From the IMG/VR virus record IMGVR_UViG_3300031228_000025, positions 1-27,071 of that record: 27,071 bases of DNA. The stretch is one strand, 5' to 3'. A program made the position numbers and the translations under genes. Position 1 is the first letter of the stretch. Every line of letters begins with the position of its first letter. Below are positions 1 to 27,071 of the stretch, one piece after another. The notes beneath the pieces were generated by a model. That model searched no databases. It was not told the DNA's origin and saw only the letters and a list, made by a program, of their open reading frames with translations. Source of the stretch: a virus. Its lineage: Duplodnaviria > Caudoviricetes.

Positions 1-2
1 AG

Positions 3-809
3 CTCAGCGGCCAGACACTCGAGGAGGCCCTCGCCACCCCGTGGGAGGAGCACCTGCGCCGGGACCTCCGCGCCCTGCTCGACTGCGAGGCGGTCGTGGT
101 CCTGGACGGGTGGGCCAGGAGCCGGGGCGCCCTGCTGGAGGTCGAGACCGCCCTGCGGCTCGGGATGCCCGTGTACCAGACGATCCGCCACGGCCCCGAC
201 CCCGAGGACCTGCGCCTCGAGGGGCTGGACGAGGCGACGATCGCCCAGGTCGTGGAGGGCGCCGGCCGGGCGCTGGACTTCGAGCGGACCCTGGAGCGCA
301 TCACCGAGACCGTCCAGACCACCGTGGTGGAGGAGGGCTGGTCCGCTGGTGAGGAGCCGAACGACGGCAATGGGTTCGGCGTGGATCAGGAGCCCTCGGC
401 CGACCCGCCCCGGATCATCAACACGAGGACGGGCCTGGGCGTGTCCACGGGCGGCAACTCCCCCGACGTCGTGGTGGACCCGGCCACCGGCGCCATGAAG
501 GCCGACGGCCGCAAGCCGCGGACCGACCTCCTGCCGCCGCTGCCGCTGCTCGACATCGCGGAGGTCCTGGAGTTCGGGTCCCGCAAGTACGCCGACCGCA
601 ACTGGGAGAGGGGCTTCGCCTGGGGCCGGCCGTACGGAGCCCTCCTGCGGCACCTCCTCCAGTGGTGGGCCGGCGAGGACCTCGACGAGGAGACGGGCAT
701 GTCGCACCTGGCCCACGCCGGCTGCGACCTGCTCATGCTCCTGGAGTTCACCCACACGGAGGCGGGCACGGACGACCGCCCCCACCAGGTCCACGAGGAG
801 AACAACTGA
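3..809 (+). CDS. 5'-truncated fusion: DUF4406 (nucleoside deoxyribosyltransferase-like) N-terminal domain + dATP/dGTP diphosphohydrolase (DUF5664-type) C-terminal domain
   Basis: Frame is open from the window edge. WEEHLRRDLRALLDCEAVVVLDGWARSRGALLEVETALRLGMPV matches the DUF4406 pattern. KADGRKPRTDLLP...VLEFGSRKYADRNWERG...LRHLLQWWAGEDLDEETGMSHLAHA matches the DUF5664 pattern. Confidence 0.8.
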   Translation, partial: LSGQTLEEALATPWEEHLRRDLRALLDCEAVVVLDGWARSRGALLEVETALRLGMPVYQTIRHGPDPEDLRLEGLDEATIAQVVEGAGRALDFERTLERITETVQTTVVEEGWSAGEEPNDGNGFGVDQEPSADPPRIINTRTGLGVSTGGNSPDVVVDPATGAMKADGRKPRTDLLPPLPLLDIAEVLEFGSRKYADRNWERGFAWGRPYGALLRHLLQWWAGEDLDEETGMSHLAHAGCDLLMLLEFTHTEAGTDDRPHQVHEENN

Positions 810-1693
810 TGGCCCAGCTCATCCGCATAGGGAACCTCCAGGGCGAGTACCCCGCCCTGGTCGAGCTCGTCATGGAGGAGGGCCGCCCGGCCGCGCCCCG
901 GGGCCTGCCGACCAGGGAGCTCCTGGACGTGACCCTGCACTTCGTGGACACCACGAACCTGCTGCCCGTCGGCACGGGGCGGAAGCTGTCCACGACCCTG
1001 AACGCCTACGCCGCGGCGGCCCTGGTCGCCGGGCGCCACCTGCCGAAGATGGCCCACGCCATCGCGCCCGGCCTGGCCGCCTTCGAGGCGGACGGGGTCG
1101 ACCGCGAGCGCTACGGCCCGCGGACGTTCAGCCAGGTGACGGGCGTCGTCCAGCACCTGCTGGCCGACCCGGACACCCGCGAGGCGATCGCCGTGCTCCA
1201 GCCGCCGCGGCTCCCCACGGCGGACGGGGGCAAGGACTTCCCCTGCACGACCTCCATCCAGTTCCTCCTCCGGGACGGGGCCCTCCACATGACGGTCTCG
1301 ATGCGCTCCAACGACGTGTGGCACGGGCTGAGCGGGGACGCCTGGGTCTTCGGCCAGCTCCAGCACACCCTGGCCTGGGCGCTCGGCGTCCGGCCGGGCG
1401 CCTACACCCACCACGCGGCCAGCCTCCACGTCTACGAGTCCGACGTCCCCAAGGCCCGGTGGCTCCACGCCCCCGACCGGGAGGGCCTGCTCCACGTCCA
1501 GGGCTTCCGGGCCGACTACCTCGACGAGGGGCCGCTCTCCGACCCTGGGCACCCGCTCCACCGGCTCGACGACGCGCGCTGGCTGGCAGATTCGGCCCTC
1601 GGCCGGCGCACGGGGCCCCTGGAGCCGCCGCCGGGCGATCGGGGGGTAATGTGGTACCAGGACCGGCTGCGGCCGTTCTGGGGCCCCGCATGA
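809..1693 (+). CDS. Thymidylate synthase-superfamily enzyme, dCMP hydroxymethylase/methylase-like
   Basis: TGATG coupling at 807-811. Motifs DFPCT..IQF, MRSNDVWHGLSGD and SLHVY are present. Asp occupies the position equivalent to E. coli ThyA Asn177. Confidence 0.85.
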   Translation: MAQLIRIGNLQGEYPALVELVMEEGRPAAPRGLPTRELLDVTLHFVDTTNLLPVGTGRKLSTTLNAYAAAALVAGRHLPKMAHAIAPGLAAFEADGVDRERYGPRTFSQVTGVVQHLLADPDTREAIAVLQPPRLPTADGGKDFPCTTSIQFLLRDGALHMTVSMRSNDVWHGLSGDAWVFGQLQHTLAWALGVRPGAYTHHAASLHVYESDVPKARWLHAPDREGLLHVQGFRADYLDEGPLSDPGHPLHRLDDARWLADSALGRRTGPLEPPPGDRGVMWYQDRLRPFWGPA

Positions 1694-2775
1694 CCTCCCA
1701 GGAGCCCACGGGCCTCGAGCCGTGGACGCCGGTGAAGATCAGGGAGACGTCCGTCACCGAGAGGGCCGTCTTCAAGGGCTGCCGGCGGCGCTGGCTGCTC
1801 AACGTCGTCCACAGGCTGGACCAGGTCGGCATCAACGAGAACTTCTGGATCGGGGAGCTGATCCACGACGCCCTGGCCGCCTACTACCTGTACGACCTCG
1901 CCGAGTGCGGGCACACGGCCAGGGAGCGCTGCCCCCACGCCGCTGAGCTCCTCCTCGCGGAGTACGACCGGGCCGCCGGCCGGGCGGTCGACGAGGTCAG
2001 GGAGGAGCTCGGTTTCCTGTGGGACTACGCCCACGAGCAGTGGGAGGAGCTGGTCACCCGCGGCCGCCTCATGCTCGAGGGCTACCTGGTCTACGACCGG
2101 ATGGAGGGCGGTCTCGGAACGGTGCTCCACGTCGAGCAGCGCTGGAGCGTGCCGATCCCCGGCACCCGCGGCCGGCTCCGCCTCCGGATCGACCTGGTGG
2201 CCGACAAGCACGGCCGGCGCCGGGTGGTCGACCACAAGAACCTGGCCGGCACGCCGAGCGACGACCTGCTGGACATCGACGACCAGTTCACGGGGTACTT
2301 CTGGGGAGACCACGCCGCGACCGGCGAGTGGGCGGACGAGGTGATCCGGAACGTCCTGCTCAAGAAGGCGCCGGAGCCCCCGCGGCTCATCAAGAAGGGC
2401 AAGGAGCTCAGCCGCGACAAGAGCCAGCGGACGACCGTGGACCTGTACCTGGCGGCGATCGCCGAGAACGGCTTCGACCGGGCGGAGTACGAGGAGTTCC
2501 TCTCCTTCCTGGCGGCCCAGGGCTGGGAGTCGTTCTTCCGGCGCCAGGTGTCCTACCGCAGCCGGGCCAGCGCCCGGCAGTTCGGGAAGCACCTCGCGAC
2601 CGAGTGGCGGGACATGGCCCGGGTGGCCTCGAAGCCCGAGCTCGCCTACCCCAGCCCCGACCAGATGCGCTGCGGCTCTTGCCCGGTGCGGACCATCTGC
2701 CAGGCCATGATGAACGAGGACGACGTCGAGGGCCTCATCAAGGCGCACTACGTCGTGAAGGAGGAGCGGGAGTGA
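1690..2775 (+). CDS. Cas4/RecB-like PD-(D/E)XK exonuclease with probable Fe-S cluster
   Basis: ATGA overlap at 1690. N-terminal FKGCRRRW, GELIHDAL, E..RIDLV..VVDHKN, Q..Y, and C-terminal CGSCPVRTIC (1+3 Cys arrangement). Confidence 0.85.
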   Translation: MTSQEPTGLEPWTPVKIRETSVTERAVFKGCRRRWLLNVVHRLDQVGINENFWIGELIHDALAAYYLYDLAECGHTARERCPHAAELLLAEYDRAAGRAVDEVREELGFLWDYAHEQWEELVTRGRLMLEGYLVYDRMEGGLGTVLHVEQRWSVPIPGTRGRLRLRIDLVADKHGRRRVVDHKNLAGTPSDDLLDIDDQFTGYFWGDHAATGEWADEVIRNVLLKKAPEPPRLIKKGKELSRDKSQRTTVDLYLAAIAENGFDRAEYEEFLSFLAAQGWESFFRRQVSYRSRASARQFGKHLATEWRDMARVASKPELAYPSPDQMRCGSCPVRTICQAMMNEDDVEGLIKAHYVVKEERE

Positions 2776-3170
2776 GCGTCTACCTGGGCCGAGCGGCGGC
2801 CGTCAAGCGCCTACTGAAGGGGGCGCTGATGCTGCGCCCCTTCGAGCGGGCCGCGGGCAAGCGGCACTGGGTCTCGCAGAGCCAGTCCCGCCTGGTGGCC
2901 GTCGAAGTCGAGGGGGACCCCGTGCGAAGGGTCTCCGTCACCATGCCCGTGTCGCCGGGCGCCGGGACGATCCTGGCCCAGGTCATCAACGAGTTCCACG
3001 CCGACTCCGCGACCGTCAGGGCCTGGGCCGAGAAGGAGCTGCTCGCCTGGGGCGCCCGCCTCGGGGAGGACCCCGACGCGGGGCTGGACGTGCTCATCGC
3101 GTCGGCCGACCGGAGCACCAGGCTCCAGCGCATGGGGACCGCGGGCGTCCTCCTCACCATCACCGTATAG
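2772..3170 (+). CDS. Hypothetical protein (132 aa)
   Basis: GTGA overlap with the upstream stop. GC3-rich codon usage. Fills the gap before the next gene. Confidence 0.65.
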   Translation: MSVYLGRAAAVKRLLKGALMLRPFERAAGKRHWVSQSQSRLVAVEVEGDPVRRVSVTMPVSPGAGTILAQVINEFHADSATVRAWAEKELLAWGARLGEDPDAGLDVLIASADRSTRLQRMGTAGVLLTITV

Positions 3171-3184
3171 TCATCCTGTCAACC
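3165..3184 (+). promoter_or_regulatory. 20-bp conserved motif, copy 1 (GTATAGTCATCCTGTCAACC); -10-like TATAGT plus possible operator
   Basis: 18/20 identical to 7496-7515. Lies just upstream of the GGAGG RBS of the ATPase gene. Confidence 0.65.
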
Positions 3185-3198
3185 TACTGGAGGAACGC

Positions 3199-3942
3199 AT
3201 GCCACTGACCATCGGCAGGCCGGAGGACGTCTCCGTCTGCTATGCCCTCATCTTCGGGCCGCCCGGCGCGGGCAAGACCCACCACCTGGGCTCCCTCGCC
3301 GACGACGAGCGCACGGCCCCCGCGCTGATCCTCGACTTCGAGGGCGGCAGCCAGACGCTCGTCGGCCGCGACGTCGACGTCGCCCGCATCTACACCCCGC
3401 AGGACTTCGAGGAGGCCCTCGAGGTGCTCCGCGGCGGGGACTACAAGTCCTTCGGCGTGGACTCCCTGAGCGAGGCCCAGGTCGGCGGGCTGCTCGCCAT
3501 CCTCGAGAAGGACAAGCGCCGGGCCGACCCCGACCAGCTGGCGCAGCAGGACTGGGGCGTCATCCTCGTCCAGATGCGCCGCTTCGTCCGCCGGTTCAAG
3601 GACCTCGGCGTCCACGGGTTCATGACCGCCCTGGCCAAGGACGCCCTGGACCCGCGGGTCGGCAAGATCGTCGTCCCGGCGTTCCAGGGCGCGTTCAGCG
3701 GTGAGGTCGAGGGCGTCTTCGACGTCGTCACCTACCTCGCCCAGAGCGAGACCGAGGACGGCCAGACGGAGCGCCTGATGCTGCTCCGCGACTACCCGAG
3801 CTACCGGATCAAGGCACGGTCCCCATACGGCCACCAGCCGCCCGCCGAGCTCGTCGGCGAGAACGGCGAGGTCCCCACCGCCGGAGCGCTCCTGGACGCG
3901 CTCGGCTACAAGCGCCCGACGAAGGGCAAGGAGAGCAAGTGA
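3199..3942 (+). CDS. Sak4-like / AAA_24 ATPase (recombinase)
   Basis: Walker A GPPGAGKT, LILDFEGG and Walker B FGVDSLSE. Located between a Cas4-like nuclease and an SSB-like gene. GGAGG RBS. Confidence 0.85.
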   Translation: MPLTIGRPEDVSVCYALIFGPPGAGKTHHLGSLADDERTAPALILDFEGGSQTLVGRDVDVARIYTPQDFEEALEVLRGGDYKSFGVDSLSEAQVGGLLAILEKDKRRADPDQLAQQDWGVILVQMRRFVRRFKDLGVHGFMTALAKDALDPRVGKIVVPAFQGAFSGEVEGVFDVVTYLAQSETEDGQTERLMLLRDYPSYRIKARSPYGHQPPAELVGENGEVPTAGALLDALGYKRPTKGKESK

Positions 3943-4463
3943 GCACCATCAAGGTCCCCCTCGACTTCGACGGGATCGAGGACTTCGACAACATCCCCGC
4001 CGGCGTGTACCCGGCGGTCATCGAGAAGCTGACCTACCGCCCGGCGAAGGAGGCCTCCGAGAGCCAGGACGGCAAGGCGAAGTCGGCCTCCGTGTCGGTG
4101 GAGTACACCGTCACCGACCCCGAGTACGAGGGCCGCAAGCTCTGGCAGAACCTGTACTTCACGCCGAAGGCCATGTGGCGGGCCGCCCGCTTCTTCAAGG
4201 TCTTCGGCGAGGACTACCGGGAGCTGGACGTCGACGAGGAGACGGGCATCGTCCTGAGCCCCAGCCTGGGCGGCATCGCGGTCGAGGTCAAGACCTACGT
4301 GGACGGTGACTGGGGCAACAAGGTGGACGACCCGCCGGTGCCCCTCGGCAAGGCCGCGCAGCGATCGACGACCTCCTCCCGCAAGGCGGCGGCCAGCGAC
4401 GAGGAGGACGCCGGCGAGGCCGAGCCGGCGCAGAAGCGCCGCGGCGGCCGGGCGATCCGCTGA
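3939..4463 (+). CDS. ssDNA-binding protein (DUF669-like OB fold)
   Basis: IPAGVYPAVI...VEYTVTDPEYEGRKLWQNLYF and a charged, low-complexity C-terminal tail. Follows the Sak4-like gene. Confidence 0.75.
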   Translation: MSTIKVPLDFDGIEDFDNIPAGVYPAVIEKLTYRPAKEASESQDGKAKSASVSVEYTVTDPEYEGRKLWQNLYFTPKAMWRAARFFKVFGEDYRELDVDEETGIVLSPSLGGIAVEVKTYVDGDWGNKVDDPPVPLGKAAQRSTTSSRKAAASDEEDAGEAEPAQKRRGGRAIR

Positions 4464-4585
4464 TGTTCCAGGACCCCGACGACGCCCACAACGCGGCCGT
4501 CGCCGTCGGCTGCATCGCCCAGGCGGTGGTGCTGCTAGTGCTCCTGCTCTGCGGCCTGGTGGCCAAGACCGTCATCCTCGGATGA
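4463..4585 (+). CDS. Small 40-aa single-pass membrane protein (not in the ORF track)
   Basis: MFQDPDDAHNAAVAVGCIAQAVVLLVLLLCGLVAKTVILG. TGATG-coupled to the SSB stop and ATGA-coupled to the polymerase start. Confidence 0.65.
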   Translation: MFQDPDDAHNAAVAVGCIAQAVVLLVLLLCGLVAKTVILG

Positions 4586-7179
4586 GCCAGGCCCCCTGGG
4601 CCGCGGTCTACTCGGGCGAGGCTGCCCCGGAGCCCGCCGGCCGCCGGCTCGTCGAGAGCCTGGCGGACCGCGCGGCCCCGGGGCACCCGCCCATCCAGTG
4701 GATCGGCGTGCCGGCCACCAAGGTCGTCCAGGCCCGCGGGGCCCGTGATGACCTGCTCGCGGAGCTCGCCCGGCTGCGGCCGGAGCGGGTACTCACCGTC
4801 GACCCCCTCGCCCTGATGGCCCTGCGGGGCGACGCCAAGAAGCCGGCGATCATGAGCGAGCGCGGGCGGCTCCAGTGGCTGCCGTACGGCGACGACCCGG
4901 GGGACGTCGCACTGCTGCTGCCGACCATCACGCCCTCCATGGTCCGGGCGGACCAGGAGTACTTCCGAGACCTCGCCCGGGACGTCATCAAGTGGTCGAC
5001 CCAGGACGCCCCGGTGGAGACGGAGTGGCCGGACTACCACCTGCCCGAGACCGCGGACGGCCTCGAGGAGGCGCTGAAGCGGCTGGAGCCCCACGCCGTG
5101 GTGACCCTGGACGTCGAGACGACGGGCTTCGACCCCCGGACCGACGAGCTCGTCTGCATCGGGCTCGGCACGGCGACCGGGCCGTCCATCGTGGTCCGCC
5201 TGGAGCGCGACCACCGAGGCACCGGCCAGGAGTCGCCCCTGCTCGCCGAGGAGGAGCGGGTGAAGGACCTGCTCTGGGAGGCACTGTGGCCGGACCCGCT
5301 GCGCCGGGTCGTGCTCCACAACGGCAAGTTCGACCTCCAGTTCCTGGCGCAGTGGTGGGGCGCCCTGCCGGGCGAGGACGACGCCCGACTCGGCGACACG
5401 ATGCTCCTCAGCTTCCTCCTGGACGAGCGGCCCGTGCGGTCGAAGTACCGGGCCCACGGCCTGAAGGACCTCAGCCGCTACCGGTTCGACGTGCCCGACT
5501 ACGGGCTGGACCACGCGCTGTTCCAGGCGCGCTACCTGGGGCGGCCCCTCGACCCCGAGAAGCCGGACGAGGTCCCCGAGCCGCCCGACGACGAGGCCTG
5601 GGACGACTACTGGGCCTACCAGGCCATGGACACCCGCATGACGGCCCTCCTGTGGGACGAGCTCGTCAGGGAGGCCGCGGCCGAGTCGAAGGGCCTGCTG
5701 CGCTGCCACGACAACCTCATGGCGCCGGGCACCCTGGCCTTCGCCGAGACGGAGCTCAACGGCATCCCCATGGACCGGGCGTTCCTGGAGGCGGAGGCCC
5801 ACCGGGTCGGCCGCCGGATGGACCGCCGGGAGGCCGTGCTGCGGTCCGCCCTGGGCAACCCGGAGTTCAAGCCCGGCTCGGCCAAGCAGGTGGTGGCCGT
5901 GCTCCGGTCGTTCCCAGTCCTGCCCCCGCGCACCGAGAACCTCGCCCTGATGGAGCGGACCTCCGCCCATGGCCAGGCCAACGACCGGACCTCGAACATC
6001 GCCACCTCCACCTATGTCAAGTACAAGTGGCTGCCGCACGGCGAGGGCGAGCCGGTCGATCCCACCGAGCCGGTCGTCTGGCCGCTCGTCTGGAAGGGCC
6101 CGAAGCAGGGCTACTCTGCCCAGTCGACCAGCGTTGCCGAGATGCGCCTGCTGCTCAACGAGTTCCTCCTCCGGGGCCGCAAGAGGCAGGCCCGCATCCT
6201 GGACATGATCCTGAAGTGGCGGCTCGACCAGAAGTACCTCAAGACCTACGTCCTGGGGCTCCTGAACGGGCTGGACGACAAGGACCGCATCCACGCCTCG
6301 TTCAACCTGGGCGGGGCCACCACGGGCCGCCTCAGCTCATCCGGGCCCAACATGCACGCCGTCCCCAAGCGAGGGGCGGGGTCCATCCTCAACACCCGCC
6401 GGGCTTTCCGCGCCGAGCCGGGCTGGACGTTCCTCGAGGCCGACTACTCACAGCTGGAGCTCAGGGTCTCCGCGATGCTGTCCGCCGACCCCGCCATGGT
6501 CGACAGCTACCGGGCCGGGACGGACCTGCACATGCTCGTGGCGCAGATGATGTTCCAGCGCCCGGCCGAGCAGATCGACTACCAGCAACGGTACATGGCC
6601 AAGGCCGTGGACTTCGGCATCCTGTACGGCCGCTCGGCCAAGGCCATCTCCACCTCGGAGGCCATGTACTACCTCGTCCACGAGCTGGGCGGGGAGGCCT
6701 GGACCCAGGCCGAGGCCCAGCTCTTCATCGACCGCTTCCTGGACGGCTTCCCCGCCCTGCGGGACTGGATGAAGGACCAGGGCGAGCGGGCGCTGCGGGA
6801 GCGGATCATCGACACCCCCTTCGGCCGGCGACGCCGTCTGTACGCCGTCCGCAAGGACACCAGGACCATCTCCGCCATCCGGCGCCAGGGGGTCAACACC
6901 CCGATCCAGAGCGTCGCGTCGGACATCTGCCTCTCGGCGGTCATCCGGCTATGGCGCTCCCTGGACCCCGCCGAGGCCCGGCTCCTGTCCATGGTCCACG
7001 ACTCCATCCTGCTCGAGGTCCGGCAGGACGCCGTGGACCGCCTGGCCCCCGAGGTCCGGCGCCTGATGGAGACCACGCCCGACGAGCTCCGCGGCTCGCC
7101 GGTCCCCTTCTCGGTCGACGTCAAGGTCGGCCCCACCCTCCATGACTCCGACATGCACGACTGGGAGGCACCCGAATGA
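4582..7179 (+). CDS. polA: Family A DNA polymerase with 3'-5' exonuclease and degenerate N-terminal UDG-like domain
   Basis: ExoI DVETTG, ExoII HNGKFD, ExoIII YQAMD, TGRLSSSGPN, motif A ADYSQLELR, motif B RYMAKAVDFGILYG, motif C VHDS. Start placed at ATG 4582 by translational coupling. Confidence 0.95.
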   Translation: MSQAPWAAVYSGEAAPEPAGRRLVESLADRAAPGHPPIQWIGVPATKVVQARGARDDLLAELARLRPERVLTVDPLALMALRGDAKKPAIMSERGRLQWLPYGDDPGDVALLLPTITPSMVRADQEYFRDLARDVIKWSTQDAPVETEWPDYHLPETADGLEEALKRLEPHAVVTLDVETTGFDPRTDELVCIGLGTATGPSIVVRLERDHRGTGQESPLLAEEERVKDLLWEALWPDPLRRVVLHNGKFDLQFLAQWWGALPGEDDARLGDTMLLSFLLDERPVRSKYRAHGLKDLSRYRFDVPDYGLDHALFQARYLGRPLDPEKPDEVPEPPDDEAWDDYWAYQAMDTRMTALLWDELVREAAAESKGLLRCHDNLMAPGTLAFAETELNGIPMDRAFLEAEAHRVGRRMDRREAVLRSALGNPEFKPGSAKQVVAVLRSFPVLPPRTENLALMERTSAHGQANDRTSNIATSTYVKYKWLPHGEGEPVDPTEPVVWPLVWKGPKQGYSAQSTSVAEMRLLLNEFLLRGRKRQARILDMILKWRLDQKYLKTYVLGLLNGLDDKDRIHASFNLGGATTGRLSSSGPNMHAVPKRGAGSILNTRRAFRAEPGWTFLEADYSQLELRVSAMLSADPAMVDSYRAGTDLHMLVAQMMFQRPAEQIDYQQRYMAKAVDFGILYGRSAKAISTSEAMYYLVHELGGEAWTQAEAQLFIDRFLDGFPALRDWMKDQGERALRERIIDTPFGRRRRLYAVRKDTRTISAIRRQGVNTPIQSVASDICLSAVIRLWRSLDPAEARLLSMVHDSILLEVRQDAVDRLAPEVRRLMETTPDELRGSPVPFSVDVKVGPTLHDSDMHDWEAPE

Positions 7180-7433
7180 GAGTAATCAAGTACCTGCGCC
7201 TGGAGGCCGGGCTCGCCCAGGGCGAGCTCGCCGCGGCGATCGGCACCACGCAGCCGGCCCTGTCGGCCTGGGAGAACGGCAAGGGCACGATGCCCGAGGC
7301 CCGGCAGAAGGCGGCGCTCGCCCACCTGATGCAGAGACACCTCAAGCCGAAGACCACGGTGCTCGTCGCGCCCGGCGGCCTGAAGTGGGTCGACCTCAGC
7401 CGGGAGGTCTACGGCCAGGTCGCCCGCGACTGA
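7176..7433 (+). CDS. XRE-family helix-turn-helix regulator
   Basis: IKYLRLEAGLAQGELAAAIGTTQPALSAWENGK is the HTH_3 pattern. ATGA overlap with polA. Confidence 0.9.
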   Translation: MRVIKYLRLEAGLAQGELAAAIGTTQPALSAWENGKGTMPEARQKAALAHLMQRHLKPKTTVLVAPGGLKWVDLSREVYGQVARD

Positions 7434-7495
7434 AGGTACCGGGGCCCTCAGTCTAATCTCCTAGAATAGGGGGCTCCCGAACCTGGAGATGGGGT

Positions 7496-7515
7496 GTATA
7501 TTCATCTTGTCAACC
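7496..7515 (+). promoter_or_regulatory. 20-bp conserved motif, copy 2 (GTATATTCATCTTGTCAACC)
   Basis: AT-rich intergenic region, 18/20 identical to 3165-3184. An additional TAGAAT lies at 7462-7467. Confidence 0.65.
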
Positions 7516-7536
7516 GATCGCACGGAGAACACTTCG

Positions 7537-7791
7537 ATGACAAACCGCCGAGTCCGCGTCGAGCTCAACTGCCAGCACGGCCGCCTGGTCGAGGCAGAGA
7601 GCCACGAGGCCGTGGACATCCTCCGCACCGAGACGGCCGCCTGCCTCCAGTGCCCCGTCGACCAGGGCGAGTCCCGGTACGAGGGCGTCAGCCCCCGGGG
7701 CCTGGACCTCCTGGCCATCCGCCGCTACGGCATGAACCGCGCCGAGCTCGCCTCCTACGGGATGACCCCGTGGGCCGAGGAGGCCGACTGA
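7537..7791 (+). CDS. Hypothetical protein, possible Zn-binding (CxxG...CxxC)
   Basis: GGAG RBS before ATG 7537. Contains CQHG and CLQC. TGATG coupling to the next gene. Confidence 0.65.
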   Translation: MTNRRVRVELNCQHGRLVEAESHEAVDILRTETAACLQCPVDQGESRYEGVSPRGLDLLAIRRYGMNRAELASYGMTPWAEEAD

Positions 7792-8315
7792 TGGCCGTCG
7801 CCGCCTTCGCACCCGCCGGCGCCAAGTGCACGGGGTGCACCTGGGCCGCCGAGAACCACGAGCCCTCCGCCCTGCCCGCCCGGCTGGGCCTCACCTGCGG
7901 CGAGTACTCGCCGGCCCAGGCCGCCCGCCCGGCGGGCATCGACTGGGACGCCCTCGAGCGCCAGGCCCAGCACGAGAGCGGCCGCAACGCCGCCGGCGAC
8001 CAAGTCTACCGGACCACCAAGGGCTTCAAGACCTCGGTCTCCGACTACGTGGCCGACCCCGACGGCGAGGGGCACCTGCTCTGGACCGGGGACTTCGTCA
8101 CCGTGACCCGCGAGAACGGGACGGAGACCTTCCCCCACCCGACCCGGGGCGGCACCCACGAGCTCTGCGGCAAGGGCCACCGCTTCGTGGCCCGGGCCTT
8201 CAAGGAGGAGGCGCTGGGCTACCCGCTCCCGCAGGACGTGTTCGTCGTGAACTCCTGCGGCCGCCACGAGTGCGTGGCCCCCACGCACTTCCGGCTCCAG
8301 TACACCAAGGACTGA
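7791..8315 (+). CDS. Protein with C-terminal degenerate HNH / Zn-binding-loop domain
   Basis: LLWTG...GHRFVA...GYPLPQDVFVVNSCGRHECVAPTHF resembles the HNH_3 pattern (WtG..aHR..v.H.C....CvNP.HL), with H->N and N->A. Confidence 0.6.
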   Translation: MAVAAFAPAGAKCTGCTWAAENHEPSALPARLGLTCGEYSPAQAARPAGIDWDALERQAQHESGRNAAGDQVYRTTKGFKTSVSDYVADPDGEGHLLWTGDFVTVTRENGTETFPHPTRGGTHELCGKGHRFVARAFKEEALGYPLPQDVFVVNSCGRHECVAPTHFRLQYTKD

Positions 8316-8731
8316 TGGCGGCCGTCGCCAGCACCCGGGCCTCCCTGCTCGCCCAGACGACCGGGGAGAGCCGGGCGGAGGTGGCCCTGAGGCGCGCCGT
8401 GAGGGCCGTGGGGGCCCTCGGCTACCGCAAGGGGTACAGATTCAAGGGCGTGCCCGGCCTGGCACGCCGGTCGGCCGACATGGCCTGGGTCGGCCGGCGC
8501 CTGGCGGTCTTCTACGACGGGTGCATGTGGCACGGGTGCCCCGAGCACTGTGACCGCCGCTGGGGCGGGAGCGACCCCGGGTTCTGGGAGGCTAAGATCG
8601 CCCGGACCAGGGCGCGCGACGCCGAGACGACGGAGGCCCTCGAGGCCGCCGGCTGGACGGTCGTCAGGGTGTGGGAGCACGAGGACACGGGCCGGGCGGT
8701 GGCCCGGGTGATGGAGGCCCTCGGCCGATAG
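8315..8731 (+). CDS. vsr: Very short patch repair (Vsr) endonuclease
   Basis: E..LRR, ADMAW..RRLAVFYDGCMWHGCPEH, FWEAKIARTRARD, GWTVVRVWEHE. Confidence 0.9.
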   Translation: MAAVASTRASLLAQTTGESRAEVALRRAVRAVGALGYRKGYRFKGVPGLARRSADMAWVGRRLAVFYDGCMWHGCPEHCDRRWGGSDPGFWEAKIARTRARDAETTEALEAAGWTVVRVWEHEDTGRAVARVMEALGR

Positions 8732-8835
8732 GGCCCACCGGAGGCCGCACGGCGGCCGTGGAGGCGTAGGAAGAGGCCCGGGTGCCCTATCAGGCATCCG
8801 GGCCGTTCTCGTGCCGTGTGGGCCCTCTGGTGGCC
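8732..8835. terminator. Nested inverted repeats at the arm convergence (bidirectional terminator-like)
   Basis: Inner stem GGCCCGGGTGCC (8775-8786) / GGCATCCGGGCC (8793-8804). Outer imperfect stem 8732-8753 / 8813-8835. Confidence 0.6.
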
Positions 8836-9111
8836 TCAGCCCTCGGCGGCGGTCGTCATCCCGGCGTACAGGTCGACCGCCTCGTTGACCTCGCGCTCGT
8901 GGGTCGCCGGGCTGTAGACCGACCGGCGGATGCCGAGCACGGTCGCCACGAGGGCCAGAAGGTTGAAGGCCGTGGTCACGGCGGCCGGCACGTCGATGGC
9001 CGGGGCGACGCCGAAGTTGGCCAGGATCAGGAGCATGCCCGAGGCGGTCGAGATGACCAGGGCGGGCTCGAGGGCCAGCATTCGCTGGACGAGGTTGCGG
9101 AGGGCGTTCAT
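8836..9111 (-). CDS. Holin (two transmembrane segments)
   Basis: MNALRNLVQRMLALEPALVI..., two hydrophobic helices, RRSVYSP tail. Immediately downstream of the endolysin. Confidence 0.75.
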   Translation of the reverse strand: MNALRNLVQRMLALEPALVISTASGMLLILANFGVAPAIDVPAAVTTAFNLLALVATVLGIRRSVYSPATHEREVNEAVDLYAGMTTAAEG

Positions 9112-10160
9112 CAGGTCTCCTTGATGCGCTGTGCTTCGGCGGCCGCGATGCGGTTCCGCTCGGCTGTGGCGGCCTCTTCCTGGGCCGCCTGGACGTCCCC
9201 CTCGGTGATCCCGGTCGGGACCTCCTTGACGACCTCCTTGACCACCGTCTCGGGCGGCGGGAAGCCGTAGTTGGGCGAGGGCGGGACACGGGTGCCCGAG
9301 ATAGCAACGAGGCCCGGGCCTTCCTTGTCGTTGCCCCGCGCGTCCACGACCAGGAGCTCGTCGGACCCGGTCGGCGGATACTTCACCTGACGATAGCGCC
9401 CGTCGCTCGACTCCGCGGTCGACCGGACGCGCTCCCGGCTGGTGAACTCCTTCTTGTTGCCGGCGCCGTCGTAGAACACGGTGCCGAGGGCCGTCGCGGT
9501 CTTGGCGACGGTCCACCAGTCCTCCTGGACCGGCTTCCAGAACTGCATGTCGTCGTCTCCTTGTGGTGGTGCGGGGGCGGCCCCGTAGAGCTGGGCGATG
9601 AGCAGGTCCTGCCCGCCGCTGGTGGCGTCCGTCTCGTACCGGGTCGCCGGCTGAATCCAGCCGTGCCCGAAGTGCGGCCGGTCGATGACGGTCGGGTGGG
9701 CGATCAGCTGCCGGGCGAGCTCCCTGACGTCGGCCGCGAACACCGGGTCCCTCATGGCGGCGGCCAGGTCGGCCGGCATCCCGCAGAACGAGACGCTGAT
9801 GCAGTCTGCGTTGGGGTCGTTGTCGCGGGCCAGGATGCGGTGGACCTCGGTGAACCGGGCCTGCTCCCTGGCGCTCCCCGTCTTCGGCTTGAAGGCGAGG
9901 GACGGGTTCATGGAGTGGGACGCCCGGCCGACCGGCACGATCCACATTGCGACCGTCGAGGTGCCCTCCCGGAAGAGGAGGATGTGGTATGAGGCGTTGA
10001 CGGTCGCCTTGGTGTTGACGAAGTGCCGGATGGTCGACTCGGCGCCGGCCCGGCCGGTCCCGCCGGCGGTCCAGTGCCAGGCCAGGCCGCGCGGGGCGAA
10101 CCCGGCGACGACCGACTGCGGGACCCCCGCGGCGTAGTTCTGCTCGACCCTGAGGGCCAT
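9111..10160 (-). CDS. Endolysin: N-acetylmuramoyl-L-alanine amidase (Amidase_2-like) + C-terminal domain
   Basis: LAWHWTAG, ASYHILL, ASHS, ISVSFCG and FGHGWI motifs. Pro-rich linker. Lysis-cassette position. Confidence 0.8.
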   Translation of the reverse strand: MALRVEQNYAAGVPQSVVAGFAPRGLAWHWTAGGTGRAGAESTIRHFVNTKATVNASYHILLFREGTSTVAMWIVPVGRASHSMNPSLAFKPKTGSAREQARFTEVHRILARDNDPNADCISVSFCGMPADLAAAMRDPVFAADVRELARQLIAHPTVIDRPHFGHGWIQPATRYETDATSGGQDLLIAQLYGAAPAPPQGDDDMQFWKPVQEDWWTVAKTATALGTVFYDGAGNKKEFTSRERVRSTAESSDGRYRQVKYPPTGSDELLVVDARGNDKEGPGLVAISGTRVPPSPNYGFPPPETVVKEVVKEVPTGITEGDVQAAQEEAATAERNRIAAAEAQRIKET

Positions 10161-10363
10161 CAGGCCCCGCCCGCCCGGTCCTGCGCCTCGCCCTCGGCGA
10201 TCGCGTCCTCGGCGTCGCCGCCGTCGGCGCCGACCGGGCCGCCTGGGACGATGCTACCGTCCCCCTCGAAGCCCAGCTCGGCCGCCTCCTCGAGGGCCTC
10301 CTGGTAATCGTCGGTGTCCAGCCGGACGGTGATGCCGTCCGAGAATCTGACGTCGGTGCTCAT
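10160..10363 (-). CDS. Small acidic hypothetical protein
   Basis: GAGGAGG RBS. Coupled on both sides (ATGA, TGATG). Confidence 0.65.
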   Translation of the reverse strand: MSTDVRFSDGITVRLDTDDYQEALEEAAELGFEGDGSIVPGGPVGADGGDAEDAIAEGEAQDRAGGA

Positions 10364-10806
10364 TGTTCTCCCTCCTCAAGGTGCTCCAGCTCCAGTGCCC
10401 GCCTCTGCTCCCCGAACTCCCGGTCCTCGCGCTGGTCCTGGGTCTCCTCGGCGGCCTCCAGGTGCCGGCGCATCGAGGCCCTCATGTAGCGCCGGATGAG
10501 GAGCTGGATGACGGTCTTCGTGACCAGTAGCCCCAGCCCGGCGACGAGGACCCAGCCGACCCCGCCGGGGGCGGCCGGCGCCTCGCGCAGGAGCGCCCAT
10601 GCCCCGAGCCCGGCGAAGACCGTGTACATGACGAGCCGGATCGCCTCCTGGGCGACGTCGCCCATGGCCAGGACCCGGAAGCCGTTGGTCGGCTTGGTCA
10701 CCATCAGGTCCACGGCCGACTCGACCAGGGACAGGACGGAGAGGACCGCACCCGAGGCGGCGAGGACGAGCCAGGTGTGGGGGATGAATGCGTTGAGGTC
10801 GATCAT
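10360..10806 (-). CDS. Membrane protein (about 3 TM segments), holin-like
   Basis: Three hydrophobic segments followed by a charged C-terminal tail. Lysis region. Confidence 0.7.
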   Translation of the reverse strand: MIDLNAFIPHTWLVLAASGAVLSVLSLVESAVDLMVTKPTNGFRVLAMGDVAQEAIRLVMYTVFAGLGAWALLREAPAAPGGVGWVLVAGLGLLVTKTVIQLLIRRYMRASMRRHLEAAEETQDQREDREFGEQRRALELEHLEEGEQ

Positions 10807-11000
10807 GGCCTGGCCTTGTGGTCGAAGCGCTTGGTCCGGGCGAGGTGCTCCAGGCGGAGCTGGAGAACGGCCCGGCGCTCGCGCGAGTCGTGAATCTCTT
10901 GGCGGGCGTCCTCGTTCATGGCCATCGCGATAGATCGTACCAGGGTCTCCTCCCTGGTCCGGGGCTTCACCAGACCCAGGCGCTCAGCGAGCTTGCGCAT
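10803..11000 (-). CDS. Small basic hypothetical protein (65 aa)
   Basis: ATG 11000 (MRKLAERLG) is TGATG-coupled to the upstream gene and preceded by AAGGA. Confidence 0.6.
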   Translation of the reverse strand: MRKLAERLGLVKPRTREETLVRSIAMAMNEDARQEIHDSRERRAVLQLRLEHLARTKRFDHKARP

Positions 11001-11227
11001 CACTGGTCCTTCCTCGCCCGCCAGACCCTGAGCTCGGTTGTGAGGTCGCCGATTGTGGTGGCGAGCGTAGCGATGACGGTCTTGTTGGCGCGGTTGTCCT
11101 CCTGCTCCTCTCGGAACAGCTTCCACAGGAAGTAGACCATGAGCGCCATGACGACGACGGCCCCGACCGGGCCGATGACTAGCTGGAGAAGGGTCCCCCA
11201 GGGCTCGGGGATGCCGTCGAAGTTCAT
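11000..11227 (-). CDS. Single-TM holin-like protein with coiled-coil C-terminus
   Basis: LVIGPVGAVVVMALMVYFLW TM segment followed by heptads. TAGAAT lies 7 nt before ATG 11227. Confidence 0.65.
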   Translation of the reverse strand: MNFDGIPEPWGTLLQLVIGPVGAVVVMALMVYFLWKLFREEQEDNRANKTVIATLATTIGDLTTELRVWRARKDQ

Positions 11228-11288
11228 GCCGCCCATTCTACCCGGGGGCGAAGGCGGGGCGCGGCCCGCGCCTCGCCTCAGGTCTCGG

Positions 11289-12308
11289 CTACGGGACCGC
11301 GTTGAAGATGTTGTACCCGGTGAGGAGCCAGCGCTGAAGCGTGCCGTCGTAGACCATGTAGGCGCCGGAGCGCGGCGAGATGGTGAGCGTGCCGACGAGG
11401 TCCTGCTCCATGGTGATGCGGTTGGCCGCGGTGGACGAGGTGCTCTCCGTCTTGAGGTTGATGGACTGGCTCGGGCCCGTCGCCGCGTTGTAGACGAAGA
11501 TGATGCGGCCGTGCTCCTGCGCGGCGAAGCCGGTGATGTTCCGGTCGGCGGTGGGGACGAGGCGCAGGATGGTGCACGTCGAGAACCCCGAGGGGTTGTA
11601 GTTGTTCTGATTCGCGGTCACGGAAGGGGAGCAGACCGAGCCGATGAGCTTGGCCGCGGTCAGGGTCGCCGGGGAGAGCGCCGTCCCGTCGCCCGCCGAG
11701 CCGTGCGTGTGGCTCTGGGCGTGGTGGTCGTCCGCGGTCTTCCCTGTGGTCGCCGAGTGCGCGACGCCCTTGGAGTCGGAGCCGTCGTGGTCGTGGCCCG
11801 TGGAGGTGTCCAGGACCTTGTCCGTGGCGGAGCCCGAGGCGAATGAGCGCTCGTCGGTGACGTTCGCGTTGACGATCCCGCCGGCCAGGGCGGCCACGGC
11901 CACCTGGGCCAGGGCAATCTCCCAGGTCCCGCCGGGCGTCTGCGTCAGGCTCGGCGCCGAGGGGCTGCCAGCCGGCGTCCCGGTGAGCACGTCGAGCTCG
12001 GCGGTCCGGGCGGTCGGGTCCAGGCGCACGACGACGCGGTCGATCCGCGGGTTCGTCGGGTCGGAGGAGTCGATCGCCAGCGTCTCCGCGCCCGAGTGGA
12101 CCTCGAACAGCCGGCCCTGGATGAACATGGACCCGGTCTCGACGTCCACGGACATCCCCTGGGGCGAGGACTCGCCCACGGAGAGCTCGTCGCCGCGGCC
12201 CTTGGCGACGCCGTCGCCCATGATGGCCTCGACGACCTGGGCCCAGGCGTCGGAAGTGTAGATGCGGTCCCCGCCGCTGGAGTCGAAAAAGCGTGCTCGC
12301 TGGCTCAT
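11289..12308 (-). CDS. Minor tail / tail fibre protein
   Basis: N-terminal FFDS..GDR.Y...PRIDRVVVRLD...WEIALAQV, typical of siphophage baseplate-proximal proteins. His motifs HDHDG and HHAQSHTH. Beta-rich C-terminus. Confidence 0.75.
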   Translation of the reverse strand: MSQRARFFDSSGGDRIYTSDAWAQVVEAIMGDGVAKGRGDELSVGESSPQGMSVDVETGSMFIQGRLFEVHSGAETLAIDSSDPTNPRIDRVVVRLDPTARTAELDVLTGTPAGSPSAPSLTQTPGGTWEIALAQVAVAALAGGIVNANVTDERSFASGSATDKVLDTSTGHDHDGSDSKGVAHSATTGKTADDHHAQSHTHGSAGDGTALSPATLTAAKLIGSVCSPSVTANQNNYNPSGFSTCTILRLVPTADRNITGFAAQEHGRIIFVYNAATGPSQSINLKTESTSSTAANRITMEQDLVGTLTISPRSGAYMVYDGTLQRWLLTGYNIFNAVP

Positions 12309-12329
12309 GCGCCCATCATATCCTCTCTT

Positions 12330-14210
12330 CTACCCGCCCATGTACGCTATCTCGACGGCTGCCGTGGTGAGCGTCATGGCGGCCCCGCTGTTCTGCCACA
12401 TGACGAGCGAGAGCTGGTCAGCCGCGGCAAGCTCCCGCAGCTGGGTCGATTCGATGTAGTGCGCCGCGCTGTCGATGAGGGCGGTCGTCGAGATGTAGTC
12501 CGGGAGGGCCGGCGTTGCGGACGGGGACGCCCCTCCGGAGGCGTACGAGAACCCGACCAGCCTCCGGCCCGTGGACGACGTGTCCGACAGGTTGACCCAA
12601 CCCCGGACCAGGTACAAGCCCGGCTCCTGGATGACGAGCGCGTTGTTGGCGGCGCTAAACAGGATGCGCGCCGTCCCCCACCCGCTCCCCCATGAGGTGA
12701 CCTTTGTCCAGGCGGCGTTCGGGATGGACTGGGAGGTGCTCTTGAGGAGCTGGCGCCCGGTGTAGCGCCCGGGGGTGACCATGAACGGCGACCAGCCGAT
12801 GGACGAGTGCCACGAGCGCTCCCATGAGAGCGTGCCGAGGCTGGAGTGGCGGAAGACCCGCTGCGTCATGCGGTCTCCCGTAACTGTCAGCTTCGTGGTC
12901 TGGACCCAGCAGAAGTCGATGGGGTACCCGTCCGCGGCGTCTGCCAGGAACATGGAGATGCCGACCGGGTAGGCCGAATCCGAGCCCGCCGTGCTGGCAG
13001 GGACCTTCGTGATGAGGTGCGTCGACCCGATGGAGTCGTCCCCGGCCGTCAGCTGGTGGGTGTCGGCGTGCGGGTCCGGGGGCAGGCTGAGCGGCGAGTC
13101 GATGGCGCCTCCCGAGACACCCCCGCCGTTGATGCGGTCCTTGAGGGTGGGGAACGGCCGGTCGAGCTCGACCTCGCGCTCGGGGGCGGCCTTGCTGTCG
13201 GTGATGGACGACCTGACGGTGACCACCCGGACGGGGACCGCGAGCCCGCGGTCGGAGTCGCGCAGCGTGACCAGGTCCCCCAGGTCCCAGTGCTCCCGGT
13301 AGCGGAAGCTGCCGTACGGGTGGACGACCGCCTCGTACCGCGCCGCGGCCTGGAGGGCCTCCAGGGTCGCGTCGCCGCGGGTCTCCAGCGCGGCGACGGC
13401 CTCGCCGGGGTTCTCCCCCTCGACGTCTCGCGCGTCGACGAAGACCTCGCGCCGCTCGAGCCCCTCCTTCTCGGAATCCAGGAAGCGCTCGACGACCTCG
13501 CGGTCGGCGCCCTCCCCTCTCCCGGCGACCACCGCGTGCGTCTTCGTGTCGAGCAGGCTGTCCAGCTCCGAGTACCGCTCGAGGGTGTCGAACGCGGTGT
13601 CGAAGAAGACGGAGGCGGTGCGGTCCACGCCGGGGATGACCTCGAACTCGTACTCCTCGGCATCGCGGTCCAGGGTCGTCTCCCAGCCCATGCCGGCCGC
13701 CGCCCCGACCTCGCGCAGGATGTCGCCGACCATCTGGTACCGGGCGCTCACGGTCACCGTCCCGCCGCGCTCCTGGTCCGTGGCCACCACCAGGTTCGGC
13801 ACCTGGCGCGCCGTGGCGGCCCCAGGGCCCCCGTTGGCGTCCACGTAGTGCTTGATGGCGGTCTCGGCCGGGACCGCGCTCTGGGTGTCGTGCGACTCGT
13901 CCTCCGGCGGGAGGGCTAGGCGCTCCTCCGTGGCGATCGCGTCGATGGACCGGCCGATGACCCGCATGGCGTCCTTCGCCGCGCCCGGCTCGTCGTTCGT
14001 CTCGATGTGCTCGACCAGGAAGGCGAGGCCCTCCTCGTCGGGGAGGAACAGGACCCGGTTCTTGAGGATCGCCGAGGCGTGCAGCTGCCGGAGGTTCAGG
14101 TCCAGCGTGATCGTGTGTGGCTTCCACAGGCTGCGGGTCCACTCGAGCCGCTCGAACGCGTCGCCCAGGACGCCGACCGGCTCCACGCCGTCCAGGATGA
14201 AGACCTGCAC
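12330..14210 (-). CDS. Tail hub protein (ReqiPepy6 Gp37-like) with C-terminal receptor-binding extension
   Basis: GTG start just after the Dit stop. VAGRGEGADR...GLERREVFVDARD and YREHWDLGDLVT motifs. C-terminal knob-like and C1q/TNF-like segments. Confidence 0.8.
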   Translation of the reverse strand: MQVFILDGVEPVGVLGDAFERLEWTRSLWKPHTITLDLNLRQLHASAILKNRVLFLPDEEGLAFLVEHIETNDEPGAAKDAMRVIGRSIDAIATEERLALPPEDESHDTQSAVPAETAIKHYVDANGGPGAATARQVPNLVVATDQERGGTVTVSARYQMVGDILREVGAAAGMGWETTLDRDAEEYEFEVIPGVDRTASVFFDTAFDTLERYSELDSLLDTKTHAVVAGRGEGADREVVERFLDSEKEGLERREVFVDARDVEGENPGEAVAALETRGDATLEALQAAARYEAVVHPYGSFRYREHWDLGDLVTLRDSDRGLAVPVRVVTVRSSITDSKAAPEREVELDRPFPTLKDRINGGGVSGGAIDSPLSLPPDPHADTHQLTAGDDSIGSTHLITKVPASTAGSDSAYPVGISMFLADAADGYPIDFCWVQTTKLTVTGDRMTQRVFRHSSLGTLSWERSWHSSIGWSPFMVTPGRYTGRQLLKSTSQSIPNAAWTKVTSWGSGWGTARILFSAANNALVIQEPGLYLVRGWVNLSDTSSTGRRLVGFSYASGGASPSATPALPDYISTTALIDSAAHYIESTQLRELAAADQLSLVMWQNSGAAMTLTTAAVEIAYMGG

Positions 14211-14211
14211 G

Positions 14212-15105
14212 TCAGGCCCCCGCGTACCGCTGCCGCCAGAACAGGCGGGCGGTCCCGGAGACGTTGGTGTCGGCCTCAAAGCGGATCGTGTTCAGGCCGG
14301 GCCGCAGGGACCAGAAGTCCGCCAGGTCCAGGTTCAGCCGGGCCATGGCCGAGGAGCGCGTGCCGTCGGACTCGACCAGGACCACGTCCTTCTCGCCGTA
14401 GCCGGTGGTGACCTCGATGTAGTCGCCGGCCTCGATCTGCCCGCTCACCTCGAGGGTCTCGCCCGTGGTCACGTTGATGAACCGGGCGACGGTGCAGTCG
14501 CCGTGCAGCTGCACCCGGATCGGCGCGTCCACGTCGCCCATGTTGTCGACCTCCTGCTCGACGTTGTTGCCGACCATCTCCAGGGGGAACTCGAGCTCGA
14601 ACTCAAAGCCGCCGTCCGTCTGGGCGAAGTTGACGGACTGGTCCACCGTGTCGCGCCAGTAGGGGTAGGGGGCCTCGAACTCCAGGTCCGCCTCGTAGAG
14701 CGGGATGCCCTTGGACTTGGAGCCCTGGGGCGAGTTGCGGGGCACGGCGCGGAGCTCGATCGCCGGCAGGTCCCCGCGCAGCAGGCGCAGCGTGCCGAGC
14801 GCCACCGACTCGCCCGGCCGGGCGGGGGAGGCGACCAGCGCCCGGACCAGCTGGCGCCGGAGCGCCCACAAGCCCTCCTCGGTCTCGGCCGCGACCTGGA
14901 GCTGGATGGGGACGACCCGGACGCCGACCTCGACGTCCACGGCGGTCGCACCCGTCTGGCTGGGGTTCTTTCGGCTGAGCACCTGGGCGAGGGTCGCGTC
15001 GATGCCCTGGATGTCGCGGAGCTTGAAGGGCCAGGACCTCGTGAAGGTCACCTTGGCCGAGCCGTCCGCCGGGTACCACTCGACGGCGGTCACGTTCTCG
15101 GTCAT
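14212..15105 (-). CDS. Distal tail protein (Dit, Sipho_tail family)
   Basis: Follows the TMP with ATGA overlap. FEAPYPYW, NMGDVDAP, FWSLRPGLNTIRF. Confidence 0.85.
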   Translation of the reverse strand: MTENVTAVEWYPADGSAKVTFTRSWPFKLRDIQGIDATLAQVLSRKNPSQTGATAVDVEVGVRVVPIQLQVAAETEEGLWALRRQLVRALVASPARPGESVALGTLRLLRGDLPAIELRAVPRNSPQGSKSKGIPLYEADLEFEAPYPYWRDTVDQSVNFAQTDGGFEFELEFPLEMVGNNVEQEVDNMGDVDAPIRVQLHGDCTVARFINVTTGETLEVSGQIEAGDYIEVTTGYGEKDVVLVESDGTRSSAMARLNLDLADFWSLRPGLNTIRFEADTNVSGTARLFWRQRYAGA

Positions 15106-17240
15106 GTCACACCCCACTCGGCAGCCAGGCGGCGCTCGGCCCGCATGACCTCCCGCATCACGTCGCCGGGCTGGACCCCGTAGATATTGTACTCGCGGCT
15201 GCCCGACCCGGTGAGGCCGCGGCTCTCGCGGTTCGAGAAGACGTCCGCTCCCCTGGGCATGGCCACGACCTCCGGTCCCCGCTCTCCGACCAGGGCGAGC
15301 CCGCCGCCGAAGCCGCGGATGCCCTTCGCCAGGTGCGGGATGGTGTTGATGTTGAAGGGGTCGATGGAGCCGCCCCCGACGCCGATGTCAGTCCCGGGGA
15401 TGTTCACCCGCGGGATGTCGATCTGGATGTTGTTCAGGAAGCCGATGAACCCGTTCACGATGTCGATGATGAAGTTGAGCGCGCCCTTGAAGGCGTCCCC
15501 GACCCCGCCGAGCTTGTCCTCGAAGAAGTCCGCGATGCCGCCCCACACGAGGCGCACGCCCTCGAAGACCAGCTTGGCCACCGCGCCGAACACCTCGAAC
15601 ACGCCGCCGATCGCCTTGAAGGCGACATCCAGCACGTTGAAGAGCACGGTGGCCGCGGCCCCGATCGCCGGGAACAGCACCTTGGCGACGGCCTCGACCG
15701 TCGGCCAGACGGCCTTGATGATGTTGGAGATGAAGGTGAACGCGGTCCCGACCGCCCCCGCGACCTGGCCCACGACGGAGCTGATGGTCGGCCAGTTGTC
15801 CTTGACCCAGCCCACGATGGCCGAGAAGACGGCCTGGAGCCGCGGCACGACCTCCTCGGAGATGAACTGGATGGCCTTGGCGATGGCCGGGATGACCGTG
15901 GTCGTGATGAAGTCGAAGGCGCCGGCCAGTATCGGCATGGTGTCCTCGGCCGTGGAGGTGAAGGCGCTCTGGATCGCCGGGATGACGTCCTCCACGACCC
16001 ACATGAAGGCGCTCACCAGTGGCGGGATGACCTGCTCGGTCAGGAACTGGAACGCCCCGACGAGCAGCGGCCACACGTTCTCGACCAGCCAGGTGAAGGC
16101 CTCGCCGATCGTGATGGCCGCGGACTCCATCGCCGCCTGGATCATGGGCATGTTGGCGAGGACCCACTCCAGCAGCCCCTGGAACACCGGGAGCAGCTGC
16201 TCGCCGATGCTCACGAGCAGGACGCCGACGGCCTGCTGAACGCGGGCCATCATGTTGGAGACCGTGGCCTGCTGAATCTCGAAGGCCTCGGCCGTCGCCC
16301 CGCTGGCCTCGCCCATGGCGGCGGTCTTCTCGGCGAAGGCGTCGGCCTGCGGGCCCGTCAGGGCCAGGACCGCGTTGACGGCCTCCACAGAGCCGAACAT
16401 CTCGCGCAGCTGGACGGTGTTGCCGCCGGTGCTCTCGGCCAGGATGTCGAGCGTCCCGGCCAGGCCGTGCTGCTCGATCATCGCCTGCCCGGACTCGTAG
16501 CCGAGGTCCCTCATGGCCTTGACCATCTTCGGGTTGCCGGCGACGATCGCCTGGAAGGTCGCCCGCAGCTGGGTGCTCACCTCGGCCGTGTTGCCGGTGA
16601 CACCGGTCAGCGTGGCCATGCTGCCGAAGAGCTCCTCCTGGGACACGCCGAGCGCCTTCGCCAGCGGGATGGCCTTCCCCATGCTGGCGGCCAGCTCGGG
16701 GAAGGTCGTCTGCCCCAGCTTCACCGTCTGGAACGCGAGGTCCGAGGCCTTCTTGACGGCCTCCTTCGAGGTGTCCCCGTAGCCCTTCGTCACCCCGCTC
16801 AGCAGGTTGACGGCGTCGGTGGTGGTCGCGAGGCCCGCCGTGCTGGCCTGGGCGGCCGTCTTCAGGATGGCCGTGCTGTCGGCGGTGTCGCCGAAGGCCG
16901 AGATGACCTGGTAAAGGCCGCCGGACAGGTCCTCGAGGGACTTGCCCGTCTCGATGGCCATGTCCTTGACGTCCAGGTTGAGCTCGCGGATGCGCTGCTC
17001 CGACTCGCTGCCCGGCCCGATCAGAGTGTGGACGTTGGCCATCTGGGCCTGGAAGTTGGCCGCGAAGGCGACGGACGCCGCGGCACCGGCGGCGAGCGCG
17101 GCGCCCACCACGAGCATGCCCTTGGCCGCGGCGGCGCCGAGGCCGCCGAAGCCCCGGCCCGCCGAGCGCAGCGCCCCGTCAAAGCCCTTCTTGTCCAGGT
17201 GCAGCTCGGCGAACAGCCGGCCGACCTTCAGTCCGCCCAT
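15102..17240 (-). CDS. Tape measure protein (TP901-like)
   Basis: 712 aa, Ala/Gly-rich and helical. LGQTTFPELA core, periodic aromatic repeats, C-terminal ALVGERGPEVV. Confidence 0.92.
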   Translation of the reverse strand: MGGLKVGRLFAELHLDKKGFDGALRSAGRGFGGLGAAAAKGMLVVGAALAAGAAASVAFAANFQAQMANVHTLIGPGSESEQRIRELNLDVKDMAIETGKSLEDLSGGLYQVISAFGDTADSTAILKTAAQASTAGLATTTDAVNLLSGVTKGYGDTSKEAVKKASDLAFQTVKLGQTTFPELAASMGKAIPLAKALGVSQEELFGSMATLTGVTGNTAEVSTQLRATFQAIVAGNPKMVKAMRDLGYESGQAMIEQHGLAGTLDILAESTGGNTVQLREMFGSVEAVNAVLALTGPQADAFAEKTAAMGEASGATAEAFEIQQATVSNMMARVQQAVGVLLVSIGEQLLPVFQGLLEWVLANMPMIQAAMESAAITIGEAFTWLVENVWPLLVGAFQFLTEQVIPPLVSAFMWVVEDVIPAIQSAFTSTAEDTMPILAGAFDFITTTVIPAIAKAIQFISEEVVPRLQAVFSAIVGWVKDNWPTISSVVGQVAGAVGTAFTFISNIIKAVWPTVEAVAKVLFPAIGAAATVLFNVLDVAFKAIGGVFEVFGAVAKLVFEGVRLVWGGIADFFEDKLGGVGDAFKGALNFIIDIVNGFIGFLNNIQIDIPRVNIPGTDIGVGGGSIDPFNINTIPHLAKGIRGFGGGLALVGERGPEVVAMPRGADVFSNRESRGLTGSGSREYNIYGVQPGDVMREVMRAERRLAAEWGVT

Positions 17241-17247
17241 GCCCCGA

Positions 17248-17586
17248 TTATCCCTGCTCGGGCGCCCGGCCCGTCTTCGGGCTTGGGTCCTTCTTGCGAC
17301 CGCCGCCGAACATGCCGCTGAACACGGCGGAGACCTCGGCCTTCGAGCCGGTGATGACGCGCGTGTCCTTGTCGCGGTCCAGGCGGTAGCGCCTCACGGT
17401 CGCCCTGGACGCGGCGGCGGACTGGGGCCCGAGTCCCCGGAGGAGTGTCGCGAACCGCCGCCAGCTCATGGAGCCGAGGATCGGCGGGTCCGATAGGTCG
17501 AGGTGGTACTCCCGCTGGAAGTCAGCCTCGACGAGCGCCCAGTCCGCGATCAGGCGGAAGGCTTCCGACCCCTCCGGGTCTTCCGG
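17248..17586 (-). CDS. Tail assembly chaperone frameshift extension (gpT-like), reached by -1 frameshift
   Basis: The -1 frame is open from the slippery site and reads ...DWALVEADFQREYHLDL...MSWRRFATLLRGL. Lies directly before the TMP. Confidence 0.75.
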   Translation of the reverse strand, partial: PEDPEGSEAFRLIADWALVEADFQREYHLDLSDPPILGSMSWRRFATLLRGLGPQSAAASRATVRRYRLDRDKDTRVITGSKAEVSAVFSGMFGGGRKKDPSPKTGRAPEQG

Positions 17587-17951
17587 TTTGGGACCGCGTC
17601 CTCGGTGGCGACGAGCTGGTCGGGCCAGGCGTTGAAGGCCTGGATGACCAGGTCGCCGAGCTCGGTCGCCGGGATGCGGTTGACCTGGAGAATCTCGCGG
17701 AAGTTGTCGCGGCCGAACAGCGCGTCGCCGATCGCCGTGAGGGACTCGACGGAGACCTCCGCGTCGACGCCGAGCGCCTCCTTCAGGCGGACGACGTCCA
17801 GGACGATCGACGCCGGCGGCTCGGGCGGCAGGGGGTACTCCTTGCCCCCGATCCGGAACATGATCGGCGGCCGGGTGTCCTCGCCCTCCCTGGCCTGGCG
17901 CTCTGCGCGCCAGGCGTCGAAGTCGATGACCTTGGCGTTGTTGTTGCTCAT
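17550..17951 (-). CDS. Tail assembly chaperone (gpG-like)
   Basis: AAGGAG RBS before ATG 17951. An alternative coupled ATG lies at 18059. IDFDAWRAE...FRIGGKEYPLPPEPP. Confidence 0.8.
   Translation of the reverse strand: MSNNNAKVIDFDAWRAERQAREGEDTRPPIMFRIGGKEYPLPPEPPASIVLDVVRLKEALGVDAEVSVESLTAIGDALFGRDNFREILQVNRIPATELGDLVIQAFNAWPDQLVATEDAVPNRKTRRGRKPSA
17586..17592 (-). other. -1 programmed frameshift slippery heptamer C CCA AAC
   Basis: X XXY YYZ in the correct phase near the gpG 3' end. A -1 shift joins the 17248-17469 ORF frame. Confidence 0.75.
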
Positions 17952-18055
17952 GGGTCTCCTTGTGATCCTCATCGCCTCTGGGGCGTTCGTGCGGCCCTCC
18001 ATCAGGGCGTCCAGGCCCGCGAGCACCTCGGGGGCGGTGAGTGGGGCCTCGGTCG

Positions 18056-18496
18056 TCATGCCGGGCGGTGGGTCGAGCCGCGCCGGGTCTCGGCGCGGAT
18101 GTTCATCGTGAACCGGTGGCGGCCGCTCTCGTCGGTGCCCAGGCGGTTGGGGCCTGACTGGACGACCAGCGCGTAGGCCAGGAACAGCCCGTTCGGGAGC
18201 TCGGTGTACCGGAGGGCGTGGACGAAGTCGTAGATGGCCCACCACACCGCCCTGGCGGCCTCGGGGTCGGCGCCGCCCCGGACGACGACCTGGACGGTCG
18301 GCGCGTCGAAGGGCAGCAGCGAGTCGGCCTCGAACCCGCCGGTCGAGTAGACCCCGACGGCGAGGTCCGGCTCGGGCGGCATGTCGTCCTCGAAGACGTT
18401 GACGCCGGTCGCCCCGGCCGCGATGCTCCACTTCAGCCCGGCGACCCCGCCGGGCTCCGCGCCGATCGCCTGGGCCAGGCCCGTAGAGAGGCTCAT
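18056..18496 (-). CDS. Tail terminator ('minor capsid'-type)
   Basis: VFEDDMPPEPD.AVGVYSTGG...PTVQVVVRG...LGTDESGRHRFTMN. Starts at MSLSTG by ATGA overlap. Confidence 0.8.
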   Translation of the reverse strand: MSLSTGLAQAIGAEPGGVAGLKWSIAAGATGVNVFEDDMPPEPDLAVGVYSTGGFEADSLLPFDAPTVQVVVRGGADPEAARAVWWAIYDFVHALRYTELPNGLFLAYALVVQSGPNRLGTDESGRHRFTMNIRAETRRGSTHRPA

Positions 18497-18864
18497 CGGA
18501 ACCTGCCCCTGACCTCGGCGGCCATCGCCTTCAGCAGGGAGGGCCGGCTCTGCTTCACGGCCGTCTCCAGCCACTTGCCCTCGCCGCTGCCGCGGAAGCT
18601 GTACTCCGGGTTCTCGTGCTGCTTGGCCGCGTGGGCGGCCTGGTAGCCGACGATCGCGAGGCCCTTGCCGTCGTCGTTGACGAAGGCGCTGTCCTTGAGC
18701 TCCCCCGTCTCGTAGGGGGTGATGGGGTCGGCGGTTCGCAGCACGGCCTTCGCCGCGGCGCGCGAGCCGAGCACCGTGCCGCTCCGGGCCGCCTCCTCCG
18801 CCTCGTGCGGGTTCCAGTCGACGTGCGAGCGGTTGCGCTTCCTGATCTTCACGCCGCCGGCCAT
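18493..18864 (-). CDS. Neck / tail completion protein (HK97 gp10-like)
   Basis: TPYETGELKDS...YQAAHAAKQHE...GEGKWLE. TGATG coupling. Confidence 0.75.
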   Translation of the reverse strand: MAGGVKIRKRNRSHVDWNPHEAEEAARSGTVLGSRAAAKAVLRTADPITPYETGELKDSAFVNDDGKGLAIVGYQAAHAAKQHENPEYSFRGSGEGKWLETAVKQSRPSLLKAMAAEVRGRFR

Positions 18865-19181
18865 CAGGGAAGCCTCCCCAGGACAAGCTCCTGGTGGGTG
18901 GGCCGGAACTCGTCCGGCATGGGGGCGGCCTGGAGCACCCGGTAGGCCTGAGCGCCGATGGCCACTCGGCTGAGCATGGGGATGTCGAGCTCCGGCCGGA
19001 CCAGCACGACGTACGCCGCGACCTCCTCGTTGCCCTCGGGGTTCATGACGAGGCGGGTCGTGGCCTGGACCGATGCGTGGACCGGGCCCACCGGGTCCGC
19101 GTAGCCGGGCCCCCGGCTGCCGCCGGCGGCGTACGGCTCGAAGGTGATCCGGTCGCGCAGCATGTGCCGCGGGATTCTCAT
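18864..19181 (-). CDS. Head closure (stopper) protein
   Basis: 105 aa, beta-rich. Located between the adaptor and neck genes. Confidence 0.7.
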   Translation of the reverse strand: MRIPRHMLRDRITFEPYAAGGSRGPGYADPVGPVHASVQATTRLVMNPEGNEEVAAYVVLVRPELDIPMLSRVAIGAQAYRVLQAAPMPDEFRPTHQELVLGRLP

Positions 19182-19594
19182 TCGATCCAGACACGGGCGC
19201 TGAGCAGGCCCGCCTCCACCAGCCGGTCCCGCGCCCGGGCGCCGAGGCGGCCCGGCAGCTTCCCGATCTGGAGCCGCCCGGCGTTCGCGAATCCGGTCAG
19301 CCCGACGATGTCGTGCTCCTCGCCGAACTCGAGCCAGAACTCCACCTGCGCGCAGGCCGCGTCGGCGAGCGCCTCCTGGTAGTCGTCCTGGGTCCAGGGC
19401 GTGACGGGGTGGGCGGGGATGAGGTGGCCCTGGGACAGCCGGCCGTCATAGGCCTGCTGGGCCCGGCCGCGCGTCGCCGTGTCGATGAGCTGGGAGGCGC
19501 GCCCGAGCATCCGGGTGGCCTCCTCCTCCTCGGGCGCCGTGTAGGTGGCGCCGAGCCAGCTGGCGAGCTGGTCGGGGGTGGCGTAGGTGGTCAT
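19178..19594 (-). CDS. Head-to-tail adaptor
   Basis: YATPDQL...LGRASQLID...ADAACAQVEFW...ARDRLVEAGLL pattern. Confidence 0.8.
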   Translation of the reverse strand: MTTYATPDQLASWLGATYTAPEEEEATRMLGRASQLIDTATRGRAQQAYDGRLSQGHLIPAHPVTPWTQDDYQEALADAACAQVEFWLEFGEEHDIVGLTGFANAGRLQIGKLPGRLGARARDRLVEAGLLSARVWIE

Positions 19595-20667
19595 GATCCC
19601 TCCAGGCGGGCCTCGAGGTCCGCCCTGCTGCCGCGGGCCGACTTGCCCAGGGCCTTCACGGCCGCCTGGAGCTCGCGATAGCCCATGGGTGGCTCATCTG
19701 ACTCGTCCATGCGCTGAGAGGCCTCCACGGGCCCCGTGTCGCGCCGTGCGCCGTCCATGAGCCTGGCGGCCATGTCCACGTCCTCCCCGGCGGAGTCGAC
19801 CTCGCGGAGGCCGGACTTCGGGTTGGCCAGGGCGTAGTGCCGCAGCGCGTCGGCGTCCTTGCCGGACGCGGTGTATCGGCCGCCGGCCAGCTTGTAGCTC
19901 CGGCCCTCCATCAGAATCCGCAGGGCGGGGTACTTCGTGTTCCGGAAGGTGGCCTGTTCGTTGCTCATCACATGGGCATCATAGGCCAGGGGCACCTCGT
20001 AGCGGGAGGGCCGCGTGAACTGGGACCGGACCCAGGTCCCCGCCGCGCCGTCCCTCCACCAGGAGTCGTCGCTCGACAGGAACAGGCCCTCGGTCAGGTG
20101 CCGGCTCTTCCCGTCCTTGGCCGGGCGCGACGGGGGCCGGTGGGCGTTCCCGTACATCGTCCGCCACTGGGGCGGGATGTCGGTCGTCCAGGCCAGGGTG
20201 TCCCGGGCGGTCTCGAGCAGCAGGGACCGGTCCATGACCACCGGCACGTGCAGCTCGTACGAGAGGGGGTCCTCGATGCCGCGCTCCTCCAGCGCCTTCT
20301 TCGTCTGCCTCAGGCTCTTGCGCCAGGGGCCCGGCTTCACCCTGGCCAGGTGCTCGGCCAGTGGCCCGCGGTGCAGGAAGGGGATGGAGCGGACCGGGCC
20401 CGTCACGAAGAAGTCGTCGTTCATGATGAGCAGCCGGTCGGCGTCGATCGCCTCGCAAGCGAGGCGCAGGTTGTCCGGCACGTTGCGCCACTTGTCCCCC
20501 GCCAGGTTGCCCTGGACGAACTCGACCCCCTTCAGCCATCGGGGCAGGTACCCCACGACCCACACCCGGGCGTGCGGCACGTTCTCCTCGAGGGTCCTGA
20601 GCGAGTAGCGCAGCTCGTCGTTGAACTCCCCCGGCCGGGTGATGTAGACGACGTCGGGCGGAATCAT
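19591..20667 (-). CDS. Stealth-family (CR2-like) phosphotransferase fused to a C-terminal SAP/HeH-like head-module protein
   Basis: DVVY, NDELRYSLRTLEENVP, LLIMNDDFF and YELHVP motifs. C-terminus YRELQAAVKALGKSARGSRADLEARL is SAP/HeH-like. Confidence 0.75.
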   Translation of the reverse strand: MIPPDVVYITRPGEFNDELRYSLRTLEENVPHARVWVVGYLPRWLKGVEFVQGNLAGDKWRNVPDNLRLACEAIDADRLLIMNDDFFVTGPVRSIPFLHRGPLAEHLARVKPGPWRKSLRQTKKALEERGIEDPLSYELHVPVVMDRSLLLETARDTLAWTTDIPPQWRTMYGNAHRPPSRPAKDGKSRHLTEGLFLSSDDSWWRDGAAGTWVRSQFTRPSRYEVPLAYDAHVMSNEQATFRNTKYPALRILMEGRSYKLAGGRYTASGKDADALRHYALANPKSGLREVDSAGEDVDMAARLMDGARRDTGPVEASQRMDESDEPPMGYRELQAAVKALGKSARGSRADLEARLEGS

Positions 20668-21338
20668 GCCGGGGGTAGGCCCTCCCAGGAGCCCAGGCGG
20701 TCGGCCCCGTGCCGGCCGACGAACGCGGCCCGGACGATCGCGTCGTGCGGGTCGGGATGGGCCCGGAGGACGTGATGGGGCGCGATGTGCCGGGCCCTGA
20801 CGCCGGCCCTGGTCGTCCGGTACCCCGCCTTCCGGGCGCGGATGGCCCAGTCCATGTCGGCCATCCTCCGCATCCGGTGGCCGTCCAGCAGCCCGACCAT
20901 GGGGAGGATGGCCCGGGGGAACAGGTACCAGGCTCCCCAGAACGAGCCGCGCATCGTCGCGTCCCAACGGCGGCGGGTCACGCCGTCGGCCTTGTAGTCG
21001 AGGGGGCTCGCGATGCCGTCGTTCCCCGCGGCCTCCAGCAGCGCCGGCAGCCACCCCCCGGGGACCCTGACGTCGATGCTGCCGACCACCACGTGGGCGC
21101 CCCCGGCCTCGGTGGCCAGGAGGGCGTGATTGACGGCGAAGGCCCAGCCCTGGGGAGGGTCCGCCCGGATGACGAGGTCCGCCCGCCCTGAGTTGCGGGG
21201 CAGGGGCCCAGAGTGGGACAGGACCAGCCGGCGCTCGCCCGCGGCCGTCGTCTCGAGGATGTTGTCGATGCAGTCCTCGGTCATCCTCAGGCTCGCCCCG
21301 TCGAAGGCCCAGGAGGGGATGATGATGTCGGTGCTCAT
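20664..21338 (-). CDS. GT2-like (GT-A fold) glycosyltransferase
   Basis: TDIIIPSW, GWAFAVNHAL, VVGSIDVRV...WLPALL, VGLLD...ADMDWAIRARKAGY. ATGA-coupled on both sides. Confidence 0.8.
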   Translation of the reverse strand: MSTDIIIPSWAFDGASLRMTEDCIDNILETTAAGERRLVLSHSGPLPRNSGRADLVIRADPPQGWAFAVNHALLATEAGGAHVVVGSIDVRVPGGWLPALLEAAGNDGIASPLDYKADGVTRRRWDATMRGSFWGAWYLFPRAILPMVGLLDGHRMRRMADMDWAIRARKAGYRTTRAGVRARHIAPHHVLRAHPDPHDAIVRAAFVGRHGADRLGSWEGLPPA

Positions 21339-21748
21339 CCGGTGAGCCGCTCCTTGATCTGGGTCGTGGACTGGAGCCTGAGCGGGATGAAGGCCAGGGT
21401 CAGCTCCAGCTCGTCGAAGTCCGCCGGGGTCATGCCGATCTGGCCGAGGTAGTCCTTGCCGCGGCCCGGCATCCAGTCGTCCCCGATCGCGAGGACGTCC
21501 GGCCGCACCCGGTAGACCAGCTCGCGCCCTGGGCCGTCGTTGACCTCGACCCGGTGGCCCAGCCTGGCCACGAGCTCCAGGCGCTCCCCCAGGGAGTACG
21601 CCGGGCGGCGTCCCTTGTAGGTCTCGACGAACTCGTCGGAGTTGACCCCGACGACCAGCTCGTCGCCGAGCTCGAGGGCCTTGAGGAACAGGTACGCGTG
21701 GCCCAGGTGCGGCACGTCGAACGTGCCGATGGTCAGGACGGTTCTCAA
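21335..21748 (-). CDS. Cytidylyltransferase, glycerol-3-phosphate cytidylyltransferase (TagD)-like
   Basis: TIGTFDVPHLGH (HxGH), GVNSDEF...KG, ER, GDDW and STTQIKER motifs. TTG start at 21748 with GGAGG 8 nt upstream. The ORF track starts it at 21808. Confidence 0.85.
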   Translation of the reverse strand: MRTVLTIGTFDVPHLGHAYLFLKALELGDELVVGVNSDEFVETYKGRRPAYSLGERLELVARLGHRVEVNDGPGRELVYRVRPDVLAIGDDWMPGRGKDYLGQIGMTPADFDELELTLAFIPLRLQSTTQIKERLTG

Positions 21749-21822
21749 GGGGCGGACCTCCAGGGGGCTCTTGGGGATGAGAGGGGCCCCGTCCCCCACG
21801 GGGCCCATCTCCCAGCATAGCG

Positions 21823-21853
21823 CGAGGGGCCGGGCGTCGTGCCCGGCCCCTCG
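21823..21853 (-). terminator. Perfect 13-bp GC hairpin after the tail tube gene
   Basis: CGAGGGGCCGGGC-GTCGT-GCCCGGCCCCTCG. No U-tract. Confidence 0.65.
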
Positions 21854-21874
21854 GCCGTTCTGGGTCGGGTTCGG

Positions 21875-22324
21875 TCAGCTCGAGGCGCTGGCCGGGGTGT
21901 AGGTGGGCTCGCCGGTCATCTCGATCGACGCCGCCCAGGAGGCCGCGTCGTTGTGGCCGCCGCCGGGCCGCGTGAGCTCCGCCGTCGCCGCGAACTGGAG
22001 GGCGTTCCCGCCCGGGTCCGTGATGCGGTAGGTCTCCTCCGCGGCCAGGCCCATCTCCTGGGCGCTGGTCTCGATGTACTCCTGCCCCGGGTCCTTCTCG
22101 CCGCTCTCGACGTCGACGAGCGCGAAACCCGCCAGCTCCCACGAGTCGCCGCGCTGCGCGACCAGGTGGGTCGGCCGCCCGTTCTCGTCGAAGCCGGTCG
22201 TGTCGGCCCGCTCCGTGGAGGGGGAGTGCGTGAGGGTGTTGAGGCCGCCGATCGGGGTCCAGGTGTCCACGGCCGTCTGGACCTCAATGGTCAGGTCGCG
22301 GGCCAGGAACTTCGTCCGTGCCAT
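21875..22324 (-). CDS. Major tail tube protein
   Basis: WTPIGGL..L...ADTTGFDENG...DPGQ...YRITDPGG...GGGHNDAASWAASIEMTGEP. GAGGAG RBS. Confidence 0.8.
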   Translation of the reverse strand: MARTKFLARDLTIEVQTAVDTWTPIGGLNTLTHSPSTERADTTGFDENGRPTHLVAQRGDSWELAGFALVDVESGEKDPGQEYIETSAQEMGLAAEETYRITDPGGNALQFAATAELTRPGGGHNDAASWAASIEMTGEPTYTPASASS

Positions 22325-22357
22325 CAGGTTGTTCTCCTCGTTGGTGTGAGGCTCATC

Positions 22358-22382
22358 GGGGCGGGCTCGACCTGCCCGCCCC
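22358..22382 (-). terminator. 9-bp GC hairpin after the major capsid gene
   Basis: GGGGCGGGC-TCGACCT-GCCCGCCCC. Confidence 0.5.
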
Positions 22383-22393
22383 TAGCCCGATGG

Positions 22394-23362
22394 TCAGCTG
22401 GACGCCGAGCCGAAGTCGCTGCCGACGTTCACGATCTTGCCGTGGTGGAACTCGGCCCCGTAGGCCAGCCCCACCTCGCCGTAAATCTGCTCGGCGTCGG
22501 CGGACCCGGTCTTGCCCAGCGGCTCCTGGAACAGGAAGCCCTTGCCCGGGATCATGAGGAAGACGGGCGCCAGCTCCTCGAGGGAGACCACGGCGAGCTC
22601 GTCGACCGGCATGTACCGGTTGAGCATGATGTTCAGGAGGCCGAAGTCGGTCTCGATCCGGACCACGTTGGCCCCGCCCACGTTCGCGGTCGTGGGCGTG
22701 TAGCCCGCGTCCGTGATGTAGGCCTTCGTCAGCTGGCGCTTGAGCGTCGAGTTGACGATGACGGTCCGGGTCTCGCCGGCCGCGATGCCGCCGTTGTCCC
22801 AGATGTCCTGGAGCAGGTCCTCGAACAGGACGCGCGTCAGCGTCGCCCCGTTCAGGTCGGTCACATTCGTCGTGATCGCCTCGAGCAGCCCGCGGGTCTT
22901 GCGCGGGGTCGCGTTGGTGGACGGCTCCGCGAAGGTGCCGTTGATGAACGCGTACTCCAGGTCGCGGGCGATCTGAGTGAGCGCCTGCGCGCTCTGCCAG
23001 GCCATCTCGTTCTGGACGTTGCTCGCGCCCGGCGTCAGGACGTCCGCATCCATCTGCCCGACCGCCGCCTGCTTGGTGTACGAGACCTCGACGGACTCGT
23101 GCACGATCTGGACCACGTTGTGGTCGAACGCCCGGACGCGGTTCTCCGGATCGGGGGCGTCCGCGCCCTCGAGGCGGGCCCGGTCACTGGCGTCCCGGAG
23201 GTCGTAGAACGACCACTCGAAGCGCTTGGCGTTCGTCTGCTCGCCGCCAGTCAGCCCGCCGATCGCCGTGATGAGCGGCGTGTCGGTGGGGCTGATGCTG
23301 AACAGCTCGCCCACGAAGTTGGGGAGGTTGAAGGTCGTCCCCTGACCCACGATGCCTGCCAT
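22394..23362 (-). CDS. Major capsid protein (SU10/DUF5309-like, HK97 fold)
   Basis: ISPTDTPL, NVVQIVHESVEVSYT, IARDLEYAFING, RKTRGL, IETDFG, LGKTGSAD..QIYGEVGL. Follows the scaffold gene. Confidence 0.9.
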   Translation of the reverse strand: MAGIVGQGTTFNLPNFVGELFSISPTDTPLITAIGGLTGGEQTNAKRFEWSFYDLRDASDRARLEGADAPDPENRVRAFDHNVVQIVHESVEVSYTKQAAVGQMDADVLTPGASNVQNEMAWQSAQALTQIARDLEYAFINGTFAEPSTNATPRKTRGLLEAITTNVTDLNGATLTRVLFEDLLQDIWDNGGIAAGETRTVIVNSTLKRQLTKAYITDAGYTPTTANVGGANVVRIETDFGLLNIMLNRYMPVDELAVVSLEELAPVFLMIPGKGFLFQEPLGKTGSADAEQIYGEVGLAYGAEFHHGKIVNVGSDFGSASS

Positions 23363-23411
23363 CGTTATCTGTCAGTCCTCTCTGTCTTGGGCTCGGTGAC
23401 GACCTTTGTGG

Positions 23412-24095
23412 TCAGCCTCCCTGCCGGGCTCCGAGCTTGAGAGCGATGGCCTCGCGGACTCCCGCCGGCCCCTTCTTCTCGAGCTCCGCGATCTGCTCCT
23501 CGATCGACGGGCCGCCGTCGCTGCCGCTGAACTCGCCGCCGTTCTTGCCCGGGGTCGGCTTGACCTCTCCCGCGACCAGCTTCGGCTTGTTCTTGACCAG
23601 CGCCTTGAGCGCCTCCTTGACGCCCTCGACCTCGCCCTCGTCCGTGACCTCCGCCTCCCGGCTGATGGCCTCGATGACCAGGTCCTCGAACTCGGTGTCG
23701 ATGTTGGCCTCCCGCGCCGCCTCGATGGCTGCCGCCCGGATGAGCCGAGTGTTGGCGGCGGCCTCGCGCTTCGCGATCGCCTCCTCACGCGCCTTGGTGG
23801 CTGCCTCGGCCTTCTCGGCCTCGGTCGCCTGGCTGGCGACGTGCTCGTCCCACTGGCGGGCCTTGTCGGCCGCGCTGGCGTTCTCCCGGCGCTCCTTGGC
23901 CAGGCGCCGCTCCACGATGGAGTCGAGCTCGTCCTGGGTCATTGTCAGCGCCTTCGTCCCGGAGTCAGCGTTCGCGGTCCCGGTGCCCGCGTTCCCGGCG
24001 TTGTCGGTGCCGGTCCCCGTATCCCCGTTCTGGCCCGCGGCTCCGGCGTCTCCGCCCTCGCCCTGGCCCGCGTTCGGGTTCGCGTCCTTGCTCAT
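23412..24095 (-). CDS. Capsid scaffolding protein
   Basis: G/N/T-rich N-terminus, TQDELDSIVERRLAKER, coiled coil. AAGGAG RBS. Confidence 0.85.
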   Translation of the reverse strand: MSKDANPNAGQGEGGDAGAAGQNGDTGTGTDNAGNAGTGTANADSGTKALTMTQDELDSIVERRLAKERRENASAADKARQWDEHVASQATEAEKAEAATKAREEAIAKREAAANTRLIRAAAIEAAREANIDTEFEDLVIEAISREAEVTDEGEVEGVKEALKALVKNKPKLVAGEVKPTPGKNGGEFSGSDGGPSIEEQIAELEKKGPAGVREAIALKLGARQGG

Positions 24096-24122
24096 GTGAG
24101 CTCCTTGTATGTCGATGACTAT

Positions 24123-24149
24123 GGCGCGCCCATTGGTCCAGGGCGCGCC
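24123..24149 (-). terminator. 9-bp hairpin after the portal gene, abutting a -10-like CATAGT
   Basis: GGCGCGCCC-N9-GGGCGCGCC. Confidence 0.5.
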
Positions 24150-24160
24150 GGGGGTTTAGT

Positions 24161-25759
24161 CTAGGAGCCCTCTCCCTCGTCCTGGGCGATCGCCCGCTCG
24201 CTGCGGACGCTCGTCTCCCCGGTCTGGGAGTCGGTCTCCGTGGTCATGCCGCCCGGCGCCGGTGGCTCCGGCTTGGCGGCCTGCTGCTCTTCATGGATGC
24301 GCTTGACCTCTGCGTCCACCTCCTCGCGGCTCCAGTGGGGATGGATGATCCGGACCTTGACCTCGGTGCTGGCGGCCTGGGCCGCGCTCAGCTGGGCCAC
24401 CGTCGAGGCCAGCTCCACCGGGTCCTCGGGCACTCCGGCGCCGAGCCCCACCTCCACGGTGAGGTCCCCCAGGCCGGGCCCTCTGAAGACCTCGGCGTCC
24501 ACGGCCATCAAGTTGGCCATGAGGCGCTGGATGCTCGGCCCCCACCACTGGCTCTTGCGCTTCAGGGTGAGGATGGTCTTGTTCTCGCGGATGCGGAGGG
24601 CGCTGCCGCTCTCGGCGCGGCCCTCGATCCGGATGCCGAACGTCTGCGGGGAGTAGCCGCTGTTGGAGACGATGCGCTCGACCAGCTCGATCGCCGTCTC
24701 GCGGTGCTCGAGGTACCGAATCTCGAACTGCTGGGCGAGCATGGAGCGCGCGCCGGCCTCGGCCGCGCCGGGCTCCATGTCCATCGGCTGGTAGACCTCG
24801 TGGTCGATGTCGACGTGCCCGCCCTCGTCGATGAAGTCGCGGGGCACGATGATCCGGGCCTTGCCCAGGCGAATGTCGCGCATCCACGAGGCGTACACCT
24901 CATCCAGGGCGTCGAACAAGCCCTCGGACCCGGAGAAGTCGGACAGCCCGAGGCCGCTCTGCCGCCACAGCCGGTTGGGCCGCATGTTGGGGATGTACTC
25001 GACGTCCAGGTTCGGGAAGGGCAGCTCGACCAGGGGCTCGAACCCGGTCAGGGCCAGGAGCACGTCCTCGGCGAGCCGCGTGCCGATCGCGGTCTTGGTG
25101 CCCTTGTACAGGGCGTGCTGCACGGTGGCCTTGCCGCCGCTCCCGACGGGCGCCGGGCGGTGGAGCTCGAGGTGCCGATAGATGCCCTGGTCGGTCTCCT
25201 CGACGACGCGCCACAGGAGCACCGACCGGAGCATGCCGTGCTTGAACTCAGGGATGGCCTGGTCGGCCTGGGCGATCGCCGGGATGGGGTGGTCGGCCAG
25301 CTCCTTGTCCCAGGCCGGGAACAGGTAGGCTCCGCCCATGGCCGCGGCGCTCTCGGCGCCCTCCACGAGGCGGTTGTAGAGGCCTGAGCGCTCCATGATG
25401 GTCCTCATGCGCTCCTCGGCGTCCTTGGCCTTCCTGGGCACCCTGCCGGACGCGTGGGCCTCCTTGACGCGGATACTGGGGGCCTCGCCGAAGAGCAGGG
25501 CGCCGGACACGGCCGCGAGGTCGCCCGCGACCGGCACGTGGAGCTGGGCCTTCTGGGCCTCGGGCTCCTTGCCGATCCTGCTCCAGAACTTGAACCAGCG
25601 GCTCCGGCCGCCGGAGCTCGCGCCGCCGTAGACCTCGAGCAGCCGGTCGGGGTCGCCCGAGTACCAGGCGCTCCACTCGGACATCTTCGCGTATTCGGTC
25701 GCCTGGGCCTTCGGCGGCCATGGTGCCGATGCGTCTGTGGGGAGGTTCATCCTCGACAT
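24161..25759 (-). CDS. Portal protein (SPP1 gp6/A118-like)
   Basis: WSAWYSGDP, LHVPVAGDLA, YIPN, GLSDF, DALDEVYASWMRDIRLGKARIIVP, GYSPQTFG. Directly after the terminase. Confidence 0.92.
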   Translation of the reverse strand: MSRMNLPTDASAPWPPKAQATEYAKMSEWSAWYSGDPDRLLEVYGGASSGGRSRWFKFWSRIGKEPEAQKAQLHVPVAGDLAAVSGALLFGEAPSIRVKEAHASGRVPRKAKDAEERMRTIMERSGLYNRLVEGAESAAAMGGAYLFPAWDKELADHPIPAIAQADQAIPEFKHGMLRSVLLWRVVEETDQGIYRHLELHRPAPVGSGGKATVQHALYKGTKTAIGTRLAEDVLLALTGFEPLVELPFPNLDVEYIPNMRPNRLWRQSGLGLSDFSGSEGLFDALDEVYASWMRDIRLGKARIIVPRDFIDEGGHVDIDHEVYQPMDMEPGAAEAGARSMLAQQFEIRYLEHRETAIELVERIVSNSGYSPQTFGIRIEGRAESGSALRIRENKTILTLKRKSQWWGPSIQRLMANLMAVDAEVFRGPGLGDLTVEVGLGAGVPEDPVELASTVAQLSAAQAASTEVKVRIIHPHWSREEVDAEVKRIHEEQQAAKPEPPAPGGMTTETDSQTGETSVRSERAIAQDEGEGS

Positions 25760-25778
25760 CCTGTCACGGCTCTACCCG

Positions 25779-27014
25779 TCATGCGGCCTGGCCCACGGTC
25801 TTGAGCAGGCCCTTCCACTTGTTACGGGAGCCGCGGACCGCGTAGCGCAGCGTGTCCGGGAAGTGGTCCATCTGCCGGAGAGGCACGTCGTCGCCCCGCT
25901 CGGAGGCGACCGGGTCCCAGGCGTAGGAGGCCAGCTCCTCCCACCCCTTCTCGGTGCTCGGCCGGTGCAGCACGAGCTTCTGGACGCCGATCAGGGCCTG
26001 GGTCTCCATGATGCCGTCCAGGGTCGTGTCCGCCTCGGCCGGGTGGATGCCGCGCTCGCCGTCCCTCCACATCTGGAGCAGGAGCGCGTTCGCCTGCGGG
26101 TCGACGTAGGCCTTCTCGGCCGGCTTGGGCAGCCCGGCCCGCCAACTGTGGAACTCGTCGGAGTAGTCCTTCATCGTCTTCTGCCGACCCGTCTCCCGGC
26201 TGTCGTGCCGGTACTCGTTGTGGGCCACCAGGCTGCCGTCGGGCGTCCCCGACAGCGCGAGGAACACGGTGGGGGTGCTGTTGCCGTGCCGGACGCCGGC
26301 GATCGTCCAGGCGAGCTGGGGCAGCTCGTCGACCAGGTGCACGCCCTCGTCCAGCGAGTCGTAGATGGCGCCCTCGGCCACGGCCCAGGCGCCCTCGATG
26401 TAGCGCTTGTACCAGAGCCCCGTGTACTCCTCCTTCAGATTGGCCACGTACACCGGGTCGAGGTGCACGTTGTCGTCCAGCCGGAACGACCAGCGGGCCA
26501 GGTCCAGGTCGGCCGCCCGGTCCAGGTACTTGCGCTTCAGCCAGTGGACCGGGCTGTCGGGGTTCGTCGTGCCGAAGAAGGCCGCGCCCGGGACGGAGAG
26601 CCGGGAGAGCGCCATGGAGAAGAAGGACTCCGGCCAGAGCGTGACCTCGTCGCCGTACATGCCGGCGAGGGTGATGCCCCTGATCTTCCCCTCGGAGCGG
26701 GCGTCCGCCGCGCCGACGATCATGTGCCGGCGGCCGAAGAGGTAGAGCTCGTGATTGCCGGGCGAGTAGCGGACCATCCGCTCGCCGAAGATGTCGATCA
26801 GCGGGTCCACGATGTTCTGCCGGGCCGTACGCTCGGTCTTGGACACCATCATGAGGCCGCCGGGCGGCGCCTCGAAGCGGGCCCAGCGCGCCCAGCGGAC
26901 CAGGCTGTTGATGGTCTTCCCCGAGCGCACGGACCCGTCCCAGATGTTGAGGCGGCGCACCGGGGCGCGGAGGGCCCGGTCGCCGATGCCGTAGAACGGC
27001 CGCAGGTTCAGCAC
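25779..27014 (-). CDS. terL: Terminase large subunit (PBSX-like)
   Basis: Walker A GSVRSGKT, Walker B YGDE, motif TTNPDSP.HW, YVDP and DHFPDTLRY. Confidence 0.93.
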   Translation of the reverse strand: MLNLRPFYGIGDRALRAPVRRLNIWDGSVRSGKTINSLVRWARWARFEAPPGGLMMVSKTERTARQNIVDPLIDIFGERMVRYSPGNHELYLFGRRHMIVGAADARSEGKIRGITLAGMYGDEVTLWPESFFSMALSRLSVPGAAFFGTTNPDSPVHWLKRKYLDRAADLDLARWSFRLDDNVHLDPVYVANLKEEYTGLWYKRYIEGAWAVAEGAIYDSLDEGVHLVDELPQLAWTIAGVRHGNSTPTVFLALSGTPDGSLVAHNEYRHDSRETGRQKTMKDYSDEFHSWRAGLPKPAEKAYVDPQANALLLQMWRDGERGIHPAEADTTLDGIMETQALIGVQKLVLHRPSTEKGWEELASYAWDPVASERGDDVPLRQMDHFPDTLRYAVRGSRNKWKGLLKTVGQAA

Positions 27015-27020
27015 GCCGCG

Positions 27021-27026
27021 ATCATA
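27021..27026 (-). promoter_or_regulatory. -10 hexamer TATGAT 6 nt before the terL GTG (leaderless promoter)
   Basis: GGCCTATGAT-CGCGGC-GTG with no SD sequence. The same geometry recurs at several late genes. Confidence 0.6.
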
Positions 27027-27071
27027 GGCCGGGATGCGGGAAGGCCGCCGGCATCTCTGCCGACGGCCTCC

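What the first reader, a model, noticed from the sequence alone, without database searches (positions are those of the whole stretch)
19591..23362. Candidate virion phosphoglycan/teichoic-acid-like coating system: TagD-like + GT2 + Stealth cassette behind the capsid and tail tube genes
Seen: three translationally coupled genes (cytidylyltransferase 21335-21748, GT2 20664-21338, Stealth-like 19591-20667) are inserted inside the virion module between capsid/tail tube and the head-tail adaptor. Established: TagD makes CDP-glycerol, Stealth proteins form phosphodiester-linked capsule polymers, and some mycobacteriophages O-glycosylate the C-termini of their capsid and tail tube proteins using their own glycosyltransferases. 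Inference: this phage activates a polyol- or sugar-phosphate and builds a phosphodiester-linked, cell-wall-polymer-like glycan on its own particle. That would be chemically different from neutral virion glycans, and I know of no description of it.
Basis: partly seen in the sequence, partly recalled or inferred. Interest (0 to 1): 0.9.

Follow-up and report, generated by a model that had tools for sequence, protein, structure and literature searches.

The report
Phage phospho-sugar coat on serine tags
This phage carries three sugar-handling enzyme genes directly behind capsid and tail-tube genes whose proteins both end in serines; across related phages the serine ends and such enzymes come and go together, so it likely coats its own particle with a short phosphate-linked sugar, probably not the teichoic-acid-like polymer first proposed.

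Summary
Observation confirmed: three coupled genes (HxGH nucleotidyltransferase, GT2-fold transferase, compact Stealth phosphotransferase) fill the slot between tail tube and head-tail adaptor; capsid and tube both end in -ASS. Virion targeting is well supported: among 29 capsid-relative groups, 8 of 11 Ser-ending capsids have a GT/Stealth gene versus 0 of 18 others; the closest relative fills the same slot with unrelated GTs; in cluster K mycobacteriophages the Ser tag appears only with Stealth. The teichoic-acid reading is not supported: the TagD model is not met, no TagF is seen, and the nucleotidyltransferase travels with GT-A enzymes (39 of 46 loci), not with Stealth (1 of 46). Best model (inferred): Stealth primes the serines with sugar-1-phosphate from a host UDP-sugar; the nucleotidyltransferase-GT2 pair adds a further unit of unknown identity. 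A small domain fused to the last enzyme of the slot recurs on unrelated enzymes. The scan has already noted Stealth+GT virion cassettes on other DNA (gut phages); the nucleotidyltransferase module, the fused domain and cultured test phages (Fionnbharth) are added here. Nothing is measured.

The parts
22394..23362 (-). Major capsid protein (SU10 type), C-terminus ...GSDFGSASS; presumed acceptor
   Evidence: Pfam SU10_MCP, phrog_1328, translation
22325..22393 (-). GC-rich hairpin between capsid and tube genes
   Evidence: fold -29.1 kcal/mol, no shuffle control
21875..22324 (-). Tail tube protein placed directly behind the capsid, C-terminus ...TPASASS; presumed acceptor
   Evidence: phrog_3884 E 7.5e-20, translation; same order in L093
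21749..21874 (-). Intergenic region with two strong hairpins and the GGAGG site of the next gene; may lower cassette expression relative to capsid/tube (inference)
   Evidence: no shuffle control
21335..21748 (-). HxGH nucleotidyltransferase (CTP_transf_like), substrate unresolved; partner of the GT2 protein
   Evidence: neighbour survey
20664..21338 (-). Soluble GT2-fold glycosyltransferase with S-x-D where GT-A enzymes usually have D-x-D (usual motif recalled)
19993..20667 (-). Compact Stealth-family phosphotransferase domain (aa 1-225); N83-D84-D85 and H140 align with GNPTAB N406-D408 and H956
19591..19968 (-). Fused small phage domain (aa ~234-296) plus SAP-like helix; same domain is fused to unrelated GTs in relatives
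19178..19594 (-). Head-tail adaptor closing the slot
   Evidence: phrog_541
24161..25759 (-). Portal protein, also Ser-ended (...EGEGS); possible further acceptor

Best explanation
The three genes form an exchangeable late-operon cassette that likely attaches a short phosphate-linked glycan to the C-terminal serines of the phage's own capsid and tail-tube proteins. Step 1 (inferred): the Stealth domain transfers a hexose/HexNAc-1-phosphate from a host UDP-sugar straight onto the serine tail, giving Ser-O-P-sugar. Step 2 (inferred from co-occurrence): the HxGH nucleotidyltransferase activates a phosphorylated host metabolite and the GT2-fold enzyme, its usual partner, adds that unit to the primed tail; the metabolite is not identified (a sugar-1-phosphate fits the GT2 fold best, glycerol-3-phosphate remains possible at about 30%). 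Step 3 (speculative): the small domain fused to the last enzyme brings it to the assembling particle. Shown: gene order, coupling, family and fold assignments, intact catalytic residues, co-variation of Ser tails and enzymes. Virion as target about 0.85; this order of steps about 0.55.
For: Family: A1 profile hits GNPTAB E 1.4e-10 and CpsY; model pLDDT 97, the first 12 listed PDB matches are CpsY/GNPTAB; D84, D85, H140 invariant in 99 of 99. Target: of 29 capsid-relative groups (80 loci) 11 end in Ser and 8 of these have a GT or Stealth gene (one, L102, only weakly, E 1e-4), against 0 of 18 non-Ser groups (17 of the 18 searched as whole records); conservative Fisher p 1e-4 and six changes on the capsid tree built without the tails. 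In Stealth loci 29 of 37 identified capsids end in Ser and 7 more have it second-last, background 106 of 805 genes. Closest relative L093 (capsid 77%) has capsid..PAS, tube..PAS and unrelated GTs in the same slot. Stealth suffices: it follows the capsid gene directly in 13 of 62 locus groups; Fionnbharth (complete) has a GSGS capsid end and Stealth as the only GT-like gene found; 7 of 7 Stealth-free cluster K phages lack the capsid Ser end; complete G041 has Stealth, no PF00535 and a seven-Ser tail. NTase-GT pairing: GT-A-type gene within two genes in 39 of 46 viral NTase loci (21 Pfam/profile-backed), Stealth in 1 of 46. Same trio behind a Ser-ended capsid of another family in L092, and NTase+GT-A+Stealth in L034.
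Against: No biochemical data. Characterised Stealth enzymes act on sugar hydroxyls, not protein serine (PMC9388126 passages for GNPT; others recalled); in Stealth-only phages a host or undetected GT could prime. GNPT R986, H959 and N1151 have no direct sequence counterpart (an invariant R169 may substitute, not tested in 3D). Three Ser-ended groups show no enzyme (L100, L108, L114; records 12-23% complete). Capsids beside NTase+GT loci without Stealth end in Ser in only 5 of 11 seen, so that module may also serve other targets. 32 of 70 Stealth loci had no capsid in view, one call was dropped and two are doubtful. Several Stealth genes lie far from structural genes (Gordonia OneUp, Gaia, Pumpernickel). 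Related phages are not independent samples; the two Stealth-positive K phages may be one gain. TM4's tube has Ser second-last without Stealth.
Confidence: 0.55

Rival explanations
1. Same target, other order: the GT2-fold enzyme primes the serine with a sugar and Stealth caps or extends it with sugar-1-phosphate, as Stealth enzymes do on glycans.
For: GT model resembles ppGalNAc-transferases as well as WrtF; 7 of 8 enzyme-bearing Ser-ended capsid relatives use GTs without Stealth; known Stealth acceptors are sugars.
Against: Stealth occurs with Ser tags in complete genomes with no other GT found (Fionnbharth, G041) and directly behind the capsid gene in 13 of 62 groups.
Confidence: 0.2
2. One reading: the nucleotidyltransferase makes CDP-glycerol (or another CDP-polyol) and Stealth, with the GT, builds a teichoic-acid-like polymer on the virion.
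For: HxGH, D38, R56 and a D-W motif shared with TagD; 1coz E 3e-9; GNPT shows little base selectivity (PMC9388126 passage); no kinase or isomerase for a rarer substrate among 88 neighbour proteins, so a common host metabolite is likely; the trio recurs in L092 and L034.
Against: TagD model not met, 38 vs 165 bits; ethanolamine-phosphate and other cytidylyltransferases score as well; Stealth in 1 of 46 NTase loci and 0 of 15 complete or near-complete NTase genomes; NTase in 1 of 62 Stealth groups; NTase-linked Stealth proteins not a clade and without diagnostic residues; no TagF family hit in 343 neighbour proteins scanned.
Confidence: 0.12
3. The enzymes modify the host envelope (receptor masking) late in infection and sit in the operon for timing only.
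For: Stealth and TagD-like enzymes are envelope enzymes in bacteria (passages; general knowledge); some homologues lie outside virion modules.
Against: No membrane segment; co-variation with serine tails of capsid and tube is unexplained; fusion to a virion-module domain.
Confidence: 0.06
4. The NTase-GT2 pair glycosylates a modified DNA base made by the thymidylate-synthase-like gene at 809-1693.
For: The window encodes a PF00303 protein and a dNTP diphosphohydrolase domain; phages glycosylate modified cytosine using their own nucleotidyltransferases (PMC13326640 passages).
Against: PF00303 in 0 of 27 other NTase/Stealth/GT records, 14 of them at least 90% complete plus 5 GenBank genomes (a single-protein search gave 1 weak hit in 50); cassette is in the late operon on the other strand.
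Confidence: 0.05

Closest known systems
Mycobacteriophage virion O-glycosylation (Che8, Corndog, Myrna; Freeman et al. 2023, PMID 37329881; paper not held, known from passages in PMC12363180, PMC11256854, PMC11600133)
   Same: Phage-encoded soluble transferases, capsid and tail tube as targets, gene clusters often near structural genes; C-terminal O-linkage is recalled from the abstract, not read here.
   Different: No GenBank phage matches the window GT and no cluster F, O or C phage is among the 53 Stealth hits; a Stealth phosphotransferase and a nucleotidyltransferase point to a phosphodiester link and a phage-made donor.
Stealth family (GNPTAB, M. tuberculosis CpsY)
   Same: Fold, CR2 NDD motif, catalytic His, CR4-like end.
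   Different: Single 225-aa domain, cytoplasmic, inferred protein-serine acceptor; several sugar-pocket residues differ.
TagD/TagF teichoic-acid synthesis
   Same: Small HxGH nucleotidyltransferase of the same superfamily.
   Different: TagD model not met; no TagF; partner is a GT2-fold enzyme.
Ser-linked phosphoglycosylation in Leishmania/Dictyostelium and phosphodiester-capped type A flagellin glycans (recalled, no call)
   Same: Sugar-1-phosphate on serine, or GT + cytidylyltransferase + phosphotransferase acting on a filament protein.
   Different: Eukaryotic secretory or flagellar substrates and other enzyme families; not compared here.
GT-GT-nucleotidyltransferase trio of Streptomyces phages Beuffert, Samisti12 and kin
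   Same: Homologous nucleotidyltransferase (36-40%) coupled to a GT-A gene.
   Different: Not in the virion module, no Stealth in the genome; function undescribed in the records.

Membership tests
Stealth phosphotransferase | Profile/fold match to Stealth catalytic domain | tested here: met
   (Pfam CR2 alone below cut-off)
Stealth phosphotransferase | Metal-binding NDD and catalytic His | tested here: met
   N83-D84-D85, H140
Stealth phosphotransferase | Phosphate-binding Arg986 and Asn1151 equivalents | tested here: inconclusive
   no direct sequence match; invariant R169, D185, S198; structural alignment job not obtained
Stealth phosphotransferase | Transfers sugar-1-phosphate from a UDP-sugar | not testable with these tools
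   needs assay
TagD glycerol-3-phosphate cytidylyltransferase | TIGR01518 above cut-off | tested here: not met
   38.2 vs 165.4 bits
TagD glycerol-3-phosphate cytidylyltransferase | HxGH fold with TagD-like motifs | tested here: inconclusive
   HxGH and D-W kept; only one Lys in the substrate loop and a variable C-terminal loop (TagD residue roles recalled)
HldE-type heptose nucleotidyltransferase | TIGR02199 above cut-off; (F/L)xxGxSTT motif; heptose kinase/isomerase nearby | tested here: not met
   59.4 vs 181.5 bits; window lacks the Gly of the motif; none among 88 neighbours
GT2 / GT-A glycosyltransferase | GT-A fold and PF00535 in homologues | tested here: met
   (TM 0.70 to WrtF)
GT2 / GT-A glycosyltransferase | D-x-D metal motif | tested here: not met
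   S-x-D invariant in 16 of 16
Teichoic-acid-type polymer system | TagF-type CDP-polyol polymerase | tested here: not met
   no hit in window (record 45% complete) or neighbours
Phage virion glycosylation (Che8 type) | Phage GT genes coupled to Ser-ended capsid/tube | tested here: met
Phage virion glycosylation (Che8 type) | Homology to the characterised mycobacteriophage GTs | tested here: not met
   (sequence level only)
Phage virion glycosylation (Che8 type) | Glycan detected on virion proteins | not testable with these tools
   uncultured phage

The most novel reading that the evidence does not exclude
Tailed phages run a mix-and-match particle-coating kit: a minimal Stealth enzyme phosphoglycosylates protein serine directly, a docking domain that is swapped between unrelated enzymes tethers the writer to the particle, and a nucleotidyltransferase-GT-A module adds a polyol- or rare-sugar unit, giving an anionic wall-polymer-like coat; cultured phages such as Fionnbharth already carry the simplest form unnoticed.
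Probability: 0.3. Interest if true: 0.88.

Novelty: new variant of a known kind. Interest (0 to 1): 0.66.

Why it matters
Virion glycosylation has been shown only for a few mycobacteriophages, where it blunts antibody neutralisation (passages). A phosphate-linked coat written by a Stealth enzyme would be new chemistry for phage particles and a new acceptor class for Stealth enzymes, would annotate an orphan family (phrog_7999; 251 viral matches; 53 GenBank records), and gives a simple predictive rule (Ser tail = coated particle). It is testable now: Fionnbharth gp6 is a single-gene version in a cultured phage, with Ser-less cluster K relatives as natural controls.

Tried and rejected
Freeman et al. 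2023 could not be read. Searches for a printed phage Stealth or virion phosphoglycan found none (listings only; subscription papers are not covered). Window GT: no relative in viral contigs or GenBank phages, 2 other contigs in metagenomes; PDB sequence search uninformative (E 0.5). Stealth in bacterial genomes: 5 loci, not analysed beyond neighbours. Shared longest-contig lengths among Stealth, GT and NTase homologues (50922, 4267, 3343) hint at more trios but were not verified and are not counted. DNA-glycosylation rival tested and unsupported. Heptose reading unsupported. The wide search for the small fused domain never returned, the viral scan found only L093 and the Atlas gave leads under 0.9, so its range is open. 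No complex prediction or residue-level structural alignment was obtained, so docking of the domain and the R986 equivalent are untested. Gene calls in loci are from a simple script and cluster representatives only were scanned with Pfam.
Full report
Setting. The window is a whole linear IMG/VR record, 27,071 bases, estimated 45% complete, about 71% GC. The minus strand holds a siphovirus-type late operon (terminase, portal, scaffold, capsid, tube, cassette, adaptor, stopper, neck, terminator, chaperone, tape measure, Dit, Tal-like); the plus strand holds replication genes. The host is not established; the nearest cultured homologues of the Stealth gene are from actinobacterial phages.

Observation. 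Capsid and tube end in GSASS and PASASS.

What the proteins are. (a) Residues 1-225 of 20667-19591 belong to phrog_7999, unannotated. A 99-sequence profile hits GNPTAB (E 1.4e-10) and CpsY, and the model (pLDDT 97) has CpsY and GNPTAB as its first 12 listed PDB matches. N83-D84-D85 and H140 align with GNPT N406-D408 and the catalytic H956 (residue roles from passages of PMC9388126 and PMC11418123). R986, H959 and N1151 have no direct counterpart. It is a minimal Stealth phosphotransferase. (b) The middle gene has no Pfam hit, but 10 of 15 homologues carry PF00535 and the model (pLDDT 87) matches WrtF (TM 0.70), ppGalNAc-transferases and chondroitin polymerase. It has an invariant S-x-D. (c) The first gene is an HxGH nucleotidyltransferase that meets neither the TagD (38 vs 165 bits) nor the HldE model (59 vs 181); solved relatives using ethanolamine-phosphate, glycerol-phosphate and others score alike. 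'TagD-like' is a fold statement, not a substrate.

The target is likely the virion. Eighty loci with relatives of the capsid (of 88 found) fell into 29 groups at 85% identity. Eleven end in Ser; eight of these have a GT or Stealth gene (L093, L094, L095, L096, L097, L104, L155 group; L102 weakly), three do not but are 12-23% complete. None of 18 non-Ser groups has one; whole-record searches with PF00535 and the Stealth profile agree for 17 (L115 not held), five at least 90% complete. Fisher p is 1e-4 counting L102 as negative and leaving out L108; the enzyme label needs six changes on a capsid tree built without the tails, at least four forced by well-supported branches, so this is not one inherited block, though kin are not independent. 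From the other side, of 70 Stealth loci 37 had a complete capsid call: 29 end in Ser, 7 have Ser second-last, against 106 of 805 for all genes (32 had no capsid in view, one was dropped, two calls are doubtful). The closest relative, L093 (capsid 77% identical), keeps capsid-tube-slot-adaptor and Ser ends but fills the slot with two unrelated GT genes: the slot is exchangeable. Streptomyces phage TurkishDelight has GT - major tail - Stealth - adaptor with both proteins ending in Ser.

Stealth does not need the other two genes. It directly follows the capsid gene in 13 of 62 locus groups, and only 1 of 62 has the nucleotidyltransferase. In cluster K mycobacteriophages, Fionnbharth and Boilgate carry Stealth and end their capsids in GSGS and tubes in GSV/GSI; seven relatives without Stealth have no Ser at the capsid end, and only TM4 has one near the tube end. 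Complete genome G041 has Stealth, no PF00535 and a seven-Ser capsid tail. The simplest inference is that Stealth writes on serine itself; an undetected or host primer is not excluded.

The nucleotidyltransferase belongs with the GT. Of 76 viral loci, 73 gave a gene call, in 46 groups; 39 have a GT-A-type gene within two genes (21 by Pfam or profile, the rest by clusters with weaker evidence), 31 immediately adjacent, and one has Stealth. Fifteen complete or near-complete genomes with the nucleotidyltransferase lack Stealth. L091 shows the NTase-GT pair, L092 the full trio in another order behind a GGSS-ended capsid of another family, L034 a version with different GTs. NTase-linked Stealth proteins do not form a clade and show no distinguishing active-site column. 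No TagF, heptose kinase or isomerase appeared among neighbours; one LicD did. Against a purely virion role for this module: capsids next to NTase loci end in Ser in 5 of 11 cases, and Streptomyces phages keep GT-GT-NTase outside the virion genes.

A recurring fused domain. Residues ~234-296 match (45-46%) both a free-standing 89-aa gene and the C-terminus of the GT2-GT4-like protein in L093; the profile also finds the end of Stealth homologue P0007 (E 1e-14) and of a GT in L096 (E 5e-4). Two further Stealth homologues carry other small C-terminal extensions. Repeated fusion to unrelated enzymes suggests a docking tag, but being the next gene in the operon could also explain it; binding is untested.

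Rivals. DNA glycosylation was taken seriously because the window has a thymidylate-synthase-like gene and a dNTP diphosphohydrolase, but PF00303 is absent from 27 other cassette-bearing records. Envelope modification does not explain the serine co-variation.

Literature and earlier notes. Freeman et al. 2023 was not available; I saw passages citing it, and its supplements may list Stealth-like genes. Six searches (listings only) showed no report of a phage Stealth enzyme or phosphate-linked virion glycan. The scan's own notes describe Stealth+GT cassettes with Ser tags in at least eight other gut-phage windows and a nonulosonate version; these are unchecked and were read after my Ser-tail tests. 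None matched by sequence.

Verdict. Real, recurrent and likely a virion-coating cassette with a phosphodiester link; a new variant of phage virion glycosylation. Interest 0.66.

Noticed in passing
window 3-809 and 809-1693 (+): DUF4406 + dATP/dGTP diphosphohydrolase fusion next to a thymidylate-synthase-like gene with Asp where ThyA has Asn (ThyA position recalled): probable DNA base modification, separate from the cassette.
   Followed up: partly
L093:6151-9537: Same slot holds a GT4-like gene, a GT2-GT4-like fusion ending in the small domain, and a free copy of that domain.
   Followed up: partly
L002:1273-1959 (Fionnbharth gp6) and other K4 phages: Unannotated Stealth gene in cultured phages with Ser-tagged capsid; ready test system.
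   Followed up: yes
L025:2904-5175; L032:6627-8626; L076: Other partners between capsid and Stealth: GT2 + TupA-like ATP-grasp; nitroreductase + GT-like gene.
   Followed up: no
L082:8641-9315; L175:7971-12030; L007:4953-10657: Stealth beside GT29-like genes; beside an epimerase and GT in a Mycobacterium gordonae contig; and heading a GT/acetyl-/methyltransferase run in Rasputia.
   Followed up: no
L254:2232-3941; L255:2241-3941: GT-GT-nucleotidyltransferase trio in many large Streptomyces phages, outside the virion module, function open.
   Followed up: partly
L246:2956-3492: LicD-family gene next to the nucleotidyltransferase and portal in one viral locus.
   Followed up: no
window 24161-25759 and 19591-20667: Portal and the Stealth fusion itself also end in Ser.
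   Followed up: no
window 9111-10160 (-) and 8315-8731 (+): Lysin-position ORF with no Pfam hit; Vsr-like endonuclease.
   Followed up: no
L015:42-497: Acb2/Tad1-like anti-defence gene directly upstream of Stealth in a cluster-K-like phage.
   Followed up: no

Follow-up and report, generated by a model that had tools for sequence, protein, structure and literature searches.

The window, that is the whole stretch of 27,071 nucleotides analysed here, was a 27-kb fragment of a siphovirus-type genome, with about 70% GC and a completeness of 45%. Its minus strand carried the terminase, portal, scaffold, capsid and tail tube genes, three inserted genes, the head-tail connectors, the chaperones, the tape measure and the tail tip genes. 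The phage was actinobacteriophage-like, and the named homologs of its capsid were mostly from Actinomycetota among the matches listed. The major capsid protein (22394–23362, minus strand, 322 aa) belonged to the SU10-type HK97 family (PF17236, SU10_MCP, E 1.5e-88; PHROG 1328). The tail tube, or major tail, protein followed (21875–22324, minus strand, 149 aa; PHROG 3884, E 7.5e-20). The tube gene was directly behind the capsid gene and ahead of the head-tail connectors both in the window (21875–23362) and in L001, the closest relative found (4620–6069), so that both serine-ended genes sit together with the cassette in a single block. Two GC-rich hairpins were visible between the tube gene and the cassette (21779–21853, with arms at 21823–21835/21841–21853 and 21779–21792/21798–21811). 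Devoid of a T-run, they are possible attenuators.

The first cassette gene (21335–21748, minus strand) encoded a cytidylyltransferase-like nucleotidyltransferase of 137 aa with an HxGH motif (PF01467, E 8.4e-17). It likely starts at a TTG at position 21748, behind GGAGG. Its PDB matches were ethanolamine-phosphate and glycerol-3-phosphate cytidylyltransferases. The score was below every NCBIfam equivalog cut-off, including those for glycerol-3-phosphate and heptose, and reached 37.5 bits for TIGR01518 (TagD) where the cut-off is 165.4. The protein matched at 46% its homolog in the cassette of locus L191, in which a set of cytidylyltransferase, glycosyltransferase and Stealth genes recurs behind an unrelated capsid ending in DLES. 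The cytidylyltransferase frame was open from the TGA-C stop of the tube gene (21335–21877), and readthrough would join both proteins; this is probably due to chance. The second gene (20664–21338, minus strand) encoded a 224 aa glycosyltransferase-like protein assigned to the GT2 fold (GT-A) in the ESM Atlas, with a feature score of 0.98 and a TM of 0.80–0.82 between the Atlas model and GT2 models. The nearest Atlas clusters have PF00535 in 30–35% of their members. The protein's own single-sequence fold had a pLDDT of 36, and no match was found in Pfam, PHROG or NCBIfam, nor among GenBank phages. An S-I-D sequence occupied what we take to be the expected site of the DxD motif.

The third gene encoded a fusion of 358 aa. 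Its N-terminal part (19969–20667, minus strand) was a minimal Stealth-family phosphotransferase domain (PHROG 7999, E 2e-66). The Pfam model Stealth_CR2 gave 23.8 bits for a cut-off of 39.4, and none of CR1–4 was passed; CR2 was matched at E <= 0.01 by 61 of 67 phage homologs. A profile built from these 67 homologs matched GlcNAc-1-phosphotransferase (E 7.7e-13) and CpsY. The model of the domain had a pLDDT of 94.5, and the Foldseek ranks 1 to 10 were all CpsY or GNPTAB (E 4e-10 to 1e-8). Over the 67 aligned rows, N83, D84, D85 and H140 were invariant and R169 was present in at least 90%. The NDD and His residues aligned with the GNPTAB motifs, and the match of the Arg was inferred from its position. 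In GNPTAB the NDD and His motifs sit in the donor pocket, according to the part of the published description consulted (PMC8913297).

The C-terminal part of the fusion (19591–19968, minus strand) consisted of a homolog of the small protein encoded behind the capsid, followed by an acidic linker and by an end resembling SAP/HeH, the SAP match (E 0.01) being below the cut-off. Among the loci listed, 24 of the 42 clusters of the capsid family had this small protein behind the capsid, and the reciprocal profile comparison gave E 3.6e-8. Its profile had no convincing match in the PDB (best E 0.004), and no separate ribosome site was seen upstream of the C-terminal part of the fusion. The same domain also ended the last transferase of L001 and a GT4-like protein of locus L004. 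In L001 it occurred on its own as well as attached to a glycosyltransferase (9271–9540 and 8766–8975), and in L004 fused to the GT4-like protein (6443–6634). The Stealth genes of the unrelated loci L082, L175, L181 and L182 had C-terminal extensions which were HeH-like by eye. In L082 the Stealth gene was frameshifted at about 9990–10740, as was the capsid gene of L281 at about 9900, either by assembly error or because these are pseudogenes.

The second and third cassette genes and the head-tail adaptor (19178–19594, minus strand, PHROG 541) each overlapped the preceding stop codon. Because the start of the adaptor overlaps the stop of the fusion, the cassette lies within the virion operon. 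Neither a membrane partner nor an export partner was seen among its genes. The initial annotation regarded the genes adjacent to the tube as glycosylation enzymes, an assignment supported by the enzyme families and folds described above. At the other end of the window, a plus-strand gene (809–1693) encoded a thymidylate-synthase homolog whose best PDB match was a CMP 5-hydroxymethylase (E 8.6e-23). It adjoined a gene with a dATP/dGTP diphosphohydrolase domain (96–809, plus strand). A modified cytosine is likely present in the DNA of this phage, to judge by these two genes.

The capsid protein ended in GSDFGSASS (SASS and stop at 22394–22408, minus strand) and the tail tube protein in TYTPASASS (21875–21889, minus strand). 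The final codons were TCG GCG TCC AGC TGA and AGC GCC TCG AGC TGA, respectively, in full agreement with the initial annotation, which had reported identical ends written with different codons. Four identical terminal residues are expected by chance with a probability of about 2e-5 for a given pair, and of 0.006 when all pairs of the 24 frames examined are considered. The SASS codons shared 7 of 12 bases. Only the first serine (TCG versus AGC) fell into disjoint codon blocks; the other two differences were wobble changes. In the 14 nucleotides made up of the stop, the three codons before it and two further bases, 12 were identical; in the 40 nucleotides 3' of the stops, 15 were. A true DNA copy was observed in a related phage, L017: DPGNP closes its capsid as well as its tube, and the two copies agree in all 12 bases compared in the codons and in 33 of the 40 nucleotides that follow the stops. 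There the copy (5580–5660 and 8045–8125) includes a downstream hairpin region, a third protein ends in ENP, and no glyco-enzyme was seen within 10 kb. Because the codons and the 40 nucleotides downstream diverge in the window, unlike in the L017 copy, the match is one at the peptide level. A recent DNA duplication of the ends was rejected on these counts (15/40 versus 33/40, TCG versus AGC). The earlier proposal of selection on the peptide in place of DNA duplication thus holds for the peptide-level match and the unmatched downstream DNA, and is weakened by two of the three codon differences being wobble; the last three codons could conceivably descend from an ancient duplication.

The portal protein (24161–25759, minus strand) ended in EGEGS and the Stealth fusion in RLEGS, so that the serine ends previously noted for these two proteins were found again. 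Their common EGS was within chance (for 24 frames, a probability of about 0.09 that some pair agrees, estimated from residue frequencies) and was rejected as a meaningful match. The portal of L001 ended in SANS and that of L004 had no terminal serine. The portal is at best faintly indicated as a possible third acceptor.

L001 was 77% identical to the window in the capsid and 75% in the tube. Both of its proteins ended in APAS, with three wobble differences between their codons. At the cassette site, L001 possessed a GT4-like gene and a GT2/GT4-like fusion instead, the GT4 label being derived from a weak Pfam match and from reading of the sequence. The next branch, L004 (support 100/98), carried an enzyme resembling that of L001, with a GSIS end. 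In the sister phages, then, a different cassette goes along with a different tail on both proteins. Searches for further close relatives returned L001 or nothing new: the tube query of viral contigs and the query with the post-capsid domain found L001 alone, the tube alignment against metagenomes found the window's own sequence alone, and the capsid alignment against genomes found nothing. No close homolog without the cassette was found.

The proposal that SASS itself is the acceptor tag found no support in the comparison with L001, with its APAS ends and its other cassette, nor in that with the mycobacteriophages Che8 (capsid and tube ending in KTGS and SDGS) and Corndog (LVGS and KGDS). SASS as a universal tag was rejected. 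Che8 and Corndog, the known cases, have only GS or S in common between capsid and tube. The conserved feature, as far as these sequences tell, is a terminal serine on a short tail of small residues. Forty distinct capsid and tube pairs were compared, and 21 of them ended in serine on both proteins. At least four end residues were shared in 4 of these 21 phages, for 0.19 after shuffling, and none of 20,000 shuffles reached four. One of the four phages had a poly-Ser run and one was L171, with PSGS on both proteins; no enzyme was seen in the flanking DNA of L171 that was examined. This suggests a phage-specific preference for the residues preceding the terminal serine.

Within the window's own capsid family, 109 loci (the best 80 of 88 and the best 29 of 30) were grouped into 42 clusters at 85%. 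Among these loci, a glycosyltransferase or Stealth gene was found in the DNA examined for 9 of 15 serine-ended clusters and for none of the 27 others (Fisher, 1e-5). L281 was reclassed as not ending in serine owing to its capsid frameshift and was left out of the pair tests; L282, a partial match, was left out. When whole viral records were considered, most of them fragments, GT2 was detected in 7 of 13 serine-ended cases and in 0 of 23 others among the loci listed; L006, with a cut end, and L018 were left out of this count. The enzyme label required eight changes on the best tree. The four starred, phylogenetically independent pairs gave 3.3 concordant and no discordant contrasts, too few for significance (sign test, p 0.25). 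Six of the 15 serine-ended clusters had no detected enzyme, three of them with 7–9 kb of downstream DNA examined. PF13692 was found in 0 of 37 records, L001 included, and is consequently too insensitive to show the absence of GT4-like genes. The comparison of homologs with and without the cassette, which the initial annotation had called for, could be made only with more distant relatives: the serine ends tend to follow the enzymes in them, and some persist where no enzyme is detected.

A second sample was assembled around the Stealth gene (the best 80 of 174 loci and a few additional ones, the window being excluded from the counts); its capsids and tubes were recognized by their resemblance to seeds that carried a PHROG label or an annotation. 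At 36 of these loci a capsid was visible, corresponding to 23 clusters from several unrelated families. A terminal serine was present in 17 of the 23 capsid clusters and in 10 of 20 tubes, leaving 6 and 10 without it; a serine was found in the last two places in 22 of 23 and 17 of 20, respectively. In a background of 722 crudely called genes, 66 (9%) had a terminal serine and 115 had one in the last two places. Capsids or tubes ending in serine plus one residue (SV, SI, SA, SL or SN) occurred at L174, L177, L181, L184, L188, L089 and L100; either the enzyme accepts a penultimate serine or one residue is trimmed. The tubes of L109 and L113, which have no Stealth gene, end in ISV. A serine in the last two residues was rejected as a clean marker.

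Among the loci listed, the Stealth gene was within 3 kb of the capsid or tube gene at 36 of 82, and another transferase was visible at 11 of the 46 with a capsid or tube in view. In 15 mostly complete Stealth records, GT2 was detected in one and a homolog of Che8 gp110 in none, GT4 being tested for only a few. A cytidylyltransferase was found in 1 of 31 Stealth phages. The Stealth gene adjoined a methyltransferase gene at L088 (4908–6259), L002 (475–1883) and L189 (9417–10690), as do the transferases of Che8 and Corndog; methyl-capping of the glycan is possible.

The Stealth gene was also present in cultured phages, annotated as hypothetical in Fionnbharth (gp6), Gaia (gp170) and TurkishDelight (gp22). 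Gaia ends in SSGS and VVGS. TurkishDelight ends in GSTS and CVAS, with the gene order glycosyltransferase, tube, Stealth, adaptor. Fionnbharth is a partial fit, with a capsid in GSGS and a tube in GSV. Among cluster-K-type genomes, Stealth was found in 2 of 36, both GSGS-ended and nearly identical, and 3 of the 34 others ended in GS with no GT2, GT4 or gp110 match. The Che8 gp110 homolog existed in 27 of 27 records with GS- or TS-ended Che8-like capsids and in 0 of the 36 cluster-K-type genomes, 31 of which lack the terminal serine. The Streptomyces phage Jay2Jay was a misfit: it had a glycosyltransferase, glycosyltransferase and nucleotidyltransferase cluster outside the virion operon, a capsid ending in KISA and a putative tube (gp61) ending in RNIA. 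Such a cluster was located off the virion operon both in Jay2Jay (L284, 18723–20435) and in Comrade (L285, 4717–6435), and its first glycosyltransferase was Che8 gp110-like by eye. Taken over many phages, the terminal serine on capsid and tube appears to track the glyco-enzyme genes.

It is probable that the terminal serines are the acceptors of a phage-encoded glycosylation, as in Che8, and that the link is a sugar-phosphate. The three enzymes encoded behind the tube would build a glycan on the virion, attached at the terminal serines of capsid and tube. The cytidylyltransferase would make the activated donor, an NDP-sugar or a CDP-polyol; its rarity among Stealth phages makes it an add-on donor supply. 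The Stealth domain would transfer sugar-1-phosphate or polyol-phosphate. Serine itself would be its most likely acceptor, with about even chances in our estimation, because many phages pair serine ends with Stealth and have no detected glycosyltransferase. Priming could instead be carried out by a host enzyme or an undetected transferase, and the GT2-fold protein would extend or prime the glycan. As a tentative suggestion, the enzyme may be kept at the assembling heads by the post-capsid domain fused to it. Slightly better placed, if still short of an even bet, is the idea that the tail residues ahead of the serine are adapted to the enzyme of each phage, both tails changing upon a cassette swap. 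The purpose would likely be shielding of the particle surface. We propose more speculatively a model combining these elements. In this model, Stealth modifies the C-terminal serines of capsid and tube directly with sugar- or polyol-phosphate, a post-capsid domain that it has captured tethers it to assembling heads, and the tail that it recognizes is particular to the phage; a cassette swap with co-editing of the tails would resemble a serotype switch.

Other readings were weighed against virion glycosylation. The cassette might target hydroxymethyl-cytosine in DNA, or the host envelope, the serine-rich ends being low-complexity tails that match by drift. The gene at 809–1693, closest to a CMP 5-hydroxymethylase, is in favor of this, as the GT2-fold protein could act on modified DNA. 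Known Stealth proteins act on glycans and not on serine, in the part of PMC8913297 consulted, and the glycosyltransferase clusters of the Streptomyces phages are outside the virion operon. Serine ends also occur in 6 of 33 enzyme-less clusters of the capsid family among the loci listed, and in the three cluster-K genomes. Against this, starts and stops overlap between the cassette and virion genes, one of its enzymes is fused to a post-capsid protein, and no membrane or export partner was seen in it; all 9 enzyme-bearing clusters listed end in serine, and none of 31 other Stealth or glycosyltransferase records yielded a homolog of the dCMP-hydroxymethylase (a single-protein query run without a positive control). 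We consider this reading improbable.

The serine tail might also do something unrelated to a phage-made glycan; it could, for instance, guard the C-terminus against proteolysis, bind an assembly factor or be the acceptor of a host enzyme. The persistence of serine ends in phages with no detected enzyme would be explained, and capsid and tube are both highly expressed structural genes. This sits badly with the 27 of 42 clusters of the same family that lack the serine, none of which has an enzyme among the loci listed, and with the recurrence of the association in unrelated capsid families; the reading is accordingly given still less weight. Least probable of all, and in our view highly improbable, is that a stop-codon and terminator block was copied from one of these highly expressed genes to the other and gave rise to the matched ends while the peptide itself was under no selection. 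The L017 copy is a precedent, and the window has 12 identical nucleotides of 14 around the stop. The divergent codons and downstream DNA of the window speak against it, as does the different matched 4-mer of L001 with its three wobble differences, and DNA copying leaves the link between serine and enzyme unexplained. Both of these explanations fit the data less well than virion glycosylation.

In the consulted parts of PMC12363180, PMC11600133, PMC11256854 and PMC13445384, virion glycosylation is shown only for a few mycobacteriophages, in which it lowers recognition by antibodies. A phosphodiester-linked coat made by Stealth would, if confirmed, be a new chemistry for phage particles, extending the plain sugar coats of the mycobacterial phages, with a bearing on the immunogenicity of therapeutic phages. 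Among the publications listed, we found no phage Stealth enzyme and no phosphoglycosylated virion, and Freeman et al. (2023) with its supplements may already list serine ends or these genes. New here are the cassette swap with a parallel change of the tails, the fusion of an enzyme with the post-capsid protein, and the presence of the Stealth gene in cultured phages such as Fionnbharth and Gaia. Being small and soluble, the enzyme could also serve as a model for the fold of the human GlcNAc-1-phosphotransferase, and a C-terminal serine tag with a swappable set of enzymes could become a protein-labelling tool.

In the virion O-glycosylation of mycobacteriophages, the glycan is presumably carried by the C-terminal serine. 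This system is known from Che8 (gp108–110), Corndog (gp35–38) and Myrna (parts of PMC12363180, PMC11600133, PMC11256854 and PMC13445384). The likeness to Che8 and Corndog resides in the phage-encoded transferases, in the capsid and tail tube which are the targets there, and in the serine ending both proteins as in the window. No homolog of Che8 gp108–110 or Corndog gp35–38 was found in the virion operon of the window (searched in its 13-kb copy L085, from this 45% complete contig). In their place the window encodes a cytidylyltransferase, a GT2-fold protein unrelated to them and a Stealth phosphotransferase, the last of these fused to a post-capsid protein. It resembles the Che8 type in its proposed working, but enzyme homology is lacking, and we regard it as a variant and not as a member. 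With the TagD-like cytidylyltransferases of teichoic-acid-like polymers, the window's enzyme shares the HxGH motif and a size of about 135 aa; it differs in scoring far below the equivalog cut-offs and in having no TagF-type polymerase beside it. A precedent for a sugar-phosphate diester is the serine-linked GlcNAc-1-phosphate of Dictyostelium proteinase I (in the part consulted of bioRxiv 10.1101/2025.09.30.679562), which differs in being made in a eukaryotic secretory pathway on internal serines. With GNPTAB and CpsY, the window's enzyme shares the Stealth fold and the NDD and His active-site residues (PMC8913297, in part). It is a soluble domain of about 230 aa, without spacers and below the Pfam cut-off, encoded by the phage beside the capsid or tube. 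GNPTAB acts on a lysosomal N-glycan and CpsY on a capsule, whereas the acceptor proposed for the phage enzyme would be a protein serine or a glycan on that serine.
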